A stretch of 63,050 nt of DNA, filler included, from Reclinomonas americana ATCC 50394 (lineage: Eukaryota), in the NCBI GenBank assembly GCA_048213135.1. It is 28 parts of 28 records of this genome, joined end to end, with 100 filler letters (N's around TTAATTAATTAA, not from the genome) between each part and the next. Parts side by side here need not be neighbours in the genome. Positions count along the whole stretch, not along the records: positions 16,030 to 18,398 come from AFZH01024915.1; 27 more parts are not named here. One strand, given 5' to 3'. Numbering within the stretch: position 1 is the first letter of the stretch; each line of letters starts with the position of its first letter. The notes beneath the pieces were generated by a model. The model ran no database searches. It saw only the letters and a list, made by a program, of their open reading frames with translations, and was not told the origin of the DNA. A program made the translations under genes and the position numbers. This document shows positions 1-63,050 of the stretch, piece by piece.

Positions 1-62
1 CACACAGCAATGAGATGGTTTCGGTTGTCGGAGTAGGGTGCGACACAAAGAGTACGCACGGC

Positions 63-1855
63 TCAGCGGATCGAACGACGCCTGCTCATCGTCTTCGCCC
101 GCAGTGGCCTACAACAGAGGCCGCAGGTGAGTAATCTTCCGCACACTTGCAACAGTGCGAGTGGCGGCACGCACAAGATCAGAGTCGAGGTTCCGAGCAC
201 CACGAATCGGTGCCCATGAGACAGGCGCACAATCGACACTGTAGATTCGCTGGCTGCCGTCTCCACTGCACAGCTCTTGCATGTCGCCCGACTACCCAAC
301 AGAATCAGCAGCAGCAGTAGCACAAGGGAAAAAGGGAACGTGAGAACAAGCGCGCGAAATTCCGACAAGCAGAAAGTACTCGTATGAACCTGCACGTTGG
401 TGAGCACCACTGTGCCACTGTACGACCCCGAGACAACCAACTGCGTGGCTGGTACTGGTGAGGCAGATGCCGCACTACCGGCGTCCTCAAACAACACACA
501 GCGCAGAGCTGCTACTGCGTTATCCGGGTGCACCACAAACTCGGTGGCCGGAGCCAGTGGATCCTGTGGGACTCCAGCATTCAGCGGATACGTAACTACG
601 ACAGTGAAGGATTCTGTCCGCGGTAGAATACACGTACGTACCGCCGCATTCATGCAAAACACTGATCCACGGTACGAGCCGCAGCAAAAAGACCACTCGC
701 GAATGTCGTTTCGACGTGAGTATGGAGGTGGCATCCAGGCGACCGACGTCAGCGTCTCGTGGTCTGCACTCGGTGCGGTGTTGCTCATCGAGTGCGGCTC
801 GAACACCTGTGCCAGTCGTGTCAGCAGCCTGAATTGCGGAGTGCAGCACAATAATCACGGCGCATGCACACCAGTTCCGTTTCCATTCGCCGCAAGTTCC
901 ACTTCCGCACCGACCCGTCGTGTGACGCAGTCAGGAGATGATATTGCAGCGACGCGGCGGCCATGGTCTGCGCATCCGGAAGCAGTGTGTACGCTGAACA
1001 CACGGACGACACGGCACCCGTGTGACCCGCCAGCGTGGCGACCACGCGCGGTTTCTGAGCGGCACGTGTGAGATCTCTGGACGCACGTTCATATGCATTC
1101 CAGCAGCGACAGCACACACACACACCCTCGCATCCCACACTCGAACAGTGCGATCCCAGCTGCCAGAGATGATCACATTCAACCCGGCATCGCAAAACAC
1201 CGCGTCGTTGACACAATCAGTGTGATCGGTCCACACGCGAACGCAGCGACCAGCCTGTCGCAAAACAGGCGAACCAGTCAGCATATGCACATATACATAC
1301 ACATACACGCGAAGCATCGCTGACCTCGAAATCCCACAAGCGCAGTGTGCGATCATACGAGGCCGTGACCAGACGATTGGACGACCCGACCCGCGAGATA
1401 TCAATCGGCGCCGCCACCAGCGGCGATTGCCCAATCAGCACCTTGGACACATAGCCCGCGTGCCCGTGGAGTCGCTGAAGGCTCACAGGAGGAACCGCTG
1501 CGTGACCATCATTGGCACACCGCGTCACACGCACACACCCATCGCCGTGACCGCTGACCATCAGCGACGAGCCGCTGCGATTATGAATGACGGAAAATCA
1601 TCCATGATCAATCACCAATGCCGCAACGAATGAGTGTGTGTGCATGTGTGCATCAGAAGTGAGCACTCACTTTCCCGCAGCGTGTGGTAGCAGCACGAGT
1701 GAGTTGACGCAGAATGCGTCTGAGGTTCCCGCCGAGCTTGCGTTTGCGGATCCCGTGGACGACGGGAGAGTGTGCTCAGCATGCCGCGCTTGTGCACTGC
1801 TGTTCTCTGACGGTAATGGCGCTCGCCAGTGCCACAAATCGACGACCGTGGCCAT
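63..1855 (-). CDS. WD40-repeat protein, multi-exon
   Basis: Spliced exons give GHAGYVSKV..LVTASYDRTLRLWD, DHTDCVNDAVF..IISGSWDRTVRVWD, GHTGAVSSV..LTASHDGSVRKWN and CCGSYRGSV. The 3' end is approximate. Confidence 0.8.
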
Positions 1856-1940
1856 GCGTGGAGACACAACAATCTCTGCGAATAGAAGGTAACCGACACT
1901 TTGGTTGATTGCGATATCGCACTTGTGTCAGTTTGTTCTC

Positions 1941-2133
1941 ATGGAGTCGAGCTCGCACGTCAAAGTCTGTGTGCGTGTGCGGCCTCTGAACGACGCCGAG
2001 TCGCTGCGGGGTGGTGGCGGTGCGTTGAGCGTGGTCAACACCGCAGATCGTCGACCAACACTCGCAGTTGCGTCAATGAAGTGAGAGAGAGAGAGAGAGA
2101 GAGAGAGAGGCACTGTGCCGCACACAACGCAGG

Positions 2134-2175
<42 letters not shown>

Positions 2176-2405
2176 CTCTCTCTCTCTCTCTCTTTGTTTC
2201 TCGCACATCTCTCAATCGAACATCATTCATCACGCACACAGCTCAACCTGCCGTCTGCGATCTCTGCTGGGAGCGGTGGTTCGGCGAATGGCTCCAGTGC
2301 GCCGCAGTCGGCGGGTCCACAGCAGCGACTGTTCGCTTTCGATGCCATCTTCACCGAGTCGTGCTCGCAAGCCGACATGTTTGAGCAGTGTGGTGTGCGA
2401 GAGTT
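1941..2405 (+). CDS. Kinesin motor domain N-terminus (possibly KIF12-like), partial, 2 exons
   Basis: Exon 1 reads MESSSHVKVCVRVRPLNDAE. After a GA/CA/CT-repeat intron, exon 2 reads RLFAFDAIFTESCSQADMFEQCGVRE. Confidence 0.85.
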
Positions 2406-2505
2406 NNNNNNNNNNNNNNNNNNNNNNNNNNNNNNNNNNNNNNNNNNNNTTAATTAATTAANNNNNNNNNNNNNNNNNNNNNNNNNNNNNNNNNNNNNNN
2501 NNNNN
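2406..2505. other. Artificial contig linker N44-TTAATTAATTAA-N44 (first of 27 in the window)
   Basis: The same 100-nt spacer, with stops in all six frames, recurs about every 2.4 kb. Flanking segments are unrelated and mostly decrease in length. Confidence 0.98.
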
Positions 2506-3320
2506 TGCACACAGTGCACGCAACGATGCTTGTTGACAGGCAAGTAGAGCGCCAGAGTGTCGCGCGGAATGCTCAACTCAAACACCGCCACTTGCTCACG
2601 CGAGGCCGCCAACTCGGCCGTCACACTCGGAGCATTCGCGAAAAAGTCGACAAAGTGCCTGTGCGCTTCTCTGTCAGCACGTCACACACACACACGATGC
2701 TGCTCTTTATGTACACGCAACTCGTTGCTGCGTTTCTCCGTCTCTTCTCCTCCTCCTCCTCCATCGTCATCATTTGCTTGTGTTTTCCTCGCATTCTCCC
2801 GCACTCGGAACACCGCCAGTCGCACTCCTCCCGAGCCACGCACCACCAGTGCCTCCACACTCACCACACCATTCGCCTCATCTGCGCCACAGTACAGCCA
2901 CTGTGCACTGCGGAGCGCGCGCACATGTGTGTCAGAGGAGAGTGAGAGTGAGGGAGGCAGAGAGAGAGAGAGAATGCAACTCGTCTTCGTCCTCGCGACC
3001 TGCAAACAGCACTGTGCTTGCTGCTGCTGCAGTGTCGTCGTTGTGTGTTGCAAGAGGCCATGCGCGCACACACAGGCCGACTGTGGTCGGTCGAGGTGGC
3101 ATGCACAGACAGAAGCGATTGGAGGGCGACAGAAGCAGAGTCTCGCCATTGGACGAGGAGGAGGAGTGGCGTAGAGCGCTCTCTGCCACGCGCACTGGCA
3201 GCATCCTCTCTTGCTCTCTCTCCCTTCGCCCTCACTCTGTGATTGTTGGTTGATTGATTGATGGAAACATTTTGTGTACATTTTTCTGCGTCTTGGTTGT
3301 GTTCTTTTCTCTTTCTTCCC

Positions 3321-4906
3321 TCAGTAGTCCTGTGTGCGTGAGAGGAGAGAGTGAGCGAGTGCATGGCGAGCGTGAGCAGCAACAACAGCGATGCGACGAA
3401 ACTGGTGCCAACAGCAGAGCTGTGCCGCACAAGACCCACTTGATCGGCTTGTCGGTTGTTCTCAAACCGGCAGTGAAGACGTACGTTGCGCCACGCCTGC
3501 ATAGAAGCACGTGTGTGTGTAAGAAAACACGAAAAAGGAGGAGAAGAGCGGGATTGAGTATCACGCAACATGGTGGTCACGTAGACTGGGCACTCGAAGA
3601 CGCCCTTTTGCTCCTTCTTGTCGACAGTGACGGCCTTGACCCACATCACCGGCAACGTCGGGAACAGATCCTTCAGCGTGGCGTCCTTCAAGCTGTTCGA
3701 TTGCTGCTCGCACGCACAAGAAGGTGTGAGTGCGGTGCAGTGACGACGCCAGACAAACAAGCAAACAAACAAACCTTGTCCCAGCGAGCACCCTGCAGGA
3801 ACAGACCATGCACGTAGGCACCGTCACGCGGTCCGACGCCAATCTCCTCTGCCTCCTTCTTCAACACTTCGGTTTGCAAGCACATGCGATCCAACGGCCA
3901 CTCCTGCCGTCTGGCAGTGGTCTGCATGACGGCCGTCAAGAATCTGCGAGAAGAAAATGAGACACCGGATCACTGCCTCGCGACGGCAGGCGAAAAAAGA
4001 GAGTGGACGCACGACATGGGGTTGAAGAGGCCAGCGAGCCACACACTCTTGGGCATGTTGAGATCGGCGGCCCAGTCCTGGAGGAAGCGAATGCGCTCCA
4101 GCAAATCGGCGAACCACAGGCCGAGCGGCTTGAGACTGGGATACGCGAATTTGGCCCAGGTGCCGGGCACTCTGTCCAGGAACAGCGCGTTGATGACCTC
4201 GTCCATGGCCTCGGAAATGGTGAGCTGACCGAGCAGACCCATCATCAGCTCCTTCAGCGACACCTTGATCGTGCTGAGCAGCAAGTTCATGCGTTCGCAT
4301 TCCTGTCGCGCGCGCGCGAAGTGTGAGACGCAACGCTGGCAACAACAATAACACCGCATGTGATGATGCAAACACACCTGCAACAACACCAGCACGTACG
4401 GCGTGCGCTGCTCGACGCGATTGCCAATTTCCATCATGTCCAGTGGATTGTCGGGCAGGCGAGCTGTAATGTCCTCCACAATGGCCTTGACCTTGGACTC
4501 CTTTGTCTCTCCACCACCACCCGTCGAGCCACCACTCAACTCCATAATCGTACTGCGCAGCGAGAGAATGCAGTGAGCAGCTAAAACTCTCAGTGCGTCC
4601 CCTCACTCGCCAACACGCCTCACCTATACACAAACTCAGACTCGGCAGTCAGGAAGACAATTTCGGCATTGGACGGCAAGCCGAACAACAGCGGCGACTC
4701 CGACGGGAGCTCCTGCTGAATGTACTGCGTGTAGTCCTCGTAGCTCACTGCGCGCAAGAGGGACGACCAGGGAGGGTGAGCACATCCACGTCACACACAC
4801 TCCACAATTCATCACAACGAAACTCGGCGGCGGGCAAATGAAACCGTGTGCCAGCTCAAAGTTGCCGTCGACCAGCTGGTCGGTCATCAGGCCCTCCAGG
4901 TACGAT
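3321..4906 (-). CDS. Axonemal dynein heavy chain, C-terminal part, multi-exon
   Basis: QECERMNLLL, VPGTWAKFAYPSLKPLGLWFADL, SVWLAGLFNP, GAYVHGLFLQGARWD and spliced CPVYVTTMRGATYVFTAGL..KWVLCGTALLLAPDY*. GT-AG introns checked. Confidence 0.95.
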
Positions 4907-5006
4907 NNNNNNNNNNNNNNNNNNNNNNNNNNNNNNNNNNNNNNNNNNNNTTAATTAATTAANNNNNNNNNNNNNNNNNNNNNNNNNNNNNNNNNNNNNN
5001 NNNNNN

Positions 5007-6299
5007 CTTGCGAGACGTCATCGTGCATGCCTCTGAAGACAATGTCATCTGTTGCGGCGTATTGCTGTCTGCTTGTATCAAGCAACCCCTCCACTGACGC
5101 ACTCGGCAGACATGGAGATTTTTGTGCGCCCCTACGCCCATGTTCGACAGGGCATGACAGTGGACGACGTGGTCGAAACCCTCCTCGACGAACGCAAGAC
5201 GCTAGAGGAGGAGTTGCCGCATGTAACCACCCGCATTGTGGTGCGCATTTGTTGTTGATCGCCCCTTCCTCCCCCTCCCTCCATTCCCACTGCCTTGGCG
5301 ACGCGCAGTTGTACGTCAACACCACCGACGAGGACGCGCTGCAAGTCCATCGCGTGGCGCAGCTGGCGGTCGGGCACCAGAAGGATGGCGTTGCTGGTTT
5401 CGGCCTGATGAAGGCTGAGCTGCCGTTGCATGGCACTCGGTTCCTCGACTCCACCTTCCGCTTCCTCAAGGTGTGACGCGCGCAGTGTGCTGCCGGCAAA
5501 TAATTCTCGACTCACGATTTCCTCACAGGACCACAATGCCAACATTGTTATGTTTGCGGGCAAGGACGACCCGCACACCATTAGCGAAGCACTGGGCTGC
5601 GGCGCCACGCGCATCTCGGGTGCATATCTTGCGCATCAAGTGCCGGCTGTCATGAACTTCCTCGGTGTGTGCCGGCTGCTGTCTCTCGCTACTCTCCTCT
5701 CTTCACCCCTCTCCTCACGTTACGTTGGAAAAAACGTGCAGCGGACACGGGCAAGATTGTGGAGCTGGGCCGTTCGGTGGCGGCGCGCAAGTTCACGCGC
5801 GAAGTGATTGAGTTCGACAAGTGCCCCATCCGCATGTACATTGGTGCGGCGGCTGCACTCTTTATTCTCTGTGCCCATGGCCTGCCTGCTCGTCTCACTT
5901 GCTCGTGTGTTGGCAGACAATGACATTCGAGTGGCCATTTGCACCTTCCACCGCAGTCTCGGCTGGTCGCTGAACAAGACGCTGTTCCTGTTGACGCAGG
6001 ACTCCAACATGACGATTCAGGATCTGCTGAAGATTGTCGGCAACGGGTGAGTGATGCTGACTGCGACGCACTGCTTGTCCCACGTGTGATTCTGATGCAC
6101 GAGCAGATTCCGCGGAGCATTCATCGGCTACGACGATCGCTTGGCGTTGTGGCGTCGCTTCTGGGACGAGAGCACCACCAAACTCAGCGCACTGGGCTTC
6201 CGCAATTTCCAAAAGAAGTGGTACGTCGTTCCGCCGGGAAGCAAGGGTGTCGCTACCGCCACCCTCCCGCCGACTACCGGCGGAAGCTCCTCGTCGTGA
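5007..6299 (+). CDS. Adenosine-deaminase-fold domain lacking catalytic residues, C-terminal part, multi-exon
   Basis: Spliced DGVAGFGL..VMFAGKDDPHTISEALGCGATRISGAY..CPIRMYI|DNDIRVAICT..GFRGAFI follows the ADA TIM-barrel layout. HAGE, HG and TDD motifs are replaced. Confidence 0.7.
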
Positions 6300-6379
6300 G
6301 CGCGCGCTCCACATTGCCAACCACCACCACCACCAATAAATGAATCTGCCGTGTCAGCCGTCGAGGGGTGTTTCTTCAC

Positions 6380-7200
6380 TCACTCGCTGGCCAGTGACAG
6401 CACTTGCAACTGCGGTGCGTCGGGGTCCATGGAAATGCCACCATAAATGAAATACTCGTATCGCGAGCCCTGCGCCTGGCCTTCGCCTGCTCCTGCCGCC
6501 GGTGCCGGCGCCGCCGCCACTGCCGCCTCGGCATCAATCGTCGCCGGAACCACCGTGCAAGTGTGCGCAAATCGAGAGGGAAGCTCAGGTGAGCACTGCA
6601 CTTCCGCAATCGCGGCAGTAGCTGTACACGCCGAAACATCAGTCGACAGCAACGTAGCGCAAGAATGACTCTCTCACACAGACCGACGTCGAGTTCTCGG
6701 AGAGCACTCGAAATGGCAGCGCCATCAAAACCTCCATAGACGAGCAGACGACCGGAGAAGGAGCCGTCGGAGCGCAGAAGTGGCGAGCATGTATGTGCGC
6801 ACAGCTCCACACCTGCGTCGCCCACTAGCCTCCATCGCTCGGAGCCTGTAACGCGACCGGAAAGTCAACATGGCGATCCACTTCTCCATCCTTATGGTTG
6901 CTCTCACTTGCTCCCACACTCTTCGTTCCTCCTGTCTCTCCTCCTTCTAACCCATCTTCTCCCCGCCTCCTTCTCTCCTCGCTCCTCCCTCCTTCTCCTC
7001 CCAGCTCGCACCAAAATCAAACGCCCACACATCCGAGCAACACTTGCCACTCGCCGCTCGCCCGCCATACACAATCATCTGCGCCCGTCCATCACCATCC
7101 TGCACCACACACGCCGTGTGCATCTCCCGTCCACACGGAGTCGCGCCCTCATGGACAAGTCGCCGCCACTCGCACGTCTCTGTTCGATCATGAACAACCG
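6380..7200 (-). CDS. Kelch-repeat protein, C-terminal part
   Basis: PCGREMHTAC..MIVYGG..SDVWAFD, AHTC..LLVYGGFDG and PSRFAHTC..FIYGG. Confidence 0.85.
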
Positions 7201-7393
<193 letters not shown>

Positions 7394-7502
7394 CGACGAC
7401 GANNNNNNNNNNNNNNNNNNNNNNNNNNNNNNNNNNNNNNNNNNNNTTAATTAATTAANNNNNNNNNNNNNNNNNNNNNNNNNNNNNNNNNNNNNNNNNN
7501 NN

Positions 7503-9153
7503 GAGCGATTCCACCACCACCCCGTGACCCCAAAGCACCGTTGACGGCGTTGGGCACAACGAGAGGGCACAGAGGCATAACCAACTTGTCCTTCAGCTCG
7601 TCGTTCACATGTCGTTGCTGAGACTGGTAGATGTCAGGCAGGGGGATTCGCAGTTGGTTTGACCTGGCGAGTTGCAGCGTTGCATGCGTCGGCGGAGCGG
7701 CGGCCCCTTTCGGAAACATCTCTTGTTGACTGACACACACGTACGCAATCAGCCAACGAGCAAGACAATACGAGGTGCTCACAAACACACTACAACAGAA
7801 CTGTGCAAAAAACTTCGGGTCTCGCTTGGCGATGGACGAGGCAACCCGACTCGCAATGTCGCACACAGTCTGCGCGCACGAACATTAAGAATACAGCAGT
7901 GGGTCGTGCATTCGACTGGCTGCTCACCACAGTCGGGCGACACTCTGGCTTCAGCGAGAAGATGAAGTCACCGTAGTCTCGCTCTCCTTCCGCTCTGGTG
8001 TGCACTTGGAATCCGAGCGGGCAGCGATGAGTGCACTGCATGGTGAGCATGTATGCTGCGTAGCACAGAGAGCAGAGTCAGTCACGAGGTCAACAACACA
8101 AGCACACTTCATACAAGTGCATACTTGTTGTGTTTGCCGTGGCGTCCTTGAACACCTTGCTGCAAAGCTCTGCTCCTCCCGCGGCCATGTGTCGCTCAGT
8201 AAAGTGAGCTGTCACTCGCTCTTGAAGTTTGGCCTTCTTATCGTTGTTGTTTATCTCAATGCGTTCGGAGGCGCAGTACGCCTTCAGCTGGTCAATCTGC
8301 AGCAAGCTCATGTCTCAGTTCTTGTGTCGTGGCCAAGTACATCATGAGTGGTGCTTCACTTACTGTTGCCGTCAAGAGTCGCGCGTACAGCTCGAATGGA
8401 TTCGGGTCACCTCGCATGAGTTGCTCGAAATGTGGACGAAGCTTTTCCGTCATCCGAGGTGCAAGCGATCCCTCGTCGGAGGTCACCTTCTTCATCTCGG
8501 TGCTGGTCGTCTCTGCGCCGTTGCCTTTTGTCCATGCAAAGTTCGTGTACAGCGGAAACTCGCCAGGACAGAAATCGTACTTGTTGATGAGTTCTGTCGC
8601 CCCACACTCCCCTATGAGTAGTCATGCTCCAGATCACTGACGCGCTCGGACGCTACACATCATCACGCAACTCTTAATGATCTTGTCGTCGACAAAGCCG
8701 TGAAGCCCAACCAGCGATTCGATGTTCTCCCATCGACGCTTTGCGTTTACGGGCTGCTCCGACCACTTGCCAAGGTATGCGCTGTGATTCTTGTCCTTTG
8801 CTTCGAACCTCGCGGCCTCGGCTGCGAGTGGTCATAGAGGGGGTGAGCTCACTGAGTCACCGAGTTGCAGGCGGTACTGTAGTAGTAGTGCACCTGGAAT
8901 CGGTGTAACGAGCCCCATGATTCCTGGAACGCCAGTGGTGTGAGTGTTTCGACCTGACTGAGCGGACTCATTCATCTGACTCACACACCATCCATGACGC
9001 AAGTCACGAGGCCACCCTCTCCGCAGAGTGGGCACAGTGGGGTGTAGTCAAACGGTGTCAGCCTGATAAAGCTCTCACAGCATTGTCGGATCCTTTGCGC
9101 ATCGCACCCTGGAGGCGGTTGTCGGTGGCGGTGTGGAAAGATGGTACCCAAAA
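7503..9153 (-). mobile_element. KDZ (Kyakuja-Dileera-Zisupton) / HMGXB3-C-like transposase-family gene, partial, about 7 introns
   Basis: Spliced product: FIRLTPFDYTPLCPLCGEGGLVTCVMDG, then SAP-like TIDQLKAYCASERIEINNNDKKAKLQERV, then KVFKD..MQCTHRCPLGFQVHTRAEGERDYGDFIFSLKPECRPTV|TVCDIASRVAS. Confidence 0.7.
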
Positions 9154-9253
9154 NNNNNNNNNNNNNNNNNNNNNNNNNNNNNNNNNNNNNNNNNNNNTTA
9201 ATTAATTAANNNNNNNNNNNNNNNNNNNNNNNNNNNNNNNNNNNNNNNNNNNN

Positions 9254-11630
9254 GTGTGAAAGACATGACGCGCCTCCGTAGCAGTCGGGAAGGGGTTCGA
9301 CTCGGGTTTTCTGATTCGCGACACGCATCGATACGTGGTAGTCGTTGAGAGCACGAGCGCGATAGCCCTGCGCAAGAGACACACCACACCGCCACTGAGT
9401 TGGATGCGATTAACCCAGACCAGTTCGTCGTATGCACAAGCAAACCTGCTGCCAGTGAATGTGTGCGCGCCCCATGAGAGCATTCGATGGATTGGAGGCG
9501 TAGGCCGCAGCCGACGTGAGATCCAGCTTTGCCAGTTCCACGTTGCCCATGCGCTGATTCACCAACGCCCGGTGCTCAAACGCTCCAGAGTGCCGACCAT
9601 TCAAACCAATGGCGCGGTTGAAGTCGCCGAGTGCGGCGTGATCGCGACCGAGTTTCCAAAACGCCTGGCCACGCGCGTCGTACAGATCGGCATTGCGGCC
9701 GCCTTCCAGCTGCAGGGCAGCGGAATAGTCCTGAATGGCAAGCTCCACTTGCTCTGTGTCTCCAATGGCCATGCGCGCCTGCCCACACACAAATGAGGAC
9801 AAAGGTGCACACACAGCATGCTGACATACACTAACCTGTGCCCGTCCAACATGTGCATCAAAGCGCTGCTCCACAGTGGCCTGCTCGCCGAGTGCCAGAA
9901 CCTGCGTAAAGTCCTCGCAAGCCTGGAAGTGGTGTTCGGTGTTGGCGAACACGTGCGCGCGACCGAGGAGAGTAGGGATGTGGTGCGGCTCGCGACGCAG
10001 CAGACGCGTATAATCGGTGAGGGCGCGCTGCACGGGGGGCACAGCGCACCATAAGCGAGTGTTAGTGTGGGGAAGAGAGAGACAGAGAGAGTGAGCATTG
10101 GTTGTACCTGCACGTGGCCGACTTTTCGTCGCAGTTCGGCCCGGTCGAACACCGCCGTGAACCACTCGTTGGTGAAGGGACCACCGGGTTCGTGAGGTCC
10201 GACAATTGGGTCCGGTGGCGGTCTGCTGCCATCTGAGGCCATTTCTTGGGCCTCGGCGGCGATCCACGGTGCCTCGAACAAGTCAATCGCATGCGAGTAG
10301 TCATCGATCGCCAGCGCCTGCCACACCACAACAACATCGGTGGGAAATCCGCTGCGCACTACACGTCATTGACAATGCAAACCTCCATGCGTCCGAGCAA
10401 GTTGCGCGTAATGGCGCGTCCCAGCCACGCTTCAGGGTTCTTCGGCTCGATCGTAAGAACACGGGTGTACTCTGTGTGCGGTCACAATCAGTTAGAGCAC
10501 ACGTGGTCACCGTCATCGCAAGGGAGCATGACACACCCTTTTCGGCGTCCACACGACGGCCACAGCTTCGTAGCAAGTGAGCTCGGCTTAGCAGTAGTCC
10601 ATTGTCGACCTTGGCAACTGCACTCATGAAAGGGCATGATGAGTAAGTGCGGCGACGGAGAGCCACTATTGTGAACGGTGCGGCAGACGCAACATCCCAC
10701 ACGCTCCGCCAGTTGCACAGCTCGGTCGTACTCCAACAGTGCCTCATCTCTTCGCTGAAGAGTAATCAACACCACGGCACGCAGCGCGTGCGCGTTGGCA
10801 TCGGAGCCACACTCCTCCGACATCTCCATCGCCATGTCAATGTCGACGAGCGCCGCGGGAGCCTGCCCAGAGGCCAGCAGCAAAGCCGCACGAATCATCA
10901 GAACCTCCGACGTCACTGCGCCGAGTCCAATGGCCAACTGCGCGCAAAGAGTGTGAGCGGGTGATACGACGGAGCAGCAGCCAACGGCATGGTGGACGAA
11001 ACATTGGCGTCGGCGTACGCAGCCGCCGAGTCGCCGAGAGCCTGGTGGGCGCGCGCTCGTGCCTCAAGGGCCTACACACAGTGACGAGTGCGAGTGAGCG
11101 AGTGCGAAAGACTTACTGCAAGCACACACGTGCTCAAGTATGCACACACCTCGGGATGATTCGGTTTCAGTTTCAGCAGGTCCGAAGCCAACTCGCGCAC
11201 TTGATACATGTCACCCTGCACGTCGCATTGCCGCATGCTAGCGAGCAACTCGCTCACCTCCGTGTCTGTGAGCAGCGACAGGGGGGTGAGTTACGGAAGG
11301 GGCGCAAACCGAGATTTTCGTCAAACGCACTGAGTTCGTCTTCCTCCGAGTCATAGTCCTCCTCATCCTCTTGTTGCTCCAGCGGGTCGGCGACGCTGAC
11401 GTGCACCATGTCGGCATCCGTAACATTCACTGCAATAGGTGGTGGCGGTGGAGGGAGCGAGCGGCGCGCCGGAGCCAGCGGACTGAGCTCGGCGACGCCA
11501 GCGTCGCTGGTCTCCACCATGCGCACTCGCCGAATACGTCCAGAACGCGGTGAGATCTCCCCATCCCGTGGAGATGGGCGCGGCTGTTGTGTGTCCCCAG
11601 CATCGGCGGTCTGCTGTTGTTGCTGCTGCA
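9254..11630 (-). CDS. TPR-repeat protein, internal part, multi-exon
   Basis: Repeated AIQDYSAALQL, LYDARGQAFWKLG..ALGDFNRAIGLN, ALLEYDRAVQL and ALTDYTRLL. Confidence 0.9.
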
Positions 11631-13113
11631 NNNNNNNNNNNNNNNNNNNNNNNNNNNNNNNNNNNNNNNNNNNNTTAATTAATTAANNNNNNNNNNNNNN
11701 NNNNNNNNNNNNNNNNNNNNNNNNNNNNNNGTTGATCACGGATGGCTTCGAGCCGCGGGAGCTGGTCGCTGGCCACACATAGTCGTTCACCACGCCAGTG
11801 GGCTTGCACACTCTGTCCAAGTGAGCGTGAATTTCGATCTCGTTGATACCAATGTACGCTTGAGGCGGCGGCAGCGACAAGACACCACCGCGATCGGTGG
11901 AAAACGCGCCGTAAGGAGGTGGGTTTGAAGTGGCAGTGGCCAGCGGTGTCCGAGAACTTGCTGCTGTCGGCTCCTCGCCTGCGATTCATCAATGAAGAAA
12001 GAATGAGCAGTGCATGGTCGTCTTCTCACGGCCCGCCAGGAAACAGGGAGGATGGAGAAAGAGCACACTGCGGTGTGATTCAACGCGGGATAATACGAAG
12101 AACCACACAGAGTGCGCACGGCAGAGTGTGTCCGCCGACTCAAAAAAACGGCGGAAAGTGACTCATGGAAAGACTGTGAATGCGAGGACGAAGCACACGA
12201 GCGAAGACATGCCGTGTCTCACAGAGATGATGGCGCGCGTGTACGTGTGCGATCGTGACCGCAGAACATGGACCGCGAAATGGCCACTTAAGACGAGCGC
12301 CCCCGTCACATACAAAAGGAGGAGCGCAGAGAGACAAGACATAGTACAGCATGTGCCTGTGGCGGTGCGATCCACCGCTGCGCACACACACGCACTGCGG
12401 TACCAGAATAAACCATCAGATTCGCGGCATCAGAGTACGTAGATTCAGCACACCAGCGTGTTGCGGAGAGAGAGAGGGAGAGGGAGAGGGAGGGAGAGAG
12501 ACAGACACAGATACAGATGTCGGGCGTGCGCTGCGGCCTGAGCGCTCACAGCGGACGCAGCGAAAAAATCAGACAGTGCCGCGCGCAGCGGTGACGAAAC
12601 CTTCGTATTCATGAGCCGTCATGTCGTGCTCGTCGTTTGCCGCCACGCCACGAGAGGCGACAAGCGCAAAGATGAGCAGGAGAAGGAGAGCGGTGGTGGT
12701 GGCGCGCATGATGAGAGAGTGGACAGTGTGAATGCATGCATGTGCGAGCGGCTGCTCGCGCGAACGAAGATGCTCGGTGCCTCGCGCATGATGTCAGTTG
12801 ACTGACTTGCAGCGCACACTGCGGCGTGAGGTCGCGGCGCGCGGTGTGTCAACGCCACCAAACTTGATCTCCGTGGGGCACAATTTCGCAAAGGTCATCG
12901 CGATCGCTGCGGTTCAAAAACAGCACTCTGTGGCGCGTTCTGTTGGCCGCAGACTACGCATGCCCACCGCAGCGCATGCGGCACTCGTTTGCTTCTACAG
13001 GATGGACTGCGGATCGACGGGTTCGCACCGAAAAAGTCTTGCCACCATTTTTGGAACATCGGAGAAACTTCATTCATTCATCACCTTTGCCCGTGTGAGC
13101 CAAGGCAACATCG

Positions 13114-14107
13114 ATGCACTCGAACACCTCTCTCTTCATCGCGCTCGCCGCGCTGCTGCTCGTGCTCGCCTTCTCCAGCAACCAGGCGCACGGTGAGTGC
13201 AAAGGAAGCAAGAGAGAGCTCGAGGCCACGCGCACATTGTTTTTATCCTTTTGTGTGCGTGTGTCTCTTTCTTTCTTGTTCTCTCTCTTCCATCCCCATC
13301 TCTTATTTCACGCGCGCGGTTCACATTCAGCTTGTCGTCGTGTGTGTCTTGTTGCCTCATTTCTCCCGCACAAGACATGTCGACACGCCCAACTCACTCT
13401 CTTTCTCTCTCTCACACACACACAGCGGATTGCACGGCCCCTCAGACTGGCAGCGACTGCGGCTGCAACGCCGACACTGACTGGTTTGTTTGTGTGTGCC
13501 TCCCCGCACCTTCGAATCTTTCCTCACAATGTGCGAAACTCGCAGCAACGTCACCACCATCGACATGACCACCATGCTGCCTGCTGGCACCTGCAACCCC
13601 ATGGGCTCTGCCGGTACTAGCGACAAGTGCACATGCAGTGCGGGCTACTTTGGCGCCGACTGCACTGGTGAGTTTTTCCGACCCCCCCCCCAACCCAACT
13701 CCTGTCCGCCTGTGCATTATCTCGCTCTCGCACTCACTCTGCTCACTCTTTCCCCTCATTTTTCTCACACATCTTGCCATTTTCTCAGTTTCTCACTCTG
13801 TTTCTCACTCTTTTCTCCTGTTTCTTGTTTTCTCACCCTTCCACTCACTTTCTCGCTCTTTGACACTCTTTTACGCACTCTACTCACTCTTCTTTCACTC
13901 TTCTCACTCTTTCACTCACTTCCCACTCTTATGACACTCTTTCACTCACGTTCACTCACTTTCTCTCTTTCACTCTCTTTCTCATGAACTCAATTCGCTA
14001 CATCTTTTTTTTGTTGTCTCCTTTGCTACGCAGGCCAATGTGCGTGTCAGAACGAAGGCACCTGCAGCGACGGTGCCACTGGCGACGGTTCCTGCTCGTG
14101 TGTGGCC
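13114..14107 (+). CDS. Secreted EGF/laminin-EGF-like Cys-rich protein, N-terminal part
   Basis: Signal peptide MHSNTSLFIALAALLLVLAFS. Exons CTCSAGYFGADCT and GQCACQNEGTCSDGATGDGSCSC. A pyrimidine-rich intron spans about 13669-14033. Confidence 0.8.
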
Positions 14108-14207
14108 NNNNNNNNNNNNNNNNNNNNNNNNNNNNNNNNNNNNNNNNNNNNTTAATTAATTAANNNNNNNNNNNNNNNNNNNNNNNNNNNNNNNNNNNNN
14201 NNNNNNN

Positions 14208-15929
14208 TTGCAACAAAGGTGTCGGCATGTTGCTGAGCAGCAGCACTCCCTGCTGCTGGATCGATGTCCGTCTCGATCATGTCATGGTCAGCAACTGCAC
14301 TGTGACCACCACTGTCGCTGTTGCCTACAACGGACGTCGCACGCGCCAACAGAAGCGGTCGCAAATCGCGAATAAAAGCGCGGCCAGCTGCTGCAGCACT
14401 CGCAGCGAGACCCAGGGCCGGCTCCTGTCCACGCTCGCGGTGCTGCTGACTTGGATCCGGATCGTCGGCTGCAGTTGTTGATGTGTCCTGGCACACTGTT
14501 CTTGCAAGAATGGTCTCAATGGAAGCAATGCCCTCCGAGTAGGTCTTCCGCTTGTCAGCGGCACGCATCGTCTCAATGAAACGATTCTGACGTCGCACGC
14601 AGAGGCGATTCAAGAACGTGAGGGTCTCTGTAACGGATGCGGAAGCGAGCGAGAGAGTCGACAAGTGTTCCTCAATCGTCTGCATATCACGATGATCACG
14701 ACGTGATGATTCATGAACAAGCGTGAGTGTGGCGTGTTGTTTGCTCAATTCGAATGCACACTAACCTGCAGATCCACCCACATACTTTGAAGTGTCGCAG
14801 AGTCCAGTTTCAGTTCAACGCAATGGGGTGCGCGTGTCAAAATGCCGACGCGAGGGCGACATTGCACAATACAATGGCCGCGCGATTCTTGGCGACTTGT
14901 CTTTCGGGAAGCACTGTGAGCCAGCGCGACTGACGGTGCCGTGAGACCGCACTTGTACGTGCGAATGCCTTCCAGTCGAGCATGTGTGATCCTGATGGTA
15001 GAACAGAGAGAGAGTGTGTGTGTGTCATGATATGATGACAATGAAGACTCACTCCAAACATGTTAACATGCACGACAGCTGCATGCAGTCGACTAGAAAC
15101 AAATTTGCAAACCTTGTCTCTCCCGTGACATCATGGTGGTCAAGAAAGACGCGCAAGTATCGCGCACGAGTGGGAGCGACAAGTGCGGCAACATTCTCGT
15201 CGCCAACGATGTCAAAGTTCCCAACACTGACACTAATGAAGTGTCAAATGAAAAGAGTGAGAGGATGTGGGGTGTGACATTCAGCACGAAATAGAGCATG
15301 CAGGGCCAGAGTGCGCGCAACGTCACAGGTGGTTCAGTGTGCTCCGTGCTTGCCGCTGCACCTTTGTCGCCACTCCTGCAAGTCGACGCCGGCATCTTGA
15401 GCTTTCGGAATGCGACAGAGAATCCATCTCCCATGTTGACGTCCTCTTCGACTTGAATCCATACACACTTTTTCTTTGCAGATGCGCGAAACTTGGATAT
15501 GCCAGTCCCTTTTCTGTTACATCGGAGGCATCATGATATCAGCACAATCAGGCTTCATGCACACGCGTGCACGAGCGTGTACGAGACATGTCGACATAAC
15601 TTCTTCGGAGTGTAGGTCGCTCCAGATGCCGACGCCTTCTCCTTTGCCGCCTTCCTGTTTGTGGCTGCCGTCTTGGCGCCCTTGGCAGCTCCACGCCGCA
15701 GGTGATACCGTCTGCCCGCGATTGTTTTCAGCATCGTGGGAAACACACGTAGCCTGCAAAGAAGGGAAGAAACAAATGGAGTGCTGAGCGATGCGTGGCA
15801 TGGCCGACACAAAGTCGCACAAGAAAGAGTGGCACAAAAGGAAGGTCACTCACCTTCCCTCGTCGGTGCTTGCCGTGAGCACGAGTTCACGTCTCGCACC
15901 GTCGCTAGAACGGGCGAGGAGTGCAACTA
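14208..15929 (-). CDS. Hypothetical multi-exon protein, partial
   Basis: GT-AG splicing keeps an open frame (..TDEGRLRVFPTMLK..TPKKKGTGISKF..MLYFVLN|..MQTIEEHL..). No family recognised. Confidence 0.5.
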
Positions 15930-16029
15930 NNNNNNNNNNNNNNNNNNNNNNNNNNNNNNNNNNNNNNNNNNNNTTAATTAATTAANNNNNNNNNNNNNNN
16001 NNNNNNNNNNNNNNNNNNNNNNNNNNNNN

Positions 16030-18398
16030 TGCCACTCAGGAACGACAGAGTGCCGCCGACTTGGAGACCATTGGAGACGGCGACGGGCGATGCCGTAGTC
16101 GGCGGCGCATACACCCGACTGACGCTGTTGATGTACAGACCAGTGCCACTGTCGGCCGCATTGCGGAACAGACCAGTGTCACCGTCGGTGCCGAAAGCGA
16201 AGCCCAAGTCGATGGAATCATTGACCATGGTGGGTGCTCCAGTTGCCGCACGCACCGTGCCCGTGGACAGGAAAGTACCAGCGCCGGCCGCGTACGAGCC
16301 GGCGCCCACGACCATGCGCAGCGGATTGCTGCCGTTGGTGCCAATGTAGGCCTGCGAAAAAGCAATGTGGAGGAGCGTGCGTGTGAGCCAGTGTTGCGAT
16401 CACTTGATGTGCTCACGCGCACGAGCGCGCACGCAACATGCGTGCCACCGACTGTAACACCTCCGTCAAAGGCATTGGCGACATTGACATTGAGCACGTT
16501 GGTGCTCTGCGACAGCGCCGTGCGAGGCGTAGTGGCACCGGCCGCAAGTTGGACCTGGCGAGGACAACAACCGGAGACCTTGGTGAGTATGGAAATACAT
16601 GTTGCTCCACATCACGTCCCCGCCCACCTGTCCACCCTGGACGACCAGCGAGTCGGCGAGTGTCACCGGACCTGCTGCGGCCACCGTCATGCGAGTGGAG
16701 CCGCGAATCTCCAGTGTCACTGGCAGCGTCACTCCCGGTGACGATTCGCCCTTCGAGCATTAAGGTTGCTTGTGAGCAGAGAGGGAAGGGAAGGCAGAGA
16801 AGCGGGCAAGAAGGACAAACCGATTGTCGGAATGCCGCCAATGGCGTGCCGACTGGCGAACCAAAGCGTACGAGCTCGCCGTACACATCAAAATTACCCG
16901 TGAGGACCACCGGATCGGTGGACACCGACGAGGGTACGGTCAGCCGAGATACGCCACCAGACATGAGAGTCAGTGAGGTGCCACCGGAGGCGTTGAAAAG
17001 ACCAGTGTTGCCGAGAGTGTCAAAAGAGAAACCGACATCGCCATTGGCGTTGGCCGGCACACCGCGTGCAGCTCGCACACCACCAATGACGTGCAACGTA
17101 CTCAACGGCGACGCAGTGCCGACGCCGACTCTGTTGTTCGGCGTGGCAGTCACGGTGATGAATCCATTATTGATTTGCGTACCCGAAGAGAAATTATTGT
17201 TCGGGTTCACCAGGAGCCACGTGCCGGACTGCGTGCACATGTGAGCACCAGAGATCTGCAGCAGGATGAAAAAAATGGAAACAAAAACACACGTACCGCA
17301 GTCAACGCCGCAAGTGGCGACGGTGATCCGAGCTGCAAATCGTTCGAGAACAAATTGAAGAATCCCTGAATGATAATGGGACCGGTGGCCGGAATTGTCA
17401 TGCGCTCCTGGCCGCCAACAAAGAGATGCAGCGTGTCGGCGGCACCACTGGTACTTGCTGTCGTGGGGAAGAGTGTGCAGGTGATGAGAACATGACCATG
17501 CAAAGGGCATTGATGCGTGAAAAAATTGGCGCAACAGCGAGTGGCAAACACGCCGGTGGTTCCGTCGCCCACGAACGAGTAGCCGGTGTTGGGCGAAGTG
17601 GTGGACATGGACGGTGCGCCGAGAACGGCTCGAATACCACCATTAACCTCCAGCGATGCAGTGGCGCTGGAGACGGAGCCCACATTCAACTGCATGGTGT
17701 CGTCAGTGACGAAGGGATCGGCTGACACACGGCACAGCAGGCGAACGCAACTGATCCCGTAATGGTCGCCGATCCCGCCACCGCAATGCCACTGGAGATG
17801 GAGACAACATCGGAGGGCGGGATGGTGATGCGCGACGTGCCATCAATTCGCAGACTCAACGTGGATCCCTGCGCACTTGTCGAATCTGCCGCAAGAGTGA
17901 GCACCAGCTGTAGGTAAGCACACAAGAGAGACACACGCAACTCGTGTTGCTCGCAAAGAAACCCGTGTCAATGTCATTGATGAAGGCGTAGCCGGCGTTG
18001 GAGACAGTCGAGGAGGCCGGAACACCGATATTAGCGCGTACCGTGCCGTATACACTGAGTGGCACACTGTCGCCGGAATTACCGACAGAGACGGCTCCGG
18101 AGGTCAGAATGGACAACCGATTGTTCTGACCAATGAACACGCCGCCACTGAATGCATCACCACCATTGACTGCGCCGACGCGAGTCAGTCACCTGGAAAC
18201 AATTGACATGTGTCACCACCACCACCCGCCCACGGAGACGCAACTTTGCAGCTTGTTTCCAGTGGCCGACTGCGCAATGGCCTCGGCAGAGTTGAGATAC
18301 AAGCGACCACGAATATCCGTGTTGCGGTAGTTGACAATGGTGCCAGTGGTCGTGCCGGGGAGTTCGAAGGTCAGGTTGCCGCCGACGTAGAAGAGCAT
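16030..18398 (-). CDS. Spliced protein made of phage/bacterial tail-fibre-like repeats, partial at both ends
   Basis: At least 4 units of V-x-G-x-[VI]RA-x2-G-x-P..G[YF]xF-x2-D-x-DTG[LF]F..L-x-L..R-x-T-[IV]P, plus NRVGVGTASPLSTLHV. Several GT-AG introns. Confidence 0.7.
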
Positions 18399-18498
18399 NN
18401 NNNNNNNNNNNNNNNNNNNNNNNNNNNNNNNNNNNNNNNNNNTTAATTAATTAANNNNNNNNNNNNNNNNNNNNNNNNNNNNNNNNNNNNNNNNNNNN

Positions 18499-19841
18499 CA
18501 TGTTGGTGACGGCAGCTGTGTTCCATCCGCTAATGTTCTGGTTGAATGACGTCGCCCCCTGGAACATGTTCGACATGTTGGTGACGGCAGCAGTGCTCCA
18601 TCCGCCAATGTTCTGGTTGAATGCCGTCGCTCCGAAGAACATGGCCGCCATGGTGGTGACGGCAGCAGTGTTCCATCCGCCAATGTTCTGACTAAATGCC
18701 GCCGCCGCACGGAACATGCTCGTCATGTTGGTCACCGTCGACACATCCCAGTTCCAGTTGGCTCCTGCGCCCGTCAACGAAGTACAGCCGTAAAACGTGG
18801 CATTTAGGCTGCTGACATTGACAAGATCGGGCGTATCAGTGGCCGTGACTTGCATATTGGCACAACCGTAGAATGCACCGTTCAGGTCGGTGAACGCCAC
18901 ATTGCCCCACTGGCTGATGGTGCTCAGCTTCAGCCGATCACCGCTGTTGTTGAACTTGAGACCCGCAAACTTGCCCACAATCGTCACAGTGTACGTGCCA
19001 CTGGCGGCGTACGTCTTCGTCACCGTACCGGTGGCCACTTGCGAGCTTCCATCGCCCCAAAACACTCTAAAACTGTTGGTCGCGCCGCCAGCCACTGGCA
19101 GCTGCAACTGGTTGCTGGCAGTCCCCGCTTTGCTGGTGTCGAAAACCAAGACATGGCCGACGGTGCGCGCAGTTGTTTCGTCAGCCGCCACCGTCAGCGT
19201 CACCGAGGCCGTGGCCGTGTCGATGCCGTCAGTAGCACGATAGTCAAAGCTCCGCACGACGCCTGCGGTTGGCGCCGTTACGTCCAGCCGCTTGTCGCTG
19301 CGTCGTGTGACAACGATGCCGTCGGCCAGAGTTGCCGTGCTGCCTGTGCTTGGCAGATTGAAGACCGTGCCCCCAAAAGCCGTGTCAATCACCGCCGTGA
19401 CCACCAGACCCACTCCGGTGTCGTTAGCAAGCACATTGACCACCATCGGCACACCCGCGATAATAGTCGCCGCATCCGCCACCGCGAGCACCGCGCGCAC
19501 AGTGACGGGGCGAGTACTCGAAGATGATGTCTCTGCAACAGGGAATGAAACAACGACAATCCATGAGGATAAAGCAGAAGAAGGAAGAAAAGAAGAAGAA
19601 GAAGGAGGAGGAGGAGGAGGAGGAGGAGGAGGAGAAGAGACAGCAGCAGCAGAACAAAATAGGAGGATCTGTGGAGTTCTCTGAGTCATCATCAACCACA
19701 CGCAATCACCACCACCTCACATGCTGCAGAAAACCGAGACTCACCGACAGTGGCGGACTGATGTTGTGGTGTGTGCGGCAGCGCCGACGCGGCAGCGTAG
19801 GCGGTCAGCAGCAGGAGAGAGCTGATCAAGACCCGCCGCAT
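18499..19841 (-). CDS. Secreted Ig/cadherin-like + PKD-like + DUF285 (BspA-type) repeat protein, 3' truncated
   Basis: Signal-peptide exon (ATG 19841, MRRVLISSLLLLTAYAAASA) and intron 19744-19533. Then VNVLAND..SFDYRATDG, VFWGDG..GTYTVTI, ISQWG and 25-aa repeats FNQNIGGWNTAAVTNMSNMF. Confidence 0.85.
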
Positions 19842-20723
19842 CGCAATGGTCAACACGCATGCTGGCGTACGCGTGTGGGGCCGGCGTTGCCAAGCGGTAC
19901 TACCACGCAGTGGGTGCGCACTCATATGTCGTGAACGCACAGTTTTCTGCGATGCAGAGAGGTGAAACGAGGAAGCACACATAAGCGCGCGAAAAAACGC
20001 ATATGTGCGTGAGACGATAACCGACGAATCACACACACGCACACATGCACGCACCGGCGTCAACGTTTCTTGTCGCAGCCAGCTGGGTTGGCGATGAAGC
20101 AACAGCGTTGGTGTTTTAATTCAGGGAGTGTGCGTAATCATAATATATTCGAATTTTCGCCTCGTCGGCGGAGAGAAGAATGGCTGGGTCACTCCAAACC
20201 CAGCCAGACGAAGACGACGACGAGCCGCCGGAGATCCGCCCCTGCTCCACGACGCCCAACACGTGCAACACAACGCCCCCCACAACGCAACACACACGCG
20301 CGCGGATGATCATGAGTGTGGTGCAAGCGCACGTGCACGTGGTTTCAGCCTTGTCAGCAGGAGCAACAGCCGACGCTGGACTATTGCCTGCAGCTGTTTG
20401 GAGAAGAAAATGGTAGTTTGTGCCTTGGTCATTGGCAAGGGACCTGTGGATATCGATCCGGATCCGGAATGTGGTGAATTTGAATGAATTCGATCGCGAA
20501 TTCGAAGTGTAAATGAAATTGTTGTACACCAGTTGGCAATTCGATTTTTCTCTTTTTTTTCCCGGCTACGCGACAGAGTCTACTTCCACTTCCAGAAACC
20601 TTCATCCATCTCGCCGATCACCCTTTCCGTTCCCTACAAGCTGTGGTGTTCGGACATGCGGACATTCCACCGCCAGCGAGCACATCTGTCCTCTTCGCAC
20701 ACACACTCTCACACACACTCACA

Positions 20724-20865
20724 ATGATTCTGCTGGAGCCCTACAACCGCATGGTGTTCGACACCCTGCGCACACTCTTCGACACGTTGCGTCACACACA
20801 CAGCGCGTGCGTGCGTGCGTTCGTGCAAGATGGCGGCTAATCTCACCTTGTGACACGCGCACACA
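20724..20865 (+). CDS. ARPC2: Arp2/3 complex subunit 2 (p34), first exon
   Basis: MILLEPYNRMVFDTL resembles the conserved ARPC2 N-terminus (MILLExxNRI). Only about 20 aa are visible. Confidence 0.65.
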
Positions 20866-21299
20866 NNNNNNNNNNNNNNNNNNNNNNNNNNNNNNNNNNN
20901 NNNNNNNNNTTAATTAATTAANNNNNNNNNNNNNNNNNNNNNNNNNNNNNNNNNNNNNNNNNNNNGGTCGGCGACAGCGCCCAGTAAGACCAGTTAGTCC
21001 ACACAAGAAAAAGAAACTCAACATTCCAACCAGCAATCACCATGTCAGCAATCGGGTCCACCACGAGGCGCCAGCAATCTCTCTCTTTCGTCGCCGTCGT
21101 GTGTGTGCGCACTTCTTGTTGCATCATTATCTGTTTGTTTGCTCCATTCTCCTCTCTCTCCCTCCCCCCTCACAGTAACTTGAGCTCTCTCTCCTTACCT
21201 CTCTGTCTGATGTTACCATTCCTTCTCTCTGTCTCTATCTCTTTCACCACAATCTGCATTATCCCCTTGAAAAAATACACTTGCAACATGCTCATAGTT

Positions 21300-23250
21300 G
21301 ACCTCCTTCGGTGTACCCGGTGGCGGCGCTGGCCTGCGTCCGCTTCAATGCCATGAAACGGTCCAGAATGCTCTCGCGATGGTCCTCTCGCAACCTCCTG
21401 GCTCGTGCCGCAATCATGTCCACCAGCTCGGCGCGCTCGGCTGTTCGTGTCCATGTCAGTCACAGTGGAATAACGCAACGACTTCTTCGCTAGTGCGCAC
21501 GTACCATCGGTCAGCGTGCGCACAATGGAGCGTTTCGCCTCTGTCACCACCTCGTCGGTCAACCAAGGCTCGTGGTGATGTCCGTGATGGTGTTCGTGCC
21601 GGTGGTGGTCGCCGTTCTGCGAGAGGGCAAAGTACGCAGCCTGCTCGTGTGCAGGTGCTGGCACAGGTTCTGGTGGTGGCGATGGTGAGGGCGCCACCGT
21701 GTCGTACACGACCACTGGATGAGGCAGCAGATCATGGTGTGCGTATTGTTGCTGTAGTGGTGGCGGTTTTGCGGCAATCGGTGCGGATGCAGGTGCGGGT
21801 GCAGGTGCGAGTGCCGGTGCGGGAGCGATTGTGGTCGACAAGAGTGGGAGGCGAGGCACAAAGAGCGGAGTCACAGGCGTTGCCGCAGCCGAGACGGGCG
21901 ATGAGGTGGCGGAATCCGAGCCGCCAAGTGCGTCGACAGAGGGTTGCGAGGAGTGCAGACCGCTGTCGCGTCTGCCGTCGACTTGTGTGAGGCAGCAACA
22001 TCGTGGTGGTGGAGGGAAGGGCAAGGAAAAGAATACGCACGCTGAGAGAGCCGAAGGGAGCGAGTCTCGTGCGCGCACAATTGTTCCGCGATGTGGTGAG
22101 TGCGGCGCGCTGACAGGTGCAGCCGAATTCCTCGCGTCGGTGGACGCCAGCAAGTGCCTGATGCCATCCACAGCTGCGAGGGAGGGAGTGAGAGGCTGGT
22201 AGATCACACAAGGAATCAGCGTGTCACGCTCACCAGATTGACCTCCACCAAACGCGCTCTGCAGCGAACGAGGCGGATCACTCACGCCATCTGCATACAC
22301 GAACGAACGGATGAGCGACGAGCGGGGAGAGATGCACGATACGAGAGGGAACAAAAGCACACCATCACGCCCTCTTGTTGGCCGCAGCATCGGCATTGGC
22401 GACGCCCGCGATCCCGGCTGCGAGAATTGCTGCGGCGGCGACGGAGCATGTGGCGGCGCAGCGCTCTATCGCCACACTCCCGCGTGTCAGTCACGCACAC
22501 ACGTGCGATTCAACGCGTCAAGCACACACCTGCTCCGGAACCGACGGCGCCGGCGTCGTAGTCGTCACCGCCACTCCCGGATTCGTAATCGTCATCGCAG
22601 TCGCAGCAGCAGCAGCGGGCACCGGCCGCAGCGGTGGTGGCGCCACATACATGGCCGCCTGCGGTGTCAACTGTGGCGGAGTCGACGTGAGCCCGAGCGG
22701 AGGCGGCACCAATCGCGACGCCGAGCGCGGATCCTGCACAATCGCCGTCGCCCGAACCGACGACGCCAGCAGTGGCGGCGGTGGCGGCTGCCCATTGGAG
22801 ACATACGATGCAAACTGTCGTCTGTGTGCAAGGTGTGAGCAAGGTCAGCAATCGGATTCCGGTCCCGATATGCAATGAAATCGGTCCATTCCCTCCCTCC
22901 CTCTCTCCTGCTCACCGCAGCTCATCGTACTCGACCACTGGCGACATGGATCGCGACGACATGGAGGGCGCCGGCGAGGCGGAGGCCGAGGAAGGCGACT
23001 GTCGCTGCGGCTGCTGCAGCATCATCACCGACATGATCTGCTGCTGCTGTTGCTGGTATCGTTGGTGGTGTGCGGCGGGGCCCGGCGCGTGGACAAACGG
23101 GTTGGGCGAGCCGGAGGAGACAGAGGAGGCCATGGAGACGGGCGAGGAGGAGGCGACAGAGTGTGAGCGGCGTTGCATCTCGCCCACTTGGCGACTGAGA
23201 CGCGAGGCTGTGTGTGGGCGGGAGGAGGAGGTGAGTGGTTGTGCAGAGGT
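21300..23250 (-). CDS. Pro/Ala/Gln-rich low-complexity hypothetical protein, multi-exon
   Basis: Consecutive minus-strand open segments separated by GT-AG introns. Boundaries are approximate. Confidence 0.45.
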
Positions 23251-23432
23251 GTGTGTGTGTGTGTGTGTGTGAGTGAGTGTGTGTGTGTGAGTGAGTGTGT
23301 GAGTGAGTGAGTGTGCAAGGGTGTGTGAGTAANNNNNNNNNNNNNNNNNNNNNNNNNNNNNNNNNNNNNNNNNNNNTTAATTAATTAANNNNNNNNNNNN
23401 NNNNNNNNNNNNNNNNNNNNNNNNNNNNNNNN

Positions 23433-24734
23433 ACGCCGCGCGACTCGCATCGTCAGTGGGTTGCTGTGGCTTCCAGCAGCGACGGCACCAAGTTGGTGGC
23501 GGCTGTGCGCGACGGTGCGCTGTACACCTCCACCGACTCGGGTGTGACATGGACGGCCCGCGACTCCAATCGACCGTGGGTCGGTGTGGCCTCCAGCAGC
23601 GACGGTGCGAAGCTGGTGGCCGTCGCCCATGGTGGCCAGATCTACACCTCCACCGACTCTGGTGCGACGTGGACGGCACGCGAATCGGCGCGACTGTGGC
23701 GGTCGGTGGCGTCGAGCAGCGACGGATCGAAGCTGGTGGCGGTGGTCGGTAACGACAAGATGTACACGTCGAGCGACGCGGGTGTGACATGGACGGCTCG
23801 CGACTCGAATCGAAACTGGTTTGCGGTGGCCTCCAGCGCCGACGGCACGAAGGTGGTGGCGAGTGTGTACGACGGCCAGATCTACACTCTCAATGTCAGC
23901 GGTAGCTGCTGTGTGCCGAACTGTGCCGGCAAGTCGTGCGGCAGTGACGGTTGCGGCGGATCGTGTGGCACGTGCGGTTCCGGTCAGCAGTGCAATGCAT
24001 CGTTCCAGTGCGAGTGTGTGCCGAACTGCACCGGCAAGTCGTGCGGCAGTGACGGATGCAGCGGATCGTGTGGCACGTGCGGTTCCGGTCAGCAGTGCAA
24101 TGCATCGTTCCAGTGCGAGTGTGCACCGAACTGCACCGGCAAGACGTGCGGCAGTGACGGTTGCGGCGGATCGTGCGGCTCCTGCACCGTCGGCGACTTG
24201 CTCATCTCCGAATACGTCGAGGGCACCAGCAACAACAAGTACCTGGAAATCTACAACAACAGCGCCTCCGCTGCGGACCTCACGAACTACGAATTGAGGC
24301 TGTTCACCAATGGCGCGTCCACTGCAACACAAACTCTGCAGCTGTCGACACTTTCTGGCTTGCCCTCAACATCGTTGGCGTCGGGAGGAATTCTCGTGAT
24401 TCGCAACTCGTCGGCCACACTGACACTGCCGACCGGCGTTACGTCGTATGCGAATAACACGGTCATGGCTTCTTACAACGGCGATGACGCAATCGGCATC
24501 TGGAAGAAGTCTACGTCGGCGTACGTCGACATCTTCGGCGTCATTGGACAGAGACCCAGTACCTCGTGGACTTCCGGCTCATTCACCACGGTCGACAAGA
24601 CGCTGCGCCGCAAGTCGTCTGTCCTCTCGGGCGTCACGACGAATCCATCGACATTCGCGACGCTGGCGACGGAGTGGGATCAGTTCAACGTCGACACTGT
24701 ATCGGGTCTCGGCTCGCACTCGATCACCGGGTAG
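23433..24734 (+). CDS. Intronless bacterial-type mosaic: Asp-box/BNR propeller repeats, three 35-aa Cys repeats and a lamin-tail domain; 5' truncated
   Basis: (VASSSDGxKLVA..YTSTDSGxTW) repeats. CVPNCxGKSCGSDGCxGSCGTC at a 105-bp period. LLISEYVEGTSNNKYLEIYN..NGDDAI..TLRRK..GLGSH. Confidence 0.88.
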   Translation, partial: TPRDSHRQWVAVASSSDGTKLVAAVRDGALYTSTDSGVTWTARDSNRPWVGVASSSDGAKLVAVAHGGQIYTSTDSGATWTARESARLWRSVASSSDGSKLVAVVGNDKMYTSSDAGVTWTARDSNRNWFAVASSADGTKVVASVYDGQIYTLNVSGSCCVPNCAGKSCGSDGCGGSCGTCGSGQQCNASFQCECVPNCTGKSCGSDGCSGSCGTCGSGQQCNASFQCECAPNCTGKTCGSDGCGGSCGSCTVGDLLISEYVEGTSNNKYLEIYNNSASAADLTNYELRLFTNGASTATQTLQLSTLSGLPSTSLASGGILVIRNSSATLTLPTGVTSYANNTVMASYNGDDAIGIWKKSTSAYVDIFGVIGQRPSTSWTSGSFTTVDKTLRRKSSVLSGVTTNPSTFATLATEWDQFNVDTVSGLGSHSITG

Positions 24735-25004
24735 TCTGGAGGAATGCAGGCAACTGGAACCTGCACCGAAGCGGGTTCGCGTTCTGTGTCATGATCACCC
24801 AATCAATCGATATCGTGAATACGAATGAACCGGTTGGAGATCGATGGTTCCTGTCCAGTTTCTGTTATCTTTGATCACTTTACTGCGTGTACACAGCGAG
24901 CGTAGTGTTCGCACGAGTAGCATGTGCCCGACTGTGGACCGAAGAGAACACTTGTAGTCGATCGTAGGACGTCTTTACACAATCGATTTTCACTCGAGAC
25001 GCCA

Positions 25005-25469
25005 ATGAGCGCACGTTTCAAACCTGCTTTGAAGGCCATCGAGAATGTCGTGGCTGACGGTGCTGCGGCGGCACAGTCCGTCTCTGAGGGCCTCTCCATT
25101 ATCCAGGCCAATCCTCGCTCGTTCGAGAGGCTTCTCGTGGCGCTGGCCCAGTCCTTGGAGGAGTACAGGGGATCATCGATGTACGGCGTTCATGTTCACC
25201 AAGTCATTGGTGAGTGAAGCATGCGCACGTGCACGCAGCGCATGCGCAGCGGAGGAGGGAAACTGACTTTTTCCGTTAACGTTTCTGATGTAGCCACAGT
25301 TGCAACTATCGGCCTCAACAAGGACTACTACGATAACGAGTACCTCCAGGCACTCAAGGATGCCAACGCCAGACTGAACAAGTTGGAGGCATGCACAGGG
25401 GGACGCCTTTTGGAGCGCGGAGGAGATCCATCAATCGACCCGGGCACCCCTGTACCTCTTCCACTTTGA
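25005..25469 (+). CDS. Small hypothetical protein, 2 exons
   Basis: MSARFKPALK..VHQVI, then a GTGAGT..TAG intron, then ATVATIGLNKDYYDNEYL..PLPL*. Confidence 0.55.
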
Positions 25470-25755
25470 TTGCACACAATGAGCGCACCAGCACCAGCAT
25501 CAGCAGCAGCACCCGAGGCCAATGCAGCGGCCGCTGCATCAGCAGCACCTGCGAAGAAGAACGACTGGGTTCATGTGAGTATCTGTGTGTGTGTGTGTGT
25601 GTGCTCACATGCATTTTCACACACACACACACACGCCTCTCTCCGTAGCCGCACATGCACATACACATATACATCTTGTGCACATCATCGCCTGCACGCA
25701 CGCACTGGGCGTTGTGTGTGTGTGACACAAAACACATGGCTCACCATGTCACTCA

Positions 25756-50368: not shown

Positions 50369-50459
50369 AGAGAGAGATACGTGCTCAGTGAGCAACATGG
50401 AGCGTATGAGGCAAAGTCAAACACAGATGAGTAGTGAAATAAGAGGCTGGAGTGCGTGG

Positions 50460-50505
<46 letters not shown>

Positions 50506-50670
50506 CAGCACAATGCATTCCCCTCCTTTCATCCCTCTCCCTCCTTCTCCCTTTGCCTCCCTCCTTCTCCCTCTGCCTCTCTCCTTCCCCCTTTGCCTCC
50601 CTCTTGCCTCCGCCTGACCTCTCCATCAATGACAATGCGCTGGGAGCCAAACAACACACTCCGTCGCGAC
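48527..50670 (-). CDS. DCTN5: Dynactin subunit 5 (p25), 5' truncated, multi-exon
   Basis: SRRSVLFGSQRIVIDGE|..ILRGDL..VVRPP..YFPLKIG..IGSHVYIG..|GKRCMIKD..PDTVIPPY..SGSP|GVITGEMPEC..YYKTF. Confidence 0.93.
49300..49570. repeat. 88-bp tandem repeat, about 3 copies, inside the 960-bp last intron of DCTN5
   Basis: CGCACAAATACTCAGTCGTGAAGAA occurs at 49321, 49409 and 49497. Confidence 0.9.
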
Positions 50671-51602
50671 NNNNNNNNNNNNNNNNNNNNNNNNNNNNNN
50701 NNNNNNNNNNNNNNTTAATTAATTAANNNNNNNNNNNNNNNNNNNNNNNNNNNNNNNNNNNNNNNNNNNNTCTGTTGAAGGACTATCGCGAACTGTGCGG
50801 CTGTCGCAAGTACCGGATGGTGACGTCCGATCGCGAGGGAACCGAGTTGCCGGGTCGCCGTCGCACCACCATCTCCACCACAGCCGGCTTTGTGACCAGT
50901 TCACCCGCACGTAAATCACTCCTGCATGCACCACTGCTGCAGGGCGAGGAGAGCGACGCTGCGCAGCACGGAGGCGCGCGTGGCTCATCGTCGTCGCTGC
51001 CTGCTGTCGATCTGGTCGTGCAAAGGGTACCCTCAGGCGGCACCGCCACCGATTTGTCCAGTATGGACTCGGCGCCGCGGATCCTCCTATAGCGCACCCT
51101 CTCTTTCTCTCTCCCCTCTGTGTAATAGGCCGTAATAAGCGAAATCCAGAACAGAACTGCAGTCCTCTTGTCCCTTGTTGTATTTATATCACAACGCAAC
51201 ACTCTCGTCCACACGAAGCACCTTCGGTGTTCCACATGTCGGGTACGTGCAGCTTTGCATGCTTCTGTGCATCTCTTCTCTGTGCATCTTCTGTGCGTGT
51301 CTCTCTCCGAGGGTTTTGTCTGCGGACAACAGGATGCTGACGCCAATGCAGTGTGCGCCAGACAGTGTGCATGCGAGAGAGAAGAAGAAAGAGAGAGAGA
51401 GAGATATGGCGTCACTCTGTTGTCTGTGTGTGCGTGTGTGTGTGCGTTCGGTCTGGACATGAGCGCGTTCATGAGAGACAGAGCAACTCCCCCCCTCTCT
51501 CCCTTTCCCTTCTCTTCCTCCCCCCGCCTGTCCTTCTCCTTCTTCTTCTCTGCACTGCACGGGAATGCACAACAGCCACACCTCTCCTGTGTGTGAGAGA
51601 GA

Positions 51603-53092
51603 GGATTTTCCGCAAGCGCGTCAGTCCTCATGATGTTGTCCGTGCTGCTACAGACTGGCGCTACTTGTGGGAACGCGACGAGTTACGCACGCGGTTTGCT
51701 GCCGTGCGCAGCCGCGTGCGTCTGGTCAATGTCGATTTCGCTGTGTCGTCGGCATTGCCGGTGGCTGCTGCGGCTGCTGCCTCGCCGGCTTCTTCTCCCG
51801 TTGCCGGCGGTGCTGCTGCTGCTGCCGCTGCTGCCGCCGCTGCTGCAGCTGCTGCAGCTGTGGCAGAGGTGGAGGATGACTTGACGGTGGGAACGACGCC
51901 GGAGAACCGCGCTCACCTCATGCGCCTGGTGAATGCCGGCTGTGCGACTCCGTTCTTGCCGGGCAGTCTGTTCCCGGTTGTCCGGCGCATGCTTCGCGTG
52001 GCGGGAGAGGAGCTGGAGAGCGGGCGTACACCTGCGGTGCGTCAGTTCGTACTCTCTCCTTCCCCCCTGCTTCTGACTGGCATGTGCAGGGCAAGCGACC
52101 GGAATTGCCGGGAATGGAGGCTGTGAAGGAGCTGGAAGAGATGCTGACTTGCGTGTCCGCCGAGTTGCACTACATTGACACGGAGGCGAAGAAGCCGCGT
52201 GCCACACGTGTGGCCTCGAGCACGGAGCCGGTCGAGTACAAGAGCAAGTCGGGCAAGCCGCTGGTGATGGACACGAGCGAACCGGCGTGCCGTCCCTTTG
52301 GATTCTTTGCTGGCGAGCGTGTGTGGGTACGTGCAAAAAAAAACGCGAAGCCGACAACATGTGGCCAGCTCGACCTCACGTATCTGTACAGACCTCTGCT
52401 GGCAAACCCGGTACTGTTATCGGCGTGTGCGAGAGCAAGCTGTGGTTCCACTTGGATGGCGATGTAGGCGCCACGTACTGGAGCAAGCTGCGCAAGATTG
52501 AGGATTTCACCGCCAAGGGTTTCCATCGCATGGTGCGCGCACGTGTGTGTGTGTGTGTGTGTTGCCTCAAGTGGCGGAGAGCCTGCGTGTCTCATTCCCG
52601 GTCATCGCAGGACATGTTTGGGTCGTCGTCGGCCAGCCCGACGGTCTCTGGACGAGGCGCGGGCTCTGCGGCCGCAGACGCCGAGGTGGAGCGTGATAGC
52701 GACGATTTTGTGGCGTCCAACATCCACAACAAGCTCACCGACGCGCTGTTCGAGATTGCGCTGAGCACAGTGCAAATCGCGCCTCGTGCTCTCGAGGTCG
52801 CTCTGGAGTGCCTGGCCCCGGTGTTTGAGCTGTTGGGGCCACTGAGTCTGGCGCCGTCGCACTACTACAAGGACCGGCCCACCGCATTCCGCGAGTCTGT
52901 GGTGAACCGAGTTGCGTCGTACCCCGGCCTCCGTCCTTGTCTCCGGCGCCTCGTTGTTCTGACGACCGCCGCTGCAGCTGCTGGAGCTGTTTGTGCGCGA
53001 GGTTGCCGAGTGTCGCGAGTCGTCGCTTCAGCAGCGTGCCTTGCAGAGCTGGCTGCAGGTGCACGAGCTGCGAGGGTCTGTGCGCGAGACAC
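51603..53092 (+). CDS. Large hypothetical protein, partial, multi-exon, with a small SH3/Tudor-like module
   Basis: Spliced CRPFGFFAGERVW|TSAGKPGTVIGVCESKLWFHLDGDVGATYW. PolyAla tract. Start not determined. Confidence 0.55.
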
Positions 53093-53192
53093 NNNNNNNN
53101 NNNNNNNNNNNNNNNNNNNNNNNNNNNNNNNNNNNNTTAATTAATTAANNNNNNNNNNNNNNNNNNNNNNNNNNNNNNNNNNNNNNNNNNNN

Positions 53193-53917
53193 CCCGGGTT
53201 GCCGGCTGCCGCCGCCGCCACTGCCGGCATTGGCAGCGACGGGATCCCACTGGTGGGTGGCTGCCCGCGCGGAGACATGCGACCGGCCGGCTTTGCTGCG
53301 GCAGGAGCTGCTGGCTGCGTCTGCTGCGGTTCCTCAACCTCGCGTGGAGGCAAATTGAGCGAGGGGATCAGTGGAATCCCTGACGGCCGCGCTGGTGCTG
53401 GTGCTGGTGCTGGTGCCTCTGCTGGTGCCTCTGCAGCTGCAGCAGCAGAGGGCGATGTCACAGTCGAGGAGGCGTCATCAGCGGCCGCCGATCCATCGCC
53501 TTCGAGCGCCACCAGATGAGAAGGGCGCGCAAAAATTCCACAATTGTCGGGGCACACAAAGTACTCGACGCCACCCACGGTGCCATTGTTCTTGCCGTCT
53601 GTGTTACACAGACAGAGAAAGAGAGACGCGCGCGCGCGAAAAACACAGAGTGAGGCAAAAAGTGAGCTGTCTTTCCCGCGCTGCACAGAGAGTGAAAATA
53701 CATATGGTCCACGCCACGCACCTGGAGTGTCGAGCTCGACTCCATACCAGTCGCTCTTGCTGCTAAAGTGCACCTTGCCAAAGAAGCGCACAGTGCCTGT
53801 CTTGCCCAGTGTGGGAACCGACACACGTGTTCCTGTAGGTGTGAGAGTGCGTGTGTGTGAGCAGATGGTGCAACACATGATGCACAGAGAGCAAGACAAC
53901 TCACCAGGAACAAACAT
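53193..53917 (-). CDS. N-terminal CAP-Gly domain protein, 3' truncated
   Basis: GTVRFFGKVHFS..WYGVELDTP|DGKNNGTVGGVEYFVC..GIFARP. Confidence 0.92.
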
Positions 53918-54037
53918 GATCGCGTTTGTTGCTGGTGGGGGGGGGGGGGGGGTGGGTGGTGGTGGTTGCTGCGTGGGACAGACGATGCTCGCGCGGCCGA
54001 ACTGTCCCTCACTCACCCTCTCTCACTCACACACGCC

Positions 54038-55332
54038 ATGAAGTTCTCCGCTGGTGAGTTCGCGGTTGTCACGCGCTCTGTGTCTGTGTGTCTGTGTGTG
54101 TAGGTTGAGCAGATGCGTGGCGAGTCTGGGCTGGCAGGGAGAGGGTGGTGTGGAGAGAGAGAGAGCGCACATGCATGGCCATGTGCATGCCCGACCCACG
54201 CACACAGAGAGACACAGACGTGCACGCCTTGCTGTCGCGCAATGGAGTGTCAGGCTGTTGTTGTTGTTGCTCAGGAGTGGAGACGCAGCATGCAGAGATA
54301 ATCATGATTTGAGCAGAGAGTGCGCGCGTGTGTGTGTCAGTCATGCATGTCCACAGCACCCACGCTCGCATGCCCGGCGTGTGCAGCAGGGAGTCAACTG
54401 TGTACATGAGGAAGAGAGAAGGAGAGCACGTACTGACGAGCTTGGGGAGAGAGCGTGTGTGGTGCAGCCGCTGGCATGTCCATGTCAAGAGTCACTCACA
54501 CCTCTCACACACACAGCCGTGTCATCCTCCCGGCGAAAGTGCCGCAAGGCCCACTTTGCTGCTCCCTCGAGCGAGCGCCGCAAGCTCATGTCGGCGTCGC
54601 TGTCGAAGCAGATGCGCCAGAAGTACAACGTTGAGCGCGTCATGATGACAAGACTTGAATGGGGTCAGGTCACTCACACTCGTTGGTTTGTGTCCAGGTG
54701 CGCGCTGTGCCCATCCGCAAGGACGACGAGGTGACGATTGTGCGCGGCACCCACAAGAAGACCACCGGAAAGGTCACCACTGTCTACCGCAAGAAGTTCA
54801 TCATCCACATTGAGCGCGTCTCGAAGGACAAGCTGAACGGTGAGGAAAGGGGAAGGAGGAGGAGGGGGAGAGTAGAAGGAGAAGAGAGAGGGAGAAAGCA
54901 CAAGGAGTTCGTGATGGGAGAGAGAGAGAGAGAAAGAAGAGAATTGGCACAAGGGTATAAGATGGTGTGTATTCGCGTGTTCGTAGAAAGGAGAAGGCTG
55001 TGTGCAATTATATTCGTGTGTGTTGAGAAGTGAGGGCAAAGGAAGCGCACACAGATGCGTGCAAGAGAGTGCGTTCGTGGAAGAGAGAGTAAGCAATGGG
55101 TGTGTGTATTCGTGGAGAGCGAAGATAGAGGCGTGGCATTGGTTGCTCACTCGCTCGTGCAGGCCAAACTGTGAACCTGCCGATCCACCCGTCGAACGTC
55201 GTCATCACCAAGCTGAAGCTCGACAAGGACCGCAAGGCCCTGTTGGAGCGCCGGGCAAAGAGCCAGACTCGCAAGGCTGCCAAGCACGACGAGGCTGCCG
55301 ATGCTGCTGCGCCGCGACAGGACCCGAACTAA
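54038..55332 (+). CDS. RPL26: 60S ribosomal protein L26 (uL24), complete, 4 exons
   Basis: [69 protein letters not shown]. Confidence 0.97.
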
Positions 55333-55612
55333 GGAAGCGCACTTGTGTGCTTTCCAGTTGTCTGTGCAAACGGGGACCGGCGTGTTGGGGGTGGTGGTGG
55401 TGGTTTGCAGAAGCAGCGGTGGTGGTGGTGGTGGTAGTGGTGCAGGAGGATGAGAAGGAAAGAGGGACTACTCTTTTTGTTGTCTCTCGTTCTCACATTG
55501 TCGCTGTCCTCCNNNNNNNNNNNNNNNNNNNNNNNNNNNNNNNNNNNNNNNNNNNNTTAATTAATTAANNNNNNNNNNNNNNNNNNNNNNNNNNNNNNNN
55601 NNNNNNNNNNNN

Positions 55613-57101
55613 GCGCGTCGACATCGACGCCGAGTTCTAGTGGTCCGGGTGAAGCCGGAGCGGCAGTCGGTCTCGGTCGCCGCCGCCACGCTCGGCCGGC
55701 GCACCCTGCAGCCGGACCAGCTCAACGCCCTGCTCTCCGGCAAGTTCATCTCGGCGCTGCGCACCGTCGCCTCCGAGATGACGATGGAGGAGATGCATGA
55801 GAAGCGCGGGACTTACGTCCAGCGCGTCAAGGATGCCGCTGCCGAGGCGCTCGACCAGAACGGCCTCGTGCTGGAATCGGTCGCGCTGACCGATCTCGAC
55901 CAGACCGACCTGCAATATTTCAACCCGTCCAACCGCTTCGACGCCGCAGGTCTGACCCGGATCATCGAGGAGATCGAGGACAAGCGGAAGCTGCGCAACG
56001 ACATCGAGCAGGACTCGATGATCCGCATCCGCACCCGCAATCTCGAAGCCGAGCGCCAGGCGCTCGACATCGAGCGCGAGAGCGAGGCGGCACGGCTGGA
56101 GCAACAGCGCGAGATCGAGATCAAGCGCGCCATGCAGCGCGCCGAGGTCGCCCGCGAGCGCGCCGTCCGCGACACCGAGGCCGAGCAGGCGCAGATCACC
56201 TCGCGCGAGGAGATCGAGAAGTCGCGCATCGCCAATGAGCGCGCCATCAGCGAGGCGCGCATCGCCTCCGAGCGGGACATCCGCCAGCAGGAGATCGCCC
56301 GGACGCAGGCGGTCGAGGAAGCCGAGATCGCGGCGCGCGAGCAGGTCGAAAAGGCGCGCATCGCCAATGAGCAGACGATCAATGCCGCCCGCATCGCCTC
56401 CGAACGCGAGATTCGGCAGAGGGAAATCGAGCGCACCAGGGTGCTGGAGGCCGCCGAGATCGAGGCGCGCGAGGCGACCGAGAAGGCCCGCATCCTGCAG
56501 GAAACCGCGGTGAATGCCGAGCGCATCGCCCGCGAGCAGGAGGTCCGCAACCGCGAGATCGAGCGAACCCGTACGCTCGACCAGGAGGACATTGCGGCGC
56601 GCGAGGCGGTCGAGTCGGCGCGCATCGTTCAGGAAGAGCGCGTGCGTGCGCTCCAGATCGCCCGCAACAGAGCCCTGGACGAGGCCGAGATCGCGGCACG
56701 CGAGGCAGTCGAGAAGGCCCGCATCGCCCAGGAAGACGTGATCACGGCCGACCGGATCGCGCTCGACCAGCGCAAGCGCCTCCTGGAGATCGGGCGCACC
56801 GAGACGGTGGACGCTGCCGAGATCGCCGCCCGCGAAACCGTCGAGAAGGCCAGGATCAGCCAGGAGCGGATCGTCTCGGCCGAGCGCATCCGCCGCGACG
56901 AGGAGGTCCGCAATCTCGAGATCGCCCGCAACCAGGCGATCGACACCGCCGAGATCTCGGCGCGCGAGGCGACGGAAGCCGCCCGCATCGCGCAGGAGAA
57001 GGTCGTGGCGGCCGAGCGCATCGCCGCCGAGCTCGCGACGAAGGAACTGGAAATCCGGCGCAATGCCGATCTCGACGCCGCCGAACTGAAGCGCCGCGAC
57101 G
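55613..57101 (+). CDS. Bacterial flotillin/SPFH (YqiK-like) protein with an expanded coiled-coil repeat, partial
   Basis: AAATLGRRT..GKFISALR..NGLVLESVALTDLDQT..FNPSNRFDAAGLT, followed by EIAARE repeats. High GC, no introns. Confidence 0.9.
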
Positions 57102-57201
57102 NNNNNNNNNNNNNNNNNNNNNNNNNNNNNNNNNNNNNNNNNNNNTTAATTAATTAANNNNNNNNNNNNNNNNNNNNNNNNNNNNNNNNNNNNNNNNNNN
57201 N

Positions 57202-59335
57202 GCGCAATGTTCGTTGGCGCGACATTCACTACGAGCAGTGGCGTATTGTGATGCATTGCAAACGATGGTTTAGCAGACTACTGATATGATACCTTCGTCA
57301 ATGGTGAAAGTTTTGTCGAAAAACATTGTGCTGTAAGCAATGTCTGTTGCTCGCACAGTCACCACCAGGCCGCTCCCTGTCTGACCGGCGTTCGTAATAC
57401 GAAGCTGCGAGCCGGAAATGTTGAAGAGAGCCGAATTGGCACCACCCACAATCGTGTACGTGAACGACTGGCCAGCAACAGCGCCCGTAGCCGTCAGAGT
57501 GCCGACTACAGCGTTTGCAGTTGCCGGTATCGTGTATGTCGTTGAGGATAGCGTGATGTTCGTAGGCGCGACGTTCGCTGCCACGCAATGCAACACATGT
57601 ACGTTAGCACACCAAATCGCTAGAGGAAGCTTGATGGCGCTTACACACCGGGAACGATTGTCAAAGTCTGCTGCGCATAGTTTCCAACAGAGTCGGTGGC
57701 TAAAAACGTCACCGACAGGCTGGTAGACGTTATACCGTTGGAGATCATCGACACAGTTGTGCTGGAAAGCGAAAACGACGCAGAATTGCCTCCTGCAATC
57801 ATGCTGTACGTGACGGTCTCGTTGGCATCCGGGTCCAACGCAGATAGTGTGCCGATTACGAATGGTGCGCCGGATGACGGTGCGATGTAAGTATTGGGCG
57901 ACAACGACAACGACATGGGCGGAGTGTTTCCTGTGTCAAAGCAAATTAACTTCAAACAGAAATACTGGAGGCGCCACGTGGACATAAGAAACGAATATGC
58001 ACCACAAAAAGAAGCAAGAGAAGGGCAGAGTCAAGCAAGGAGTACCATACATGATGTGAGAATACACACACAGACGCACCAGACGCACAACAGGCAACGC
58101 CATTTGGAGAATACGAGCCACTGGGTGCACCAGTCGCAGAGTTTGTCATGTAGTCGATGCGGCCCCATCCGCTTCCCGGACACGACGATAGTCCGCTCTG
58201 CTTGAACATGCAGTTCGCGCCAATGCCAGCAATATCGTTTGCTGTCGACAATGAGAGATTCAGCGTGTTGCACGCGTTCGAATCCTGCGCAGCGCGATAC
58301 GCATAGCAGCCTGGAACAGTTGCCGAAGCAGTAGCGTACGGCACTGCGGCAAGAATGGCAGAATTGCTCGGTGTGCACACAGAAAAGCGCACACTATTTG
58401 ACAGCGGGATTTGTAGCATGAGCAATCGACTGGACGAATGCGCGAGAGTGTGCAGAGGTACTCACTTATTGCACAGATTGGTGGCACTTGCGTCAGTGAT
58501 AACGCCCCATGTGCCAGTGCAGAGTGCGACTGAGCCGACAGTGTTCGAGAAGGTGAACATCGGAACTGCCTGCGAACCGCACGCTGCAGTACACGGAGCA
58601 CACGCCTCAGCAACTCCACACGTGCCACACGACTACATTTGTCGCGCGAGATACCTGTAATCGGTGCAGTTCCGTAGGAATCGCACTGCAATAATACAAC
58701 GAGTCAGTCAAGCGTACATGCGAGAGCGCCTTCGAGAAACGGACGGCGCGATGTATTCACGCACAAACGAATACGTCAGCTCAATGTAGTCCACCATGGT
58801 ATCGTCAGACACCGTTACGTCGAGCTGAGCAGCCCGTTGCAACACAAGTAAATCGTAATCGTTACGCCAGATACACACAGGAGAATGACAAACGCAACTT
58901 GCTGGTTCGCGTTGACTGTGGCGAGAAGACCAGAGAGAGAACTCAAGTCGTATGTTATTAACCATCCTGTCGGGTACAAGGTCTTGCAACTGTTCCAGGA
59001 TGGGACCACGTTGGTGAGCGACTTGATGTAGAACGGTGAAATCCAGCTAGATGATGCCGATGAGAATACGCCGATCCGAAGGGTATCATTCTCCGGGTCC
59101 TGCATACTACCGTAGCACGTGACGAGCATTTCCAGAGTGGCCGCTGTCATGTTGTTGGGAAGTCCAGTGAAAGTGGTCATCACCGGCGAATCCACTGCCA
59201 AGCTATCAAATTCTTTCCGCGGCCAGTTCGCCGCAATAAGTGCCGCGGATGGCGAGGTAGCATCTGCGAAGATGACGGGGGAAGAGGTCGATTTGAAAAA
59301 GGGAGCGGCCATGTGCATGAAAGTGCGCAGACATG
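57202..59335 (-). CDS. Multi-exon extracellular protein with bacterial-type cadherin-like repeats, partial
   Basis: APTNITLS..VVGTLTAT..FTYTIVGGANSALFNISGSQL and IGTLSALDPDANETVTYSM. Upstream TFTGLP..ATLE..LDVTVSDDTMVDY module and a Cys-rich module. GT-AG introns. Confidence 0.75.
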
Positions 59336-59354
59336 AGTGACATCAGATGTGTGT

Positions 59355-59415
<61 letters not shown>

Positions 59416-59463
59416 GAGGGAGGAGAGAGAGGAGGAGAGAGAGAGGAGGAGAGAGAGAGAGAG

Positions 59464-59498
<35 letters not shown>

Positions 59499-59677
59499 GA
59501 GAGAGAGAGAGAGAGAGAGAGNNNNNNNNNNNNNNNNNNNNNNNNNNNNNNNNNNNNNNNNNNNNTTAATTAATTAANNNNNNNNNNNNNNNNNNNNNNN
59601 NNNNNNNNNNNNNNNNNNNNNCGTATCATCGGCGACTCGTGTCCCTCAGTCATATTTTCTTTCTATACTATGCAACG

Positions 59678-60793
59678 ATGAACACCCCCCACCACCCCCT
59701 CTTCTCCAGCAGGTGCCTGCACGGCCACTACGACCTCGTGTCCTCCGTCGCCATCACCCCCGACGGCCAGCACATTGTCAGCGGCAGTGACGACAAAACA
59801 GTGCGCGTGTGGTCGCTGGCCACGGGCAGGGAGGTGCGCCAGTTTGGAGGCTACAGCGGTGTGGTGACCTCTGTCGCCGTCACCCCCGATGGCCAGCATG
59901 TAGTGACTGGCAGCGGAGACAAGACCGTGCGTGTACATTCGTTGGAGAGCGGAAAGAGTGTGCGACGGATGCGCGGACACACGTGGTCGGTGTCGTCCGT
60001 GGCCATCACTCCCGACGGCCAGCGAATCGTGAGCGGCAGCTGGGACTGCACCGTGCGAGTGTGGTTGCTGGCGGCTGGCAAGAATGACGAACCGCGCGTG
60101 CTGGAGGGACACACCGACGCCGTGTGGTCTGTTGCCGTCACTCGCGATGGCCAGCACATCGTCAGCGGCAGCGATGATGGCACAGTGCGCGTGTGGTCGG
60201 TGGCCACGGATGGCGAGGTGCAGCGGTTCGATGGACACAGTGGGCTGGTGTTTTGCGTTGCGGTGACTCCCGATGGAGCGCACGCGTTCAGTGGAACCCG
60301 CAACTGCGCGATTCACATGTGGGATCTCCGCGGAGGCAGCAGTAGTGGTGGTGGAGAAGTGCGACGATTCGGAGGGCATGCCACCGGCGCTGGGGGCCGC
60401 ATCCTGGCGCTTGCTGTTGCTCCCGACGCGCAGTACTTTGTGAGTGGAAGCGAAGACAAGACGGCGCGCGTCTGGTCGCTGGCGAGCGGCGGCGGCGACG
60501 AGGAGGTGCAGCGATTGGAGGGGCACACCAGCGCAGTGCGGTGCGTGGCCGTCACCGCCGACGGGCAGCACATTGTAACCGGCAGTTGGGATCGCACGTT
60601 GCGAGTGTGGTCCACTCTGCGTGGGCTCGCGCAACTGGAGCTGCAGAGTGCACGCACAGCCATGCAGCACGTGCGCGAGATGCAAGAGGTTGAGGAGAAG
60701 GCGGAGACGGATTCGCGCTGTTTGCCCGACATGGTGCTGCGGTGTTTCATCGTGGAGGATGCAGCCGTAGTGCTGCATCGGTGCCTTGAGTAA
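59678..60793 (+). CDS. Intronless WD40 protein with seven highly similar repeats
   Basis: (GH..VxSVAVTPDGQHIVSGSxDxTVRVW) x7. Confidence 0.95.
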   Translation: MNTPHHPLFSSRCLHGHYDLVSSVAITPDGQHIVSGSDDKTVRVWSLATGREVRQFGGYSGVVTSVAVTPDGQHVVTGSGDKTVRVHSLESGKSVRRMRGHTWSVSSVAITPDGQRIVSGSWDCTVRVWLLAAGKNDEPRVLEGHTDAVWSVAVTRDGQHIVSGSDDGTVRVWSVATDGEVQRFDGHSGLVFCVAVTPDGAHAFSGTRNCAIHMWDLRGGSSSGGGEVRRFGGHATGAGGRILALAVAPDAQYFVSGSEDKTARVWSLASGGGDEEVQRLEGHTSAVRCVAVTADGQHIVTGSWDRTLRVWSTLRGLAQLELQSARTAMQHVREMQEVEEKAETDSRCLPDMVLRCFIVEDAAVVLHRCLE

Positions 60794-60842
60794 AGACAAC
60801 GAACGTCGCAGACAACTCCTCGCGTCCTTTCACATCACACAA

Positions 60843-61936
60843 ATGAGGCTCTCAACGACAAGACGACTGTGGTTCACCACACAAAGACTCTTCAGCACCT
60901 CACCCGCCGCCACCTCCGCCTCCGCATCCTCACTATACCGCGCCGACGATGCCGCCTTTACCTACTGCGTGGAAGAGACCAAGTTACCTGCATGCACACA
61001 CACACACACACACTCTTCTCTCTCCTCCCTCTCTCACTCTGACACGCACACAGGAAGCGCGACTGGGAAAACTACGTCTGTGCACTGATTTCTCCTGCCG
61101 CCCAACGACACGCGCTCTTTGCGCTGCGTGCCTTCAATGTGGCAGTCACCACTGTGCCGGAGCTGGTGTCGGATCCGACACTGGGCGCACTGCGGATGAA
61201 ATGGTGGCGCGACACACTCGACCAGTGCTTTGCAGGGCAGCCGCCCAATCAGCCCATTGCTCGCGCGTTGGCGCACGTGGTGGGCGAGTACGGCTTGTCG
61301 CGATCGTTGTTTGACCGCATTTTGCATCACCGAGTTGTGTTTTCTCTTCGCAGTTCCTGCTGTTGCATGGTCGCTTGGCTGACTTTTTGCGTTGGTGCAG
61401 ACAGAGGACTTGGCGGGGAAGCAACCGGCGGACTTGTCGTCGCTGGAGAACTTCACCGAGGCCACCACCTCGTCGTTGTTGTACTTGAGTATGCAGACGT
61501 TGCGACGAAATCCCACCTTGCCTGTTTCGGTTCGTCTGTCTGTCCCCCTCCCCCCACTCGCTGCTATGCTGCGTGCTGATCTTTTCGTTTGGGTGTGTGT
61601 GCACAGGCCGAGTCGCGGCATCTGTTTGGGCTGTCGGAGGAGGCGAAAATGGCGGCCAGTCACGTAGGGCAGGCGATCGGCATGTCGGTGCTGCTGCGCG
61701 CGACGCTGTATCACGCGTCGAAGCGGAGACTGTACTTGCCGTCGACGCTGACGAAAAAGGTGCGGTGCGATGCGCTGCCGTGCGTTGGCGTCAACCCTCT
61801 CTCTTACTTTTACTCTCTGCGCAGTTCAAGGTCACCGAAGAGAGCGTGTTCCGCGGCGAGGACTCGGAAGAGTTGCGGCAAGTGGTGTATCACGTGGCCG
61901 ACCTTGCCAAGGCGCATCTCGACGAGGGGCGTGCCC
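60843..61936 (+). CDS. NDUFAF6: Complex I assembly factor 6 (squalene/phytoene synthase fold), 3' truncated
   Basis: Mitochondrial presequence-like N-terminus. YCVEETK|KRDWENY..ALRAFNV..LRMKWWRD..HVGQAIG..LLRAT..LYLP..VADLAKAHL. Confidence 0.9.
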
Positions 61937-62036
61937 NNNNNNNNNNNNNNNNNNNNNNNNNNNNNNNNNNNNNNNNNNNNTTAATTAATTAANNNNNNNN
62001 NNNNNNNNNNNNNNNNNNNNNNNNNNNNNNNNNNNN

Positions 62037-62604
62037 CCTGATCGGGTCCCTGCGACTGGACGACGCCGCATCTCAGGGCGAGACGCTGTCCGTGGTGGAC
62101 CACGCCCGAGCGGTGAGAGTCCTCGACGACGACCTCACCCTGTCCAACGGACTGGGGTGGTCGGCGGACGGACGCACTCTCTACAGCGTCGACACACTCC
62201 GCCAGACGATCTTCGTGCGCACATACGACACGGCCAGCGGCGAGACCGGGCCGCGACGCCGTTTCCTCACCGTTTCCGATGGATTCCCCGACGGCATGTG
62301 CATGGATGCCGAAGATCATCTCTGGGTGGCGATGTGGGGCCTCGGAGAAGTGCACAGGATCTCACCCGCAGCACAGCTCGTCGAGATCATCGAAGTGCCC
62401 GCGCCGCATACGTCGAGCGTCGCATTTGCCGGCCCGTTGCTCGACACTCTCGTGATCACGACGGCGACGCAGGGTCTCGATGCTGATGCCCTCGCTCGTC
62501 ATCCCGAATCCGGGAAGCTCTTCACTGCCAAGCCGCTCGTGCACGGCGCTCCCGTCGCCCCCTGGGGCGGTTTCGCGTCGACGCCGACCCCCGAACAGAT
62601 ATGA
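62037..62604 (+). CDS. SMP-30/gluconolactonase family protein, 5' truncated (bacterial contig)
   Basis: LSNGLGWSADGRTLYSVDT..FPDGMCMDAEDHLWVA..SSVAFAG..LVITTA. Confidence 0.92.
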
Positions 62605-62611
62605 GGACCCC

Positions 62612-63050
62612 ATGAAGCTGCTGCGCATCGGACCTGCCGGCGAGGAGAAGCCCGCCGTCCTCGCCGGCGAGGACTCCTACGTCGACGTCGCCGACCTGAC
62701 GGATGATCTCGACGAGCGTTTCTTCGAATCGGGCGGGATCGATCGCATCCGTCCGGCAGTCGAAGATCGCATCCGACGCGGAGAGGTGCATCCGCTCGAC
62801 GACGTCCGTATCGGCGCTCCGTTCGCACGCCCTCACCAGATCCTGTGTATCGGACTGAACTACAGCGACCACGCGGCCGAGACCGGTCAGGCTGTGCCGG
62901 AGGAGCCGATCCTCTTCACGAAATCGCCGAACACCCTCATCGGACCGAACGACGACGTGCGCATCCCCCGTGGTTCGACGAAACCGGACTGGGAGGTCGA
63001 GCTCGGCATCGTGATCGGCCGCCGCACCAGCTACCTGGATTCGATCGACG
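62612..63050 (+). CDS. Fumarylacetoacetate hydrolase family protein, 3' truncated
   Basis: MKLLRIGPAGEEKP..ILCIGLNYSDHAAE..EPILFTKSPN..DWEVELGIVIG, with a GAGG RBS upstream. Absent from the ORF track because it has no stop in the window. Confidence 0.93.
   Translation, partial: MKLLRIGPAGEEKPAVLAGEDSYVDVADLTDDLDERFFESGGIDRIRPAVEDRIRRGEVHPLDDVRIGAPFARPHQILCIGLNYSDHAAETGQAVPEEPILFTKSPNTLIGPNDDVRIPRGSTKPDWEVELGIVIGRRTSYLDSID

Follow-up and report, generated by a model that had tools for sequence, protein, structure and literature searches.

Trimeric fibres of the phage type are known from phages, from bacteria (MAT adhesins and contractile injection systems) and from viruses of protists, and to our knowledge MyRF (myelin regulatory factor) is the known domesticated one in eukaryotic cells. 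A contig of the Reclinomonas americana assembly raises the question of whether such a fibre gene may also be carried, with introns, by a microbial eukaryote, as the initial annotation had proposed when it described an old, intron-containing gene built from phage/bacterial tail-fibre-like repeats. The window analysed here, that is, the whole stretch of 63 kb, consists of 28 unlinked contigs joined by spacers, and the locus (16030-18398) is one entire 2369-base contig with spacers (N/TTAATTAATTAA) on both sides. The gene lies on the minus strand and fills this contig completely, with no flanking genes, and its frame is open at both contig ends (16030 and 18398), without a start and without a stop. 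No Pfam family was found in the plus-strand ORFs of the contig, and Rfam and tRNA scans of the 63-kb window returned no RNA genes.

The intron model was built from the donor and branch consensus together with the reading frames, replacing a splice search that maximised the open frame alone and produced spurious introns. In the consensus-based model, removal of eight GT-AG introns of 56-86 nt leaves a stop-free frame of 600 codons, which corresponds to a density of 8 introns in 2.37 kb (3.4 per kb). The intron that had been quoted from the NKLQ stretch is present in the sequence at 18244-18170, with its donor after CAAA, a CTGAC motif and the acceptor CAG|TC. The donor reads GTTGCG in five of the eight introns and begins with GTT in six, and a CTSAC-like motif stands upstream of the acceptor in all of them. 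At seven of the eight junctions, relatives without an interruption at that point align collinearly across; at junction 6, alignments end on either side and none bridges it. Introns 2 and 4 match in position and phase within the repeat unit. Given that removal of the eight intervals restores one frame and that seven of the junctions are collinear with relatives, the sequence is best interpreted as an intron-containing gene.

Exon-intron organisation of the fibre gene on contig 16030-18398
Feature	Positions	Strand	Content and support
Exon 1	18245..18398	-	open to contig end; terminal ATG at most a candidate start
Intron 1	18170..18244	-	75 nt, phase 1, donor GTTGCG, CTGAC 14 nt before CAG; P0003 and P0010 alignments span the junction
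Exon 2	17942..18169	-	unit 1 core (GTVRANIGVP ... GYAFINDIDTGFF)
Intron 2	17886..17941	-	56 nt, phase 1, donor GTTGCG, CTCAC branch-like motif; junction collinear with intronless prokaryote-type P0100 and P0007
Exon 3	17752..17885	-	strand pair L-x-L..R-I-T-I and spacer
Intron 3	17690..17751	-	62 nt, phase 0, donor GTTGCG, CTGAC; P0024 alignment spans the junction
Exon 4	17536..17689	-	unit 2 core (GGIRAVLGAP ... GYSFVGDGTTGVF)
Intron 4	17458..17535	-	78 nt, phase 1, donor GTTGCG; junction collinear with P0100 and P0024, also spanned by P0007
Exon 5	17297..17457	-	splice model
Intron 5	17229..17296	-	68 nt, phase 0, donor GTACGT, CTCAC; P0024 spans the junction; an in-frame acceptor 27 nt upstream (CTGCTGCAG) may be used instead
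Exon 6	16821..17228	-	136 aa, one complete eukaryote-type unit: L-V-N-P-N-N-N-F, VGVGTASPLSTLHV capping-loop motif, GGVRAARGVP, GFSFDTLGNTGLF, strand pair
Intron 6	16751..16820	-	70 nt, phase 0, donor GTTTGT, CTCAC, acceptor AAG; weakest support among the eight
Exon 7	16628..16750	-	splice model and alignment to relatives
Intron 7	16555..16627	-	73 nt, phase 0, donor GTGGGC, ACTCAC; gapless P0048 alignment across the junction
Exon 8	16438..16554	-	L-N-V-N-V-A-N-A-F-D-G-G, a variant NPxNxF segment
Intron 8	16352..16437	-	86 nt, phase 0, donor GTTGCG, CTCAC; P0048 and P0034 span the junction
Exon 9	16030..16351	-	unit 4 core (GTVRAATGAP ... GFAFGTDGDTGLF); open to contig end, no stop

For comparison, a dynein heavy-chain gene is found on the contig at 2506-4906 of the same window, where Dynein_C is split across three ORFs (E 6.6e-40, 3.7e-22 and 1.5e-8). 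Its introns have the donors GTTTCG, GTTTGC, GTTTGT and GTTGCG and a CTCAC or CTGAC motif, and thus the two genes have in common an unusual donor (GTT at +1 to +3) and the CTSAC branch motif. The eukaryotic character claimed for the fibre gene agrees with this match to a dynein gene of the same assembly. Since any gene spliced in the same nucleus would carry them, these signals would be expected of a host gene and of a nuclear-virus gene alike. For gene finding in this organism, its unusual 5' splice-site consensus, with T at +3, is useful in its own right.

The assembly also holds bacterial-looking contigs, two of which lie in the window (an Rv3818-like SCP2/Rieske gene at 47398-48243 and a Band_7 gene at 55613-57100), and the module family described below is mostly prokaryotic or phage. 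The contig might on these grounds be an intronless bacterial or phage one, its frame broken by assembly or sequencing errors. However, errors would yield single-base frameshifts, not eight GT/AG-bounded insertions of this size with a common donor and branch motif and no homology, and with these removed the protein is collinear with intronless relatives. The GC3 of the fibre gene is 0.67, against 0.66 in the pooled eukaryote-like ORFs and 0.90-0.93 in the two bacterial-looking contigs; its codon usage correlates to varying degrees with that of single host ORFs (r 0.09-0.69). We hold this explanation to be extremely improbable and close to refuted already.

A scan of the six frames of the 63-kb window by regular expression gave four matches to G[YF]xF...TGxF and four to GxxRAxxGxP, all eight on the minus strand of this contig, while 50 mononucleotide shuffles gave a mean of 0.16 matches and a maximum of 2. 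The four motif pairs stand in the order originally described and nowhere else in the window. The short L-x-L...R strand pair said to follow each unit was found after all four, as L-x-I in the fourth, and the V-x-G said to precede each holds for three, the fourth having S-T-G instead. Internal repeats within the contig were also detected when the spliced product was searched against the window with tblastn (off-diagonal matches at E 1.6e-8, 4.1e-7, 1.9e-5 and 4.2e-5); the other 27 contigs gave nothing better than E 0.9. The module comprises a capping loop (V-G-x-G-T-x-x-P-x-x-x-L-x-V), a turn (G-G-[VI]-R-A-x-x-G-x-P) and the motif G-[FY]-x-F-x-x-D-x-x-T-G-x-F with its short strand pair. The eukaryote-type unit has about 135 aa, against about 80 aa in the prokaryote or phage unit, and contains an extra L-x-[LIV]-N-P-x-N-x-F-x-x-G segment.

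The capping-loop motif is canonical in one of the four units (exon 6) and degenerate in the other three, as might be expected if a fibre gene had been transferred once and had since decayed, losing its expression and function. Other features of the gene speak against such decay: its 600 codons are open only upon exact removal of eight introns, all four units retain the conserved G, R and F positions, and GC3 (0.67) is above GC1 and GC2 (0.56). A decaying relic seems improbable to us.

To which proteins the module is related was addressed by searches with single exons and with profiles. When exon 6 was searched with phmmer against 1.84 billion representatives, 426 matches were obtained at E<=1e-3, 33 of them at <=1e-10, the best with E values of 4.7e-26 and 1.6e-25 and 38-39% identity. 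Peptidase_S74 (PF13884) was present in 5 of the 25 best exon 6 matches scanned and in 5 of the 24 matches of a profile search, and P0157 combines the same module with Peptidase_S74. From these matches and domain scans, the repeats are homologous to phage/bacterial fibre modules, several of them S74-ended, as the initial annotation had it. A word-index search for longer relatives gave one weak match, P0001. In a language-model atlas, the clusters nearest to exon 6 are unnamed and have viral (Uroviricota) members (score 0.94), which serves as a lead only.

Family libraries cover little of this protein. Pfam searches of the nine exons at E<=1 returned no family beyond two chance-level matches, and the module is covered by none of the families in Pfam and NCBIfam, nor by an annotated PHROG; the only real match in a family library is phrog_33377, of unknown function, to exon 9 (E 5.6e-6). 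Six relatives (P0003, P0010, P0012, P0019, P0023 and P0024) share the long unit and turn to intron-like junk soon after TG[LM]F, introns in relatives being judged from the point at which the predicted proteins become junk. All 19 eukaryote-type fragments looked up are unnamed singletons on short contigs, which, together with the lack of a Pfam or NCBIfam model, indicates that current annotation misses the family. Searches with exon 6 alone in IMG/VR and in metagenome contigs returned no relative, nor did alignment A5 among the metagenome contigs.

In a tree of 40 modules, with group labels that we assigned from motifs and the kind of source contig, the four modules of the window and the eukaryote-type fragments stand together beyond a branch with an SH-aLRT of 90, a value below the star of the tool, with P0132 (a long branch) and P0030 on the wrong side. 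The nearest relatives of the fibre gene are unnamed, intron-like fragments on this separate eukaryote-type branch. The four modules fall into different sub-branches that they have in common with other eukaryote-type fragments, a pattern that fits the old age first suggested for the gene. On these sequence comparisons, we assign the fibre gene, as our reading, to a eukaryote-type family so far without annotation, which would have split off from fibre modules of prokaryotes or phages.

The structure was approached by profile comparison and by modelling. Profile A3 searched against solved structures matched 8ond_A (Bd2133, E 2.9e-6), 8ojn_C (8.2e-4), 8oml_A (0.0027) and 8ol4_A (0.1), and VGVGTASPLSTL of exon 6 aligns to the capping loops of 8ojn_C and 8ond_A. 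The capping-loop motif is defined as V-G-G/N-pi-x-x-P-x-x-x-L, and the tips of Bd3182, Bd2133 and Bd1334 are described as intertwined trimeric beta-helices with this motif, in the part of PMC10769870 available to us, which cites 8OJN. The AF2 monomer had a pLDDT of 54.9, too low for a fold search. A homotrimer model of exon 6, predicted without our own alignment, reached an ipSAE of 0.92, 0.93 and 0.92 over three runs, the best of three controls scoring 0.00; in the calibration of this score, derived from two copies and not three, 21 of 30 proteins solved as one-chain pairs and 0 of 23 solved single chains attained the mark. Partner pLDDT was 88-89, and about 440 contacts extend over residues 1-135, with at least 97% of contacts agreeing between runs. 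Because related complexes have already been solved, the score may reflect memory of solved fibres in the model. A trimeric beta-helix fibre, as first suggested, is the best structural reading of the predicted homotrimer and the 8ond_A match. In such a fibre the three chains would intertwine along the whole module to give a beta-helix or beta-prism rod, like phage S74-type tail fibres and Bdellovibrio MAT fibres, and the conserved G, R and F residues would lie on the three-fold interface.

Alternatively, the gene could belong to a nuclear-replicating virus or to an endogenous viral element (polinton-like virus, virophage, mirusvirus or giant-virus insert), encoding a virion attachment fibre, its introns processed by the host spliceosome. 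According to the portion of PMC12768974 covered, mirusviruses have many GT-AG introns of about 80 bp, enriched in virion genes and reaching 50 in a single gene, whose branch consensus is CYSAC or CTGAC. Viral contigs often carry the prokaryote-type fibre family (441 of 640 candidate IMG/VR stretches, with 4 giant-virus MAGs among the 77 loci kept), the atlas neighbours of exon 6 include Uroviricota members, and host-type intron signals with a host-like GC3 would be expected as well for a virus or element spliced in the host nucleus. Yet the intron density of this gene far exceeds the mirusvirus genome-wide range of 0.04-0.65 per kb, figures that are averages only, virion genes being 14-fold denser in the same portion of text, where the words fiber and fibre do not occur. 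The intron passages in the covered part of PMC12220804, on polinton-like viruses, concern group I introns only. When the window protein was compared by tblastn with the 77 viral loci, which had been obtained with alignment A4, one weak match resulted (E 4.7e-5), and the scan of IMG/VR with exon 6 alone, mentioned above, found no relative. The gene also equals the eukaryote-like ORFs in GC3. In our judgement, it is rather unlikely that this gene belongs to a virus or an endogenous viral element.

Taken together, we consider it probable that the contig is an internal fragment (at least 600 codons) of an intron-rich, eukaryote-type gene, that its product is a homotrimeric fibre shaft, and that it is a nuclear gene of the main microbial eukaryote in the assembly. 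We infer host rather than viral ownership, and the protein would presumably be secreted or displayed at the surface, its C-terminus beyond the contig bearing a binding tip and possibly an S74 chaperone. The domestication, and the surface filament, prey-capture adhesin or extrusome part, envisaged in the initial annotation are conjectural, and its assignment to a protist draws on the eukaryotic genes and short introns of other contigs. More tentatively, the gene could represent a host-encoded, intron-rich family of phage-derived trimeric fibres in a microbial eukaryote lineage, with its own module of about 135 aa and many paralogues, which would recognise prey, partner or substrate at the surface or in an ejectable organelle. 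Literal full-text matching in the literature covered found no description of host-encoded, intron-bearing fibre genes in protists. A diversified fibre family encoded by genes with host-type introns would demonstrate the adoption and elaboration of this adhesive architecture in eukaryotic or eukaryote-nuclear viral gene pools, and would offer a candidate for unexplained protist surface filaments or capture structures.

Among known systems, MyRF is a eukaryotic protein with an Ndt80-type DNA-binding domain, a phage-type beta-helical stalk and an S74/ICA domain, and it resembles the present gene in being a eukaryotic gene with a phage-derived trimerising beta-helix. It differs in being a transcription factor with one short stalk, whereas the fibre protein is a long array of modules, and Pfam matched neither MyRF domain (Ndt80-type or ICA) in any of the nine exons of this incomplete gene fragment. 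The capping-loop motif has been reported in MyRF as well (PMC10769870, in the part available). The fibres of polinton-like viruses and virophages are likewise phage-like and trimer-forming, occur in protist assemblies and often carry S74, as far as the covered text of PMC12220804 describes them. The domains that it assigns to them (laminin G_3, collagen, adenovirus-fibre, PTR and BppL_N) were absent from the Pfam results for the nine exons, and it mentions no spliceosomal introns.

The S74-ended phage and bacterial tail-fibre proteins compared here (P0017, P0157, P0008, P0014, P0020 and P0026) are 38-54% identical to exon 6 over the core; in P0017 and P0157 the module V-G-x-x-T-x-x-P-x-S-x-L-x-V-x-G-G-I-R-A-x-x-G-x-P...N-x-G-Y-x-F-x-x-D-G-D-T-G-M-F stands alongside a C-terminal S74. 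They differ in having no introns and a unit of about 80 aa, and they lie on the other side of the main tree split. S74-ended examples cited in the available part of PMC10769870 are the T5 L-shaped fibre (4UW8) and the K1F endosialidase (3GW6).

The MAT (mosaic adhesive trimer) fibres of Bdellovibrio bacteriovorus (Bd2133, Bd3182 and, as grouped here, the chains 8OJN, 8OML and 8OL4) show profile similarity over the beta-helix unit and the capping loop (8ond_A 2.9e-6, 8ojn_C 8.2e-4) and have a modular, repeated shaft in common with the present protein, for which the model predicts a homotrimer intertwined along its length. Their PDB alignments leave out the G-G-[VI]-R-A...D-x-x-T-G-x-F and N-P-x-N-x-F segments. 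MAT proteins are also intronless and bacterial. They have a signal peptide followed by further parts that include a conserved domain of about 130 aa at the N-terminus and either a defined tip or an S74 end (PMC10769870, in the part available), none of which is visible on the internal fragment described here. If the tentative reading of a host-encoded family is true, that family would parallel the MAT repertoire of Bdellovibrio on the eukaryotic side, and the S74-type fibre fold would have been domesticated a second time, independently of MyRF.

The 63,050 bases of the window consist of 28 short contigs, most of about 2.3 kb, separated by N runs flanking TTAATTAATTAA. The fibre gene fills precisely one of them, so that the adjoining contigs are not its genomic neighbours. 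Since plainly eukaryotic genes occur in the window together with two bacterial-looking contigs, both GC-rich (GC 65–69%, GC3 0.90–0.93), the assembly is that of a eukaryote with some bacterial admixture.

Features located in the window and their positions
Feature	Position	Strand	Remarks
Dynein heavy-chain C-terminal domain	2506-4906	minus	plainly eukaryotic gene
CAP-Gly			other contig; plainly eukaryotic gene
Pumilio repeats			other contig; plainly eukaryotic gene
Eukaryotic L26			other contig; plainly eukaryotic gene
WD40			other contig; plainly eukaryotic gene
Fibre gene	16030-18398	minus	exons 1-9, units 1-4
Exon 6 of fibre gene	16821..17228	minus	one complete unit
DUF285 repeat array (PF03382, E 1.2e-54)	18499-19716	minus	eukaryotic gene on the contig after the fibre contig; open to contig end; proline run and serine-rich stretch upstream of the repeats within one ORF
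BNR/Sortilin-Vps10-like repeats joined with lamin tail domain (LTD, E 1.6e-12)	23433-24731	plus	one ORF
Contig of low GC	45474-46777		GC 40% vs 52-69% in all others of the window
Bacterial-looking contig	46878-48244		Rv3818-like SCP2 plus Rieske protein, E 1.4e-45
Bacterial-looking contig	55613-57101		Band_7 protein

The initial annotation had named four G-[YF]-x-F...T-G-x-F and four G-x-[VI]-R-A-x-x-G-x-P motifs, and all were confirmed on the minus strand, the two types paired with each other and ordered as claimed. Within the six frames of the window both motif types were confined to the fibre contig, and a shuffle control gave a mean of 0.16 motif matches (n = 50 shuffles). The units are significantly similar to each other (off-diagonal tblastn E 1.6e-8 to 4.2e-5 inside the contig), while no tblastn match of the fibre product to the other contigs of the window was better than E 0.9.

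A splice model obtained by maximising the open frame alone gave nonsense introns and was discarded. The adopted model, in which a list of donor-like sites (recurring GTTGCG) was combined with the reading frames, predicts eight GT-AG introns of 56–86 nt and one stop-free frame of 600 codons, open at both contig ends. GTTGCG is the donor in five of the eight introns, GTACGT, GTTTGT and GTGGGC are those of the remaining three, and a CTSAC-like motif lies upstream of the acceptor in all eight. Introns 2 and 4 share an identical place and phase (phase 1) in the repeat unit, a few residues past T-G-x-F, a site that is intron-free in units 3 and 4. The introns proposed earlier were supported by comparison with library relatives, prokaryote-type (unit of ~80 aa) or eukaryote-type (~135 aa), as the spliced product is collinear with uninterrupted proteins at seven junctions: 2 and 4 with the intronless prokaryote-type P0100 and P0007, and, among eukaryote-type relatives, 3 and 5 with a stretch of P0024, 7 and 8 with P0048 and P0034, and 1 with P0003 and P0010. 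No alignment to relatives crosses junction 6, the weakest of the eight, and intron 5 has an alternative in-frame acceptor 27 nt upstream. Protein-level support for the predicted splicing is good.

No curated family among Pfam, NCBIfam and PHROGs fits the exons: the Pfam scan gave two chance-level matches only, NCBIfam nothing, and PHROGs phrog_33377 (unknown function, E 5.6e-6) in the last exon. Exon 6, which encodes 136 aa, was compared by phmmer with 1.84 billion representatives, matching 426 proteins at E<=1e-3, of which 33 reached E<=1e-10 (best 38–39% identity). The majority are long prokaryote-type proteins rich in V-G-I-G-T-x-x-P repeats. A C-terminal Peptidase_S74 (S74) was found in 5 of 25 scanned phmmer matches and in 5 of 24 matches from a profile search, and P0017 and P0157 combine S74 with G-G-I-R-A-x-x-G-x-P...N-V-G-Y-x-F-x-x-D-G-D-T-G-M-F, the same module as in the fibre gene. 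The prokaryote-type P0100 (527 aa) has two such modules and an N-terminus, F-T-L-V-E-L, which we take to be prepilin-like and which suggests fusion of a fibre module to an anchor resembling a type IV pilin.

Among the 150 listed phmmer matches of exon 6, a eukaryote-type subset lacks the canonical V-G-I-G-T, has a longer unit with an extra L-x-[LIV]-N-P-x-N-x-F-x-x-G segment, and turns, either shortly past T-G-[LM]-F or at another point, into junk rich in cysteine or serine, much as a prokaryotic gene caller reading into introns would produce. All 19 eukaryote-type fragments looked up are unnamed singletons from ENA or Logan contigs of 0.9–4.3 kb. A tree of 40 modules, chosen by regular expression from 30 of 178 sequences with non-matching sequences excluded, has two sides, with group labels set by us and moderate support for the split (SH-aLRT 90). 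One side holds 17 prokaryote-type rows and the long-branched P0132; the other holds the four modules of the fibre gene, 17 eukaryote-type rows and P0030, an 84-aa fragment labelled prokaryotic by default, yet junk-ended too. Unit 4 clusters with modules of P0003, P0012, P0023, P0034 and P0089 and not with units 1–3, and therefore the module subtypes appear, with moderate support, to be older than the proteins carrying them. The fibre gene is an intron-bearing member of a eukaryote-type branch of the S74/MAT (mosaic adhesive trimer) fibre superfamily, a branch that has a longer module of its own and to which annotation libraries are at present blind.

In the dynein gene, the Dynein_C domain is split across three ORFs in differing frames, and the intervening pieces, which start with GTTTCG, GTTTGC, GTTTGT and GTTGCG, have CTCAC or CTGAC inside and CAG at the 3′ end. 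The donor consensus GTT[GT][CG]N, the CTSAC branch motif upstream of the acceptor and an intron length of about 56–110 nt are common to the dynein and fibre genes. T at donor +3 is unusual, and so is the 5′ splice-site consensus of this organism as seen in both genes. The GC3 of the fibre gene is 0.67, compared with 0.66 in pooled eukaryote-like ORFs and 0.90–0.93 in the bacterial-looking contigs. Because of the common donor T and the matching GC3, it is very unlikely that the fibre contig comes from a bacterium or phage.

A nuclear virus would use host splice signals as well, so the dynein comparison fits a viral reading too and does not separate host from virus. Polinton-like viruses in protist genomes commonly have phage-like fibres with S74 (PMC12220804), and mirusviruses have many ~80-bp GT-AG introns, which are enriched in virion genes and show CYSAC or CTGAC as the branch consensus (PMC12768974). 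Four of 77 IMG/VR loci with prokaryote-type V-G-I-G-T fibre proteins (L060, L061, L065, L070) are giant-virus MAGs, so the broader fibre family occurs in eukaryote viruses too. However, the fibre protein has next to no similarity to these 77 viral loci, the GC3 of its gene is host-like, and the gene's 3.4 introns per kb exceed the 0.04–0.65 of mirusviruses, which are genome-wide averages, the virion genes being far denser (14-fold higher intron density, up to 50 introns per gene; PMC12768974). The available parts of PMC12768974 and PMC12220804 mention neither mirusvirus fibres nor spliceosomal introns in polinton-like viruses, respectively. We lean towards a host gene and regard a viral or endogenous element gene as rather unlikely.

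The AF2 monomer of exon 6 was poor (pLDDT 54.9, a few strands, no helix), as expected of a chain folding only as a trimer. Three copies gave an ipSAE of 0.92, 0.93 and 0.92 in three runs, whereas the highest-scoring of three controls had 0.00. In the calibration of the method, its mark was reached by 21 of 30 proteins solved as pairs of one chain and by 0 of 23 known as single chains, although this calibration used two copies and microbial proteins. In the model, computed without our own alignment, partner pLDDT is 88–89, at least 97% of contacts agree between runs, and about 440 contacts span residues 1 to 135, tightest at residues 44–54, 66–68 and 77, the conserved G-G-V-R-A, G-F-S and L-F positions. 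Because related fibres have already been solved, this pass may reflect likeness to them and not independent evidence. The fold and oligomer of the fragment are supported in silico, in line with the trimeric fold first suggested. Introns, phage-type homology and this fold are the parts of the initial reading that appear to hold, by sequence and by model; domestication by the host and any cellular role are unproven.

Solved structures further sustain the proposed homology to phage-type and bacterial fibres, together with the library matches and S74-bearing relatives. Exon 6 alone matched 8ojn_C (E 0.0026), and the module profile matched four chains only: 8ond_A (2.9e-6), 8ojn_C (8.2e-4), 8oml_A (0.0027) and 8ol4_A (0.1). 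The PDB molecule name of 8oml and 8ol4 is identical to that of 8ojn, and 8OJN is cited in a Bdellovibrio paper (PMC10769870). The fragment most likely forms the shaft of a homotrimeric fibre, in which every module would add one more stretch of intertwined beta-helix shut by a capping loop, with the conserved glycines, arginine and phenylalanines packing along the three-fold axis. We infer secretion, a tip and a role for the protein; if MAT and phage fibres are a guide, a C-terminal tip beyond the fragment's end would confer specificity, whether or not accompanied by an S74 chaperone to check trimerisation and then cut itself free. The MAT fibre tips of Bdellovibrio bacteriovorus are described as intertwined trimeric beta-helices with edges closed by capping loops (consensus V-G-G/N-pi-x-x-P-x-x-x-L), related to the phage T5 fibre and K1F endosialidase, and the capping-loop motif is also reported in myelin regulatory factor (PMC10769870).
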